Shown here: piece after piece, positions 1-64,000 of the stretch | Position numbering within the stretch: position 1 is the stretch's first letter | How the letters are laid out: each line of letters begins with the position of its first letter | Assembly: GCA_049860595.1 (NCBI GenBank) | Contig: CP187551.1 | DNA from: Methanocaldococcus sp. 16A | Lineage (GTDB): Archaea; AGJL01; Methanococci; Methanococcales; Methanocaldococcaceae | DNA length: 64,000 bases | Reading direction: 5' to 3' (one strand) | Made by a program: the position numbers and the translations under genes | The notes under the pieces: generated by a model | Databases searched by the model: none | The model's input: only the letters and a program-made list of their open reading frames with translations | Told to the model about the DNA's origin: nothing

Positions 1-162
1 GATAATCCTAAATAATACAAAATTCCAGCCAAAATTTTAATCTCTATCGACTTCTTATTCCTTTTAACTATCTTCTCAATCTTTTCTTTTAACATTTCTA
101 TCGTAAGTTTCATATCTTCCTTTATTTGCACATATTTATTTAATCTTTATCTTGACAACCTC
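1..162 (-). mobile_element. IS6-family element, partial copy: transposase 5' end (start codon at 113) plus terminal inverted repeat 147-162; truncated by window edge
   Basis: Near-identical to 8701-8862 at an exact offset of 8700; ends in TTATCTTGACAACCTC. Confidence 0.9.
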
Positions 163-213
163 AAAAGAGAATTAAAAAATCTTTTTTATAAACAATTTTA
201 GATTATGATGAAA

Positions 214-781
214 GTTTTCATACCGAATCGGTCTGATTTTAATTGAAGTATATAAAGGTAAATATCAAAATCAAAGTGGGTTTTCATACCGAATCGGTCT
301 GATTTTAATAACGTGACAACATATCACGTAATAACCATTGAAGTGTACGAGTTTTCATACCGAATCGGTCTGATTTTAATTAAAAAAATAACAAACGCTG
401 AAACATGCTAAAATCCGTTTTCATACCGAATCGGTCTGATTTTAATAAAACAAAGCAGTAATTATCCTAAAAGGACAGGTTGGTTTTCATACCGAATCGG
501 TCTGATTTTAATCTCTATACATTCAGAAAAAACCTGGCTATCAACCTGAGTTTTCATACCGAATCGGTCTGATTTTAATTTGCATTCCAAATCATCACGG
601 GTGGAACAATTCGTTTTCATACCGAATCGGTCTGATTTTAATAGAGCTACACTCAAAAGAATAATGCAACACTATGTTGAGTTTTCATACCGAATCGGTC
701 TGATTTTAATTAGTAGTAATAATCTTCTCTCCAAGTTTCTCGAACCCAATCGTTTTCATACCGAATCGGTCTGATTTTAAT
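214..781 (-). CRISPR. CRISPR array, 9 identical 30-bp repeats and 8 spacers (33-41 bp); no cas genes in window
   Basis: Repeat GTTTTCATACCGAATCGGTCTGATTTTAAT at 214, 280, 351, 417, 483, 550, 613, 681, 752; reverse complement ATTAAAATCAGACCGATTCGGTATGAAAAC resembles Methanocaldococcus repeats. Confidence 0.98.
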
Positions 782-1140
782 AGGTAGCATTTTTTGAATT
801 AAATGAAATTAAGCATTTTTAGGGTTTTAATTTATGAGGTATATATTTCTACCACTCAATTACTTATTTCACTTATAAACCCACAACTAATATAAATACT
901 TTATGCATCCATAATAAAAAGCATAATAAAACATCTTAACTAAAAAATCAAACTATTTATTGGAGAAATTTCCTATAAAAAACAATAAACAAAAATCCCA
1001 TAAAAATCTTAATAATTTAATATGTCTAAGTAAATAAAATTTTTAAAATAAGCCACCCCTAGAAATTAGCTAAAAATACTTAAATCTAAAAAATATTCCT
1101 TTAAAAAGCTTTAAATTAAAAATAAAAAAAATTTTCAGCG
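782..1140 (-). promoter_or_regulatory. Putative CRISPR leader
   Basis: Long AT-rich non-coding tract on the 5' side of the minus-oriented repeats; TATA-like sequence near 889-901. Confidence 0.65.
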
Positions 1141-1161
1141 TGATAAATATCACTTAAATAT

Positions 1162-2451
1162 TTAATAGAATCTTAAATACTTAAACCCATCTCCATTATC
1201 AAAGCTGTAATGTATCTCAGAATATTCTTTAGCAAATTCTATAACATCTTCTTTAACTTTTTCTGGTTTTTCTTTATCAATGGCAATTCTTTTCATAAAC
1301 TCAGCAATTTCTTCCATTTCTTTCTCTTTCATCCCTAATCTTGTACATTCTTGCGTTCCTAATCTAATACCACTTGGATTATCTGAGTTATTTACATCAT
1401 CCCATGGTAATAAGTTTTTATTTAAAATTATGTTTGCCTCTTCATACATTTTAGCTAAATCACTTGCTGAAAATTCAATGTCTGGAGAGCTTTCTATATC
1501 AATAATTACTTGATGGCTTTCTGTAAAGTCTTTATGCTCACATAAAACATTAAATCCTCTTTCATACAACGCCTGAGCTAATGCTTTTGCATTTTTAATT
1601 ACTTGTTTAGCATAATCCTCTCCAAACTCTAACATTTCAGCTAAGGCAATAGCTAAACCTGCCTTATGATGCAAGTGATGATTACTAACTACTCCAGGGA
1701 ATACGTGAGTGTCTATCTTATCAGCATTCTCTTTTGTAGTTAAGATAATTCCTCCTTGAGGTCCAAAGAATGTTTTGTGAGTACTACCCATTAAATACTC
1801 AGCTCCCTCTCTTAATGGGTCTTGGAATTGTTTTCCAGCAATTAAACCAAGGACGTGAGCTCCATCGTAGGCTATTTTAGCTCCAACTTCTTGAGCTGCT
1901 TCATAAGCATCAGCTACTGGATGAGGGAATGGGAATAAAGAACCTCCAAACAATATCAGCTTTGGTTTTTCTTCTAAGATTTTCCTAACCATTGCATCTG
2001 CATCAATGTTCATCTCTTCTGGGTCGAATGGATGGTTTATAACTTTTAATCCTCTAATTCCAGCAGCACTAACTTTCCAGTGGCTTATATGCCCTCCATC
2101 TGGAACACTTAAAGCCATTAACTTATCTCCGGGCTTTGTTTCAGCAAAGAATACTGCCAAGTTAGCAACAACCCCACTTGTTGGCTGAACATTAGCATGT
2201 TCAGCTTTAAACAACTCTTTAGCTAATTCTATGCAGAGTGTTTCAACTTCATCTATATATTTACATCCTTGATATAATCTCTTTCCTGGCAATCCTTCAG
2301 CGTATCTATGCATAAAGTCAGTTGCACATGCCTCTCTAACAGCTAAACTTGTTATATTTTCACTTGCAATTAATTTTATACACTCTCTCATCCAATCGTG
2401 CTGTTTCATAGAAATTTCTCTAATAAATTTTGGAACATCTGAATATTTCAT
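1162..2451 (-). CDS. glyA: Serine hydroxymethyltransferase
   Basis: [26 protein letters not shown] and [15 protein letters not shown] motifs. Confidence 0.97.
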
Positions 2452-2514
2452 TATTATCCCTCCTGGTTATTTTTTAATGTTGATGAGTAATACTTTTGTA
2501 GTATTGGTTATAGT

Positions 2515-2610
2515 TATAGTTTTTTACAAAATAAATAAAACTTTATAAGGAAATTTAAATGTCTTCTAAATGGAAGACATTCGTTAATGCTTTAATTGCA
2601 CAAAACTATA
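2515..2610. repeat. Palindromic ~100-bp repeat element, family B (degenerate copy)
   Basis: TATAGTT...AACTATA ends; central hairpin AATGTCTTC/GAAGACATT; similar to 34228-34339. Confidence 0.75.
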
Positions 2611-2754
2611 ATCATCAAAACTTATTTAAATATAACTTATTTAAATATAATAAGGAACTTATTTGGATTTTATATCAATACCTTTTAAAGTGAAATTTAT
2701 TTGATGATTGACTATAAAAATATCTTCAAGCTATAAAAGTTTTTGGTGCTGTCT

Positions 2755-3801
2755 ATGATGAAGGTGTGTGTCATAGAAGGAGATGGAATAGGAAAAGAAG
2801 TAATTCCAATAGCTGTGAAAATATTAAATGAGCTTGGAGATTTTGAAATAATAGAAGGAGAAGCTGGATTAGAATGTTTAAAAAAATATAACACAGCTTT
2901 ACCAGAAGAAACAATAGAGAAAGCCAAAGAAGCGGATGTTATTTTATTTGGTGCTATAACATCTCCAAAACCAGGAGAAGTTAAAAATTATAAAAGCCCA
3001 ATAATAACTCTAAGAAAATTATTTGATTTATATGCCAATGTAAGACCAATTAACAACTTTGGGATTGGGCAGTTAATTGGGAGAATTGCGGATTATGAAT
3101 TCTTAAATGTTAGAAATATTGATATGGTTATTATTAGAGAAAATACAGAAGATTTATATGTTGGAAGAGAAAAGTTGGAAAATGGAATGGCAGTAGCTGA
3201 AAGGGTTATAACAAAAAAAGGTAGTGAAAGAATAATAAAATTTGCATTTGAATATGCAATAAAAAATAATAGAAAGAAAGTATCTTGCATACATAAAGCA
3301 AACGTCTTAAGAATCACTGATGGGTTATTCTTAGAAGTTTTTAATGAAATAAAAAAATATTATGAAATAGAGGCAGATGATTATTTAGTTGATTCAACAG
3401 CCATGAATTTAATAAAAAATCCTGAAAAGTTTGATGTTATTGTTACAACAAATATGTTTGGGGATATTTTATCAGATGAAGCTTCTGCATTGATTGGAGG
3501 TTTAGGATTAGCTCCATCAGCCAATATAGGGGAAGATAAAGCATTATTTGAGCCAGTGCATGGTTCAGCTCCAGATATAGCTGGAAAAGGCATAGCAAAT
3601 CCAATGGCATCTATCTTGAGTGTAGCTATGCTATTTGATTATATTGGAGAGAAAGAAAAAGGAGATTTAATTAGAGAGGCAGTTAAATACTGTCTAATAA
3701 ATAAAAAAGTTACTCCTGATTTAGGAGGAAATTTAAAGACAAAAGATGTAGGAAATGAAATTCTAAATTACATTAGAAATAAATTAAAGGGATATAAATG
3801 A
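2755..3801 (+). CDS. aksF: Homoisocitrate dehydrogenase (isocitrate/isopropylmalate dehydrogenase family)
   Basis: GDGIGKEV, NMFGDILSD, EPVHGSAPDIAG; sequence and context match the recalled methanogen AksF. Confidence 0.85.
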   Translation: MMKVCVIEGDGIGKEVIPIAVKILNELGDFEIIEGEAGLECLKKYNTALPEETIEKAKEADVILFGAITSPKPGEVKNYKSPIITLRKLFDLYANVRPINNFGIGQLIGRIADYEFLNVRNIDMVIIRENTEDLYVGREKLENGMAVAERVITKKGSERIIKFAFEYAIKNNRKKVSCIHKANVLRITDGLFLEVFNEIKKYYEIEADDYLVDSTAMNLIKNPEKFDVIVTTNMFGDILSDEASALIGGLGLAPSANIGEDKALFEPVHGSAPDIAGKGIANPMASILSVAMLFDYIGEKEKGDLIREAVKYCLINKKVTPDLGGNLKTKDVGNEILNYIRNKLKGYK

Positions 3802-4802
3802 AAATAAAAATTACCAAATCTTCCATTCTTTTTATCCTTAGCATTGCTTTTATATTAATTTTAATGGCATATATTGGAATATACGAAATATTCCAAATAT
3901 TAATTAGTGCAAATCCAATCTATATAATATTGACAATTATTCTGCAAATAGTTATTTCAATATTATTGGCTTTAAGATGGAGATATATAACAAATATTTT
4001 GGGATACAAAGCATCGATGAAAAACCTATTTTTACTTATTTTAATGGGGCTGTTTATTAATAATATCACCCCATCTATGAGGGGGGGAGGGGAGGCGTTT
4101 AGAGCTTACTATTTATCAAAACTTGAAAAGATTCCAAAAGGTTTAGCATTTTCTACAGTGGTGGTTGAGAGAGTTTTAGATACCTCCATATTTTTATTTT
4201 TCACATTATTTGTGATTGGATACTTTGTAGTTACAGGATTTAAGTATCTTGAATATCTCATTCTTTCATGGATTTTTTTGTTTTCTCTAACTGTAGTAGT
4301 TATTTATTTAATAGCAAATAAAAAACTTCTAATTAAGACAGTTACAAAAATATCAAAGTTTATTTGCAAATACTGCTCATACAATTACGATGAAGAAAAA
4401 ATACTAAAATCTATTGATGAATTCTACAACAGCATGAGATTTTTTAAAAATAAGAGAGGTAGAGAAGTTTATATTGCCATAATTTTATCTGTAGGTTGGT
4501 ATGTCCTTGATATCCTAAAGTTGTGGTTGTTATTTTTATCTCTGCCTTATATAGTCTCTATTGTGAGTGTAGCCGCGGTATATTTGATAACTCTTTTATC
4601 AGGGGTTTTATCCATAACTCCAAGTGGTTTTGGTACTGCTGATACGGTAATGATACTTTCTTTTACTGCTTTTAAAATTCCTCCCTCAGTAGCTGCAGCA
4701 GTTACATTATTGGATAGATTTGTATCCTATGTAATCCCAACACTTCTTGGTTATATTGCCATGTTGATTATAAAAAAAGAGCTTGATAAGAAAAAAGTAT
4801 AA
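3798..4802 (+). CDS. UPF0104 / LPG-synthase-TM (flippase-like) membrane protein
   Basis: Multi-TM; NNITPSxxGGGE and TPSGFG motifs. Confidence 0.8.
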   Translation: MKIKITKSSILFILSIAFILILMAYIGIYEIFQILISANPIYIILTIILQIVISILLALRWRYITNILGYKASMKNLFLLILMGLFINNITPSMRGGGEAFRAYYLSKLEKIPKGLAFSTVVVERVLDTSIFLFFTLFVIGYFVVTGFKYLEYLILSWIFLFSLTVVVIYLIANKKLLIKTVTKISKFICKYCSYNYDEEKILKSIDEFYNSMRFFKNKRGREVYIAIILSVGWYVLDILKLWLLFLSLPYIVSIVSVAAVYLITLLSGVLSITPSGFGTADTVMILSFTAFKIPPSVAAAVTLLDRFVSYVIPTLLGYIAMLIIKKELDKKKV

Positions 4803-4853
4803 TAGCCTCTTAATTTTTATTTCAACCTGTAATCCTTTAAAAAGTTATTCTTG

Positions 4854-5489
4854 CTATTTAATATACTTTAAAATCTCTCTTAAATCCCTCTTCTCTATAC
4901 AAATATCTGCTTTCTCTTTTAAAATTGGCTTAGCACAAAAAGCAATTTTTAAGCCAGCTTTTTTAAACATACTTATGTCATTAGCTCCATCTCCTACAGC
5001 AACAGTATCTTCCAATTTTATTCCTTCAATTTTGGCTATCTTCTCTAAAATTTCTCCCTTAGCATTTTCTTTTAAAACCTCTCCTTCAACTTCTCCAGTT
5101 AGTTTTCCATCTTTAACAATTAACCTATTTGCAAAAGCATAATCTAATCCTAATTTTTCTTTAATTTTATTAACCGCAATATCAAAACCTCCACTAACAA
5201 CAGCAACAACATAACCTCTATTTTTTAGCTCTTTTATAGTTTCTTCAGCTCCTTCAGTTGGTGTTATTCTTTCAATAGCTTTTTCAACCTTTTCAATTGG
5301 AAGGTCTTTTAATAAACTAACTCTTTTTCTTAATGATTGCTCAAAATTTAATTTCCCTTCCATCGCTTCTTTTGTTATCCTCTTAACTTCTTCCTCAACT
5401 CCAGCCTCTCTTGCAATTTCATCAATAGTCTCATTATTAACCAATGTGCTATCAAAATCAAATAAAATAAGCTTTTTCTTCTTCTCCAT
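4854..5489 (-). CDS. serB: Phosphoserine phosphatase
   Basis: HAD motifs DFDSTL, VSGGF, GDGAND. Confidence 0.95.
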   Translation of the reverse strand: MEKKKKLILFDFDSTLVNNETIDEIAREAGVEEEVKRITKEAMEGKLNFEQSLRKRVSLLKDLPIEKVEKAIERITPTEGAEETIKELKNRGYVVAVVSGGFDIAVNKIKEKLGLDYAFANRLIVKDGKLTGEVEGEVLKENAKGEILEKIAKIEGIKLEDTVAVGDGANDISMFKKAGLKIAFCAKPILKEKADICIEKRDLREILKYIK

Positions 5490-5557
5490 TCAATCACCAA
5501 CTTTAAAAATTTTAAAATTAAGTAAATTTTAATAAAAAAAGTTTAAAATAAAATTAA

Positions 5558-5809
5558 TTATTCAATTTTCTCAACTTTTATCTCATAATCATGGATTACA
5601 GGGTTTGCTAAGAGCTTTTTACACATCTCTTCAACTTCTTCTTTAACTTTTTCTTCATTTTCTCCTTCCATTATTATATCAATCATCTTGTATGTTTGGA
5701 CTTCTTTGACATTATTAAATCCTAAAAAGTTTAATGCCCTCTGTATTGTCCTACCTTCAGGGTTTAAAACTCCTTTTTTTAGTTTTATTATAACTGTTGC
5801 TTTAAACAT
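5558..5809 (-). CDS. purS: FGAM synthase subunit PurS
   Basis: VLNPEG and LLANPVI motifs. Confidence 0.95.
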   Translation of the reverse strand: MFKATVIIKLKKGVLNPEGRTIQRALNFLGFNNVKEVQTYKMIDIIMEGENEEKVKEEVEEMCKKLLANPVIHDYEIKVEKIE

Positions 5810-5828
5810 ATATTTCACCATTTAAATA

Positions 5829-6557
5829 TTATAACAAACCTAATCTCTCAGCGACAATTCTATATTTTGCAATAACATCTCCTAAATCTTTTCTAAATAC
5901 ATCCTTATCTAACACATCTCTTGTTTCTTTGTCCCACAATCTCATAGTATCTGGGCTTATTTCATCTGCAACCACTAAATTGCCATCTTTATCTCTACCA
6001 ATTTCAATTTTGAAGTCAACTAATATTATGCCTTTCTCATCAAATAATTTCTTTAAAGCCTCATTAACTTTTAGAGCAATTTCTTTAATCTTGTTTAATT
6101 CCTCTCTTGTAGCTAAACCTAAAGCTACGGCAATGTCTTCATTTAACATTGGGTCTCCATACTCATCATTTTTGTAATCAAATTGAACAATTGGAAATGG
6201 CAATTCTTTTCCTTCTTCAAAAGGATATCTTCTGCATAAGCTTCCTGCAGCTATATTTCTAACTATAACTTCTATTGGTACAATCTCAACCTTTTTAGCT
6301 ACCATGTATCTTGGTTCTATATACTTTATGTAGTGGGTCTCTATCCCATTTTCTTCCAAAACTTCAAATAATTTTGATGAAATTAGGGCGTTTAAATACC
6401 CTTTATTCTCTTTAACATCATGCTTAGCTCCATTTCCAGCTGTTATATCATCTCTAAACTCAATTAAAACTTTATCCTCATCAATTTCATAGATAGACTT
6501 TGCTTTTCCACTGTATAGTGGCTGCTTTTTTAATATTTCTTCCAATTTTATCTCCAT
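5829..6557 (-). CDS. purC: SAICAR synthetase
   Basis: GKAK, PIEVIVRN, LVDFKIE, DEISPDTMRLWD. Confidence 0.97.
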   Translation of the reverse strand: MEIKLEEILKKQPLYSGKAKSIYEIDEDKVLIEFRDDITAGNGAKHDVKENKGYLNALISSKLFEVLEENGIETHYIKYIEPRYMVAKKVEIVPIEVIVRNIAAGSLCRRYPFEEGKELPFPIVQFDYKNDEYGDPMLNEDIAVALGLATREELNKIKEIALKVNEALKKLFDEKGIILVDFKIEIGRDKDGNLVVADEISPDTMRLWDKETRDVLDKDVFRKDLGDVIAKYRIVAERLGLL

Positions 6558-6696
6558 ACTTTCCCACCTAAAGAAGTTTATTGAGTTATAATCTTAAATT
6601 TAATTACTTTTATGGCAAAATAGTTTAACTTAAATGTAATATAAATGTAATATAAAAATTTTAGCTTAATAGGAACAAAAAAGATATTAAAGATTT

Positions 6697-6732
6697 TCGA
6701 TGTGCCTCCCTTAAACGGGTTCGGCACATCGA
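6697..6732 (-). promoter_or_regulatory. Archaeal SECIS element in the selD 3' UTR
   Basis: mRNA UCGAUGUGCC-GAA-CCC-GUUUAA-GGG-A-GGCACAUCGA: 10-bp stem, GAA/A internal loop, three C-G pairs. Confidence 0.93.
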
Positions 6733-6786
6733 CTAAAGACGTTTTTACATAGAATCTTTAATGGAGATGAACTGCCCAGCACCGAG

Positions 6787-7836
6787 TTAGACTTCAACTA
6801 TTTCAACATCTTTACTTAAAATTGCCTTTCCTTTACATTTTTTCTTTACTTTTCCAACCTCAAAAGCATAACATTTAGCTTTCTCCAACTCATCAATTAA
6901 ATCATCTTTATACTCTTTTTTTGCTGATATTAATAATCCTCCTGCAGTTTCTGCTCCATAACCTTCCAATAATGCATGACCAAATAATTTACTCAACTCA
7001 GGAGTCTTTTTTATGCATGGTAAAGTATGGATTTCTATTAAAACATTGCTGTTCTTAGCCATTTCATTTGAATGCCCTAATAGACCAAATCCAGTAATAT
7101 CTGTTAAGGCATTTGCTATTTTATCTCCAACTCTTTCTTCTGCTTTTCTTAAAGCCATTAATCCATATCTATTTGATGTAGTCATTATTTCTATTGCTTT
7201 ATCTATAATGTATTTTTCCTCCTCATAAGTAATGTCGATTAAATTTTTGAATTCCTCAGGAATTCTTGATAACGCCATCGCTGTTTGAGTACCTAATGGT
7301 TTTGTTAATATTAAAATATCTCCTTCCTTAGCTCCACTTTTTGTTAAAACTTCTTCTTCTCTCCCAACGCCAGTAACTGCACCTCCAATCAAAGGCCATG
7401 GGTTTAGTATAGTATGCCCACCAACTATTGAGGTTTTATTTTCTCTACAAAAGTCTTGAAATCCTTTTAACATTTCCCTAACTATTTGTATTGGAAGTTT
7501 TTCAGGAATTCCAACAATTGCTAAAACACCTACTATATCTAATAATCCCATAGCGTAGATATCGCTTGTTGAATTACAGGCAGCTATCTTTCCTTGTATA
7601 TATGGATTATCAACAATCGGTGTGAAAACATCTACTGTCTTTGCAATAACTAATCCATTTCTTTTAATTACTGATGCATCATCTCCTAATCCAACCAAAA
7701 TATTTTTGTCTGATAAATCCTCTTCATTAACTATTCCTTTAACTAAATATTCTAACTCGGTGCTGGGCAGTTTACAAGCTCATCCATGTAATTTAACCAA
7801 TTCAGTTAATTTTATTTTTTCATCTGCTTTTTCCAT
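6787..7836 (-). CDS. selD: Selenophosphate synthetase, selenoprotein (in-frame UGA = Sec19 at 7782-7780), 349 aa
   Basis: Frame extends through TGA to ATG at 7836: MEKADEKIKLTELVKLHG-U-ACKLPS; GDDA, TVDVFTP, DITGFGLLGH motifs; SECIS downstream. Confidence 0.96.
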
Positions 7837-8151
7837 ATTTTCACCAGTGAAAGTTATAAATTTATAAACATAACCAATAACCAATTCTATTAATAAATTT
7901 GATGAGCTATAAAATACTACCAATTAGAATTTCTAATAACCTTTGAGTTATTAAGGTTTTATATTCTTCAAAATACCATAAAGATGTTAAGAAATAGCTC
8001 ACAATTGCATTTGCAAAAAGCTTTGTCATCATTGGAAAGGATTTACCAAGCATTTACAAAAATCATGTGAGAAAGAGAATTATAAAAATCCAAAGACACT
8101 TTTATATATTTTGAAAGCTTATTATCAAGGTATTTTATGTTTAGATAGAGG

Positions 8152-8862
8152 GACGATGTCAAGATAAGACGATGTCAAGATAAGGAGAGAAAGAAGTTAT
8201 AGAAAGAGGAGAAAGATACGAGCCAGCTAATGACGGTTGAGAATTTAGTATTACTTGGGAATCGATTATAGAAAGATTTAGTTCTTCGTTTGAGTAGGGA
8301 AAAGAAACTTTCGACACAATTTCTTAAACCGAATCGAACTCTTTCGAATTTTAGTCCTAATCTTTGCAGTGCCCACGGATACCATTTGCCACCATCGACT
8401 AAAATCTTTGGTTTATTCGAGCAAAATTTTAATATATTTTTTACGAATAAGATTGTATCGAGGTAGCATCTTGTTTTAGAGACATAGATACCTAAACATT
8501 CTTTAGAACCCACATCGATAGCAGACCATACATAAATAGTTTCATTTCCAATCTTTAGTTTAGTTTCATCGATTGCTATTAGGTTTCTTGTCTTTCTTTC
8601 AGGCTCGTTTAAAATCTCCTTAATCTTGTGATAATATGTTCTAACCGATTCATGACTTATACTTTCAAATTGAGAAAGAAACAAACTAACCTTTCTTAAC
8701 GATAATCCTAAATAATACAAAATTCCAGCTAAAATTTTAATCTCTATCGACTTCTTATTCCTTTTAACTATCTTCTTAATCCCTTCCTTTAACATTTCTA
8801 TCGTAAGTTTCATATCTTCCTTTATTTACACATATTTATTTAATCTTTATCTTGACAGTCTC
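8152..8862 (-). mobile_element. IS6-family insertion sequence
   Basis: Imperfect 16-bp terminal IRs with core TGTCAAGATAA/TTATCTTGACA; flanking direct repeat AGATAGAGG at 8143-8151 and 8863-8871. Confidence 0.92.
8175..8813 (-). CDS. IS6/IS240-type DDE transposase, 212 aa
   Basis: [39 protein letters not shown]. Confidence 0.92.
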
Positions 8863-9132
8863 AGATAGAGGGGATTTTAAACCAGAATTTAACTTATTCA
8901 AACGCTTAGATTGCCATGATGATGGGATTGTAAATTATTTGTTTGAATGCAAAATAAATAAAAAAGATATCGACGGGCAATATAAAGAAAAGATAAAAAA
9001 TCATTTTTGTGAATTGGATTTATTGTTGGATGAGAGTTATAAAAACTCCAATATAAGAAATGAGCCATCAAAAACTATAAAAATTAGAGCAATTGAGCTT
9101 TATAAAAAGCTATATTTTGAGGATGTGAGAGA

Positions 9133-10260
9133 ATGATAAGCAGTAGATGTAAGAATATAAAACCATCAGCAATTAGAGAAATATTTAATTTAGCAACCTC
9201 TGACTGTATAAATTTGGGTATTGGAGAGCTAGATTTTGATACTCCAAAACATATTATTGAGGAAGCAAAAAAAGCATTGGATGAATGTAAAACTCATTAC
9301 TCCCCAAATAATGGAATTCCAGAGCTTAGAGAAGAGATAAGTAACAAATTAAAGAAAGATTATAATTTAGATGTTGATAAAGACAATATTATCGTAACCT
9401 GTGGAGCTTCAGAGGCGTTAATGCTTTCCATTATGACTTTGGTTGATAGAGGGGATGAGGTTTTAATCCCAAATCCATCTTTTGTGTCTTACTTTTCATT
9501 GACAGAGTTTGCTGAGGGGAAGATTAAGAGTATAAATTTAGATGATAATTTTGATATTGATTTAGAGCAAGTTAAGGAATCAATAACCAAAAAAACAAAA
9601 TTAATAATCTTTAACTCTCCAGCAAACCCTACAGGAAAGGTTTATGATAAAGAAACTATTAAAGGATTGGCTGAAATTGCTGAAGATTACAATTTAATTA
9701 TTGTCTCAGATGAGGTCTATGATAAGATTATATATGAGAAGAAGCACTACTCACCAATGCAATTTACTGATAGATGTATATTAATTAATGGATTTTCTAA
9801 AACCTATGCTATGACTGGCTGGAGAATTGGTTATTTAGCAGTTTCTGATAATTTAAATAAAGAGTTGAATTTAATCAACAATATGATAAAAATACACCAA
9901 TACAGCTTTGCCTGTGCCACTACTTTTGCTCAATATGGTGCTTTATCTGCCTTAAGAGGTAGTCAAAGATGTGTTGAAGAGATGGTTAATGAATTTAGAA
10001 AAAGGAGAGATTTAATTTATAAGGGGTTAAAGGATATTTTTAAAGTTAATAAACCTGATGGAGCTTTTTACATATTCCCAAATGTGTCTGAGTATGGGGA
10101 TGGAGTAGAGGTTGCTAAAAAGTTAATTGAAAATAAAGTTTTATGTGTTCCGGGAATTGCGTTTGGTGAAAATGGAGCTAATTATATTAGGTTTAGTTAT
10201 GCTACAAAATATGAAGATATCGAAAAAGCTATTGAGATAATAAAAAAGATTTTTATTTAA
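9133..10260 (+). CDS. Class I/II PLP-dependent (aspartate-type) aminotransferase
   Basis: NSPANPTG, SDEVY, GFSKTYAMTGWRIG, IRFSY. Confidence 0.93.
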   Translation: MISSRCKNIKPSAIREIFNLATSDCINLGIGELDFDTPKHIIEEAKKALDECKTHYSPNNGIPELREEISNKLKKDYNLDVDKDNIIVTCGASEALMLSIMTLVDRGDEVLIPNPSFVSYFSLTEFAEGKIKSINLDDNFDIDLEQVKESITKKTKLIIFNSPANPTGKVYDKETIKGLAEIAEDYNLIIVSDEVYDKIIYEKKHYSPMQFTDRCILINGFSKTYAMTGWRIGYLAVSDNLNKELNLINNMIKIHQYSFACATTFAQYGALSALRGSQRCVEEMVNEFRKRRDLIYKGLKDIFKVNKPDGAFYIFPNVSEYGDGVEVAKKLIENKVLCVPGIAFGENGANYIRFSYATKYEDIEKAIEIIKKIFI

Positions 10261-10298
10261 ATCTGAATAAGATTTTTAGCATTATACTTTACATGAAT

Positions 10299-11771
10299 TT
10301 ATGCTGTTTGATGTTTCTCTTTCCACTCCTTTAATATCTTATCCCAGTTTTTCCTTAAGAAGTCTCCAACTTGAGAAGAATCTCTTGTTCCAACAATACA
10401 AGTCCATCCAGTTTTATCTTCAATATCTCCTCTTGTTGAAGCCGCTAATGCAGGTAAAATTAATATTCTATGGCTAACTTTATCAGCAATTCCTGTTTCT
10501 TCAATTAGTTTCTTAGCGTTCTCTCCATTGTACTGTCCTCCTGCAACTGAGACATCAACAGCCTTTCCACCAGTATCCATTACTAATAACCAACAAGTGA
10601 CATTGTCTTTTTCAAAGTCTCCTGTAACTGTGTAGAATGTTAATGAGAAGTTTGTTGTTAATATGACTGGGCTGTTTTCGTCTGGATTGCCAATTGGATA
10701 TAAGCCAGGTTCAACTGCCTGTGGTTTTCTTGGGTCTGTGTAGATACATTGTCTCAATGTTAATACTGGCATTAACTCCCAAATATCCATTCCATGCATA
10801 ATTAAGGCATCAGCATATCTATTCATTAATGTAGCTGCAATAGTTGCTTCAAACATCTTAGCAACAACCTCTTTATCATCAAAGAATCCAGAAATTGGGC
10901 AGTCATTATTTAAAGCGTAATAGTAGGCATTAATTGGTAAATTCAATATTGGAAATCCTAAGTATTTATCTTCTTTCTCAATAGCACTTCTTCTAATCAT
11001 TACATTTAAATCTAATGTTTCAGCAATATTTTCAGGATATGTATGAGGCTCCAAAACCAAATCTTCAATACCATTAGCTAAGCACTTTGCAGCCATATTC
11101 TTTAAATCTTTAACGTTATTTGATGATAAAACCAAAACAACATCCTTTTCTTTTTTAAGCTCTTTAATTACTTTTATAAAATCATTCAGCGTATCTTTTG
11201 TTGCAGCATAAATCATTGGTTTTGATTTAACTACTTTTAAAGCTTCTTTTATAACCTCTGGATTTAATGAGGCAATACAAATAGGCATTTTTGTTTCTTT
11301 TTCCACAATCTCTATAGCTTTTTTGAATTTCTCAACATCTCCAGATGCATTTCTTATAACAATAAAGTCTAATTTTAATTGTTCTCCAGTTCTTTCAAAT
11401 GCAAAATTCTCTATTTCCTTAGCTTTATTCTTAATTTCCTCTTCACTTAACTCATCACTAATATCGATACCAATTGGTGTAGGGTTGAAGAATGACAACT
11501 GATATCTATACATTACTTCATCTCCACCCATAACAGCTTTTTTCTCATCATTTCCAAACCACACTTCCTTTACAGGTGGAGATACAAGTTCTATAATTTT
11601 CTTTCTATTTTCTTCAAATTTTGGAGTATTTAGAATAGGACATTGGTCAACACTCGCCTCTTTTTCTAACAATTTTGTAGCAAATGCCATACATGATGGT
11701 TGTCCACATTTTTTACAGTTTGTTTTTGGTAATAATTTATAGATATCCATTGCACTAACTTTTTTTGGCAT
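10299..11771 (-). CDS. cdhE: ACDS complex gamma subunit (corrinoid Fe-S protein, large)
   Basis: LPKTNCKKCGQPSCMAFA; IYTDPRKP; TTNFSLT. Confidence 0.93.
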   Translation of the reverse strand: MPKKVSAMDIYKLLPKTNCKKCGQPSCMAFATKLLEKEASVDQCPILNTPKFEENRKKIIELVSPPVKEVWFGNDEKKAVMGGDEVMYRYQLSFFNPTPIGIDISDELSEEEIKNKAKEIENFAFERTGEQLKLDFIVIRNASGDVEKFKKAIEIVEKETKMPICIASLNPEVIKEALKVVKSKPMIYAATKDTLNDFIKVIKELKKEKDVVLVLSSNNVKDLKNMAAKCLANGIEDLVLEPHTYPENIAETLDLNVMIRRSAIEKEDKYLGFPILNLPINAYYYALNNDCPISGFFDDKEVVAKMFEATIAATLMNRYADALIMHGMDIWELMPVLTLRQCIYTDPRKPQAVEPGLYPIGNPDENSPVILTTNFSLTFYTVTGDFEKDNVTCWLLVMDTGGKAVDVSVAGGQYNGENAKKLIEETGIADKVSHRILILPALAASTRGDIEDKTGWTCIVGTRDSSQVGDFLRKNWDKILKEWKEKHQTA

Positions 11772-11814
11772 TTAATCACCTCAGAATTAAATATTTTAAA
11801 ATTTAACTGCCATT

Positions 11815-13005
11815 TTATGATTTTGCTGTAATCCACTCATAATTGTTGGTATTTAATTTAACCTCTCCCGGCTTAGTTGTTAGAGTTTTTCCAATCTCTT
11901 TTAATGTTTTTACAGCTATTGGGTTAAGCATCATGAATAAATCAACTCCACACATCATCATTGTAATTCCAGTAGTTATTTCCCATAATGGCAATCTATA
12001 CTCTCTTGGCCCCCACTCTTTGTTAGCCATCCATGCTTCTCTTGCTCCATTAGCGTTTGTTGTTCCAGAGGACATTGGCATATTAACTAACTCATCCCCT
12101 TTCAACCCATTCAATCTCAATCTTGTCATTGCATTGATTGAGAACTCAATTCCATATCCTAAAGCACATGTTGTAGGGTCCATAACTATTCTATTTGGGT
12201 CTAAGCCAGCTTCAATTAACTTTCTGTTTAAATCTCTCGCCATGTTTGGGTCCATAATACTCCATGCCAATACATTATGGTCATATTTCATAGCCGCATC
12301 AACTATCTTTTTATAATCCAATTCTAAGTTTGCTGAAGCTAATAAACATCTATCTCCTTCTGCAGCTTCAGCACACGCCTCTAAAACTAACGGGTCTTTT
12401 TGAGGGTTTCCACTACCTCCAATAACAAATGGAACATCAACAGCTTGTAATAAATCTTCCATTAATTTTGCAGCTTCTTTTGGACTTTTATCATTAATTT
12501 TTGGGTCTGTTGAGATGTGGTGGATTGTTATCATATCTGCTTCAAATTCTTTAACACACTTCTTAGCCCATTCGCAAGGGTCTTCCATAACATCTTGGAA
12601 AAATTCTCTAATTGGTTTCGGTAATCCAGGCATTGGTATATCAAAAATATCAAATGTAACAACTGGTGGATTTGGTTGTGGTTCTTCAAATCTATATAAA
12701 GCTTTTTGCCCACCAATTTTTACAACAACACCTCTACCGCCTTCTGATTTTGGTTTTCCAAATTGAACTTCTCTAATATAGCCAGGGTATTTTTCAACTG
12801 GTGGTTGCCAATCTAATTCTGGGACATCTTTAATTTCAATTATTCCCTCATCAGCCAATTTTTCTTTTATTGATGGTGTTTGAGGTATAACAACTGGAGG
12901 AGCGGATGGGATGTTTATTATTAGCTCGTCTGCAGTAATTGTTATATTTTCAATCTCTATCTTTCCAACTTTTTCAATGATTTTTATCAAAGCATTTAAA
13001 TCCAT
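11815..13005 (-). CDS. cdhD: ACDS complex delta subunit (corrinoid Fe-S protein, small)
   Basis: GGSGNPQKD, MDPTTCALGYGIE, REAW; adjacent to cdhE. Confidence 0.92.
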   Translation of the reverse strand: MDLNALIKIIEKVGKIEIENITITADELIINIPSAPPVVIPQTPSIKEKLADEGIIEIKDVPELDWQPPVEKYPGYIREVQFGKPKSEGGRGVVVKIGGQKALYRFEEPQPNPPVVTFDIFDIPMPGLPKPIREFFQDVMEDPCEWAKKCVKEFEADMITIHHISTDPKINDKSPKEAAKLMEDLLQAVDVPFVIGGSGNPQKDPLVLEACAEAAEGDRCLLASANLELDYKKIVDAAMKYDHNVLAWSIMDPNMARDLNRKLIEAGLDPNRIVMDPTTCALGYGIEFSINAMTRLRLNGLKGDELVNMPMSSGTTNANGAREAWMANKEWGPREYRLPLWEITTGITMMMCGVDLFMMLNPIAVKTLKEIGKTLTTKPGEVKLNTNNYEWITAKS

Positions 13006-13230
13006 AGCATCACCTAATTTGTCATTATAAATCATTATAGATTAGATTGATAGTCTATTGAATTTAATATATAAACGTTATTATTTCAATTTTTTAAAGG
13101 AAAATTTTAAAAAAATAAAAAATATTTTACTTTCTTTGGATATTAATTTTGTTAATAATACATATCATATCTTTACGTGAATAACCTTTAAATATGCTGT
13201 TATCTATTAATAATAAATGCCTATTAATGT

Positions 13231-13322
13231 GGCGCGGGGTACCGGGCTTGGTAGCCCGGGGCGGACTTCAGATCCGTCGAGGGCGGATGCCCTCGGGGTT
13301 CGATTCCCCCCCTGCGCCGCCA
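13231..13322 (+). tRNA. selC: tRNA-Sec (anticodon UCA)
   Basis: 9-bp acceptor stem GGCGCGGGG/CCCTGCGCC, long D stem, anticodon loop CTTCAGA, long variable arm, GTTCGATT, encoded CCA. Confidence 0.96.
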
Positions 13323-13342
13323 TTACTTTTTTTTGTGAGATT

Positions 13343-14251
13343 ATGGAAAAAGTATATTCAAAATTTGGAAGAGTTGATGATTTAAAAGAAATTATTTCTG
13401 GATTAGCTAATTTTACTGGAATTATTAGAATAGATAACGCTCTTTTATATTATATAAACTCAAAGCTAATCTCATCAAAGCTAAATGGTAGAGAAAAAAG
13501 TTTAGAAGAAATATTTTCACAAATTTCTGATGAATTTTTAATAGAGATTTATGTTGGAGATGAGATGGAAATAAAATCTGCTTTAAAAAATTTTAAACCA
13601 GATGAATCTATTGTTGAGATTTCAAAATTAAGTTTGGTTTTTGATAACACGTTTGTTCTTAATTCTTATAATGACGTATATAAATATCTAACTTCTGTTG
13701 ATAAAGTTGTTTTTATACCAAAAAGATTTAAAAACGAAAAGGCAGTTGTTGTTTATAAAAATAAAAGAGAGATTTTTGCAGTATATTTTGGAAAGAAAAT
13801 ATTGTTTGGAAAAAGAGCAATTAATAAGTTAAAAACAACATTTGCTGTTAGTGAGATAATTGCAAAAATTGAAAACATATCCAACGAGCAACTGAATTCG
13901 TTAAAGAGTAAATATCCTGATGGGGTTATATTCTTTGGAGAATCTGTTAATGATGTAATCAAAAAAATAACTTCATCAAAAGAGGCGATAATTTTAGAAA
14001 ATGTTTCATTGATTGATGCTCTATCTAATGGCACATGTTTGATTAAAATTGAAGGTAGTGAAGAAGGATATATAATCGCTAAAGAAGGAAAGCCAACATA
14101 TGCATTTTTAAAAGATTTTGATGGAGAAAAAAGTTATAGATTACTAAAAAGTATGTGCATAGTTGAGGATGTTAAATATTATATTTATAAGTTATCAAAA
14201 GATGAATATGAAATGTTTAAAGCTTTTCAAGAAAATAGGATTACATTTTAA
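13343..14251 (+). CDS. Conserved hypothetical protein (DUF2226-like)
   Basis: ATG at 13343 after a GTGAG RBS; FTGIIRI motif; the listed ORF start overlaps the tRNA and is artefactual. Confidence 0.65.
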
Positions 14252-14715
14252 TCTTTGTCTGTCATCTTTATTGCCATTTCATAAGCTTTCTTTAAATCTC
14301 CAGTTTCTAAGATACATTTTTCAGCAATCTCTTTTGGAATATCTTTTTTTACAAAAACATCTACTGCCTCTTTAAAGAACTCACTATTTTTTATAATTTC
14401 TTTGGCAAGCTCTTTTTTTAGTTCCATATATTCTTCTGGACTTATATTATTTTTAGCAAGTTCATAATCTCTATAAGGACAGGGCTTTGTTATTTTACAA
14501 CACCACACTAAACTACCAAAGCATGTATTTTTTCCTAATCCAAGCTTTGTTCTTTTCCCAAAATCTTCTTTTATTTTTATAAACTCTTCTGGAGTCATTT
14601 TTAATATAGCTAATGCTTCATGAATAGGACAGTATTTTATTGGGGGACAGCAAAAAGCTAATCCTCTCAAATCTCCTCCTCTGCAAATATGAGATGGAGC
14701 ATTATCCCAACCCAT
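14248..14715 (-). CDS. Methanogenesis marker domain 9 protein (Cys-rich)
   Basis: [30 protein letters not shown]. Confidence 0.85.
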
Positions 14716-14812
14716 AATTTCACCATTTATTATGATTAAAGAAGATATGCTCTTTAAGATTTTGTTTAATTCTTTTAAAAAAGTTTCTGTAATTTTGGGA
14801 GTTATAACTTAA

Positions 14813-14909
14813 AATAGGACTTTCGCAGGAATAACTAATAATAATGAACTTTGATGCTTTTAGCATCATAGATACCTTAATGAACTATAAAAATTGCGAA
14901 AGTCCTATT
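14813..14909. repeat. Palindromic ~97-bp repeat element, family A
   Basis: Perfect 15-bp terminal IR AATAGGACTTTCGCA/TGCGAAAGTCCTATT; central hairpin TGATGC/GCATCA. Confidence 0.9.
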
Positions 14910-14935
14910 AAAACAAAAAAAAGATTGTTAAGAAA

Positions 14936-16021
14936 TTATGAAATAATCTTATCAATCATATCTAACTGCAAAGCCATTTTTATCTCTCTTGCTATCCTCT
15001 GCCCCATACTCAATGGCTCACCATTATATAAGAAAGAGTATGGACTACCATTCATAAAGCTGTTTGTTCCTCCATCAGTTCTTGCACTCATCTCAAAGAC
15101 AACTAATTCAAGATTTTCATTGCACAAGCTCTGTAAGCAGAATGGTCCAATCATTCCTGGAGGGACTAACTCTTTAGCCTTAGCAACTAACTTATCTCCC
15201 ATTTCAAAAACTTGAGGTAATAAACTCTCTCTAATAACAACTGGAATATTTCCAGTAATAACATAACTTGGATTTATTTCCATTTCTAATTGGTCTTTTG
15301 CTGGAATTCTAACTAAACCATCTATATTACTTTCATATCTCTTATCCATTCCTAATAACTCAACTTCATCTTTTAGTGGAGAGTAGAAGTAATGAATGCA
15401 AAAGTTAGTTCCAACAACATACTCTTCTATATGTGCATTGGCTATATCTTCATCAGTTAATATTCCTCTTTTCTTTAATTCTTCAGCCTTTTTATAAAAC
15501 TCTTCTGTTGATGAAGCTATAAAGTAACCTCTTCCACCTCTCGCCCCTGGGAATTTAACTATAACAGTTCCATCAATATCTTCTGGACTTTCATACTTTT
15601 TAGGAACTCTTATTCCTGCTTCTCTTAACAATTTTCCTTCTAAGCTTCTCTCTGATTCCCATCTTAATATTCTCCTGTTCCCAAACATTGGGACTAAAAA
15701 ATTATTTTCTACATTGTCTAAACCACAGTATGCTATAAAAGAGCCATGAGGAACTACTATAGCGTTTAACTCTCTCAACTTCTCCTGAATCTCTTCATTT
15801 TTTATATCTGAGAAATTATCAACATATATGAATTTATCAGCAACTTTAAACCTCTTGTATGGAACATCTCTTCCCTTCATTGTTATGCAGACAGTAGAAA
15901 AGCCCTCTAACTTAGCTCCTTTTAAAATATGCAAAGATGTATGGCTTCCTAATGTTGCTATTGTTATCTCATCCTTGTTGTATTTATCAAAAATCTCTAA
16001 AATTTCATCCTTTGAAATCAT
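14936..16021 (-). CDS. purP: FAICAR synthetase (ATP-grasp)
   Basis: LGSHTSL, PHGSF, GARGGRGYF, SARTDGGTN. Confidence 0.93.
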   Translation of the reverse strand: MISKDEILEIFDKYNKDEITIATLGSHTSLHILKGAKLEGFSTVCITMKGRDVPYKRFKVADKFIYVDNFSDIKNEEIQEKLRELNAIVVPHGSFIAYCGLDNVENNFLVPMFGNRRILRWESERSLEGKLLREAGIRVPKKYESPEDIDGTVIVKFPGARGGRGYFIASSTEEFYKKAEELKKRGILTDEDIANAHIEEYVVGTNFCIHYFYSPLKDEVELLGMDKRYESNIDGLVRIPAKDQLEMEINPSYVITGNIPVVIRESLLPQVFEMGDKLVAKAKELVPPGMIGPFCLQSLCNENLELVVFEMSARTDGGTNSFMNGSPYSFLYNGEPLSMGQRIAREIKMALQLDMIDKIIS

Positions 16022-16151
16022 TTATTTCACCTAAATATAAGGTTTTTGTAGTATCTTTAATATTTTAAAAAAACAATATAAAATGCTTACTGCTTAAACC
16101 AAGTAGAAATTAATAAATAGATATAAACTTATGAGGAGTTGAGGGATAATT

Positions 16152-16844
16152 ATGATTATTATTGGTATTGATGAAGCTGGAAGAGGGCCTGTTTTGGGTC
16201 CAATGGTTGTTTGTGCTTATGCTATTAAAAAAGATAAAGAAGATGAGTTAAAAAAATTGGGAGTTAAAGATAGTAAGGAGCTAACTAAAAATAAAAGAGG
16301 ATATTTAAAAAAATTGCTTGAAAATTTAGGATGTGTGGAGAAATTAATTTTAGAGGCAAAGAGAATAAATGAGCTAATGAACTCTATCAACTTAAATGAA
16401 ATTGAAATTAATGCTTTTTCTGAAGTTGCTAAAAATTTAATAGAAAAGTTAGATATAAAAGATGAAGAGGTTGAGATTTATTTAGATGCATGTAGCACAA
16501 ATGCTAAAAAATTTGAAGATAGCTTTAAAGATAAGATAGAGGATATAATTAAAAAAAGAAATTTAAATGTTAAGATTATAGCTGAACATAAGGCAGATGC
16601 TAAATATCTTGTTGTTTCAGCCGCTTCAATAATAGCAAAGGCAGAGAGGGATGAAATAATAGATAACTACAAAAAAATTTATGGAGATATAGGAAGTGGC
16701 TACCCATCAGACCCAAAGACCATAAAATTCCTCGAAGATTACTTTAAAAAACATAAAAAACTTCCTGATATTGCAAGAACTCATTGGAAAACCTGTCAAA
16801 GAATTTTAAACAAATTAAAACAAACAAGATTAGATAGCTATTAA
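16152..16844 (+). CDS. rnhB: Ribonuclease HII
   Basis: GIDEAGRGPVLGP, DSK, AASIIAK, GSGYPSD. Confidence 0.97.
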   Translation: MIIIGIDEAGRGPVLGPMVVCAYAIKKDKEDELKKLGVKDSKELTKNKRGYLKKLLENLGCVEKLILEAKRINELMNSINLNEIEINAFSEVAKNLIEKLDIKDEEVEIYLDACSTNAKKFEDSFKDKIEDIIKKRNLNVKIIAEHKADAKYLVVSAASIIAKAERDEIIDNYKKIYGDIGSGYPSDPKTIKFLEDYFKKHKKLPDIARTHWKTCQRILNKLKQTRLDSY

Positions 16845-16872
16845 AATTCAATAAAATTTAAGGTGTTGTGTC

Positions 16873-17733
16873 ATGTTTGCTTATAAATTATTGGTGGATG
16901 ATAGAGGAAAGAGATATTTGTTAAAAAAGAATGTTGAGAAGTTTGGGACAGATTTGGGAATTGTAGATATGAAAGAAGTTGAGGAAGGTGTTGAATTAAA
17001 ATCACACAAAGGGCATACATTTTATTTAGTAGAGCCAACAATGTTTGATATCCTAAAGAGAATGAAGAGGACAGTAACTACCTTATTACCAAAAGATATT
17101 GGGTTCATTATAGCAAGAGCTGGAATTAGAGAGGGAGAAACAGTCGTTGAGGCAGGAACTGGTTCAGGAGCTTTAACTATGTATCTATCAAATGCTGTTG
17201 GTAAAACAGGGAAAGTTATTACTTATGATATAAGACCAGAATTTGCCAAAGTTGCAAGAAAGAATTTGTTGAGAGTAGGAGCTATTAGAAAAGGGCAAAA
17301 AATTATTGGTTTAGATGAAGAGTTTGATGATGAAGATGAAATTGATGTTGAAGATGGACTTTTCAATGTTATCCAAAAAATTGGTGATGTTAGAGAGAAG
17401 ATAGATGAGAAAGATGTAGATGTAATTGTTTTAGATTTGCCAGACCCTTGGAATGTTGTAGAGAATGCAAAAAAGGCATTGAATAAAAAAAGAGGAAGGA
17501 TAGTTACTTATCTTCCATATATAGAGCAGGTTAAAAAGACAGTAGAGAAGCTCAAAGAGGAAGGATTTTGGGATATACACACTTATGAAATAATTGAGAG
17601 AGAAATTGAGATTTCTGAAAAAGGTGTTAGACCATCAACAAGGATGATTGGGCATACAGGTTATATAACTGTTGCAAGAGTACCTCCAAAAAAGATAGAA
17701 GAAGATGAAGATGAAAATATTGAAGAAAAATAA
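16873..17733 (+). CDS. trmI: tRNA (adenine57/58-N1)-methyltransferase
   Basis: EAGTGSGALT, LDLPDPW, HTGY. Confidence 0.93.
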   Translation: MFAYKLLVDDRGKRYLLKKNVEKFGTDLGIVDMKEVEEGVELKSHKGHTFYLVEPTMFDILKRMKRTVTTLLPKDIGFIIARAGIREGETVVEAGTGSGALTMYLSNAVGKTGKVITYDIRPEFAKVARKNLLRVGAIRKGQKIIGLDEEFDDEDEIDVEDGLFNVIQKIGDVREKIDEKDVDVIVLDLPDPWNVVENAKKALNKKRGRIVTYLPYIEQVKKTVEKLKEEGFWDIHTYEIIEREIEISEKGVRPSTRMIGHTGYITVARVPPKKIEEDEDENIEEK

Positions 17734-17769
17734 AAATTTAATAAAGATTTTGTTATTGAAGGGGGCAGT

Positions 17770-18576
17770 ATGCTAATATTTGGCACTGCTGGAGTTCCAA
17801 TATCTGCAGAGGATGAATTTAAAGGAGTAGATGTTTTAAGAAAGTTAAATTTGGGAGCTATGGAATTGGAATTTGTTAAAGGAGTTTATATGAAAGAGGA
17901 CTATGCTAAAACGTTGAAAGAGTATGGAAAAGATATTATTTTTTCTGCTCATGCTCCCCATTTTATAAATCTTAATGCAAATGAAAATGAAAAGATAGAG
18001 AATAGTATAAGGAGAATTATCAAAACAGCTAAGGTTTTAAACAATTGTGGTAGGAATTTAGTTTTTCATCCTGGATATTATTTGAAAAGAAGTAAGGAAG
18101 TAACTTACAATAGAATAAAATCAAATATTCAAAGAATTTTGGATAAATTAGAGATTTTAAATTTAAATGTTATGTTAAGACCTGAAACTACTGGAAAGAC
18201 ATCACAATTTGGCGATATTGACGAGATATTAAAACTTTGTTTTGAATTGGATATTTTACCCTGTATTGATTTCTCCCATATTTATGCAAGAAGTAGAGGG
18301 GCCATAAATGATTACAACTCTTTTTATAAAATTCTTGAAAAGATTGAAAATACCTTAGGAAAAAACGCTATAAAGGATATGCACATTCATCTATCTGGAA
18401 TAGAGTATGGAAAGGGAGGGGAAAGGAGGCATTTGCCTTTAAATGAATCTAATTTTAATTATAAAGATGTTTTAAAAGCTTTAAAAGATTTTGAAGCCTC
18501 TGGAACTATAATATGTGAGAGCCCAAGGTTAGAATATGATGCTGTTTTGTTGATGAAATGTTATAATGACTTATAA
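17770..18576 (+). CDS. Endonuclease IV-like TIM-barrel (AP endonuclease family 2)
   Basis: HAPHFINL, FHPG, PETTGK, CIDFSH, HIHLSG. Confidence 0.88.
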   Translation: MLIFGTAGVPISAEDEFKGVDVLRKLNLGAMELEFVKGVYMKEDYAKTLKEYGKDIIFSAHAPHFINLNANENEKIENSIRRIIKTAKVLNNCGRNLVFHPGYYLKRSKEVTYNRIKSNIQRILDKLEILNLNVMLRPETTGKTSQFGDIDEILKLCFELDILPCIDFSHIYARSRGAINDYNSFYKILEKIENTLGKNAIKDMHIHLSGIEYGKGGERRHLPLNESNFNYKDVLKALKDFEASGTIICESPRLEYDAVLLMKCYNDL

Positions 18577-19307
18577 TAATAAAAAAGTATTTCATTTTAG
18601 GTGAGAATATTGGATTATCATTTTTAAGAAGGAGTAAATTAGAGGATAACGCCGTAACATTAGCTGTAGATAAAATTGCTTCTGAAGACTTAATTTCTGG
18701 AAATATAACTGGTACTACGTATATTGCACCACTCTACCAATTCATTGAAAACAAAATAACCAAAGAAATCCAAAAAGTCCCAAACATTAAAAAAGACATC
18801 CTAAAATTAATCAAAGAAAAATATAACGCAACACCAGAGGATTTTCTTTATTACATTTATGCAGTCCTACACGACCCAAAATATAGAGAAAAATACAAAG
18901 AATTTTTAAAAATCAACCTCCCAAGAATTCCATTATATAATAAAGAAACCTTTGAAAAATACAAAGAGATTGGAAAAAAGTTGGTTGAACTCCACTTAAT
19001 GAAAAATATCCTAGCCATTGACTCAGAAATTGAAGGAGAAAACCTAAAAGTTGAAACTGTAAAATATGACAAAAAGAAAAAAGGTATCAAAATAAACAGA
19101 GAAACAATCTTATTAGGCATTGATGAAGATATCTGGAACTTTAAAATTGGTGGCTATAAAGTTATAGAAAAATACTTAAAAGGAAGAAAAGGGAAGAAAT
19201 TAACAATTGATGAATTAGAACACATCTACAAAGTTGTTTATATAATAAAAGAAACAATAAAATTAATGAATATTCTGAGAGACCTTAAAGAGAATAAAAA
19301 CTCTTAA
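18570..19307 (+). pseudogene. Start-less C-terminal target-recognition region of a Type ISP restriction-modification enzyme
   Basis: Open frame 18570-19307 with no ATG/GTG/TTG before 18981; ENIGL, APLY, PEDFLYYIYAVLHDPKYREKY..LKINLPRIP, WNFKIGGYKV. Confidence 0.78.
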
Positions 19308-19427
19308 TACATTGGTTTTAGTCAAATAATGAGATATTATAAATGAAGAACAAGCAATAAAAGAATTTGTGAATGCAAATGTCTTTGGAAAAAGTAAAAA
19401 GAATTGTAGTTAAGTAGTGGGGATAAA

Positions 19428-19760
19428 ATGCCAAAAAGAAAAGGAAGTAAAAAAGAAGGGAGAGTAGCAAATGAATTAAAAAAGAGAGGGTATAAAATTG
19501 AAGGTAGAAATGTTATTAAAAAATTAAATCAGCACAAAAAGGCAGAATATGATTTAATTGTGAGATGGGGAAAATATAAATACGCTATTGAAGTAAAAAG
19601 TGGAAAACAAACTATAACTTCTACAACTATTGAAAAACATATAAAGAAATCAAATAAAATTAGGGCTAAGCCAATGTTTGTTATTGGTAGGAATGTAAAA
19701 TTAACTGGTAAAGCAAAAGAAGTAGCAAGAAAGAATAAGGTAAGGATTGAGATAATTTAA
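19428..19760 (+). CDS. Small basic PD-(D/E)xK nuclease-fold protein
   Basis: E..VA..L...GY; EYDLIV...AIEVKSG. Confidence 0.72.
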   Translation: MPKRKGSKKEGRVANELKKRGYKIEGRNVIKKLNQHKKAEYDLIVRWGKYKYAIEVKSGKQTITSTTIEKHIKKSNKIRAKPMFVIGRNVKLTGKAKEVARKNKVRIEII

Positions 19761-19862
19761 CTTTATAAAAAACAGTGTGATGAAATTGAGCTAAAAATTA
19801 TACAAAAAACTTATTATGTTAAAAAGGCAATAAATTTTATAATAAATTTTTTGGTGTTTAAG

Positions 19863-20777
19863 ATGAGTGAAATAGACATTATAAAAGAAACCTATGAAAA
19901 AATCAAAAATATGGAGATTAGGGGGGCTGGAAGGATAGGGAGGGCTGCAGCTAAGGCATTAAAAGAATATGCTCTAAAAATTTTTCATTTAAGTGAAGAA
20001 GAATTCAAAAATAAAATGAGAGAAGCTGGAGATTTATTGGTATCTGCAAGACCTACAGCTGTTTCTCTACCAAATGCTGTAAAGTATGTATTAAAAGGAT
20101 TAAATGAAGAAAATCCAAAAGAAAGAATTATAGAGAGGGCTGATGAATTTATAAGTTCTTCATTAAAGGCAATTGAAAATATAGGAAAGTTTGGAGCTAA
20201 TAGAATAAAGGATGGAGACACTATATTAACTCACTGTAATTCTGAAGCTGCTATAAGTGTTATAAAAACGGCCTATGATGAAGGAAAAGATATTAAAGTT
20301 TTTTGCACAGAAACAAGACCAAGAAACCAAGGATATTTAACGGCAAAAACTCTCTATGACTACGGAATTGATGTAACTTTAATAGTTGATTCTGCAGTTA
20401 GATACTTTATAAAAGATGTTGATATTGTCGTTGTGGGGGCTGATGCCATAACAGCAAACGGATGTCTTGTAAATAAAATAGGCACATCACAAATTGCTTT
20501 AATAGCTAATGAGAGTAGAGTTCCTTTTTTAACAGCTGCTGAGACATACAAATTCCATCCAAAAACCATAGTTGGAGAACTAATTGAAATAGAAGAAAGA
20601 GACCCAGAAGAAGTTACAACATTTGAAGATAAATACAAAGGCATAAAGATAAGAAATCCAGCATTTGATGTAACACCAGCTAAGTATATAGATGCCATAA
20701 TAACAGAGATTGGATTAATCCCTCCACAAGGAGCATGGTATATAATAGAAAAATACTTTGGATGGCTTGAGAAATAA
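19863..20777 (+). CDS. Ribose-1,5-bisphosphate isomerase (eIF2B-like family)
   Basis: MEIRGA, RPTAVSL, THCNS, ETRP, NKIGT, NPAFDVT. Confidence 0.9.
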   Translation: MSEIDIIKETYEKIKNMEIRGAGRIGRAAAKALKEYALKIFHLSEEEFKNKMREAGDLLVSARPTAVSLPNAVKYVLKGLNEENPKERIIERADEFISSSLKAIENIGKFGANRIKDGDTILTHCNSEAAISVIKTAYDEGKDIKVFCTETRPRNQGYLTAKTLYDYGIDVTLIVDSAVRYFIKDVDIVVVGADAITANGCLVNKIGTSQIALIANESRVPFLTAAETYKFHPKTIVGELIEIEERDPEEVTTFEDKYKGIKIRNPAFDVTPAKYIDAIITEIGLIPPQGAWYIIEKYFGWLEK

Positions 20778-20826
20778 AAATTGTTGTGGTAAAATATATA
20801 TACCACATTTATATAAATTAATATAT

Positions 20827-20950
20827 GTCCCGGGTGGCGACCTTCCGCAGGGGATGAAACCACCTCGGCATTCTACCCACAAGGCGGCCGTGCCGAGTAG
20901 CCATTATGGCTTCAATGAAGGTCACGGTTTTCCAAGGGTAGATACACTTT
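20827..20950 (+). ncRNA. GC-rich structured non-coding RNA candidate (Hgc-type high-GC RNA)
   Basis: High-GC intergenic island with several complementary pairs, upstream TTTATATA box and downstream T-tract. Confidence 0.75.
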
Positions 20951-21150
20951 TTTTAAATTTTAATTCTATGTTGGTAGTTCATTCTTTTTATCGCATATAT
21001 ATTTATAAATTTAAATTAATAAATTAATGTTTATAAAAAATCAAAAATTATATAAAATTGTTTGTCCAATAGTAATTACAGATAACCTTATAGTATAAAT
21101 ATATACTCCAGTTTTTCTTATAAGAAAAAATTTTCCCTTGGGATGATAAC

Positions 21151-21936
21151 ATGGAGATTAAAGAAATCACGATTGTTGGAGGTTATGACAAGAACGGCAA
21201 CCCTGAGCCAGTTAAAGAGGTTACAATAAAAAGAGGAGAGATTGTTGGAGTTGTTGGACCAACAGGTAGTGGAAAATCAAACTTAATCAGCGATATTGAG
21301 CAATTGGCTCAGGGAGATACTATCTCTAAAAGAAAAATTTTAGTTAATGGTGAAGTTCCACCAATAGAAATGAGAAGAGACCCAAAAAAGAGAAGAATTG
21401 CTCAACTATCTCAAAATATGAATTTCTTAGCTGATATGACTGTAGAAGAGTTTATTTTAATGCATGCAAAGAGTAGGGGAGTTTATATGGAAAATATAGT
21501 TGATGAAGTTTTAGAGTTAGCAAATAGATTAACAGGAGAGCCAATAAAGAAAGATTACAACTTAACAATTCTTAGTGGAGGGCAGTCAAGGAGTTTAATG
21601 GTTGCTGATGTAGCTGTAATAAGTGATTCTCCTATTGTATTGATAGATGAGATTGAAAATGCTGGAATCAAAAAGCATGAAGCTTTAGAACTATTGGCAG
21701 GATATGGAAAGATTGTTTTGGTTATAACTCACGACCCTGTCTTAGCTTTAATGACTGATAGAAGGATAGTGATGAGAAACGGAGGAATGCAGAAGATTAT
21801 AGAAACTACTGAAGAAGAGAAGGAAATTTCAAGAAGAATAAATGAAGTTGATAACTGGCTACTTTCTCTAAGAGAAAAAATTAGGTTTGGGGAGAGATTA
21901 ACTTACGAAGATGTAAGTTTGGTGGTGAAAGAATGA
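21151..21936 (+). CDS. ABC-type ATPase with no neighbouring permease
   Basis: [21 protein letters not shown]. Confidence 0.88.
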
Positions 21937-22634
21937 AAGTGGCTATAATTGCAGGAACTCCAGGAGCTGGAAAAACGTCTGTTCTTATTCATACAATAAG
22001 AACTCTAATTAATGAAAATTATAAACCTGTTGTTGTAAAAATTGATTGTTTATATACTGATGATGATATTAGGTATAAAAAATTAGGAATTCCAGTTTTG
22101 GTAGGTTTAAGTAAAGATATGTGTCCAGACCACTTTGCAATATACAACTTTGAAGAAATGGTTGATTGGGCTAAGGATAAGGGAGATATCTTGCTTATAG
22201 AAACAGCTGGTCTCTGCCATAGATGTGCTCCCTACACAAAAAATAGCTTAGGGATTTGTGTCATTGATGCCACTTCAGGCCCAAATACACCAAGAAAAGT
22301 AGGGCCGTTTTTAACAAGTGCAGATATTGTAGTTATTACAAAAGGAGATATCATCTCTCAAGCTGAAAGAGAAGTTTTTAGAGAAAGAGTTTTAGAGATG
22401 AATCCAAATTGTAGAATTTATGAAGTTAATGGACTAACAGGGCAGGGATGTGTTGAAATTGCAAAAGAAATCATTGAAAGCGAAGATATTAAAGATTTAG
22501 AAAATGAAGAGTTAAGGCATAACGCCCCATTATGTATTTGCACCTTGTGTGTTGGAGAAACAAGAGTCTCAAAGAAATATCACAGAGGGATTTTAAGAAG
22601 AATAGATGGATTCATGGAATATGAAGGGGAGTAA
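21933..22634 (+). CDS. HypB/UreG-like (G3E) GTPase, Cys-rich
   Basis: [25 protein letters not shown]. Confidence 0.82.
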
Positions 22635-22635
22635 A

Positions 22636-23280
22636 ATGATTAAGATAGAGGAAATCGCCAAATACCTTCCAGGATTTAATTGTGGAGCTTGTGGATATAA
22701 GAGATGTGATTTATTTGCTGAGGCATTATTGAATAAAGATGTAAAATTAGAGGATTGCCCATTTTTGCTTAGAGAGAAATATAAGGAGAATTATAAAAAA
22801 TTAAAAGAGATTTTAAATATTAAAGGAGAAATTAAAAAAGAAGAAAAATATGTTGGAGTTATTGATGGATATGAGGCAGATTTTCTACTAAAACCACTAC
22901 CAAATGAATGTTCTTGTAGAGAAACATTATTAATTATAGATAAGAAGGAGCTTAAAGTTGGAGATTATATAAGATATAGACCTTTGGGCTGTCCAATTCC
23001 ACACTTTGCTAAAATTATAGATGAATATCATGGGTTATATACAATCCACGTAGTAGGGCCGTGCCATAGAATAAATGAGAAAAAGATAGAGTATAAAGAT
23101 GTTGGTATAGCCATAGTTGTTGCATTTGAGGGAATTGTAGAGGGTAAAGTTCCAGAAGTTGGAAAGACAGTTAAATTCATCCCAAAACATTGCATGATGC
23201 AGAAGGTTCATTCTGGAGTAGTAGTTCAAGTTGAAGGAAAAAGAGTTTATATTGAAGGAATAGATTTAAAGGTATTCTAA
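22636..23280 (+). CDS. Fe-S cluster domain protein
   Basis: [16 protein letters not shown]...CP domain plus further Cys/His motifs. Confidence 0.8.
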
Positions 23281-23289
23281 GAATTTTGT

Positions 23290-23772
23290 TTATTTTATCA
23301 TCTTCACAGAATCTTTTAATCTTGCTGATGCATCTACCATACCAATTAATCTTGGGTCTATACCGCTAACATCCCCATACTTTATATAATCAGTTACAGT
23401 TGGTTTTATTTTGGTAAATGCACCTACATAAATATCATATCCAAATGGAAAGTTTTTCTTACATATTTCTTCTATTCCATCCATTATTTTTTCAAGTTTT
23501 TCTCCATCAACTGTTACAATTATTTCCCCAACTTTAACTCTTAATTCCATTTCCTCGCCTTTAACCTTAATAACTTTTCTATCTTGATGATTTACTGGCA
23601 GTCCTCTTGCAGGACCAAATGGAACAGTCTTAGGCAAAGGTTGTCCATGAACTATTACCCTAACAATCCCATCCAAATCGTAAATCTCATTTAACACTTT
23701 TTCTGTAGTCTCTGCTTTCAAATACCTGTGTGGAAATATTTTTATATCAACAACCTTTATTTCTTCACTCAT
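23290..23772 (-). CDS. mcrD: Methyl-coenzyme M reductase operon protein D homolog (stand-alone)
   Basis: IFPHRYL...TTEKVLN, GPARG, PTVTDY. Confidence 0.85.
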   Translation of the reverse strand: MSEEIKVVDIKIFPHRYLKAETTEKVLNEIYDLDGIVRVIVHGQPLPKTVPFGPARGLPVNHQDRKVIKVKGEEMELRVKVGEIIVTVDGEKLEKIMDGIEEICKKNFPFGYDIYVGAFTKIKPTVTDYIKYGDVSGIDPRLIGMVDASARLKDSVKMIK

Positions 23773-24055
23773 AAATTTCACCTCGTTTTTCATAATCCTA
23801 CTATTTCTCTTAACCTTTATAATACTTTCGATAAATTTAATATTACTCTAAGAAAATTAAAAATTTAAATTTTATTATCTAAATTGATAAATATATAACT
23901 ATGTAGATAAGAAAAGCTTGGGAATAAACCTAAGTAATATATATCTCTTAAACTCAAATAATGAAAAAGCAAATTCCTATTCAATCTTTTTATATTACTA
24001 CATTATAATTAATTTTAAAAAATAAAGTAAAAATTTATTTTATGAGGTGTCTATT

Positions 24056-24847
24056 ATGAGAAGAGAATTTCCTGAAGAGGGAGATATAGTTATAGGAACA
24101 GTAAAGGATGTTAAGCCGTATGGAGCATTTGTAGAGCTTTTAGAATATCCAGGAAAGGAAGGGATGATTCATATCTCTGAGGTTACATCAGGATGGGTTA
24201 AAAATATTAGAGACCACGTTAAAGTTGGGCAGAGAGTTGTTGCAAAAGTTTTAAGAGTAGATGAAAAGAAGGGGCATATAGATTTGTCCTTAAAGAGAGT
24301 TACTGAGCAACAGAAAAGAGCAAAAGTTCAAGAATGGAAGAGATTCCAAAGAGCTTCAAAGATGCTCGAAAGAGCTGCTGAAAAATTAGGTAAAAGTTTG
24401 GAAGAAGCTTGGGAAGAAGTTGGATATTTATTAGAGGATGAGTTTGGAGAGTTATATAATGCCTTTGAAACCTTAGTTATAGAAGGGAAAGAAGTTTTAG
24501 ATGATTTAGAGATTAGCGAAGAATGGAAAGATGTTTTATATGAAGTTGCTAAAGAAAGTATAGAATTAACAAATGTTGAAGTTGAGGGAATAATTGAGAT
24601 GAAATCCTACGCACCAGATGGAATTAAACAAATAAAGAAAGCATTAACAACTGCTTTAAAAGCAAACCCTTATGATGATGTTGAAGTGAAAATAACTTAT
24701 ATTGGTGCTCCAAAGTATAGAGTGGAAGTTATAGCACCTGATTATAAGAGTGGAGAGGAAGTATTTAAAAAGGTATGTGAAAAAGCGGTACAGACAATTA
24801 AAAAACTTGGTGGAGAAGGAACTTACTATAGAGAGAGTAAGAAATAA
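24056..24847 (+). CDS. eif2a: Translation initiation factor aIF2 alpha
   Basis: S1 domain, KGHIDLSLKRV, YIGAPKY. Confidence 0.96.
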   Translation: MRREFPEEGDIVIGTVKDVKPYGAFVELLEYPGKEGMIHISEVTSGWVKNIRDHVKVGQRVVAKVLRVDEKKGHIDLSLKRVTEQQKRAKVQEWKRFQRASKMLERAAEKLGKSLEEAWEEVGYLLEDEFGELYNAFETLVIEGKEVLDDLEISEEWKDVLYEVAKESIELTNVEVEGIIEMKSYAPDGIKQIKKALTTALKANPYDDVEVKITYIGAPKYRVEVIAPDYKSGEEVFKKVCEKAVQTIKKLGGEGTYYRESKK

Positions 24848-24863
24848 GAAATAAGTGGTAAGG

Positions 24864-25031
24864 ATGAGAATGAAAAAATGTCCAAATTGTGGAACATATA
24901 CTTTAAAAGAAATCTGTCCAAAATGTGGAGAAAAAACAGTAATTCCAAAACCTCCAAAGTTTTCTATAGAAGATAGATGGGGAAAATATAGAAGGATGTT
25001 AAAGAGAGCTTTAAAGAATAAAAATAAATAA
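24864..25031 (+). CDS. nop10: H/ACA RNP protein Nop10, 55 aa (missing from ORF track)
   Basis: MRMKKCPNCGTYTLKEICPKCG...PPKFSIEDRWGKYRR; follows aIF2-alpha. Confidence 0.95.
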   Translation: MRMKKCPNCGTYTLKEICPKCGEKTVIPKPPKFSIEDRWGKYRRMLKRALKNKNK

Positions 25032-25088
25032 TTAAGGTAATATTTTTTTATTTCTTTTTTATTTTTAAAACATTAATTTTGTGATAAA

Positions 25089-25958
25089 ATGGAAGTTAAG
25101 CCATTTTTAAAGTGGGCAGGAGGAAAAACACAAATTTTAAAGCAAATAGATGAGAATTTACCTAATGAATTAAAAGAAGGGAAAATTAAAAAATATATTG
25201 AGCCATTTGTTGGTGGCGGAGCAGTTCTTTTTTATCTTTTACAAAAGTATGAATTTAAAGAGATAATCATTAACGATATTAATGAAGATTTGATGCTATG
25301 CTATAAGGTTGTTAAAAATGATGTTGATAGGTTAATTGAAGAATTATCATCCTTAAGAGATAAATTTTTATCATTAGATAATGAAAAAAGAAAAGAATTT
25401 TACTATAAAATAAGGGACGAATTTAATAAAACCAAAAATGAATATGATGATGTTAAAAGAGTAGCACAGTTTATATTTTTAAATAAAACATGTTATAATG
25501 GGTTGTATAGGGTTAATAAAAAAGGAGAATTTAATGTCCCTTATGGAAGATATAAAAATCCAAAAATTTTTGATGAAAATAATTTAAAGATGGTATCAAA
25601 ATTATTAAAAAATGTTATAATTATTTGTGGAGATTTTGAGATAGTTGATAAATATGTTGATGAAAAGAGCTTTGTTTATTTAGATCCTCCATATAAACCA
25701 TTAAATAAAACATCTTCTTTCACTTCCTACACAAAATATGATTTTAATGACTCTGACCAAATTAGATTAGCAAAATTCTATAGAAAGTTGGATAATAGAG
25801 GGACTAAATTGATGTTAAGTAACTCATATAACATTGAATTTTTTAGAAAGCTTTATGAGGGATTTAATATAAAAAAGGTTGTAGCTAAGAGAATGATTAA
25901 CTGTAAAGGGAATAAAAGAAAAAATGATGTTTATGAATTATTAATTATGAACTATTAA
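25089..25958 (+). CDS. Dam/DpnM-class DNA adenine methyltransferase (probably GATC)
   Basis: KWAGGK, EPFVGGGAV, YNGLYRVN, DPPY. Confidence 0.93.
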   Translation: MEVKPFLKWAGGKTQILKQIDENLPNELKEGKIKKYIEPFVGGGAVLFYLLQKYEFKEIIINDINEDLMLCYKVVKNDVDRLIEELSSLRDKFLSLDNEKRKEFYYKIRDEFNKTKNEYDDVKRVAQFIFLNKTCYNGLYRVNKKGEFNVPYGRYKNPKIFDENNLKMVSKLLKNVIIICGDFEIVDKYVDEKSFVYLDPPYKPLNKTSSFTSYTKYDFNDSDQIRLAKFYRKLDNRGTKLMLSNSYNIEFFRKLYEGFNIKKVVAKRMINCKGNKRKNDVYELLIMNY

Positions 25959-25992
25959 AATATTAAAAAGGATGATACTGAGGGATAGATTT

Positions 25993-26865
25993 ATGGATTT
26001 TGAAAATTTAATTAATAATCTTTTAGAAACAATAAAAACTTATGATTTCTTTGTAGATTGGGGGAAGATTGAAAATAATGTAAAAAAGATAGAAAAAAGA
26101 TTGCATATTCTAAATTACTTAATTGGAAAAGAAAACTTTAAAGAAGAATTTTTTGAATTATTAAAGGAATATCCTGAAGTAATTACTGTTTTTCCTATTT
26201 TAATTGCTGTTAGAGATAATAGAATAACCGTTTTAAATGAAAATATGGAATTAGAGACATTAGAATTTAAAGAGAAGAAATATTTAACTGATGAAGAAAT
26301 TGAAAGGTACTATAAATTTTTTAAAGAAAGTGGATTGGAGGATTTATTAAAAAATAGAAAAATAAAGAATTTGGTAGATTATGTTTTTGGTGTGGAAGTA
26401 GGGATGGACACAAATGCAAGAAAAAACAGAATAGGAGATTTAATGGAAAATATTGTTAAAAAATATATTGAAGATCTATGCAAACAACATAAAGAGCTCG
26501 ATTATATTTATCAAGCTACAAAAGACAAAATAAAAGAAAAATGGGGAATAAATTTAATATTGGATAAAACAAATAGAAAATTTGACTTTGCAATATTTAA
26601 CAAAAATAATAAAAAGTTGTATCTTATTGAGGTTAATTTTTATAGTGGAGGAGGTTCAAAATTAAAGGCAACGGCGGGAGAGTATAAAGCATTAAACGAA
26701 TTTATAAAAAACAAAAACAATAATGTCCAATTTATATGGATAACTGATGGAAAAGGATGGAATACCGCAAAAAATCCATTAAAAGAAAGTTTTAATAGTG
26801 GAGTTGTTATATTAAACTTAAAAATGGTTAAAAATGGCTTATTAAAAAAGATAATCTTGGGATAA
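25993..26865 (+). CDS. DpnII-family type II restriction endonuclease (probably GATC)
   Basis: [42 protein letters not shown]. Confidence 0.92.
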
Positions 26866-26866
26866 T

Positions 26867-27541
26867 ATGCAACTTAGAGTATCTTCAGGCAATATATTGA
26901 ATGAGAAAGTTCATAAAGTAGGGATTATAGCATTAGGCTCTTTTTTAGAAAATCATGGGGCTGTTTTACCAATAGATACTGATATAAAGATAGCATCATA
27001 CATTGCTTTAAAAGCGTCTATTTTAACTGGAGCTAAGTTTTTAGGAGTTGTTATTCCATCAACTGAATATGAGTATGTTAAACATGGAATACACAACAAA
27101 CCTGAAGAAGTTTATAGGTATATAAGATTTTTGATAAACGAAGGTAAAAAAATTGGTGTAGAGAAGTTTTTAATAGTTAATTGTCATGGAGGAAACATAT
27201 TAGTTGAACGTTTTTTAAAAGATTTAGAATATGAGTTTGATACAAAAGTAGAGATGATAAATATAACATTTACACATGCTTCAACAGAGGAAGTTTCTGT
27301 TGGTTATATAATTGGCATAGCAGATATTGATAGATTGGAAGAACACAACAACTTTAAGAAATATCCTGAGGTAGGAATGGTTGGATTAAAAGAGGCGAGA
27401 AAGAACAATAAAGCAATAGATGAAGAGGCAAAAATTGTTGAAAGATTTGGAGTTAAGTTAGATGAAAAACTTGGAGAAAAGATTTTAAATAACGCATTAG
27501 AAAAGGTTGTTGAAAAAATTATGGGACTTTTACAGGAATAA
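26867..27541 (+). CDS. arfB: FAPy deformylase (creatininase family)
   Basis: ENHG..LPIDTD, NCHGGN, THA..EE. Confidence 0.82.
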
Positions 27542-27674
27542 ATATTTAAAAGCATTTTGATGCTTTCAGCATCATAATAAATACCTTAGAGAAGATATGG
27601 AATATGGTTTTTAAGAATTCATCACCGCCCTAAAGCAGAGTTTCTTAGCAACAACTAATGATAAAAGTCCCATA
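27520..27674. repeat. Family-A palindromic element, expanded; overlaps the arfB 3' end
   Basis: IR TATGGGACTTTT/AAAAGTCCCATA; hairpin TGATGC/GCATCA as in the 14813 copy; ~55 bp longer. Confidence 0.7.
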
Positions 27675-27697
27675 AAAGAGATGGCAAGGTGATATTC

Positions 27698-28228
27698 ATG
27701 GATAAAAAATCTAAATTAATAAAACTACTTAAGGATGTAGGATGTATAAAATTTGGAGAATTTATTTTGGCTTCTGGTAAAAAAAGCAACTACTATATAG
27801 ATATAAAGAAAGCTACAACAAATCCAGAGATTTTAAAGTTAATTGGGGAAATTATTGCTGAGAAAATAAAAGATGAAGATGTGAAAGTTGCTGGTGTTGA
27901 GCTTGGCTCAGTCCCTATAGCTACAGCTGTCTCAATTATTGCTCAAAAGCCGCTACTAATTGTTAGAAAAAAACCAAAAGATTATGGAACTAAAAATAAA
28001 ATAGAGGGTGAATTAAAGGAAGGAGATAAAGTTATTATTGTAGAAGATGTTACAACAACAGGAGGAAGCGTATTGAAAGCAGTTAAAGAGATTAGGGAGA
28101 ATGGAGGAATTGTAGATAAAGTTTTTGTAGTTGTTGATAGGTTAGAAGGAGCTAAGGAAAACTTACAAAAAGAGAATGTTGAATTAATTCCATTAGTTAC
28201 TGTTAAAGAATTACAATCCACTCAATAA
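27698..28228 (+). CDS. pyrE: Orotate phosphoribosyltransferase
   Basis: [19 protein letters not shown]. Confidence 0.95.
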
Positions 28229-29671
28229 ATCCAAAAACTTCTTTGTCTTTTCTTTTTTAACTTTACCAAACTTCTCTAACTTACTGACATCTATATTTTT
28301 ATCCTTTAAAATCTCTTTTATTGGCTCTATGAGAGCTATCTTTTTTAGCAAATCCTCAATCTCTTTCTTTTTAAAGTTAAATCTCTCTACAGTTTCCCAA
28401 TCATGAACCAAATATAAAGCCACTCCACCAATATTCTTTAAAGGAATCTGATACTTTGGAAGCTCCTCCTCTAATTTAAATTTTAAATCTAAGACATTTA
28501 TGCAATCAATTCCCTCAACTTTCATCCAAGATAAAAATCCTTTTTGTGGAGTTATCATAATAGATGGGAATAAATTACTCCTTGCTCTCTCATCCGGTGT
28601 TTTGTAGAGATAAAATTTAAACACATCTTCAGAGAATTTTTTTATCAAAATGTCCTTTGATATTTCCTTAGATAACTCATTTTTAATTTTAATAGCTTTT
28701 TTTAATAGTTCAGTTGGTTCTCCATCTTTGTATAATCCTTCCTTTTCTAATATCTCTTTAAGTTCAAGTTCTTTCAATTTTTTTTCTTCCATACATCTAA
28801 CATCCAAAACTCCACCACTAATCTCTTCTTCTTTCCTAAATAATAAGCAGAGTTCTAAATATTTATTTAAGAGTTTTTTCTCTTCTTCATTAAGCAACTT
28901 ATTAATCTTTTCATTTATCTTATTTTCAATTTCATCTTTGTAAGCGTTGAGATAGCCAATGGCTAAAACCCTTCTAACATATTGGTCGTCTATAATTTTA
29001 TTCTTTGAAAAATTCCTTTTTATTGATGTTATTATAGCATTTCCAAACTTTTCTTTAATATATTTCTCATAATTTTTGTCTTCAACTCTAACCCTCTTAA
29101 ATTCTCTCTTTCCTTTATCAATAACTATAAGGGATATTGTATAGGATGTTAAAATTCCTCTACCTTTTGGCTCTAAGATGTCTAAAAACTCTTTATAGGT
29201 TGTGACTAAATAAGGTGGGAATTCAAACATTATCTTTTTATATGAACCATCTAAAGGCAGATTTGGAGGCAAGTTTATATTACCAATATCTTCAGTTAAG
29301 TGAGCTAAGGCAATTTTGTGGGAAACTAAGGCATGTCTAACTCTCTCCAATATTCCCTTCTTTTCACTTGCTATTCTCCTTAAATATGTGCTGTAGCTTG
29401 CTATTTCTTGTAATCCTTCACTATCATATCCACCTTTTAACTTTCCAACGTTCTTATATGGAGAATCAAATTCTAAAAACTCCATTTTTGATTTTAAATC
29501 TTGCAAAATCTCTAAGTTTTTCTCTAAGGTTGATATAATATTGGATAATTCAGTTTTATCGATGGTTTTATTTTTTATTTTCTCAGATATCTCTTTTAAT
29601 TTATTGTTAATCCCATTTAAAGAATCCAAAAATTCATTGGCATTTTTTATTAAATTACTTGTATTTTCCAT
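28211..29671 (-). CDS. Conserved archaeal protein (DUF530-like)
   Basis: Long ORF, coiled-coil N-terminus; family by recall. Confidence 0.6.
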
Positions 29672-30983
29672 AATCCCTCAACTCAATGATTTCTCCTTTT
29701 CTCGGATTAACATATTTCGGGATTGAAATGTTCTGTAAATTTCCATTAACAATATCTTTAAATAAATCAATAATATGGGAGTATTTCCTCTCTGCATAAG
29801 CAAATAACTTACAATCCTTAATAAAAACTTTATCATACTTTTTTAAAAAGCTCTCAACTCTCTCCTTCTTAAATATTTGAGGACCTTCTCTCAAAGTAAT
29901 TTTTGGTAGTTCATGCACTAAAAATTCCCAATATAGATAACAATAATTATCATCTGCAAAACACTTGCTACTTAAAATTACAAATTCATTTTTAACAATA
30001 GCTTTATTTATACTTTTTTGAAGCTTTTCCATCTGTGGATAGATGATGTCATCAACAACATCTTCCCTTGGGATTTTTAATATCAACCTATATCCATGCT
30101 CCCTATCTTCCAAAATTTCTTCCATTTTTTTAGCATAATCTCTAAAAAACTCTATAGACGGATTTTTTAAAAATTCTCTTGAATAAAATATAAATTTACA
30201 AAAGTTTTCTTTACTTAAAGGAGCAGCTACATTTCTATTTAAATCTACAGGGTCATAAACAATAAATGGCTCATCAAATTCCTTAAGATTTTTAATATCA
30301 ACATCTTTATAAATTTCAAATATATCCTTTAAAATTATCTTCTTCCCAATCTTCCAATTCTGAGCATCTTCTATAAGATTTATAAATGAACCATAGTGTA
30401 AAATCAACAACTCACACAAATAGCCAGAAAATCCTTTAGTTTTAACATCTGAGCCATATAAATTTAAACTTTTTAAAAATGCCTTTAGCAATCTAACTTC
30501 ATCACATAGTTTTTCATTTAATCTATCTTTTAAAAATTTGTGATGCAAAGGAGTTCTATCAACGGCAGAGATTATTTTTTCTCCAAAATCTATCTTATAG
30601 CATGGGACTATATCAACCTCATAATCATCTACTTTACCATTAACATAGGGATGAGATGCATAGTTTATATTATAAATTCCATTTAGCCTCTTTATAGCCT
30701 CAATCCCTATCTTTAACCCAATCTCTTCCAATTCATCTTCAGAAGTTGATTTATCAAACAATACAAAAATATCTATATCGTAATCATCCTTTAAATTAGT
30801 ATTTCTTGCTGAAGAACCTACCAACAAAACCTCTAAAACTGGATAATTGTTTTCTTTAACTATTTCCCATATTTTATTAATTATTTCATTTGCTTTATTT
30901 TGCAATTTTTTCATATCTTCCTTTGATGGTTTTATTTCTTTTAAAATCTCTTTTAATATATTTTCTATCAAAATAATCACCAA
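29655..30983 (-). CDS. cca: CCA-adding enzyme (class I)
   Basis: GSSARNT...DIDIF, YASHPY, SAVDRT, GFSGYLCELL. Confidence 0.95.
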   Translation of the reverse strand: MVIILIENILKEILKEIKPSKEDMKKLQNKANEIINKIWEIVKENNYPVLEVLLVGSSARNTNLKDDYDIDIFVLFDKSTSEDELEEIGLKIGIEAIKRLNGIYNINYASHPYVNGKVDDYEVDIVPCYKIDFGEKIISAVDRTPLHHKFLKDRLNEKLCDEVRLLKAFLKSLNLYGSDVKTKGFSGYLCELLILHYGSFINLIEDAQNWKIGKKIILKDIFEIYKDVDIKNLKEFDEPFIVYDPVDLNRNVAAPLSKENFCKFIFYSREFLKNPSIEFFRDYAKKMEEILEDREHGYRLILKIPREDVVDDIIYPQMEKLQKSINKAIVKNEFVILSSKCFADDNYCYLYWEFLVHELPKITLREGPQIFKKERVESFLKKYDKVFIKDCKLFAYAERKYSHIIDLFKDIVNGNLQNISIPKYVNPRKGEIIELRDYGKYK

Positions 30984-31865
30984 TTAAACCTTTAATGATA
31001 TTAAAATTCCAATCATTCCAAAAAATATTCCAATAATCCACAAAACTGCAACTAATTGATATTCTTTCATTGGTTTGTATTTCAATATCAACCTTGGTAG
31101 AGAGAGATAGCCTCCAATATAATATAGCTTTCCATCCTCTCTAAGAGTTGTTGGTTTATGCTCATCTCTACTCATAACTCCAGCACTTAAATATTTTAGA
31201 GCAGCATCTATTAGATAAGGCAACATTATAATCAAAAATGGAATATATTCTTTATATATAACTGCTAAAACAGCTAAGAAAGCTCCTATTGGTAGAGTTC
31301 CTACATCTCCAGGAAATACTTTCGCTGGATATTTGTTAAAGATTAATAACCCAAAATAAGAAGCAGAAAATATTAACGCTGATAGAAATCCAACTGTATA
31401 GTTATCTAAAAACAAAACAACAGCCAATGATATAGAAGCAATAATTCCCATTCCTATCTCTAATCCATTAAATCCCGCCAACATATTTGTTAAATTTGAG
31501 AATATCATTATTCCCAAAGCAATAAATAAAATCGCTATCAAATCAATATTGAAATTATTATAAAAAATAAATCCTACAACTAATCCAGAAATGAATAATA
31601 AAACTAACTTCTCTTTTGGTGAAAGCTTGGCTATATCATCTATAACTCCAATAATTCCAGCAACAATTATTGGAAGAACAAAAATTGGATTTATAAATGG
31701 AATAAATAAAACATTAGAAAACAATACTGCTAAACCCCCCATCTCTGGAACTTTAACTTTCTCTTTTTTATGCAAATCATAGCCAAATTTATAATTAACT
31801 ATCTTTTTCATTAAAAAATAACACAATACTGCAGAAAATATAAAAGAACATACTGGCAAAATCAT
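30984..31865 (-). CDS. MraY/GPT-family (GT4) polyprenyl-phosphate GlcNAc-1-P transferase, AglH-like
   Basis: PEMGG, IDD, NMLAGFNGLE, VFPGDVG. Confidence 0.88.
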   Translation of the reverse strand: MILPVCSFIFSAVLCYFLMKKIVNYKFGYDLHKKEKVKVPEMGGLAVLFSNVLFIPFINPIFVLPIIVAGIIGVIDDIAKLSPKEKLVLLFISGLVVGFIFYNNFNIDLIAILFIALGIMIFSNLTNMLAGFNGLEIGMGIIASISLAVVLFLDNYTVGFLSALIFSASYFGLLIFNKYPAKVFPGDVGTLPIGAFLAVLAVIYKEYIPFLIIMLPYLIDAALKYLSAGVMSRDEHKPTTLREDGKLYYIGGYLSLPRLILKYKPMKEYQLVAVLWIIGIFFGMIGILISLKV

Positions 31866-31866
31866 A

Positions 31867-32640
31867 CTATCCCCTCAATTTATTAGCTAAGCTCACAATT
31901 TTTTTAGCTCTCTCAATATCAATCTCATTATTAACAATCCCTTCTCTCTTTATCCATGTCCCAATTATAAAGCCATCTGCATAGTTCCAAAGTTTCTCTA
32001 AGTTGTTGTAAGTTGTTCCAGAGCCAACAATAACAGGAACATCAACCAATTCTTTAGCTAATTTTAGTTTTTCAACATCTACCTCTTTTCCAGTTCTCTT
32101 TCCACTAACAACTACAGCATCAGCTAAACCTCTCTCAACGGTATCTACTAATGAGCTTTCAAAATCCATAAAATGATATGCATGCTTCACATGAACATCT
32201 GCAAAAACCTTTATTTTACTTGGAAGTAATTTTTTTAGCATTGCTAATTCATGAGCTTTTCCCTCAATAATTCCTTGGTCAGTAAATGCTACTCCAGAAA
32301 GAACATTAACCCTAATGAAATCTGCTTTAACCGCATAGGCAATTGAATAAGCTCCAATGGCATCGTTTCTTAGAACATTTATTCCTAATGGAAGAGATAT
32401 TTCTTCCCTTATAGCTTTGGCTATTACTGTCATTGAAGCTATGGTTATTTTATCTACTTCTTTTTTAAATGGGACGTCTCCAAAATTTTCAATTAATATA
32501 GCATCAAAATTAGCATCTTCAAGCTTTTTACTCTCCTTTATAGCAAAATCTAAAATTTCATCAAAATCTTCATTATAATGATAAGAGCCAGGCAATGGCT
32601 TTAAATGAACCATTCCAATTAAAGGTTTTTTCTCAAACAT
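31867..32640 (-). CDS. BtpA/SgcQ family protein
   Basis: GMVHL.PLPG, ENFGD.PF, GINVLRND, DVHVKH. Confidence 0.9.
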   Translation of the reverse strand: MFEKKPLIGMVHLKPLPGSYHYNEDFDEILDFAIKESKKLEDANFDAILIENFGDVPFKKEVDKITIASMTVIAKAIREEISLPLGINVLRNDAIGAYSIAYAVKADFIRVNVLSGVAFTDQGIIEGKAHELAMLKKLLPSKIKVFADVHVKHAYHFMDFESSLVDTVERGLADAVVVSGKRTGKEVDVEKLKLAKELVDVPVIVGSGTTYNNLEKLWNYADGFIIGTWIKREGIVNNEIDIERAKKIVSLANKLRG

Positions 32641-32669
32641 GGTATCACTCAATCAAATAAAGATTTCTT

Positions 32670-34196
32670 TTAAAATTCACTAACAATCTTTTTCTTTAAC
32701 ATATCTAAGAATTCATTAATCCTCTTTTTTGAAAATCCATATTTCTTAGCAACTTTGTAAATCATCTTCTCTCCACCACTTCCATATTGAGCGGCTTTTT
32801 TTGGTCTGAATGCAATATAATCTGGTAAATATTTTGCTGCTACATCTCTTAAAATCTTCTTTCTGAGTTCAGATATTTTGTAATCTGTAGGAATTGATAA
32901 TGCTATTCCCACAACTTCCTCATCTAAGAATGGAACTCTCAACTCTACACCATTAGCCATTGTGCAGTGGTCATCTCTCTCTAAATTCACTTTATATAAG
33001 TTATTTACATCTTTTAATAACTCTTTTTTTAATTCTTCCTCTCCTTTTTCTTTGTAAATCCTTTCATGCCTTGCATAGCCACCAAATAACTCATCAGCTC
33101 CTTGTCCAGATAAAACAACTTTTAAACCATCTTCATTAGCCATCTCAGAAGCTACATAGATTGGAATACCAACACCTATTTTCATTAAATCAACTTCATC
33201 TATTGCTTTGGCAACTCTAAATATATATTTCTCATACTCTTCTTCTGAAATAATCTTCTTTCTCAACTTTAAATTTAAATCTTTAGCCAATCTTTCAGCA
33301 TAAATTAAATCTTCGCTATTTTCAGTTCCAACAGCATATAAAATAACTTCGCAATATTGGGAGGCTAATTTTGCAATCAATGAACTATCAACTCCACCAG
33401 AGCATATAATTCCTACTTTATCCAATCCCCTAACTCTCTTTAAAACAGCCTTTTTTAATGCTTTATCTAAATATTCCTTAGCTTCTTCATAACTTCTCTC
33501 TTTCATATAATTTAGCTCTATCTTTTTAAAGTTCTCAATGATATCAAACTTATTATCATCTAAATAATAAATTAGCTGTGAATTTGGTTTTAATGTTTTA
33601 ATTTTACTATTTAATTTATCTAAATCTTTTTCACAGCCATCAATATTTATTAATAAATGCCACAATGCCTTTCTCTCTGAAGCAAATGCAAAATAATTTG
33701 GCGTATCTATATAAAATAATGGCTTAACTCCAAATATATCCCTTGCTAATAAAACTATATTATTTGATTTGTCGTATATGGCATAGGCATAATCTCCATC
33801 TAACTCTTCCAACATTCCTTCTTCATATAAGTGAATTATGACTTCATTATCGCTATCTGTTCTAAATTCATGATATTTTTTTAAATATTCAGTTAATTCA
33901 ACATAGTTGTAAATTTCTCCATTACAAACCAGCCATATATCTTCATCTTCATTAGGTATTGGTTGAACTCCATATCTTCCAACAATTGCCAATCTGTTGT
34001 GTGCTAAGCTTAAATTTCCAATCATCTCATCTTTTAAATCCTCAACATCTTTAAAATCCTCAAAGTAAATTACTTCATCATCCAACAACAGCCCAGAGGA
34101 ATCTCTCCCCCTATGCTTTAAAATTTTCATCATATCTATTGCATATTTTGCAGGAATTTGACATTCTTTAACAATTATCCCACTTATTGAACACAT
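32670..34196 (-). CDS. asnB: Asparagine synthetase (glutamine-hydrolysing)
   Basis: N-terminal Cys, NGEIYNY, SGGVDSS, GQGADELFGGY. Confidence 0.92.
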   Translation of the reverse strand: MCSISGIIVKECQIPAKYAIDMMKILKHRGRDSSGLLLDDEVIYFEDFKDVEDLKDEMIGNLSLAHNRLAIVGRYGVQPIPNEDEDIWLVCNGEIYNYVELTEYLKKYHEFRTDSDNEVIIHLYEEGMLEELDGDYAYAIYDKSNNIVLLARDIFGVKPLFYIDTPNYFAFASERKALWHLLINIDGCEKDLDKLNSKIKTLKPNSQLIYYLDDNKFDIIENFKKIELNYMKERSYEEAKEYLDKALKKAVLKRVRGLDKVGIICSGGVDSSLIAKLASQYCEVILYAVGTENSEDLIYAERLAKDLNLKLRKKIISEEEYEKYIFRVAKAIDEVDLMKIGVGIPIYVASEMANEDGLKVVLSGQGADELFGGYARHERIYKEKGEEELKKELLKDVNNLYKVNLERDDHCTMANGVELRVPFLDEEVVGIALSIPTDYKISELRKKILRDVAAKYLPDYIAFRPKKAAQYGSGGEKMIYKVAKKYGFSKKRINEFLDMLKKKIVSEF

Positions 34197-34227
34197 ATCT
34201 CTCACATTTTTAAATATGCTATCAATT

Positions 34228-34339
34228 TATAGTTGTGTGCAAAATAAAATAAACTTTAAAAGGAAAATTTGAATGCCTTCCAAAAGGAAGGCATTCTTTA
34301 ATTCCTTATTCATTATAAGCACTTTTGCACACAACTATA
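34228..34339. repeat. Palindromic 112-bp repeat element, family B
   Basis: Perfect 17-bp IR TATAGTTGTGTGCAAAA/TTTTGCACACAACTATA; central hairpin GAATGCCTTCC-AAAA-GGAAGGCATTC. Confidence 0.9.
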
Positions 34340-34387
34340 TAACTCTAAACAAATATTTATAGATAATTAATTTTGAGAGGTTTTAAA

Positions 34388-34969
34388 ATGGACGCTTTAA
34401 TTATGGCTGGTGGCAAAGGAACGAGAATGGGAAATGTGGAAAAGCCATTAGTTAAAGTTAATAGTAGATGTCTTATAGATTATGTCATATTCCCTTTATT
34501 AAAATCAAAGATAAAAAATATATTCATTGCTGTATCACCCAATACTCCAAAAACAAAAGAATACGTAATATCAACTTATAAGAGTTATAAAAATATTTCA
34601 GTTATATATACTTCTGGTAACGGTTATATAGAAGATTTAAATGAATGCATTGAATATTTCTCAGAGCCATTTTTAGTTGTTAGCTCTGATTTGATTAACT
34701 TAACATCGAAAATTATTAATAGTATAGTTGATTATTTTTACTGTATTAAATCTAAAAATCCAGATGTTGAGGCTCTGGCTGTTATGATTGATAAGGAAAG
34801 ATATCCAAATCCATCAATATCTTTTAATAACTTAGTTCCTGTGGGGATAAATGTTTTGTCCCCAAAGCAGGGATATCAAAAAGAAGAAATTATGGTTATT
34901 GATGAGTTGGTATTTAATGTTAATACTAAAGAGGATTTAAAACTTGCTGAAATACTTTTGAGGGGATAA
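34388..34969 (+). CDS. cobY: Adenosylcobinamide-phosphate guanylyltransferase
   Basis: MAGGKGTRM..EKPL, GYIEDL, NVNT.EDL. Confidence 0.87.
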   Translation: MDALIMAGGKGTRMGNVEKPLVKVNSRCLIDYVIFPLLKSKIKNIFIAVSPNTPKTKEYVISTYKSYKNISVIYTSGNGYIEDLNECIEYFSEPFLVVSSDLINLTSKIINSIVDYFYCIKSKNPDVEALAVMIDKERYPNPSISFNNLVPVGINVLSPKQGYQKEEIMVIDELVFNVNTKEDLKLAEILLRG

Positions 34970-34970
34970 A

Positions 34971-35237
34971 ATGGAAAAAATGCCTGCTAAGTTGTTATTT
35001 GAAAGAAATGTAATAGGAAATATGGGTAGTGTAATAGGTAAAGTTAAGGATATTATTTTTGATGAAAAAGTTGGAAAATTAGTTTCTTTAGAGATTGAAC
35101 CTGTTGAACATAGCCCAGTATATATTGAAGAGGGAAAAAATGTTTTAATTCCTTATAAAATTGTAGTTGCTGTTAAAGATGTTGTCGTAATAGATGAAAA
35201 ATGTTTAAATAGAGTTAATATAAGACCTTCAACTTAA
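34971..35237 (+). CDS. PRC-barrel domain protein
   Basis: G..IGKVKDIIFD...G, IPY..V.AVKD.VVI. Confidence 0.8.
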   Translation: MEKMPAKLLFERNVIGNMGSVIGKVKDIIFDEKVGKLVSLEIEPVEHSPVYIEEGKNVLIPYKIVVAVKDVVVIDEKCLNRVNIRPST

Positions 35238-35283
35238 TAAATTTTATTAAATTTAATATAAAAACTATTTTTTGGTGTGGAAA

Positions 35284-36171
35284 ATGGAATTTACAAAGAT
35301 GCATGCACTTGGGAATGATTACATAGTTATTAACGAATTTGATGGAGAAAAGGTTAAAGAAGAGGAAAAAGGAAATTTTGCTAAAAAAATTTGTAGAAGA
35401 GGTTTTTCAGTTGGGGCTGATGGAGTTATATTTATCCAAAAACCTACATCTGATGAATATGATGTGAGATTTAGAATCTTCAACAGTGATGGTTCTGAGG
35501 CTGAGATGTGCGGCAACGGTATAAGATGCTTCTCAAAATACGTTTATGAGAGGATAATGAAAAAAAATCCTTTAAAAGTAGAGACAAAAGGGGGTTTAAG
35601 AATTTCTGAAATGGAAATAGAAGGAGATGAAGTAAAGAAGATTAAAGTTTATATGGGTGTTCCAAAGTTTAAATTAAAAGATATACCAATGGTTATTGAA
35701 GGTTATAAAGAAGATGATGAATTTTTAAATGGAGAGTTAAAATTAAAGAATCCATATTTACCTAAAGTTAAGTTAAGTGTTGTAAATGTAGGAAATCCAC
35801 ATGCAGTTATATTTGTTGAAGATAACGGCATTGATTTAGATTTTGTTAGAAAACATTTAAATGTTATTGGAAAAGAAATAGAGCATCATGAAGCATTTCC
35901 AGAGAGAATTAATGTGCATTTTGTAAAGGTTTTAAGTCATAATGAAATTAGAATTGTTACTTGGGAGAGAGGAGCTGGATACACAACCGCATGTGGAACA
36001 GGAACAACAGCTTCAGTTATTATAGCTCACAAACTTGGTAAAACAAGTAATAGGGTTTTGGCTCACTTAGATGGTGGAGATTTAGAGATTGAGATTAAAG
36101 ATGATGGCGTCTATATGATTGGAGATGCAGTAATGGTTTATGATGCTAAATTACTAAATATTGGATGGTAA
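35284..36171 (+). CDS. dapF: Diaminopimelate epimerase
   Basis: NSDGSEAEMCGNG, GNPH, ERGAG.T.ACGTG. Confidence 0.97.
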   Translation: MEFTKMHALGNDYIVINEFDGEKVKEEEKGNFAKKICRRGFSVGADGVIFIQKPTSDEYDVRFRIFNSDGSEAEMCGNGIRCFSKYVYERIMKKNPLKVETKGGLRISEMEIEGDEVKKIKVYMGVPKFKLKDIPMVIEGYKEDDEFLNGELKLKNPYLPKVKLSVVNVGNPHAVIFVEDNGIDLDFVRKHLNVIGKEIEHHEAFPERINVHFVKVLSHNEIRIVTWERGAGYTTACGTGTTASVIIAHKLGKTSNRVLAHLDGGDLEIEIKDDGVYMIGDAVMVYDAKLLNIGW

Positions 36172-36174
36172 ATT

Positions 36175-37023
36175 ATGAAAGATACTAAAATTAACTTAAC
36201 TGTTGAATATAAAGGAAAATTAATTACGCCAAATCAAATAAAACTCTTAATAGCTTTACATAAAACAAAATCCCAAAATGAGGCATCTAAGTTATTAAAT
36301 ATATCCCCTTCTTCTTTTAATATTCAATTAAAAAGATTAGAAAATAAGTTGGGAGTTAAATTATACTATTCCTCTCCAAATGGGACTGTTTTAACAGATA
36401 CTGGATTAGAGATTTTAGAAACCTACAACATACATAGTAAAAGACTAAAACATCACTTTTTTACAGTTTCTGGGTTTGTAAGTGGAGAGATTGCCAAAAT
36501 ATTATTTGAAAATCCACTAATAACATCTTTTGATAATGCTTTAAGATTATTAAAAATGGGTTTTGTTGATATTTTGGGAGTTGATGATAGCTACTGGATT
36601 TATAGGTTGGGTGATGAGAGGTTTTTGAAGTCAGAAATTGGTAGTACTGATTTTAATATATTTTTAATAGCCTATGACAACTTTGTAATGGTTAGTAAAA
36701 AAGAGTTTGATTACAAAAATTTAGTAGGAATTAGATTTAGCTCTCAAAGAATAGTTTATAATATTTTAAAGAAGGAAGGGATAAAATTTAAGGTAAAAAT
36801 TAAAACAAAAAATCCATTTAGGGCTATAGAGTTGGTTGAAGAGGGATATAGCTTATTTTTAAATGAAAGCTTGTTAAGATATGTAGATGATTATAATATA
36901 ATTTATCCTAAATTTTATGAAAAGACAGTTCATGCAATAAACTTTATAAGTTTTGGTAGAGAAGTTGAAATAGATAAAAAAGAACTTAAAAAAATAAAAA
37001 AATTGGGGTTTAAAATTCTATAG
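36175..37023 (+). CDS. LysR/ModE-type HTH transcriptional regulator
   Basis: N-terminal HTH SQNEASKLLNIS...LE.KLG..L....G..LT..G. Confidence 0.75.
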   Translation: MKDTKINLTVEYKGKLITPNQIKLLIALHKTKSQNEASKLLNISPSSFNIQLKRLENKLGVKLYYSSPNGTVLTDTGLEILETYNIHSKRLKHHFFTVSGFVSGEIAKILFENPLITSFDNALRLLKMGFVDILGVDDSYWIYRLGDERFLKSEIGSTDFNIFLIAYDNFVMVSKKEFDYKNLVGIRFSSQRIVYNILKKEGIKFKVKIKTKNPFRAIELVEEGYSLFLNESLLRYVDDYNIIYPKFYEKTVHAINFISFGREVEIDKKELKKIKKLGFKIL

Positions 37024-37650
37024 GTGGATTTTGTGAATGCTTTTGACAAATACGCTGAGGAATATGATAGATGGTTTGATGAAAACTCTATTATTTACAA
37101 ATCAGAGATTGAGGCATTAAAAAGGCATATTCCAAAAGGAAAAGGATTAGAAATTGGAGTAGGTACTGGAAGATTTGCCAAACCTTTTGATATAAAAATT
37201 GGTGTTGATGTATCAAAAGAAATGGCAAAAATTGCTGAAAAAAGAGGAATAAAAGTTATAATAGCAAAAGGTGAAGATTTACCTTTTAAAGATAAAGAGT
37301 TTGATTTCGTTTTAATAAATACTGTTTTGGAATTTTCAGAAAATCCAAAAAAGATGATAGAAGAAGCAAAGAGAGTTTTAAAGAAAGGAGGAAAGATAAT
37401 TATTGGAATTATAGATAAGAATAGCTTTTTAGGAAAGATATATGAGAAAAAGAAGGAAAAAAGTTTATTTTATAGAGATGCTAATTTTTTATCAGCTAAG
37501 GACGTTATAGAAATGCTAAATGGATTAGGATTTAGAAATATAAAATCTACTCAGACAATTTTTAAAGAAATTGATAAAGTTGATAAGGTTGAAGTTAAAG
37601 AAGGTTATGGAGAAGGAGGATTTGTAGCAATCTCAGCTGAAAAGGTTTAA
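37024..37650 (+). CDS. Class I SAM-dependent methyltransferase
   Basis: LEIGVGTG, GVD.S, LPF....FD, RVLK.GG. Confidence 0.9.
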   Translation: MDFVNAFDKYAEEYDRWFDENSIIYKSEIEALKRHIPKGKGLEIGVGTGRFAKPFDIKIGVDVSKEMAKIAEKRGIKVIIAKGEDLPFKDKEFDFVLINTVLEFSENPKKMIEEAKRVLKKGGKIIIGIIDKNSFLGKIYEKKKEKSLFYRDANFLSAKDVIEMLNGLGFRNIKSTQTIFKEIDKVDKVEVKEGYGEGGFVAISAEKV

Positions 37651-37662
37651 TTGGTGTTAATT

Positions 37663-39747
37663 ATGAAGAAAGTTTTAGATATTTTAAGAGATTTAGGTAT
37701 AGAGGAGCTTAGACCGCCGCAAAAAAAGGCATTAGAGAGAGGTTTATTGGATAAAAATAAAAATTTTTTAATTTCTATACCAACAGCCTCAGGAAAAACA
37801 CTAATTGGAGAAATGGCTTTAATAAATCACTTATTAGATGATAACAAAAAACCTACAAATAAAAAAGGCATCTTTATAGTGCCTTTAAAGGCATTGGCAT
37901 CAGAAAAATATGAAGAATTTAAAAGCAAATATGATAGGTTTGGATTAAAAATAGCTTTATCAATTGGAGATTACGATGAAGATGAGGATTTAAGTAGATA
38001 TCATTTAATTATAACAACAGCTGAAAAACTTGACTCTCTATGGAGGCATAAAATTGATTGGATTAACGATGTTTCTGTTGTTGTAGTTGATGAAATCCAT
38101 TTAATTAATGATGAGACAAGAGGAGGGACATTAGAAATTTTATTAACTAAATTAAAAGAATTTAATATACAAATTATTGGTTTGTCAGCTACAATAGGGA
38201 ATCCAGATGAATTGGCTGAGTGGCTTAATGCTGAGCTTATAGTTGATGATTGGAGACCTGTTGAGTTAAAAAAGGGAATTTATAAAGAAGGAGTTATAGA
38301 ATACATAAATGGAGGAAATAAAGAAATAGAAGCTATTAATGATAACGATATATACAACTTAGTTGTTGATTGTGTGAAAGAAGGAGGATGCTGTTTAATA
38401 TTTTGCAACACCAAAAAAGGAGCAGTTAATGAGGCAAAAAAATTAAATTTAAAGAAATTTTTAACAGATAAGGAAAAGAGAAAGCTAAAAGAAATAGCTG
38501 AAGAGATTTTATCCATCTTAGAGCCACCAACTGAAATGTGTAAAACTTTAGCTGAATGCATTTTAAAAGGGGTTGCGTTTCATCATGCTGGTTTAACTTA
38601 TCAGCATAGAAAAATTATTGAAAAATCTTTTAGAGAGAGGTTAATTAAAGTTATTTGCTGCACTCCGACGCTTAGCGTTGGCATTAACGCGCCTTGTAGA
38701 AGGGCAATAGTTAAAGATTTAACGAGATATACAAATAGAGGAATAAGATACATTCCAATAATGGAAATTCAGCAATGTATAGGAAGAGCAGGGAGACCTG
38801 GCTTAGATCCTTATGGAGAGGGAATAATAATAGTAAAAAATGATAGAGATTATTTTAGGGCTTATCAGGCATTGACTCAAAAGCCAGAGCCTATATATTC
38901 AAAGCTCTCAAATCAGGCAGTTTTGAGAATACAACTTTTAGGGCTTATAGCTACAAGAGAGATTAAAGATGAGTATGATTTAGAATGGTTTATAAAAAAT
39001 ACTTTCTATGCTCATCAATATGGAAATTTGAGGGAAGTTGCTAAGAATATTAATGAAGTCATTAGATTTTTGGAAGAAAATGAGTTTATTGTTGATTTTA
39101 TACCTACTGAATTAGGAAAGAGGGTTTCTGAACTTTACATAGACCCGCTGTCAGCCAAATATATAATAAATGGTTTATATGAAATGGAAAATGAAGAAGA
39201 GATTTATTATCTATACTTAATCTCAAAAACTTTAGAAATGAGGCCAAATTTAAGAGTTTATAAATCTGAGGAGTTGGATTTAATTGATGAAATGTATAAT
39301 CTTGGAATAAAAAGCTTTGAGATAGAGGATTTGGAGGCATTTAAAACAGCTAAAATGTTATATGATTGGATTAATGAAATTCCAGAAGATGAAATTTTAA
39401 AGAAATACAAAATTGAGCCGGGGATTTTAAGATATAAGGTTGAAAATGCTGTTTGGATGATGCATGCTTTAAAAGAGATTGCTAAAATAATTGGCAAAAG
39501 CTCAGAAATTCCAGAGAAGTTAGAAATAAGGTTGGAATATGGAGCTAAGGAAGATATTATTGAGCTTTTAAGTGTAAAATACATTGGAAGAGTTAGAGCG
39601 AGAAAGCTGTATAATGCTGGAATTAGAAGTGTTGATGATATTATAAACAATCCTTCAAAAGTAGCCTCAATTATTGGAGAAAAGATAACTAAGAAGATTT
39701 TGGATGAGTTAGGAGTTAAATTTGGACAGCAAAAATTAAATCTCTAA
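37663..39747 (+). CDS. hel308: Hel308/Ski2-like DNA helicase, intein-free
   Basis: PTASGKT, DEIH, SAT, FHHAGL, GRAGRP, C-terminal HhH GRVRAR. Confidence 0.92.
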   Translation: MKKVLDILRDLGIEELRPPQKKALERGLLDKNKNFLISIPTASGKTLIGEMALINHLLDDNKKPTNKKGIFIVPLKALASEKYEEFKSKYDRFGLKIALSIGDYDEDEDLSRYHLIITTAEKLDSLWRHKIDWINDVSVVVVDEIHLINDETRGGTLEILLTKLKEFNIQIIGLSATIGNPDELAEWLNAELIVDDWRPVELKKGIYKEGVIEYINGGNKEIEAINDNDIYNLVVDCVKEGGCCLIFCNTKKGAVNEAKKLNLKKFLTDKEKRKLKEIAEEILSILEPPTEMCKTLAECILKGVAFHHAGLTYQHRKIIEKSFRERLIKVICCTPTLSVGINAPCRRAIVKDLTRYTNRGIRYIPIMEIQQCIGRAGRPGLDPYGEGIIIVKNDRDYFRAYQALTQKPEPIYSKLSNQAVLRIQLLGLIATREIKDEYDLEWFIKNTFYAHQYGNLREVAKNINEVIRFLEENEFIVDFIPTELGKRVSELYIDPLSAKYIINGLYEMENEEEIYYLYLISKTLEMRPNLRVYKSEELDLIDEMYNLGIKSFEIEDLEAFKTAKMLYDWINEIPEDEILKKYKIEPGILRYKVENAVWMMHALKEIAKIIGKSSEIPEKLEIRLEYGAKEDIIELLSVKYIGRVRARKLYNAGIRSVDDIINNPSKVASIIGEKITKKILDELGVKFGQQKLNL

Positions 39748-39767
39748 AATTTCAAATTTTATTTTTG

Positions 39768-39865
39768 AATAGGACTTTCGCAGTTTATATATTAAATTTT
39801 GACCTTTGACACCTCTAAGTGTCCTATATTTAATAGATAAAATTCATTCTTGCGAAAGTTCTATT
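39768..39865. repeat. Family-A palindromic element overlapping the nifE 3' end
   Basis: AATAGGACTTTCGCA ... TGCGAAAGTTCTATT; hairpin GACAC/GTGTC. Confidence 0.88.
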
Positions 39866-41184
39866 TTAAACTCAATCATCTTCCAAATTGGATGATATAT
39901 TGCTTTATAAATTTCCCTTGCAAGATTTAAGAAACCAATAAATCCTGTGAATGGATAGAAATCTTGAGGAAATGATAAGAATGGGATGCCAAATTTTACA
40001 GCCATGTATTTTTCTTTTGTTCCACCAACAAAGATATCTGGCTTTTTGTGCTTAAATATCAACTCTAAATCAATTTTTGAAGCATCATCAACTAAGATAG
40101 TGTTGTCATCTACATTAATATAGGCATCTAAGTAATCTTCTAAACTCCCAAATTGTGAGCCAACAGACACAATTTCCATATCTAAATCTTTAAAGGCAGA
40201 TGTTAGCATACCAATTTTTGAAGCTCCCATAAATATGCCAACTCTTTTCCCTTTCAACTTTTCCATATAAAATAATAACTCATCCTTTATTTTTTCAAAC
40301 TCTTCTTTTATAACCTCTCTTCCCCTATCTTCAATCCCAAAGAATTTTGCAATCTCCATTATTGACTTTTGGGTGTTGCTTAATCCAATAAATGAAACCT
40401 TTAATTGTGGGATACCATATTTTTCTTCCATATAATCAGCTATATATTTACCAGTTCTTCTACAATGGACAAGATTTAGCTTAGCATTTTTTGAATTTTT
40501 TATATCTTCTATTGTGCAATCTCCTGTAAATGTTGCTATAACCTCTATACCCAATTTATTTAGCAAATCTTTAATAACCTTTGTTTCATTACATATATCA
40601 TATTCTCCAATGATATTAACTGTTAATTTATCTTTAAATCTTTTTTTGTACTCTCCTTCTTTAATTAATCTAAATAATGCCTTCATTGCAATTTCATGAC
40701 CCTTTGATTGATGATATCCGCAAAATCCAGGACAAATTATTGGAATTATAGGAACTCTTAAAATTTCTTCAGCATCTTTACAAATGCTTTCTATGTTATC
40801 TCCAATCAATGCTGGAACGCAAGTTATATAAACAAAAACCGCATCTCCTCCCAATTCTTTATGAGCTTCAATTATTGTGTTGTATAATTTTTTTTCTCCC
40901 CCATAAACTACATCTTCAATCTGCATGTCTGTTGAAGCTATGACATATCTTTTTTTCCTAACATTCTGCCCATAAAAAGCACAACCTACTGGTGAGTGTA
41001 TAATATGAAGAGTGTTTTTTATTGGAGCTAAAATCCATCTTGCTCCATAGTATGGACAGCTTCTCTGATTAACAACACCAGGAGATGATTTTTTATCTGA
41101 TAATGGAATCCCATCCTTTTTTAGTGTAATTTTGTATGGAAGAACTTTTACATTATTAGCTTTACCATAATTTGTTTTATTCAT
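39844..41184 (-). CDS. nifE: NifE-like cofactor scaffold subunit
   Basis: Cys motifs RSCPYYGA, SPVGC, TCVPALIGD, LVHCRR; lacks the NifD His ligand motif. Confidence 0.82.
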   Translation of the reverse strand: MNKTNYGKANNVKVLPYKITLKKDGIPLSDKKSSPGVVNQRSCPYYGARWILAPIKNTLHIIHSPVGCAFYGQNVRKKRYVIASTDMQIEDVVYGGEKKLYNTIIEAHKELGGDAVFVYITCVPALIGDNIESICKDAEEILRVPIIPIICPGFCGYHQSKGHEIAMKALFRLIKEGEYKKRFKDKLTVNIIGEYDICNETKVIKDLLNKLGIEVIATFTGDCTIEDIKNSKNAKLNLVHCRRTGKYIADYMEEKYGIPQLKVSFIGLSNTQKSIMEIAKFFGIEDRGREVIKEEFEKIKDELLFYMEKLKGKRVGIFMGASKIGMLTSAFKDLDMEIVSVGSQFGSLEDYLDAYINVDDNTILVDDASKIDLELIFKHKKPDIFVGGTKEKYMAVKFGIPFLSFPQDFYPFTGFIGFLNLAREIYKAIYHPIWKMIEFKIELSQE

Positions 41185-41816
41185 ACTATCTCCTTCAGCA
41201 CTTCAATTAATTTTTTGTAATCGCTGAAGTATTCACTTGGTGGATGCAAAATGTATAAAGAGCCATTTTTGAAAATCTTAACGCCTAAAATCTCTCCCTC
41301 ACTATTCTCAATAATTGGTTCATAGTCCCAATGTTCATAATCACAAATTAAAGAGAGGGTATCAACTATCCCCAACTTTCCATCTTCATCTTCAATATCA
41401 TATATATGGCTGTATTTTTCAATTAAATCAACATATTTTGAAAATTTTTCATCTTTAGCTTTAATATCCTCCCCATCTTTACATTTAACAACGAATTTAT
41501 CTCTTGTTAGATGTTTCATCAAATAATGCTCTAATATTCTTCCTTTTGATATATTTTTGAAATATGGGTCTATAACAACAACTTTTGGCTCATTCTCGCT
41601 TTCTAAAACTTCTTTAACTTTTATATCCTTCAATATTGTGAAAATACTTGATTGATTTGCTGAATATGAAGTTAAATCCTTAAAGAATAAAGGAAGGTAG
41701 ATTATTGATAAATCATACTTTGCTACGTCTATTTTGTTGAATGGGATGAATAAACAATCCTCTACATCGTAAGAATCGACATCATCAAGTTTTTTTCCTA
41801 AGAATAAAACTTTCAT
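41181..41816 (-). CDS. Hypothetical protein, overlapping the nifE start
   Basis: 211-aa ORF with RBS, own promoter cassette and 4-bp overlap with nifE. Confidence 0.75.
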   Translation of the reverse strand: MKVLFLGKKLDDVDSYDVEDCLFIPFNKIDVAKYDLSIIYLPLFFKDLTSYSANQSSIFTILKDIKVKEVLESENEPKVVVIDPYFKNISKGRILEHYLMKHLTRDKFVVKCKDGEDIKAKDEKFSKYVDLIEKYSHIYDIEDEDGKLGIVDTLSLICDYEHWDYEPIIENSEGEILGVKIFKNGSLYILHPPSEYFSDYKKLIEVLKEIV

Positions 41817-41886
41817 GCTTTCAACCTCTACATTTTCTTGTTATCTTAAAATTTTTAATGAATGATATATAAACTTTTCGGTATTA

Positions 41887-41900
41887 GGAAACTTATTTCC
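41887..41900. promoter_or_regulatory. NrpR-type operator GGAA-N6-TTCC
   Basis: GGAAACTTATTTCC next to a minus-strand BRE/TATA. Confidence 0.85.
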
Positions 41901-41976
41901 TTATAAATTTAAAATATTAAAATGATAAAAAATTATAAGAAAAAGTAGTTAAAAATAAAATACAGCAAAAATAGAA

Positions 41977-42162
41977 TTACTCTTCTAAAATTATTGCATC
42001 ATTTGGACAGGTATCTTTGCAAACCTCACAATAAGTGCAATCTTCCTCTTTTGCAACAACTACTTTATCTCCATCAACTTCAAAAACATCCATTGGACAG
42101 ACATCTACACATTCTGCACATTCAGTTCCTTTGCACAAGTCGTAATTTATCTTTACTGCCAT
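41977..42162 (-). CDS. 2x[4Fe-4S] ferredoxin
   Basis: CKGTECAECVDVCP and CTYCEVCKDTCP. Confidence 0.93.
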   Translation of the reverse strand: MAVKINYDLCKGTECAECVDVCPMDVFEVDGDKVVVAKEEDCTYCEVCKDTCPNDAIILEE

Positions 42163-42172
42163 TCCATCACCA

Positions 42173-42424
42173 TTAACTATGATTTTGAATATATTTTTGA
42201 GCAACTACTCTATTTAATCTCCTCAATACCGTTGTAATCATCATCTTTAATTCTTCTGTTGTTATCTCATCGTGTATCCTATTTTCTATTCTTTTAATAA
42301 CCTCTTTAACTAATTCTTCATCCGCCCCAGAATTTCTTAAAGAATTTTTAACCTTTTCAAAGTCAAATTTTTCTTTGCTTCCATCACTCTTTGTTATATA
42401 CACCTTTGCTAACACTTCATCCAT
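42173..42424 (-). CDS. Stand-alone ATP-cone domain protein
   Basis: ITKSDGSKEKFDFEKV...SL..SG...ITTEEL. Confidence 0.85.
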   Translation of the reverse strand: MDEVLAKVYITKSDGSKEKFDFEKVKNSLRNSGADEELVKEVIKRIENRIHDEITTEELKMMITTVLRRLNRVVAQKYIQNHS

Positions 42425-42702
42425 TTTATACCCCCAGTAATTGATAAATTTGGTTTTATGTAGAAAATATTTAATTTTCTTAATTTTTTTAGCATAGAAG
42501 AGAATTTAGCTTTTAAATTAAAAGTTTTAAATTCATAATCAAAATTGTAAGAGTTATAGACCATAATTTTATCTCCAACCTTGATGTTGTTAGCAATTGG
42601 AATTATCATCTCTCTAATCTCTCCATTAATCTCAATTAGTGGAACTTTAACATTATCTTTTATTACAAATCCTCTAAAAATTCCCACTTCTCCATAGCAC
42701 AT
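42409..42702 (-). CDS. Hypothetical protein with HypC/HupF-like signature
   Basis: N-terminal MC; EINGEIREM...IKVGDKIMVY. Confidence 0.6.
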   Translation of the reverse strand: MCYGEVGIFRGFVIKDNVKVPLIEINGEIREMIIPIANNIKVGDKIMVYNSYNFDYEFKTFNLKAKFSSMLKKLRKLNIFYIKPNLSITGGIKWMKC

Positions 42703-42712
42703 AATTCCACCG

Positions 42713-43042
42713 TTATTTTTCTGCTTCTCTAACCTTAAATAACCAATTTATTCCATATTTTTTTAGAGTTTCCTTTATTGTATCAATTATATCATCAGGA
42801 ACTCCATAATTTTTTAATTCATCAACGCTATTAACCTCTTCAGGACTTCCATAACCGCTCTCTATTTCATCAATCAAATACTTTGCCACAATTCCTGGAG
42901 TATTTTCAACCTTCACGGCCTCAAATAATAACGCATCTTTATGAGGAATCTCTTTCTTTTTTATATAAAATACAATACAATGAAAGTCATCTCCTTCAAC
43001 AATATTCCCAAATTCATCGTATTTTTTAAATTCTACTATCAT
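42713..43042 (-). CDS. Hypothetical protein downstream of nifK
   Basis: 109-aa ORF with strong GAGGGGG RBS. Confidence 0.75.
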   Translation of the reverse strand: MIVEFKKYDEFGNIVEGDDFHCIVFYIKKKEIPHKDALLFEAVKVENTPGIVAKYLIDEIESGYGSPEEVNSVDELKNYGVPDDIIDTIKETLKKYGINWLFKVREAEK

Positions 43043-43106
43043 AATCCCCCTCTTTAAGTTTTAATAAAAAATTAAAAGATAATTAAAAAATAAAAATAAC
43101 AAGGAA

Positions 43107-44501
43107 TTATTGCTGTTTCTGGTCCCATGGAACTTGTGTATCTAATATTGTATTAACTATATCATCAAAGAATCTTAAGCTTCCCATATATCCGACAATT
43201 GGCCATCTGAAGTATCCAACTCTATCATAGATAGGGAAACCCATTCTTACTAACCCAATTCCTAAATCTTCAGCTATCTTTGCCCCTCCTCTTGGATGTC
43301 CAATTAGTAAATCTACTCCAATTTTTTTAACTGATTTTTCAAAGTCCCATAAATCAGAGAACTGTACTTCAATATCAACGTCATACTCTTGAGCTATTGC
43401 CTCCATGTCTTTCTTGTATGTTGTAGATGGAGTTTGTGTATTAACAACAACTGGCTTCATTCCCATCTCACAAGCAAATCTTGAAACTGCTATAACAAAG
43501 TCGGGGTCTCCAAAGATTCCAACTTTCTTATCCATTGTGTAGTGGATTGTATCTACTATAGCATCTATCAACTTCCCTCTCTCATCCAACAACTTGTCAG
43601 GAATCTCCATTCCAGTAACTTTTGCTATATTTATGATGAAATCATCAGTATTTTTAATTCCAATTGGTAATCCATAGTAAGCAGGAATCTTGTATCTTCT
43701 CTGCAAGAATAAAGCCCCGCTACCACCAGCATGCCTACATAAAACAAACAATGCCTTAGCATTAATTATCTCTTCAAATTCTTCAACTTTAGTTCCACCT
43801 TTTGGATAGTAAGGAATTTCTTTTATTGGCTCTCTTAACGGCTGATATAATGTCTCACTAATATCAAATAATACTGAATAATCTTCCCCTTCTTTTAATC
43901 CAAACATATCTAATATCCTTTTAATCTCCAATATATCTCCAGGATTAACTCCAAATCCTGGAACTATCATTATTTTTTCAGCTTTTTCTTCATCTCTTTT
44001 CTTTCCAGATGTGAAGTATTGGAAAAATGCCTTTACAGCATTATCATAACCTTTAACATGGCTTGCCTGGTAAGATGGACAATGTACTGGAATTATTGGC
44101 AACTTAGCTTTTTCTTCTCCAAACTCTGCTGCAATCTTCTTTCTTGCAGCCCTAATAAATGCTTCAACATCATCTCCAATGGTCTCAGATGAACATGTTG
44201 TTACAACTGAAATTAAATCAGGGTCGTATCTTGCTACTAAGTTTCTAACCCCTTCAACTAAGTTTCTCATCCCTCCATAAACAGCGGCATCTTCGTGGAA
44301 TGAGGCTACAGCAATTGTTGCAGGCTCTCTAAAATGTCTGTTGAATGTATATCTTACATAAGTACAACATCCTTGAGAACCTTGTACAAATGGAATTCCT
44401 CTATGCACTCCCAAAGTAGCCCACATTGCACCAATTGGCTGACATGTTTTGTTAGGGTTTATAGTTCCTGCTCTCTCTTTTTCAACATAAGTTATTCCCA
44501 T
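43107..44501 (-). CDS. nifK: Nitrogenase component 1 beta subunit
   Basis: INPNKTCQPIGA, GSQGCC, TTCSSETIGDD, GFPIYDR. Confidence 0.94.
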   Translation of the reverse strand: MGITYVEKERAGTINPNKTCQPIGAMWATLGVHRGIPFVQGSQGCCTYVRYTFNRHFREPATIAVASFHEDAAVYGGMRNLVEGVRNLVARYDPDLISVVTTCSSETIGDDVEAFIRAARKKIAAEFGEEKAKLPIIPVHCPSYQASHVKGYDNAVKAFFQYFTSGKKRDEEKAEKIMIVPGFGVNPGDILEIKRILDMFGLKEGEDYSVLFDISETLYQPLREPIKEIPYYPKGGTKVEEFEEIINAKALFVLCRHAGGSGALFLQRRYKIPAYYGLPIGIKNTDDFIINIAKVTGMEIPDKLLDERGKLIDAIVDTIHYTMDKKVGIFGDPDFVIAVSRFACEMGMKPVVVNTQTPSTTYKKDMEAIAQEYDVDIEVQFSDLWDFEKSVKKIGVDLLIGHPRGGAKIAEDLGIGLVRMGFPIYDRVGYFRWPIVGYMGSLRFFDDIVNTILDTQVPWDQKQQ

Positions 44502-44545
44502 AAATATCACCTATAAAAATATAAATTTAGTTTAAAGAGATTAGA

Positions 44546-45988
44546 TTAGTTGTTTGTGTTTTCTTTCTTTTTAAATTCTTCAAATTTCTTCTCTCCTTCT
44601 TTTAAAATGTTCCAAATTGGATGATATACTGCTTTGTAAATATCTCTTGCGAAATTGACAAATCCTTTAAACGCAGCATAAGGTCCTTGTTCATAGCTGT
44701 GAGAGTTAATTGTTGGAATTCCAAACTTTCTGAATAAATATCTCTCCTTTAGTCCAGTAAGCATAAAGTCAGGTTTGTATTTTTCAACAGCTTCCTCTAA
44801 CTCAAGTTCATTTGGTGCATCTATAACTAAAGTTCCTTTAAGCCCAGCCTTTTTCAAGTTTTTATTTAACTTTTCATAATCATCTTCATGAGCAAATGTA
44901 CAGCATGCTACTACAACATCTATTCCTAACTCTTTCATTGCCCTAACCCAGTGCCATGTTCTTGGTCCCCCAACATAGACAAGGCAAGTTTTTCCTTCTA
45001 ATTTTGATTTATAAAAATCCAATTGTGGTTTAATTGCCTCCAATTCTTCTTTTATAACTTCCTCAACTCTTTCTTTAGGAATTCCTAAAGCTTCTGCAGT
45101 TTTTCTTAATGCTTCAGCAGTTTGCTCAATTCCAAATAGAGAGACCCAAATTCTTGGGACATTGAACCCATCTCTAATCATCTCAGCTATATAGTTAGCT
45201 GACCTCTGACAATGGACAACGTTCAATTTAACATCCGGCAATTTGAACAAATCATCTAAGGATGCATTTCCTGTAAAGACTGCAACAACTCTACATCCAA
45301 TTTTTTCAAATAATGGAACTATTACTTTTAAATCCCAGTCCATGTTGTAATCTCCAATTATTGCAATATCGTAAGGTGTTTTTTCCTCATCTTTCAAGCA
45401 TTTTTCAGGATATCTTTCCCTTGCCTTTTTTAACCATCTATAGAACTCTGTGTTGAGTATGTGATGCCCCTTTGATTGAGAAACCCCTGCATATCCTGGA
45501 CAGTTACAGGCAAAGACTGGTTTTCCTATTTTTTCCTCAACTTTTCTTGCCACAGCCTCTAAGTTATCTCCAATTAATCCAGTTGTACATGTTGCGTAAA
45601 TAAATATTCCCTTAGCTTCTGGAAATTCAGCAGCTGCCTCTAAACATGCTTTCTCTAATTTCTTCTCTCCACCATAAACAACATCTGCCTCTTGCATATC
45701 TGTTGTAAAACAATATCTCCTATGCAACTCACAATCAGATAGGTTTCTTCTTGTACCCCATGTATAGAATGCACATCCAACAGGGCCATGAACCATGTGA
45801 ATAATATCTTTAATTGGCCCACCAACGACCCCTCTTGCTCCAGCAAACGAACAACCTCTCTCTGTCATATCTCCTGGAACTGTTTTGATATTACATGCTG
45901 GAATTATCTCTTCTTCAGGGTCGTAGATGTACGTATGTTTCATCCTTTCTGGAATTGGCTTATCACAGTTAAGCAATACGAATGGCAT
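44546..45988 (-). CDS. nifD: Nitrogenase component 1 alpha subunit
   Basis: RGCSFAG, HGPVGC, TCTTGLIGD, GVSQSKGHH; cofactor ligands HCQRS and HSYE.GPY. Confidence 0.95.
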   Translation of the reverse strand: MPFVLLNCDKPIPERMKHTYIYDPEEEIIPACNIKTVPGDMTERGCSFAGARGVVGGPIKDIIHMVHGPVGCAFYTWGTRRNLSDCELHRRYCFTTDMQEADVVYGGEKKLEKACLEAAAEFPEAKGIFIYATCTTGLIGDNLEAVARKVEEKIGKPVFACNCPGYAGVSQSKGHHILNTEFYRWLKKARERYPEKCLKDEEKTPYDIAIIGDYNMDWDLKVIVPLFEKIGCRVVAVFTGNASLDDLFKLPDVKLNVVHCQRSANYIAEMIRDGFNVPRIWVSLFGIEQTAEALRKTAEALGIPKERVEEVIKEELEAIKPQLDFYKSKLEGKTCLVYVGGPRTWHWVRAMKELGIDVVVACCTFAHEDDYEKLNKNLKKAGLKGTLVIDAPNELELEEAVEKYKPDFMLTGLKERYLFRKFGIPTINSHSYEQGPYAAFKGFVNFARDIYKAVYHPIWNILKEGEKKFEEFKKKENTNN

Positions 45989-45997
45989 TTTATCACC

Positions 45998-46384
45998 TTA
46001 GTTACCTACTGCCTCTGCACCAAACTCTCCTGTTCTTATTCTTATTGCATCTTCAACTGGTAAAACAAAGATTTTCCCATCTCCTGGCTTTCCAGTTCTA
46101 TTTACTTTCATTATAATTCCAACAACCAATGGAACATCAGCATCGTCCACAACTATAGAAATCATCCTTTTTGGGATGTATTTCATTCTCATTCCCAACT
46201 TTTCCCCTTCTTCAATAATTTTCTCTTTATCTACAACATCTGGTAAATTTACATCAATATATCCTTTCTCTTTACCCCTTCCAAAGCATTTAATAACAGT
46301 CATCGCTGGAAAGCCAACAGCTTCTAATGCTTTCCCTGTTTTTGAGACCATATTTGGTCTAATTATAGCCAAAACCTCTTTCAT
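45998..46384 (-). CDS. nifI2: PII-family nitrogenase regulator NifI2
   Basis: AIIRP, GRGKEKG, long T-loop, GDGKIFV; lies between nifI1 and nifD. Confidence 0.9.
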   Translation of the reverse strand: MKEVLAIIRPNMVSKTGKALEAVGFPAMTVIKCFGRGKEKGYIDVNLPDVVDKEKIIEEGEKLGMRMKYIPKRMISIVVDDADVPLVVGIIMKVNRTGKPGDGKIFVLPVEDAIRIRTGEFGAEAVGN

Positions 46385-46397
46385 TATTTCACCAAAA

Positions 46398-46715
46398 TTA
46401 TAACTCTTTAGCTCCAGTTCTGATTGTGTATGCTTCCTCTATTGGCTGAATGAAAATTTTTCCATCTCCAAAGTTTCCAGTGTAAGCGTTAGTTTTTATA
46501 ATTTCTACAACTTCATCAACTTCATCATCATTAACACCAATTAGTAGCATTGTTTTTGGCAATTCGTCATAGAATATCTCTCCAACTTTCAATCCTCCCT
46601 GCTTTCCCCTACCAACAACATCAATTTTTGTAAAAGATGGATAACCAGCTTTTTCTAAGGCATCTATTACATCATCAACTTTTTCTGGTCTGATAATTGC
46701 TTTTATTAACTTCAC
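46398..46715 (-). CDS. nifI1: PII-family nitrogenase regulator NifI1
   Basis: AIIRPEK, GRGKQGG, YDELPK, GDGKIF; 105 aa. Confidence 0.92.
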   Translation of the reverse strand: MKLIKAIIRPEKVDDVIDALEKAGYPSFTKIDVVGRGKQGGLKVGEIFYDELPKTMLLIGVNDDEVDEVVEIIKTNAYTGNFGDGKIFIQPIEEAYTIRTGAKEL

Positions 46716-46799
46716 ATTTCCACCCCAATTTAGTTGAATTTAATAAAATATTTAAATAGAATATTTGAGCGATAAGGAATAAATATAATTAATTTGCCT

Positions 46800-47707
<908 letters not shown>

Positions 47708-47815
47708 GATGACAGTTTTATAATTTTATCTTATAATATATATACTTTACGGTTATAGGCTACCTTTTTCCTTAATAATTAATAATAAAAAAAGATAATT
47801 TTTTATGAATAAATA

Positions 47816-48313
47816 TTAAGTCTTAGCTTTTTTCTTCTTTTTAACATGGAAATAATTTATTAATCCGCCAGCATCCAAAATTTCTCTCTCAATTCCTTTT
47901 GGAACTTCACATTTTAAAATGAGATTATCATTAACTATAATCTCCTCTCTATCTAAATCAATCTCAATTATATCTCCATCTTCAATCTCATCAGTATTAG
48001 CAATAATAGGGATTAATCCAATATTTATGGCATTTCTATAAAATATTCTTGCAAAACTTTTAGCTATAACTGCTTTAATTCCACAGTATTTTATTGCTAT
48101 TACTGCTTGCTCTCTACTTGAACCGCATCCAAAGTTTTCTCCTGCAGCTATTACATCTCCCTCTTTAACCTTCTTTGGAAAGTCTTTATCAATTCCATAC
48201 ATGCAATATCTCGCCAATTCATGTCCATCTGTTGTTTTTAGATATGGACCTGGAATAATTGCATCTGTATCGACATCATCTCCAAATTTATGAGCTTTTC
48301 CTCTAATATACAT
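47816..48313 (-). CDS. Homoaconitase / isopropylmalate isomerase small subunit (AksE/HacB-like)
   Basis: DTDAIIPGPYLKT, NFGCGSSREQA, SFARIFYRN, GGL. Confidence 0.9.
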   Translation of the reverse strand: MYIRGKAHKFGDDVDTDAIIPGPYLKTTDGHELARYCMYGIDKDFPKKVKEGDVIAAGENFGCGSSREQAVIAIKYCGIKAVIAKSFARIFYRNAINIGLIPIIANTDEIEDGDIIEIDLDREEIIVNDNLILKCEVPKGIEREILDAGGLINYFHVKKKKKAKT

Positions 48314-48379
48314 AAATATCCCTCAATTCCTATTTTGTATATGAATTTATTTACATATTATATAAAAGTTTCGGTATAA

Positions 48380-48393
48380 GGAAACTTATTTCC
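48380..48393. promoter_or_regulatory. NrpR-type operator upstream of the aksE-like gene, overlapping the modC stop
   Basis: GGAAACTTATTTCC plus BRE/TATA cassette. Confidence 0.85.
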
Positions 48394-49429
48394 GTATAAT
48401 GATAGAAGAAGCTATAGATATTTTTACTTCCATTCCTTTTTTGAGACCCATCCTATTTGCCTTAGACCTTATAACTTCACAAATTAAATTAATGCCATTA
48501 ACATCTAAAATAGCCCTAACAGTAGATAAGCTTAAAGGATAAATTTCAACGATTTTAGCATCAAAGAGGTTGTCTTTTTTGTAATGGTATCTACAGCCCC
48601 CATCTCCAACCAACATAATATCTTCAGGTCTTATTGCTAAAACTGCCTCTCCACACTCGTAAGGTTTATCAAGATAAATGTTTAAATCTCCTTCAAATAT
48701 ATAGTAGCCATCTTCTTTTTTAATTTTTCCTTTTAAGAAATTTTTGTATCCTACGAATTTTGCAACAAATTCATTTTTTGGATTGTTTATAATTTCATTA
48801 ACATCTCCAAACTGCTCTATCTTTCCATTCCTTATTATTGCCATTCTCTCTGCTAAGGCAATTGCTTCAATAAAATCATGAGTTACATGAACAAACGTTA
48901 AATTAGTATTTTTATGAATTTTTTTAAGTTCTAATATTAAATTTTCATGTGTTAGTCTATCTAAAGCATTTAAAGGTTCATCCAATAAAACAACCTCTGG
49001 TTCTACAACTAAAGCCCTTGCTAAAGCTACTCTCTGCTGTTCCCCTCCACTTAATGTGTCTGGTCTTCTATTTAGAAGATGTTCTATTCCCAGTAATTCA
49101 GCAATTTCTTTGACTTTCTCTTCTCTCAATTTTCTATCTTTTATACCAATGCCTATATTATCTTTAACACTTAAATGTGGAAATAAATATTTTCCATGGC
49201 ACATTACTATTTTTCTTTCATTTATTGGTTTGTTCGTTATATCTTTTCCATTCAAATAAATCTTTCCGCTATCTGGTTTTCTAAATCCGGCGATAATTTC
49301 CAATAGTGTAGTTTTTCCACTACCACTCAAACCTAAAACAACAAAATAATCATTTTTATATATTTCAAGTTCATCAATTTCAAGATTAAAGTATGCCAAT
49401 TTCTTCCTTAAATTTTCAATTTTGAGCAT
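48386..49429 (-). CDS. modC: Molybdate/tungstate ABC transporter ATPase with TOBE domain
   Basis: GLSGSGKT, LSGGEQQR, LLDEP, VTHD. Confidence 0.85.
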   Translation of the reverse strand: MLKIENLRKKLAYFNLEIDELEIYKNDYFVVLGLSGSGKTTLLEIIAGFRKPDSGKIYLNGKDITNKPINERKIVMCHGKYLFPHLSVKDNIGIGIKDRKLREEKVKEIAELLGIEHLLNRRPDTLSGGEQQRVALARALVVEPEVVLLDEPLNALDRLTHENLILELKKIHKNTNLTFVHVTHDFIEAIALAERMAIIRNGKIEQFGDVNEIINNPKNEFVAKFVGYKNFLKGKIKKEDGYYIFEGDLNIYLDKPYECGEAVLAIRPEDIMLVGDGGCRYHYKKDNLFDAKIVEIYPLSLSTVRAILDVNGINLICEVIRSKANRMGLKKGMEVKISIASSIIIRK

Positions 49430-49431
49430 AA

Positions 49432-50139
49432 TCATCTCCCGAGGATGCAAAATCTCTCAACTCCTAATATTTTAGCCATTCCAGCAATTGTAGTTCCATA
49501 AAAAATAATTCTTTTATTGTATTTTTTAGCCAACTCCCAAATCTCTTCAAATGTTCCATTAGCTATCGTTGAACCAGTAGCTAAAACAACATCTGAATTT
49601 TTTATTAAATCCTCATTATACTTTCCATGAATGATTTTAGCTCCATATTTTATTTTTCCTACATTTTCTGGGTTTAAGTCACTAACTAAAACATTCTCTG
49701 CTCCAAAGTTATTAACAACCTCTTTAACAAATGCTGGCTGAAATCCAATAATACCAATTTTTTGTGGGTTTAATTCCTTTAGGTATTTAACAAGCTCTTT
49801 TGCACATTTTTCTGGCTCATCTCCAGTACAATGAACAGTTCTATCAACTAAGCCAAGAAATCTCATAACTGCATTTAAAGTTGCTATTATTTCAGCCCTA
49901 TTTCCTTTATCTAAAAGCTCTCTAATTGTTCCTTTAAACTCAACTGGTTTGTCTGTGAAGGCATCTCCATAACAACCTTTAAAATTAGCTCTCAACAAAA
50001 TCTCTTTACCACTCATTAAAGGGTAATCTTTGATTCTTGTTGTATCTAACTTAGTGTCTGATATTTTAATCTCAATTTCTTCATTTAGTAAGTTATTTTC
50101 TTCTGTAAGTTCTTTTAAAATTTCTTTAGCATCTACCAT
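49432..50139 (-). CDS. DUF364 / Rossmann-like domain protein in the mod operon
   Basis: GDAFTD, ATLNAV, TGSTIANGT, FYGTT. Confidence 0.72.
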   Translation of the reverse strand: MVDAKEILKELTEENNLLNEEIEIKISDTKLDTTRIKDYPLMSGKEILLRANFKGCYGDAFTDKPVEFKGTIRELLDKGNRAEIIATLNAVMRFLGLVDRTVHCTGDEPEKCAKELVKYLKELNPQKIGIIGFQPAFVKEVVNNFGAENVLVSDLNPENVGKIKYGAKIIHGKYNEDLIKNSDVVLATGSTIANGTFEEIWELAKKYNKRIIFYGTTIAGMAKILGVERFCILGR

Positions 50140-50929
50140 AGCTACCACCATTTAGATTTATTGCAAATTTTATCAATGAAATAACCATTATTGCAATTGC
50201 TATATGGATTACAGCAATAGCCAATGCTAATTCTATATTTCCAATTGAAACATTTAAAAATATTGCTATTGGTAATGTCTCTGTCTTCATCTTAGTAGCT
50301 CCAGCGAGCATTAATGTTGCTCCAAACTCTCCAATAGCCCTTGCCCATCCAAGAATTGCCCCAGCAACAATACCATTTTTTGCCATTGGAAGGGTTATTT
50401 TTAAAAAGCTCTCAAATCTACTCAATCCCAAACTTTGGGCAATATACTCATATTTGACATCAATTCCTTCAAACACAGCCCTTGTAGTTCTAATAATAAA
50501 TGGCGTTGCAATTATAAATTGAGCCAATATAATTCCATTTTGTGTAAATACAATCTCTACAATATTTTCTGAGATAAAATTGCCTATGGGTGTATTTCCT
50601 AACAGTAAGAGTAATCCAAAACCTAAAACCAATGGAGGAAGTAATATTGGCAAGTTTATTAAGCTGTCTATAATTTCCTTACCCTTAAAATTATTTCTTG
50701 CTAAGGCATATCCAGAAGGAATCCCAATTAATAGAGCAAGTAAAGTAGCTATAATTGAACATTTGACACTTAAAATTACAGCAAATTTAACCTCTTCTGA
50801 TAACAATGCATCAAATAAGTTTTCTATTGATATTTTGCTAAATATACAGACTATTATACAAACAAGTATCCCAAGGAATAAAATTAAGGGAATACCCATA
50901 AAAAATTTTAAATTATTATTTTTAATCAT
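50126..50929 (-). CDS. modB: Molybdate/tungstate ABC permease
   Basis: LPILLPPLVLG, WARAIGEFGAT, TLPIAIF. Confidence 0.9.
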   Translation of the reverse strand: MIKNNNLKFFMGIPLILFLGILVCIIVCIFSKISIENLFDALLSEEVKFAVILSVKCSIIATLLALLIGIPSGYALARNNFKGKEIIDSLINLPILLPPLVLGFGLLLLLGNTPIGNFISENIVEIVFTQNGIILAQFIIATPFIIRTTRAVFEGIDVKYEYIAQSLGLSRFESFLKITLPMAKNGIVAGAILGWARAIGEFGATLMLAGATKMKTETLPIAIFLNVSIGNIELALAIAVIHIAIAIMVISLIKFAINLNGGSYGRC

Positions 50930-50944
50930 AATTATCACTTGATT

Positions 50945-51724
50945 TTATTGCTCAATAACTTCGAAACCATGCTTCTTAAATATCTCTTTTCCTTCTGTTA
51001 AAACAAAGTTGTAGAATTTCTCAGCAGTTTCTTTATTTTTTGTAGTTTTTAGTATTGCAATAGGAACTGTCTTTATAACATTGTATTTTGGATTTATTGG
51101 GATAATATCAACCTTATCTTTGTTTTCTATGGCATCTGCCCTCCACACAACAGCAACATCTGCCTGACCTTCTATAACATACAATAATACCTGTTTAACT
51201 GTAGCTCCTCTAACAACTACATTTTTATTTATTTTTTCTGTTATTCCTGGATTGTCTTTTTCTGCCTTTGCAAGAATCTTTTTAAATGTCCTACCAATTG
51301 CTATGTTCTCATCACCTAACGCTACTTTAACTCCTGGTTTTCCTAAGTCTTCAAGACATGTTATATTTTTTGGATTTCCTTTCTGAACTACAATAACTGG
51401 GATATGTTTGGTGAAGTTTGTGTATTTTAAGATGTATCCTCTCTTTTCAAGTTCTCCAACATAGAAATAAGCCCCTGGCATAAAAATGTCTCCATCATTT
51501 GATGCTAAAATTTTTGAATATAGGTAGCCGCTTCCAGCGTAATCATATTCAACTTTTATCCCATATTTTTCTTCAAAGAGCTTTCCTATCTCATCCATCG
51601 GTTTTTGCATTCCAGCACCAACATAAGCATGTATAACTTCTTCTTTTGATTCTTTATTTGTGCATCCAGAAGCTAAGACTATTGCTACAATTAATAATCC
51701 AAATATTGTTATTTTTCTGTTCAT
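50945..51724 (-). CDS. modA: Molybdate/tungstate-binding lipoprotein
   Basis: LASGC lipobox, GAG, YAGSG.L, DIFMPG. Confidence 0.88.
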   Translation of the reverse strand: MNRKITIFGLLIVAIVLASGCTNKESKEEVIHAYVGAGMQKPMDEIGKLFEEKYGIKVEYDYAGSGYLYSKILASNDGDIFMPGAYFYVGELEKRGYILKYTNFTKHIPVIVVQKGNPKNITCLEDLGKPGVKVALGDENIAIGRTFKKILAKAEKDNPGITEKINKNVVVRGATVKQVLLYVIEGQADVAVVWRADAIENKDKVDIIPINPKYNVIKTVPIAILKTTKNKETAEKFYNFVLTEGKEIFKKHGFEVIEQ

Positions 51725-51858
51725 AATATCCCAAGATTTAGTAATTAAATATAATTACATTTTGAGGTCGTATGTAATTACTATTACTTGTCATACGCCT
51801 TTTCTATATAAACCTTATCTTTAGAATTTATATATTATATATAAACTTTTCGGTATTA

Positions 51859-51872
51859 GGAAACTTATTTCC
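51859..51872. promoter_or_regulatory. NrpR-type operator upstream of modA
   Basis: GGAAACTTATTTCC. Confidence 0.85.
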
Positions 51873-51932
51873 TACATTTTTTAAGACAATTATAATACTA
51901 ATAGAAAATTATATATAAACCTTTCGGCATAA

Positions 51933-51946
51933 GGAAGTATAATTCC
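51933..51946. promoter_or_regulatory. NrpR-type operator in the modA/MBL divergent region
   Basis: GGAAGTATAATTCC, directly before the MBL gene RBS. Confidence 0.8.
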
Positions 51947-51959
51947 GTGAGGTGATATT

Positions 51960-52556
51960 ATGATAAAACTTCTTTATAAGGGAGAACTTATAAGAGAAAA
52001 TGATGTAGTAAAGAAAGCGTCATCTTCAGTAACTTTAATACAAACAAAAAATCATAATATTATTGTAGATACTTCAACAAAAGATAAAAGGGAGTTAATT
52101 ATTGATGAATTAAAAAAATTAAACTTAGACCCAAAAGATATTGATGTAGTTATAAATACTCATAGACATCATGACCATATAGAAAATAATGATTTATTTG
52201 AAAATGCAAAGATTTATGCTTCTGCACAGGAATGTATTGTTGAATGTAAGGGATGTAAATTGTATTCAAATGTTGAAGATGTTGAGGAATTTATACCAAT
52301 TGAAAAATTTTATGATGATGAAATAACTATAATAAAAACTCCTGGGCACACTTATGGTAGTATATCTGTGGTTTATGAAGATTACGTTATTGTAGGAGAT
52401 GCAGCTCCTTTAAAGAATAATATTTTGGATGATATTCCTCCATCAATTATGGTAGATTATAGAGCAGCAAAAGGTAGCTTAAGAAGGATAAAATTATTAA
52501 AAAAGAATGTTATAACTGGACATGATGGTATTGTTTATAAAGAGGAGTTTCTTTAA
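51960..52556 (+). CDS. Metallo-beta-lactamase-fold hydrolase
   Basis: THRHHDH, TPGHT, GD, GH. Confidence 0.9.
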   Translation: MIKLLYKGELIRENDVVKKASSSVTLIQTKNHNIIVDTSTKDKRELIIDELKKLNLDPKDIDVVINTHRHHDHIENNDLFENAKIYASAQECIVECKGCKLYSNVEDVEEFIPIEKFYDDEITIIKTPGHTYGSISVVYEDYVIVGDAAPLKNNILDDIPPSIMVDYRAAKGSLRRIKLLKKNVITGHDGIVYKEEFL

Positions 52557-52650
52557 TAGGACTTTCGCAGGAATAAATTGTTTATTGAACATGGACACAT
52601 TTATTGTGTCTAACTTCCAAATTAATATATAAATCTGCGAAAGTCCTATT
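52555..52650. repeat. Family-A palindromic element
   Basis: AATAGGACTTTCGCAG/CTGCGAAAGTCCTATT; hairpin GACACA/TGTGTC. Confidence 0.9.
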
Positions 52651-52664
52651 TAATATTTCTAAAG

Positions 52665-53660
52665 CTAATTTTTAACCTTTAGCTTAGCCATAAATTTTTT
52701 TAGTTTAGAATTATCAATTTTTATTATGTATCCGCAAAGGATTCCGATAATGATTCCAGCAAAAATATCAAAAGGATAATGCACACCGACATAAACTCTG
52801 CTATAGGCTACAAGAATTGCCCAAATTAAAAACAATAATCCTATTTTTCTTGAAAGATGTAAGAGGGTTGTTGCTAACGTAAATGCTAAGGTAGTATGCC
52901 CACTTGGAAAACTTGGTTCATATCCTTCGTAGCATAACAAATGGACATTCTCTAAAACCAAATAAGGTCTTGGCTCATTTATCAAATATTTTAAAGAGAA
53001 TGCAATTACAGCAGCTAAAAATAAAACAAAAATTAGCTTTATCCCAAATTTTCTATTTTTTATTAAGATTATTAGAATTGTGATAGCAATTAATGGATAT
53101 ACGGTTTTAGAGATTATTGGCATAATTGTATCGAGGATAGAATTATAGTGAGAGTTTATTAAATAAAAAAGCCAAATATTAAACTCATTCAATTTATTTA
53201 CATTTCCTAAAATATCTCCAAAATAAGCTACAGCCAAAAATCTCGGTAATCTTCCAATTATTGTCCCAATTGTAAATAATAACTTATGCATTTCAAAAAT
53301 TCCTGAAAGCCATGCAATAACTTTATATGGCAATGGAGAAATACCTGCTATAATTACTCCATAAACACCATACTTGTTGAAAAACTCCTCTCCTTTATAT
53401 AGATATTTCTCTCCAAAGAGTTTTATAAATATTGGATGTCCCAATCTATCCCCCAAAAAATAGCCAAATAATCCTCCTAAGGTTGAGCCAATAGTAGCAA
53501 CTATCGCAGAAATTATTGGATTTAAACCAAAATAAGATGCTCCTATTATAAATACATCCGGTGGAATGGGCTGTATAACCGCCTCTGTAAATGATATTAT
53601 GAATATCCCAATGTATCCATAATTCATTACAAGTTGTTCAGCTATTGCATATAAATCCAT
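52665..53660 (-). CDS. DedA(YqaA)-PAP2 phosphatase fusion membrane protein
   Basis: [17 protein letters not shown] (DedA); [23 protein letters not shown] (PAP2). Confidence 0.88.
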
Positions 53661-53695
53661 AAATAGCCCTCCAGTGTAATTATTGTAAGGCAAAC

Positions 53696-54220
53696 TTATT
53701 TTAATCTTATTGGATCCCAAGTTTCAATAAATCTATCAATAATTTTATCAAGAAAGCTTTCTCTGTAGGTTATTAAGATATTAACAATCTTTTCAGGATT
53801 TTTAATTTTAAAGAAACTTTCTCTTCCTATTTTTTCTTTCTCAACAATCCCTGCATTTATTAAATTATTTAAATGCCAAGATACTGTTGATGGTGATAGG
53901 TTTAAGTCTTTTGCAATGTTTTTGTTATTAGTAGATTCTCTGCTCAATAAATATAAAATAATATATCTTGATGTCCTTCTTCTTAAGAATGACATTATCT
54001 TTTTTTCATTTTCATCTAATTGGCAGTCTTTTGGAAAATATCTTACATAACCGCCATCATTTTCAGATTTTATTAGGTTTTTCTTTTCTAAATATTGGAG
54101 ATGATATTGTAAATTACCAGTGGCTATGTTTAATTTTCTTTCTAATTCTCTAAAATGAATTCCTGGATGTTTTTTTATTAAGTTGTATATCTTTCTTCTT
54201 AACTCAAGCTCTAACTCCAT
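53696..54220 (-). CDS. Double winged-HTH transcriptional regulator
   Basis: PGIHFREL...LQYHL..L and LS.STVSWHL..L...G. Confidence 0.85.
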
Positions 54221-54227
54221 ATTTTCC

Positions 54228-54515
54228 CTACTTATCCATAACTATCGCCATGAAAAATAATGCCAATATTATAAAATCAAGTAAATTAGCAAAAATTTCA
54301 ATAAACTCTCCTTTTTGTGGAATAAAAATATCTGAAACTTTTAGAAATCCTTTCAATGCATAAAAAAAGAAAGCCATTGATACTAAAAAAAGCTTTTTTC
54401 TACGTTCTCTATGGTATGCAATTATAGATATGGTGAATATTAAAAGTGCAAGAATACTTGATAGTAATCTTATTATCTCATCAACATCGGCAACCACTAT
54501 AAACACCTCATTCAC
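54228..54515 (-). CDS. Small three-TM membrane protein
   Basis: Hydrophobic ORF directly upstream of the wHTH gene. Confidence 0.7.
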   Translation of the reverse strand: MNEVFIVVADVDEIIRLLSSILALLIFTISIIAYHRERRKKLFLVSMAFFFYALKGFLKVSDIFIPQKGEFIEIFANLLDFIILALFFMAIVMDK

Positions 54516-54629
54516 ACAATTAAAAGATAAAAAATCAAAAATTGTTAATATAGTTTAGTTTAAATAAATCTTTTGGTTCAAAAATCGAATAATTCACCAA
54601 TAAAAAAATAAAAGTAAATTTTAAATTGT

Positions 54630-55076
54630 TTATTGCTCATTTATGCTATCGTTATTTTCTTCTTGTATGTTATCATCGTTTGTTTCTTTATCATTATCTG
54701 TTTTGTCATCATTTGTTTCTTTATCGTTTTCTATTTCATTTTCTTTTTCATTGCCGTCCTCAATCTTTAATATTTCCCCGTTTTTAGCATCCACTTTAAC
54801 ATCTTTTATACCGTTAGATGTTGAGATTTCTACACCATACACAATATTACCATCTTCATTTTCAAGCTCCACTTTAACAACTTTTCCTGGAACTTTTGAA
54901 AGTGCTATACTCTTTGCATCTTCTTCTGATATTTTTGCATATTTTGCAAGAATAACATTTTCAGAGGAATCTTCAGAATTTAATGTAGTAGTCTGTGTAT
55001 ATGTAGTGGCAAATACTGCTCCAACTCCCAATAGAGCTATTGATAGTAGTATAGCAAAGAACTTTTTAAATTCCAT
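54630..55076 (-). CDS. Secreted PepSY-domain protein with acidic repeat tail
   Basis: Signal peptide; IS.EDA..IAL..VPG.V..VELE....VY.VE...VKVDA..G.IL; NDKETNDD twice. Confidence 0.85.
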   Translation of the reverse strand: MEFKKFFAILLSIALLGVGAVFATTYTQTTTLNSEDSSENVILAKYAKISEEDAKSIALSKVPGKVVKVELENEDGNIVYGVEISTSNGIKDVKVDAKNGEILKIEDGNEKENEIENDKETNDDKTDNDKETNDDNIQEENNDSINEQ

Positions 55077-55299
55077 ATTTCCACCAATTTTAAATTTTTT
55101 GCGTGTTTCATTGGAGCCACTCTAAGTGACTCCACTATTATCTGTATTTATCTACTAATAAATTGTTTTTGGTTCAAAACTCAAAGATTAGTACAATTTT
55201 AGAAGAATATGGTTTCTTAGATTGAATTATGGTAGGTGGATAAAATTTTATATATTGAATTTTCATAATCTATTTTAACAAAAATCTAAAAAATTAAAA

Positions 55300-56538
55300 A
55301 TGGAGGGAGGGAGAATTAAAAGAAGAGCACTTTTAGTTTTAAGAAAAGATAGTAAGTTTGACAATAAAAGTATAGAAGAACTAAAAGAATTGGCTGAAGT
55401 CCTTTACAATCCAATAAAAACAGTAGTCCAAATAAGAAAGCCGGACCCAAAATATCAAATTGGTAGTGGATTAGTAGAGAGAATAGCTGAAAAAATTAAA
55501 GAGGAGAATATAGACATTGTTATAGTTGGGAATCAGCTAACACCTTCACAAAAATATAACTTGGCTAAGAAATTTAAGGTTGAAGTTATTGATAAGATTG
55601 AACTTGTTTTGAGAATATTTTATAAGCATGCGAGAACTAAAGAAGCTCAATTACAAGTTAGATTGGCAGAGTTGCAGTATGAATTGCCAAGAGCGAGGGA
55701 AATGGTTAGGTTAGCTAAGATGGGGGAGCAACCAGGATTTGGAGGATATGGAGATTATGAAGTTGAAAAATACTATCAGAAAGTAAAGAGGGAAATTTCA
55801 AGTATAAAGAAGAAATTAGAAAAGCTTAGAGAACATAGAAGGATAACAAGAAAGAGCAGAGAGAAATTTGATTCAGTAGGTTTGATTGGGTATACAAACG
55901 CAGGAAAAACAAGTTTATTAAATGCTCTAACTGGAGAAAGCAAAGAATCAAAAAATCAAGTTTTTACAACATTAACTACCACAACAAGGGCTATAAAGGG
56001 CATTAAAAGGAAGATATTAGTTACTGACACAGTTGGATTTATCGATGATTTGCCACCATTTATGATTGAGGCATTTTTATCAACAATTGAGGAAAGTGCA
56101 GATAGTGATTTAATTTTGATTGTTGTAGATGCATCTGATGATATTGAAGAAATTAAAAGAAAATTAAAGGTAAATCATGAAATTCTAAGTAAAATTAATT
56201 GCAAATCACCAATAATAACTGTATTTAACAAAGTAGATAAAATTACAGAAGAAAAAAAGAAAAAGATTTTGGAGGAATTGAATAGATACATTGTAAATCC
56301 AATATTTGTTTCTGCAAAATATAATATAAATATTGATTTGTTAATTGAGAAAATTATTGATAATTTAAACTTATCAATAGGAACAATAGAGACAAACAAT
56401 CCAAAACTCATATCTTATTTATATGAGAATACTGAGATTATTGAAGACATTTTAGATGAAGATAAACACATAATAACATTTAGAGCTAAAGAAAGAGATG
56501 TAAATAGAATTTTAAAGTTGTATAAAACTACAGCATAA
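55300..56538 (+). CDS. hflX: GTPase HflX
   Basis: EAQLQV.LA.L.Y, GYTNAGKT, DTVGF, NKVD. Confidence 0.96.
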   Translation: MEGGRIKRRALLVLRKDSKFDNKSIEELKELAEVLYNPIKTVVQIRKPDPKYQIGSGLVERIAEKIKEENIDIVIVGNQLTPSQKYNLAKKFKVEVIDKIELVLRIFYKHARTKEAQLQVRLAELQYELPRAREMVRLAKMGEQPGFGGYGDYEVEKYYQKVKREISSIKKKLEKLREHRRITRKSREKFDSVGLIGYTNAGKTSLLNALTGESKESKNQVFTTLTTTTRAIKGIKRKILVTDTVGFIDDLPPFMIEAFLSTIEESADSDLILIVVDASDDIEEIKRKLKVNHEILSKINCKSPIITVFNKVDKITEEKKKKILEELNRYIVNPIFVSAKYNINIDLLIEKIIDNLNLSIGTIETNNPKLISYLYENTEIIEDILDEDKHIITFRAKERDVNRILKLYKTTA

Positions 56539-56547
56539 ATTTTTTAG

Positions 56548-57399
56548 GTGATGAGGTTGGATGTATTAAAAAATTTACCTATTACAGACAATCATATCCA
56601 TGTTGATGATAAAAATGGATATGGAGCTGAGAAAGTTGCTAAAACATTCTATAATGCTGGAGGAAAGGTGATGATAGTTTTAAATAAACCAACATTTGAT
56701 GGGGATTTAACAAAATCAATGGATGTATTGGTTAAAGATGTAGAGAGAATAAATAAAAACACACCTGTTAAGGCTTTTGGTTTAGTTGGAGTACATCCTG
56801 CTGAATTAACATATTTAATAAAATTTATAAGCTTAGATAAAGCAAAACAAAAGATTATTGATGCCTTAAATTATGCAAAAAAGCTTATTGAGGAGAATGA
56901 TTTTATTGTTGGTATTGGAGAGGTTGGAAGGCCACATTATAATGTAGATGAAAATGTTTGGAAAGTTTCAAATGAGATTTTAAAATATTGCATGTGTTTA
57001 GCCAAAGATTTAGATTGTGCTATACAAATTCACGCAGAGAGTTCTACAGAAGAGCAATTTAAAGAATTTTCTGAAATGGCTAAAGAAGTTAATTTAAATC
57101 CTGAAAGAGTTGTAAAACATCACTGTGGGGATATGGTGGTAGAGGGAGAGAAGTATGGAATATTTCCATCAATTTTAGCTTCAAGAGTAAATGAAGATAT
57201 TATTAAAAAATCTCTAAGGTTTGTTATGGAAACTGACTACATAGATGATTTAAAGAGACCCGGTGTTGTTTTGGGAATAAAAACAGTTCCAAGAGTTACA
57301 AGAAAATTAATTGAAAAGGGGATTTTAAATGAAGAGATGATTTATAAAATTCATAAAGAGAATATAGAAAAGATTTACAATATAGATTTAGAATTTTAA
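56548..57399 (+). CDS. TatD-related metal-dependent hydrolase
   Basis: DNHIH, GVHP, GEVGRPH, HAE, ETDY. Confidence 0.82.
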   Translation: MMRLDVLKNLPITDNHIHVDDKNGYGAEKVAKTFYNAGGKVMIVLNKPTFDGDLTKSMDVLVKDVERINKNTPVKAFGLVGVHPAELTYLIKFISLDKAKQKIIDALNYAKKLIEENDFIVGIGEVGRPHYNVDENVWKVSNEILKYCMCLAKDLDCAIQIHAESSTEEQFKEFSEMAKEVNLNPERVVKHHCGDMVVEGEKYGIFPSILASRVNEDIIKKSLRFVMETDYIDDLKRPGVVLGIKTVPRVTRKLIEKGILNEEMIYKIHKENIEKIYNIDLEF

Positions 57400-57405
57400 C
57401 TTTAT

Positions 57406-57699
57406 TTACTCTTTATCTTTTTCTTTTAACATTTCATTAATCTCTTTTTCCATCATGTGTCCTTCAACAACAACTTCTACACTTTTAACTCCTTCTAATG
57501 ATTTAACAGCATCTTTTGCTTGAAATGCCATTCCTAAGACGCTCATACACGCTGGATTAGTTGGAATTAATTTAAATTTAACATTTCCTTCATCATCAAC
57601 TTCTAAATCTCTAACTAAGCCCATATCTACAATACTAATTCCCATGTGTGGGTCTGCAACTGTTTTTAAAGCCTTTATAACATCTTCTTTGGTTACCAC
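57406..57699 (-). CDS. DUF59 / SufT-MIP18 Fe-S assembly protein
   Basis: V.DP...SIVDMGLV, PTNPAC. Confidence 0.87.
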   Translation of the reverse strand: MVTKEDVIKALKTVADPHMGISIVDMGLVRDLEVDDEGNVKFKLIPTNPACMSVLGMAFQAKDAVKSLEGVKSVEVVVEGHMMEKEINEMLKEKDKE

Positions 57700-57810
57700 A
57701 TTTACACCTCAAAAGTTTTTTAAATCAATCGAATAATTTTTAGTATTAATTCATCTTATAAATATCTATTTAACTGCATTTATACTCTTTTTTACACATA
57801 AGTGGAAAAA

Positions 57811-59418
57811 TCATTCCACATATCTCGCTCTCTTTTCAACATCTTTCATCAAATCTAATATAATTTCCCATCTATCATAGACGCTTTTATAACCTTCTAA
57901 GAATTTATCCCAAATTTCCTGAAACTTTTCATGGTGTGTTGATAACACAGCTTTTTTAAAGACTATTAAATCAACAGCTTTATCCTCATCAAGATTTGAA
58001 ATCTTTCCTAAACCAAAGTCAATAATATAGAGATTTCCATCATATAAAAAGTTAGATGTGGTTAAATCATTATGAATTATATCATTTTTATGTAATTTTC
58101 CAACGATTTCTCCAATTTTATAGGCGATATCTAAGTTATCTTCAATAACATCTTTAGCTAATTTTCCATTAATATAGCTCATCATAATTCTTTTATTGTA
58201 TAAATCAACATCAAAGATGTATGGTGCTGGGATGCCAAAATCTTTAACCATTGCTAAATATCTTGCCTCTCTTGCTGTTCTACTTTTTCTTATCTTCTCA
58301 TCTAATCTCTCATCTCTATAGCTTTTTTTAACCCTCTCTTTTATTATAACATCAAAATCCAAATACTTATCTTTTTTAATATCTGCCTCTGCCCCTTTGC
58401 CAATTAAATGTTCTGGAATCTTCCTCTCTTTACCTTTAATTTCTTTTATCCAATTAACTTCAACCATATCAGTCCTATAGTTTGGAATTACCTTTGTTTC
58501 ATCTAAACTCATAAATTTTCCATTTTTATGCATTAACAAACCAAGCCATGCAATCATAGCTCCATTATCTCCACAAAATTCTTTTGGTGGCACATAGAAC
58601 TCTACATTCTGCCCTTCACACATTGCTTTTAACATATCTCTCAATCTGTTATTTGCCGCAACACCACCAACAAGCATAACCTCTCCTTTATTTGTGTGAG
58701 CTAAAGCTCTTTCAGTTATTTCAGTAAGCATTGAGAATGCATATTCTTGTAGAGAATAGCAGATATCCTCCAATCTCTCTCCAGCGTCATAAGCCCTCAT
58801 AGCGGCAGTTAATAAACCTGAAAAGGCGATGTCCATTCCTTTAACTGTATATGGCAAATCAATTAATTTTTTTCCTTTCTTTGCTAATTCCTCTATATAA
58901 GGTCCCCCAGGATGTGGAAGATTTATATATCTTGCAAACTGGTCTAAGCAGTTACCAACGGCTATATCTAATGTCTCTCCAAAGACCCTATATTTTTTTG
59001 AAACATAAGCTATAACTTGAGTGTTTCCTCCACTAACATATAGGGTTAGAGGGTCTTCAGCTTCAGTAGTTAATTTACCAATTTCTATATGAGCTATGCA
59101 GTGATTAACTCCAATTATTGGTTTTTTTAATGTTAAAGAGAGAGTTCTTGCTACTGTTGCAGTTACTCTTAAACTTGGCCCTAATCCTGGACCTTGAGAA
59201 AAGGCAATCAAATCAATCTCATTTTTATCTACAACTTCAAAAGCCTCTTTTATAAGCTTAGGAAATGTTTCAGCATGATGGTCAGCGGCTTCTCTTGGAT
59301 TAATTCCTTGTTTTGGAGGTTTATACAATATAGTTTTGTTAAATAAAACTTCTCCATCTGAAGTAACAATTCCTACTCCAGTTTTTTCTGCAGTTCCTTC
59401 TAATCCTAAACAAATCAT
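57811..59418 (-). CDS. KEOPS Kae1-Bud32 fusion (t6A synthesis)
   Basis: [22 protein letters not shown]; kinase [16 protein letters not shown]. Confidence 0.95.
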
Positions 59419-59523
59419 AGTATCACTCAAATTGAAAGATTTTATCTTTAAAAAATAGTTAATATACATTCAATAATATAGTGGCATCCTTAAAAAAGTT
59501 TAAAAAAGTTTTATTTTAAAAAT

Positions 59524-60456
59524 TTATTCAAATTCAATGGTTGCTGGTGGTTTGTCAGTTATGTCAAACACAACTCTTGCTACATTAGGTATTTCTGAAG
59601 TGATTCTTTTACTAATTCTTTTTAACAAATCAAAAGGAATCTCTGGAACATGGGCAGTCATTGCATCTAAAGATTTAACCATCCTTAAAGCAACAATCCA
59701 GTTGTATTCCCTTTCATCTCCTTTAACTCCCGTAGCTTTGCAATCTAAAACAACAGCAAAATATTGCCATAAATCTTTATCTAAATTAGCTTTTTTAACT
59801 TCTTCTTCAACTATTGCGTTTGCCTCCCTGCAGATGTTTAATTTTTCTTCTGTAACCTCTCCTAAGACTCTAACAGCCAATCCAGGACCTGGGAATGGTT
59901 GCCTATAGACAATACTATCTGGCAATCCCAATTCCTTAGCTAATAATCTAACCTCATCTTTGTATAGCTCTCTCAATGGCTCAACAACTTCCAAAACCAT
60001 TCCATGAGGCAAAGCTACATTGTGATGGCTCTTTATATTTCCTTTTGTTTCAATCCAATCTGGGGCTATAGTTCCCTGAACTAAAACCTCTGCTTTAATT
60101 TCTTCAGCAATCTCTTCAAAAACATCAATAAATAACTTTCCTATAATCTTTCTTTTCTCTTCTGGGTCTGTAACTCCTCTTAAAGCATTTAAAAATCTAT
60201 CTTTTGCATCAACAACTATTAAATTTAATCCTAATTTATCTCTAAATGTTTTTTCAACTTCTTCCCTCTCTCCTTTTCTCATTAATCCAGTATCTACAAA
60301 TACAGCAGTTAGCTTATCTCCAATAGCTTTGTGGGTTAAGACGGCAGCAACAGAGCTATCCACTCCTCCACTTAAAGCAATTATTGCTTTTCTATCACCA
60401 ATTTGTTGTTTTATCTCTTTTACAGCCTCTTCAATAAATTTCTGTGGGTTAAACAT
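59524..60456 (-). CDS. guaAB: GMP synthase subunit B (ATP pyrophosphatase)
   Basis: SGGVDSS, IKSHHNV, PFPGPGL, KPPATIE. Confidence 0.95.
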
Positions 60457-60499
60457 AAAGATATCACCTTTAAATTATTTTAAATATGACTAAAGTATT

Positions 60500-60555
60500 T
60501 ATGATGCTAAAAGTATCACTTTGTATTTAAAAATTTTTCCTGCGAAAGTTCTATT
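60500..60555. repeat. Degenerate family-A element (one arm plus hairpin)
   Basis: TGCGAAAGTTCTATT at 60541-60555; TGATGCT...AGTATCA hairpin. Confidence 0.6.
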
Positions 60556-60557
60556 AA

Positions 60558-60917
60558 TTATTTTTCTTCTTTCTCAACATTTTCACCATTATTTTCATCT
60601 TCTTCTAATATAATAATGTTTTTCTTACAGCTGTTTAGATGTTTAAAAGCATTTTCTTCAAGTTTTTTAGCTAAATTTTTTGGAACATTATCCATATTAT
60701 TAGCCAAATAACTGGCTACACAGGCAGATAATAGTAATATAGCAGCTTTTTGTTCACTTTTAAGTCGATGAATATGATGGGGTTTAATATCTAAAGTTTC
60801 ATAGATTTCGAATAATTTTTTGCATTCATTATTTGTATTTTCAAAATCATCGTTTATAATTTCTTTTACAACATAAACAAAAAATTGATGAAGTTTCATT
60901 AACTGTTCTTTGTGCAT
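60558..60917 (-). CDS. UPF0058 family protein
   Basis: MHKEQL..LHQ, I.PHHIHR.K.E.K.AI. Confidence 0.85.
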   Translation of the reverse strand: MHKEQLMKLHQFFVYVVKEIINDDFENTNNECKKLFEIYETLDIKPHHIHRLKSEQKAAILLLSACVASYLANNMDNVPKNLAKKLEENAFKHLNSCKKNIIILEEDENNGENVEKEEK

Positions 60918-61005
60918 GTTATCACTTTAAATATTAAAGAAGAAATTTAAAACTTAAGATTAATAATAAAATTGGCTAAGAAATATATAAAATTTTGGTG
61001 AGATT

Positions 61006-62277
61006 ATGAGAGATATTATTAATAAGCTTAGCCCCATTATAATAGAAAAAGCTGACAAAAGGTTTGGAGTTTCAAGAATATTAAAGAAGTATGATGGAAA
61101 GCCAGTGTATATAAAAGACGTAAATGGATTTGAGGTTGTAGGAAATCTCTGCAGTAGAGAAACTCTCTCAAAGATTTTTAATGTAAAGAAAGAGGATTTT
61201 ATATTCTTTATGATAGATGCAATGGAAAAAGAAAAAGAAGGGATATTAAAGATAAATAACAAATTGAAAGAAAAATACATTATTGAAAGTCCAGAGAAGA
61301 TTAAGAATTGGCCTATTCCAATCTATTATGAAAAAGATGCCGGACCTTATATAACAAGTGGTGTTGTTGTTGTAAATGATAAAGATTATGGTTGTAATTT
61401 ATCAATCCATAGGATTTTGGTTAAAGACAATCATTTAGTTATAAGAATGGTTGAGCAGAGGCATTTACACTTTTTATATACTAACGCAATAAAAGAGAAA
61501 GGTTATTTAGATGTGGCTATAATTATAGGGGTTCATCCAGCTGTTTTGTTAGCTGGCTCTACTTCAGCAGATATAACATTTGATGAGCTTAAATTTGCAG
61601 CTGCTTTGTTGGGTGGAGAAATAGAGGTATTTGAGCTAAATAACGGTTTATTAGTACCAGAGGCAGAGTTTATTATTGAGGGAAAAATATTGCCAGAAAT
61701 GGATGATGAAGGGCCTTTTGTGGATATAACTGGAACTTATGATATTGTTAGGAAGCAGCCAATAATTAAAATTGAAAGATTGTATAGAAAAGAAAAGCCA
61801 ATATTTCATGCTCTATTGCCAGGAGGAATTGAGCATAAGACATTGATGGGTATGCCTCAAGAGCCGAGAATTTTAAAAGGAGTAAGAAATACTGTTCCAA
61901 CAGTGAAGAATGTTGTTTTAACTGAAGGAGGCTGCTGTTGGCTTCATGCTGTAGTGCAAATAGAAAAAAGAACAGAAGGAGATGGAAAAAATGCTATATT
62001 GGCAGCTTTTGCATCACATCCAAGTTTAAAACATGTAGTTGTTGTTGATGATGACATAAATATTTTTGATATAAATGATGTTGAGTATGCAATAGCTACA
62101 AGGGTGCAAGGAGATAAAGACATTGTTATAATCCCTGGAGCAAAAGGTTCATCTTTAGACCCTTCAAGTGATTTAAAAAATAAATTAACTGCAAAAGTAG
62201 GGATAGATGCAACAATGAGCTTAGTTAAAGGAAAAGAGCATTTTGAAAGGGCTAAGATTCCTGATGATTTAGAATGA
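61006..62277 (+). CDS. UbiD-family decarboxylase
   Basis: DAGPYIT, SIHR, EGPF.D.TG.Y, GSSLDPS. Confidence 0.9.
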   Translation: MRDIINKLSPIIIEKADKRFGVSRILKKYDGKPVYIKDVNGFEVVGNLCSRETLSKIFNVKKEDFIFFMIDAMEKEKEGILKINNKLKEKYIIESPEKIKNWPIPIYYEKDAGPYITSGVVVVNDKDYGCNLSIHRILVKDNHLVIRMVEQRHLHFLYTNAIKEKGYLDVAIIIGVHPAVLLAGSTSADITFDELKFAAALLGGEIEVFELNNGLLVPEAEFIIEGKILPEMDDEGPFVDITGTYDIVRKQPIIKIERLYRKEKPIFHALLPGGIEHKTLMGMPQEPRILKGVRNTVPTVKNVVLTEGGCCWLHAVVQIEKRTEGDGKNAILAAFASHPSLKHVVVVDDDINIFDINDVEYAIATRVQGDKDIVIIPGAKGSSLDPSSDLKNKLTAKVGIDATMSLVKGKEHFERAKIPDDLE

Positions 62278-62949
62278 TTTAAGCTTAATAATTAATTCCC
62301 CAAACAATTTTTCCTGAATTAACTCTGCCTTTCCATCATTAGCTAAGTATAAAGAGGGTATAAAATACCTTACTCTCTCTTCCTTTGTTTTAAACCTTTC
62401 CTGATAGATTATAATCCCCTCTTTCATTAAATCTTCTAAGAGTTCTGCTATTATGTCTGAAATATCTTCATCTTCTATAAGCTCTTCTATAATCTCTTCA
62501 ACTTCATTTGTCTTCTTCTTTCTCTTTCTCGATTTTTTTACTTTATTTAACTCTTTCTCGATAGTTTTAATTAATTCATCAACAGTAACTGGTTTTTTAC
62601 TTTTTTTATTTTTTTCTTTATCCTCTTTTTCCTTTTTTCTGCTTTTTTTGGATTTATTTTCTATCCCATCATCGTAGTAATAATCATCATAGTAATCATA
62701 ATCATCTTCATCTTCTTCAACTTTGCATTCATCATATAAAGCTTCAGATTTCATTCTCAATAAGATGCCACCAACAAGAATAACATCGGCAGACAACCTA
62801 ATATCAAATTTTTTAAGCTCTTTGATTTTTTGTATATAATAATCTGCTACTTCAGCAATATTAACATCCCAAGGGTTTAGATTTTTCTTCTCTATTCCCT
62901 CTTTAATCATTCTAACCCAAAAAACAATGTCAAAATTGGCATCAACCAT
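62269..62949 (-). CDS. scpA: Segregation and condensation protein A (kleisin)
   Basis: NPWDVNI, LLRMKSE, T..ELI, FIPSLYL...G....Q..LFG. Confidence 0.85.
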   Translation of the reverse strand: MVDANFDIVFWVRMIKEGIEKKNLNPWDVNIAEVADYYIQKIKELKKFDIRLSADVILVGGILLRMKSEALYDECKVEEDEDDYDYYDDYYYDDGIENKSKKSRKKEKEDKEKNKKSKKPVTVDELIKTIEKELNKVKKSRKRKKKTNEVEEIIEELIEDEDISDIIAELLEDLMKEGIIIYQERFKTKEERVRYFIPSLYLANDGKAELIQEKLFGELIIKLKSF

Positions 62950-62958
62950 AATAATCCC

Positions 62959-63420
62959 TTATTTATCCTTAATTTTTTCAACAACTCTAATTCCAAAAAT
63001 TTTCGTCTCTGGATAATTCCCAGTTTCGTCTTTTTCAACAGATTTAACCATATCCCAAATTGTCAATAAAGCTATAGAGACACCAGTCAAAGCTTCCATT
63101 TCAATTCCTGTCTTATATGTAGTTTTTACTGAACAAGTAGCTTTTATTTTATCTTCAAATATTTCAAAATCAATATTTACTGAAGTTATTGGTATAGGAT
63201 GGCACATTGGAATTAGCTCATAAGTTTTTTTAACTGCCAAGATTCCGGCTATTTGGGCAGTTGTTAAGACATTCCCTTTTTTAATTTTTTGTTCTTTTAT
63301 CAATTTAATTGTTTCAGGTTTTAATTTTATATAACCTTCAGCAATACAAAACCTCTCAACATCTTCTTTTTTAGAGATATCAACCATCTTAACTCCTTTA
63401 TCATCAACATGAGTTAGCAT
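62959..63420 (-). CDS. moaC: Cyclic pyranopterin monophosphate synthase
   Basis: [28 protein letters not shown]. Confidence 0.96.
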
Positions 63421-63483
63421 TTAATCACCACTACTTTATTAAACTAAATACAACAGTATATAACAGTTATATAAAATAATATA

Positions 63484-63582
63484 ATTAAGACTTTCGCACT
63501 TTATATTACTTAATTAAGGAAAATATGATGCCAAGGACATTAAATTCACATTTCAATATTTATTACTTGCGAAAGTTCTATA
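63484..63582. repeat. Family-A palindromic element (degenerate)
   Basis: GACTTTCGCA ... TGCGAAAGTTCTA about 98 bp apart. Confidence 0.78.
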
Positions 63583-63640
63583 TATAAATCATTTTTAAAT
63601 ATATTTATATATGTAAGTTTAAAGTTTATTGGTGATTATC

Positions 63641-64000
63641 ATGGATGAAAAGACAAAGTTAATGAGATGTATCATTGAAAGAATTTTAGATGAACACAAC
63701 AAAGGAAAAATTTTAGATAAAAAGAGAATAGAGCAGATTAAAGCGGAGTGCTTAAGAATACATAGAATTGGTATTGGGCATCCATCAAACTCTGAAATTT
63801 TGCAGTATGCTACTGAAGAAGAAAAGAAAGTGTTAATTCCAATATTAAGAAAAAAACCAGTTAGAACAATCTCTGGTGTTGCAGTTGTTGCTGTCATGAC
63901 CTCTCCAGAAAAATGTCCTCATGGAAAGTGTATGTTCTGTCCAGGAGGAGTTGGAAGTGTGTTTGGAGATGTACCTCAAAGCTATACTGGAAGAGAACCA
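63641..64000 (+). CDS. elp3: Elp3 radical-SAM tRNA acetyltransferase, 5' part (runs off window)
   Basis: KPVRTISGVAVVAVMT..CPHGKC.FCPGG...PQSYTG.EP. Confidence 0.93.
   Translation, partial: MDEKTKLMRCIIERILDEHNKGKILDKKRIEQIKAECLRIHRIGIGHPSNSEILQYATEEEKKVLIPILRKKPVRTISGVAVVAVMTSPEKCPHGKCMFCPGGVGSVFGDVPQSYTGREP

Follow-up and report, generated by a model that had tools for sequence, protein, structure and literature searches.

The window analysed here is a stretch of 64,000 nucleotides from contig CP187551.1 of Methanocaldococcus sp. 16A (assembly GCA_049860595.1), and it contains on its minus strand a selenophosphate synthetase gene, selD, which is itself required for Sec synthesis. The elements relevant to this analysis, with positions numbered from the first letter of the window, are as follows.

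6787..7836, minus strand: coding sequence of selD (selenophosphate synthetase / selenide, water dikinase), with its ATG at 7836-7834 and including the TAA stop at 6789-6787; it has one in-frame TGA.
7780..7782, minus strand: Sec UGA, codon 19, in the motif LHG-U-ACKLP.
7751..7772, minus strand: arm 1 of the predicted long-range helix, which is coding (codons 22-29, K-LPSTEL-E) and starts 7 nt after the UGA.
6770..6791, minus strand: arm 2 of the predicted long-range helix, which covers the last two bases of the final sense codon, the TAA stop and the first 17 nt of the 3' UTR.
6697..6732, minus strand: predicted archaeal SECIS core hairpin, with a 10-bp basal helix, a GAA / A internal loop, a 3-bp apical GC helix and a 6-nt loop.
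6686..6762, minus strand: predicted extended hairpin in which UUAAAGAUU pairs with AAUCUUUAA and encloses the SECIS; its base lies 7 nt after arm 2.
6677..6682, minus strand: run of six U directly after the SECIS hairpin, which may mark the transcript end; this is inference only, drawn from the use of oligo-T by archaeal terminators.

The protein matches the NCBIfam SelD equivalog NF010705 at 630 bits (cut-off 291) and TIGR00476 at 243 bits (cut-off 125). An in-frame TGA is present at the HG-U-ACK motif in all 30 selD loci fetched, and 38 of 40 Methanococcales genomes give a selD match with one in-frame TGA. The base of the SECIS helix (6732) lies 37 nt after arm 2, and the hairpin 6732-6697 folds with the GAA / A internal loop (z = -3.6 for the 121-nt stretch). 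The extended hairpin appears in both the MFE and centroid structures of this stretch and again when the whole mRNA is folded. A strict regular expression found only 4 of the 9 SECIS hairpins in the genome, but a looser pattern combined with folding recovered at least nine, and the eight besides that of selD share its architecture, although a role in Sec insertion is inferred from this architecture alone. An Rfam scan of positions 6000-8500 at E up to 10 gave only four weak chance hits (snoRNA-like, SAM-III), none of them at the arms or the SECIS, and no archaeal SECIS family matched.

An earlier note, made from the sequence alone, had drawn attention to a 22-bp complementarity between the two arms, and we find this observation to be correct in every detail. 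Positions 6770-6791 (AACTGCCCAGCACCGAGTTAGA) and 7751-7772 are 22 nt long and 100% complementary, with 959 nt between the arms. Chance is excluded as an explanation. In the genome as a whole (1.62 Mb) there are 26 perfect inverted repeats of 18 nt or more with 100-3000 nt spacing, of which, by our count, 7 have at least 50% G+C. Two of these 7 flank the two 16S rRNA genes, and the other five lie in selenoprotein genes (hdrA twice, selD, fwuB and a second fwdB-like gene). The note's claim that arm 1 uses a run of GC-ending codons also holds. CTG, CCC, AGC, ACC and GAG make up 1.5%, 2.5%, 9.8%, 7.9% and 34% of their synonymous families in 624 long ORFs, with a joint probability of about 1e-6 and a GC3 of 0.21. 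However, the CCC codon, and ACC or GCC at the Thr/Ala position, also appear in most orthologues that lack the helix, and part of the codon bias therefore may not be due to pairing.

We next examined selD in related genomes, here grouped into genera g1 to g5, where g1 is Methanocaldococcus and g3 is Methanothermococcus. In all 18 assessable loci of g1 (16) and g5 (2) a perfect helix of 17-22 nt is present at the same place, with arm 1 starting at +10 to +14 (U of UGA = +1), that is 6-10 nt after the UGA, and arm 2 ending 14-95 nt before the SECIS base. This recurrence in 18 separate genomes excludes an assembly artefact, which the note had named as a possible refutation. In 18 of 18 loci the UGA-proximal window gives the best duplex with the UTR among about 60 CDS windows; since RNAduplex energies are inflated by long interior loops they were used only as ranks, and coordinates were taken from searches for perfect runs. 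Arm 2 is not tied to the stop codon, as it starts from -2 to +24 relative to the stop in orthologues, and it has moved 27 nt downstream in one selD locus (L009) and still pairs. In contrast, the helix is absent from 10 of 10 loci of g2-g4, although selD in these genera has the same linear distance of about 992 nt, and from 10 of 10 Asgard selD loci. The helix is therefore not a general requirement. These counts leave out eight further selD loci of g2/g3 and distinguish the loci by genus only, without growth temperatures. A phylum-level search returned the same 40 genomes, and a scan of genome contigs returned Methanococcales, Asgard and bacterial loci only, so that Methanopyrus is not represented.

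The two arms are under selection to pair with each other, as shown by covariation. In the alignment, 96.8% of cells are paired, against 22-43% when the partner is slid by 1-3 columns. Six pairs show Watson-Crick to Watson-Crick changes on both sides (20 cells), and 0 of 500 shuffles reach the covariation score. Seven arm-1 haplotypes each match their own UTR at 16-17 of 17 positions, against a mean of 12-15 for the UTRs of other haplotypes. By our mapping of the haplotypes on the tree at least about 8 independent double substitutions are required, one of which accompanies a Thr-to-Ala change. No G-U intermediates are seen in the 15-pair core, which is unusual for RNA helices, although it is expected if only strong pairs survive at 80-90 C. 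Copying at the DNA level would also give this pattern, and the repeat could in principle have no RNA function but be an inverted repeat kept identical by gene conversion or template switching, or a relic of a rearrangement. We consider this highly unlikely. By our reasoning, arms of 17-22 bp lying 1 kb apart seem too short for recombinational homogenisation, and the repeat has persisted across genomes whose SelD proteins are only 74-78% identical. Moreover, arm 2 has moved and still matches, rare codons are maintained in arm 1, and five unrelated genes carry such repeats exactly at UGA-proximal and SECIS-proximal sites.

These other genes were identified by searching the remaining selenoprotein genes of the same genome. 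In hdrA, 26 bp join UGA+40 to the UTR 29 nt before the SECIS GAA, with a nested helix of 19 bp. In fwuB, 19 bp start at UGA+26 and end 23 nt before GAA, with a nested 13 bp, and in the fwdB-like gene 18 bp start at UGA+32 and end 28 nt before GAA. In fdhA, flanks of 12 + 17 nt on either side of the 5'-UTR SECIS pair with the contiguous stretch UGA+28 to +56. Our arithmetic from these figures gives docked UGA-SECIS paths of 36-56 nt, against linear paths of about 460-1520 nt. No such helix occurs in vhuD, the HesB-like gene or fruA, where the UGA-SECIS distance is 400 nt or less, nor in the Cys paralogues of hdrA and fwdB; vhuU was inspected by translation only.

The tether of hdrA is missing or degenerate in 9 of 15 g1 loci, and an extended search to 1480 nt downstream found none in hdrA loci L037, L040-L042, L047, L050-L052, L058, L059 and L063-L065. 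Such tethers are thus dispensable in some lineages, although in one genome (G014) the hdrA SECIS (GAA changed to TAA) and its arm 2 are both degenerate, suggestive of co-decay. For the fwdB-like gene no tether was found in 9 of 9 loci of g2/g3, but these are poorly assessed, since our pattern found a SECIS candidate in only 1 of the 9. Swap tests for fwuB and hdrA with fixed 15-nt windows gave only small differences between own and other UTRs (12.97 against 11.33, and 11.67 against 10.21); many loci lack the tether and the windows were not optimal, and we do not count these as evidence of covariation.

The MFE and centroid folds of the whole 1181-nt selD mRNA keep the helix as the dominant long-range element, and its calculated free energy is -43 kcal/mol at 37 C and -15.7 kcal/mol at 85 C. 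It is possible that the helix is a conditional switch, forming or melting with temperature, selenium supply or ribosome traffic, and setting the priority of selD among selenoprotein mRNAs. The steep fall in stability between 37 and 85 C, the role of selD in Sec synthesis, and the position of its helix, which is the closest to its UGA and is conserved in 18 of 18 g1 and g5 loci whereas the hdrA tether is often lost, would be compatible with this. However, no alternative pairing partner or competing structure was found and there are no data on regulation, and we regard this reading as improbable.

The earlier note had proposed a cis RNA bridge that both pauses the ribosome and delivers the SECIS with SelB, and this interpretation is supported only in part. 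We favour the view, to which we would assign a probability of about 0.68, that the helix acts as a SECIS tether. Pairing of the codons just 3' of the Sec UGA with the start of the 3' UTR would loop out about 960 nt of coding sequence and place the SECIS hairpin on the UGA-proximal end of the helix, so that the UGA-to-SECIS path falls from 1050 nt to about 44 nt (7 nt plus 37 nt). This would raise the local concentration of the SECIS, and of whatever factor with SelB and Sec-tRNA binds it, at the ribosome that has UGA in its A site. The analysis itself establishes the complementarity, its conservation and compensatory evolution, the rare codons of arm 1, the parallel helices in four other selenoprotein mRNAs and the predicted stability at 85 C. 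On the other hand, we infer that the helix forms in vivo between ribosome passages, that it increases Sec insertion, and that it matters mainly at very high growth temperature; any pausing of the ribosome is likewise conjectural. Every translating ribosome must melt the helix, which has to re-form between passages. There is no experimental evidence for the selD helix, and no RNA run containing the sequence of positions 6600-7900 was found.

Reporter data from a mesophile argue in both directions. In Methanococcus maripaludis a SECIS placed 520-679 nt from the UGA works without any tether (PMC9622424). Adding complementary flanks to a 5'-UTR SECIS did not change raw reporter activity in this organism and lowered the mRNA three-fold, although the mRNA-normalised activity was two-fold higher when the flanks were complementary (PMC11881835). 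The effect on mRNA abundance raises the possibility that the helix controls mRNA fate rather than recoding, by circularising or protecting the transcript, marking it for a double-strand-specific nuclease, or coupling termination to re-initiation. In selD, arm 1 lies about 65 nt from the AUG and arm 2 covers the stop, as this would predict. In the other four genes, however, the coding arm lies about 390-625 nt from the start codon and follows the UGA rather than the 5' end, arm 2 is not tied to the stop codon in selD orthologues, and the Cys paralogues have no helix, although they would have the same stability needs. We therefore consider a role in mRNA fate unlikely.

A further possibility is that the helix is mainly a roadblock, slowing the ribosome when UGA occupies the A site and favouring SelB and Sec-tRNA over the release factor, with the proximity of the SECIS being incidental. 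The start of the very stable selD helix 6-10 nt after the UGA in 18 of 18 loci is the spacing of known recoding stimulators, roughly at the mRNA entrance of the decoding ribosome, but this spacing is fixed by the codons and its conservation is not independent evidence. In hdrA, fwuB, the fwdB-like gene and fdhA the helix starts 23-37 nt after the UGA, which is too far for a roadblock acting at the moment of UGA decoding. A local hairpin would also do this job, yet the partner is always the UTR segment next to the SECIS. A purely roadblock function thus seems unlikely, although in selD alone it could be a secondary activity of the tether.

A broader reading, which we judge about as likely as not, is that hyperthermophilic Methanococcales use a general and so far unrecognised SECIS-tether system. 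In this view every selenoprotein mRNA whose UGA lies more than about 450 nt from its SECIS (selD, hdrA, fwuB, the fwdB-like gene and fdhA) carries a 17-29 bp long-range helix that brings the SECIS to within about 36-56 nt of the UGA, and archaeal Sec decoding at 80-90 C would work as a bacterial-style local SECIS assembled in trans by RNA-RNA pairing. The selD helix, the only one that abuts the decoding ribosome, would give selD priority, and the arrangement could be an evolutionary intermediate between an in-frame bacterial SECIS and a free distal SECIS. A conserved, co-varying helix that would dock the SECIS beside the UGA gives a concrete and testable RNA-based answer, for hyperthermophiles, to the unresolved question of how an archaeal SECIS in a UTR communicates with a ribosome paused on UGA a kilobase away. 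It also provides clear design rules for mutational tests and for engineering selenoprotein expression, namely arm position, arm length and a docked distance of about 40-50 nt.

The note's belief that the arrangement is undescribed is only partly right, since an analogous complementarity around the 5'-UTR SECIS of fdhA1 in Methanococcales has been published (Peiter et al. 2025, PMC11881835), although a Methanococcus maripaludis reporter in that paper did not need it. We found no paper describing UGA-proximal/3'-UTR complementarity for selD, hdrA or fwuB, and the 2026 review PMC13188914 has no such passage, although Wilting et al. 1997, Rother et al. 2001 and the supplements fall outside this search, and the latter, including Table S3 of PMC11881835, may bear on the point. 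In the fdhA1 case, UTR sequence next to the SECIS is complementary to the ORF a few tens of nucleotides 3' of the Sec UGA, which would place the SECIS about 43 nt from the UGA, and the complementarity is conserved in Methanococcales and reported to be longer in thermophilic genera. The selD helix shares the pairing of SECIS-flanking sequence with the ORF 3' of the UGA, but its SECIS is in the 3' UTR, the helix starts closer to the UGA and is separated from the SECIS by 14-95 nt, and the looped-out segment is the coding region. Only the 5' side of the selD SECIS is tethered, as no run of 11 nt or more involves the 100 nt after the SECIS GAA, whereas in fdhA of the same genome both flanks pair with one contiguous ORF segment, so that the SECIS forms the third arm of a junction. 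The paper does not mention hdrA, and its passages on fwuB and selenophosphate synthetase concern SECIS strength rather than complementarity. The four other cases in this genome show that the fdhA observation is probably one instance of a wider rule, which includes 3'-UTR SECIS elements and the gene that supplies selenium for all Sec synthesis.

Once docked, the selD SECIS would sit a few tens of nucleotides downstream of the UGA at the mRNA entrance side of the ribosome, in effect recreating the arrangement in bacteria, where the SECIS is a hairpin directly 3' of the UGA that is bound by SelB (summarised in PMC11881835). The archaeal hairpin differs in having the GAA / A kink-turn-like motif, in being untranslated, in that its binding factor is still unknown (PMC11881835), and in being brought in by a long-range helix rather than being contiguous. 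In the Sec redefinition element (SRE) of some eukaryotic selenoprotein mRNAs, and in downstream stimulators of stop-codon readthrough, a stable structure also begins about 6-8 nt after the recoded stop codon, but these are local stem-loops or pseudoknots, whereas in selD the partner strand lies 1 kb away and carries the SECIS. Kilobase-range helices that link a recoding site to a 3' element needed for recoding occur in plant RNA viruses, in luteovirus frameshifting and tombusvirid readthrough. Those interactions, in viral genomes, are short bulge-loop or kissing contacts with no SECIS or special elongation factor, and the perfect 17-22 bp helix predicted here in a cellular mRNA would add a cellular example to long-range recoding interactions known mainly from RNA viruses.

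The selD gene lies on the minus strand and its product matches the NCBIfam SelD equivalog at 630 bits against a cut-off of 291, with purC following downstream. The ORF upstream of selD (8043-8813, minus strand) resembles an insertion-sequence transposase by its look only; it reads through one TGA and may be a pseudogene. The elements of the locus are as follows.

7836-7834, minus strand: ATG start codon of selD
7782-7780, minus strand: in-frame TGA, codon 19, in the motif HG-U-ACK
7751-7772, minus strand: arm 1 of the complementary pair, starting 7 nt after the UGA on the mRNA
6770-6791, minus strand: arm 2, covering the stop codon
6789-6787, minus strand: TAA stop codon
6762-6686, minus strand: longer predicted hairpin enclosing the SECIS, with its base 7 nt from arm 2
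6732-6697, minus strand: predicted SECIS hairpin, starting 37 nt after arm 2, with a 10-bp helix, a GAA / A loop, a 3-bp GC helix and a 6-nt loop

A search for repeats reported the two arms as 22 nt, 100% complementary, with 959 nt between them. The observation in the earlier note, that a perfect 22-bp complementarity joins the region just after the Sec UGA to the start of the 3' UTR beside the SECIS, is therefore confirmed, and every coordinate that it gave is right.

In the whole 1.62-Mb genome there are 26 perfect inverted repeats of 18 nt or more with 100-3000 nt spacing, most of which are AT-rich or belong to repeated elements. By our count of the listed sequences, seven have at least 50% G+C. 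Two of these are 21-nt repeats that flank the two 16S rRNA genes (387031-388652 and 790194-791815 on contig C1 of this genome), where they are presumably the rRNA processing stems, and the other five lie in selenoprotein genes: hdrA (26 and 19 nt), selD (22 nt), fwuB (19 nt) and a second fwdB-like gene (18 nt). The rRNA repeats are the only other GC-rich long-range perfect helices in the genome. Inverted repeats of 52 and 25 nt at C1 80088-82525 look like the ends of another insertion sequence, and a family of 17-18 nt inverted repeats (TTATAGTTGTGTGCAAAA-like), with arms about 98 nt apart, occurs at eight or more sites (e.g. C1 277720-277835, 404639-404754, 687208-687322, 1058596-1058709, 1180154-1180269 and 1416396-1416511). 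Where the intervening sequence was seen, a strong GC hairpin (AATGCCTTCC...GGAAGGCATT) lies between these arms, and the family looks like a small repeated element. The note's claim that arm 1 is written in unusual GC-ending codons also holds, since CTG, CCC, AGC, ACC and GAG account for 1.5%, 2.5%, 9.8%, 7.9% and 34% of their synonymous families in 624 long ORFs, a joint probability of about 1e-6 in a background with GC3 at 0.21 and genome G+C at 0.30.

In 38 of the 40 Methanococcales genomes searched, the selD match holds one in-frame TGA, while one further hit is cut by a contig end and one incomplete genome gave no close match. We examined the 30 best loci, leaving out eight that all belong to genera g2 or g3; two of the 30 (L011 and L027) are truncated. 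In all 18 assessable loci of genera g1 (Methanocaldococcus, 16 loci) and g5 (2 loci), a perfect 17-22 nt helix links positions +10..+14 after the UGA (U of UGA = +1) to the start of the 3' UTR, with arm 2 starting from -2 to +24 relative to the stop and ending 14-95 nt before the SECIS base. In 18 of 18 the UGA-proximal window gives the strongest duplex with the UTR among about 60 windows of the coding region. In contrast, this is not the case in the 10 assessable loci of g2 (1), g3 (Methanothermococcus, 8) and g4 (1), which have only AT-rich runs of 10 nt or less at unrelated places and whose SECIS starts 2-16 nt after the stop. Within the stretch that forms arm 1 in g1, these tether-less orthologues (among loci L020-L030) nevertheless use the rare CCC codon in 9 of the 10 assessable loci, as does the truncated L027, and ACC or GCC at the Thr/Ala position; this may be a relic of a lost helix or a separate context effect near the UGA. 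Ten assessable Asgard selD loci with an in-frame TGA have no UGA-proximal run longer than 9 nt against 700 nt downstream. A short conserved motif, AAA(A)CGTC or AAATGTC followed by a pyrimidine-rich stretch, lies just 5' of the SECIS helix, between arm 2 and the SECIS, in several g1 loci (among selD loci L001-L009), for which no partner or role was identified.

Covariation was tested on an alignment of the 18 mRNAs from 30 nt before the UGA to 140 nt after the stop, using a 19-pair helix. In this alignment 96.8% of cells pair, against 22-43% when the 3' partner is slid by 1-3 columns, and six pairs carry changes on both sides (20 cells). None of 500 shuffles reaches the covariation score or the number of double-change cells, and 1 of 500 reaches the number of covarying pairs. 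The central 15 pairs are paired in 18 of 18 sequences and all their changes are Watson-Crick to Watson-Crick. Seven distinct arm-1 haplotypes each find 16-17 of 17 matches in their own UTR, compared with a mean of 12-15 in the UTRs of other haplotypes. When mapped by hand on a maximum-likelihood tree of the rest of the coding region, the changes need at least about 8 independent double substitutions, one of which accompanies a Thr-to-Ala replacement (locus L019). The arms are therefore selected to pair with each other, and because the SECIS lies 3' of arm 2 and must be in the mRNA, both arms are on one transcript. The alternative that the complementarity is merely a DNA-level repeat explains fewer of the observations.

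The genome has nine GAA/A SECIS hairpins, belonging to hdrA, vhuD, vhuU, fwuB, a HesB-like gene, selD, a second fwdB-like gene, fruA and fdhA, the last of which has its SECIS in the 5' UTR. A search for perfect complementarity between coding region and UTR revealed similar helices in four further genes. In hdrA (C1 1329870-1332000, locus L031/L036) there are 26 bp (UGA+40 with stop+83..108, ending 29 nt before the SECIS GAA) plus a nested 19 bp (UGA+152 with stop+17..35), and fwuB likewise has 19 bp (UGA+26; 23 nt before GAA) plus a nested 13 bp, and in both cases the nested helices together would zip a long stretch of the 3' UTR onto the coding region after the UGA. The fwdB-like gene has 18 bp (UGA+32; 28 nt before GAA), and in fdhA a 12-nt 5' flank and a 17-nt 3' flank of the SECIS pair with the contiguous segment UGA+28..+56. 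No such helix was found in vhuD, the HesB-like gene or fruA, where the UGA lies 400 nt or less from the SECIS; vhuD has one 13-nt run, but both of its arms lie within the coding region. The Cys-containing paralogues of hdrA and fwdB in the same genome show only AT-rich runs of 11 nt or less. The coding arms follow the UGA and not the 5' end, lying by our arithmetic about 390-625 nt from the start codon in the four other genes. Control of mRNA fate, as an alternative role for the helix, likewise explains fewer of the observations. Docked UGA-to-SECIS paths would come out at 36-56 nt (selD 44, fwuB 36, fwdB-like 47, hdrA 56, fdhA 44), against linear paths of about 460-1520 nt.

Across genomes, the fwdB-like helix is present in 6 of 6 g1 + g5 loci. 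The fwuB helix is 15 nt or more in 16 of 29 TGA-containing loci, including g3, 10-14 nt in 8 loci and absent in 5. The hdrA helix is 15 nt or more in 16 of 30 loci, comprising 6 of 15 in g1, 2 of 2 in g5, 8 of 10 in g3 and 0 of 3 in g2 + g4. In G014, the closest relative of this genome, the hdrA SECIS (locus L037) reads UAA in place of GAA and its arm 2 is also degenerate, although hdrA keeps its in-frame TGA; it may rely on the SECIS after vhuD, about 670 nt downstream. Several g1 genomes have no GAA/A SECIS directly after hdrA and no tether. In 18 of the 30 hdrA loci (L036-L065, for example L036 at stop+123) the hairpin after hdrA is framed by AGAUGAGG ... CUGAUG, which looks like a box C/D or kink-turn motif at its base, and a 19th pattern hit (L047) looks spurious. 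In most of these the hairpin is the GAA/A SECIS, but in five g1 genomes only a short hairpin with this frame and no GAA/A loop follows hdrA. Such tethers can therefore be lost, whereas the selD tether was not lost in any g1 or g5 genome examined. That the helix serves as a conditional switch is a further possibility that accounts for fewer of the observations.

The MFE and centroid structures of the whole 1181-nt selD mRNA, predicted with 37 C parameters, contain the long-range helix and the SECIS hairpin. The calculated duplex free energy is -43.2 kcal/mol at 37 C, -26.9 at 65 C and -15.7 at 85 C, and the other helices give -10.7 to -15.2 at 85 C. These values do not include the cost of closing a kilobase loop, and we infer that the lengths look about sufficient for very high temperature.

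The evidence fits a cis tether that docks the SECIS next to the UGA. The helix is under pairing selection, its two ends are defined by the UGA and the SECIS in five different genes and in two topologies, it occurs only where the linear distance is long, it is absent from the Cys paralogues, and in one lineage it decays together with its SECIS. Because pairing is antiparallel, the 3' end of arm 2, which leads to the SECIS, meets the 5' end of arm 1, which lies next to the UGA, and in this view the SECIS is held at the side from which the ribosome approaches. The complementarity, its distribution and the selection for pairing are established by the comparative analysis, but docking of the SECIS, any pausing of the ribosome and any enhancement of Sec insertion are inferred from sequence alone. 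The note's interpretation, a cis RNA bridge that both pauses the ribosome and delivers the SECIS, is partly supported, and the comparative evidence largely supports the tether. In selD the helix begins 6-10 nt after the UGA, which is about where the mRNA enters a ribosome with UGA in its A site. A pausing effect is possible for selD but cannot be the common function, and a roadblock alone explains fewer of the observations than a tether. The absence of the helix from selD of g2-g4 and of Asgard archaea, together with reporter data from a mesophile (PMC11881835), shows that it would be an enhancer rather than a requirement. It is probably tied to growth at 80-90 C, although this link is inferred.

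Sec insertion at 520-679 nt from the SECIS, without any designed pairing, has been shown by Peiter and Rother 2022 (PMC9622424). Full-text literature searches and a 2026 review (PMC13188914) gave no description of the 3'-UTR helices, supplements and the papers of 1997 and 2001 aside. The closest precedent is that of Peiter et al. 2025 (PMC11881835), who noticed that the 5'-UTR SECIS of fdhA1 is flanked by 7 and 10 nt complementary to the ORF, which would place it 43 nt 3' of the UGA; the feature is conserved in Methanococcales and the flanks are longer in thermophilic genera. In their M. maripaludis beta-lactamase reporter the flanks were not required, as raw activity was unchanged, mRNA fell three-fold and normalised activity rose two-fold. 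Their paper has no occurrence of hdrA, its passages on fwuB and selenophosphate synthetase concern SECIS strength only, and it states that the archaeal SECIS-binding factor is unknown. The selD helix differs from the phenomenon described once, for fdhA, in that it involves a 3'-UTR SECIS, is one-sided and abuts the UGA, and it also points to a possible general tether system in hyperthermophilic Methanococcales.
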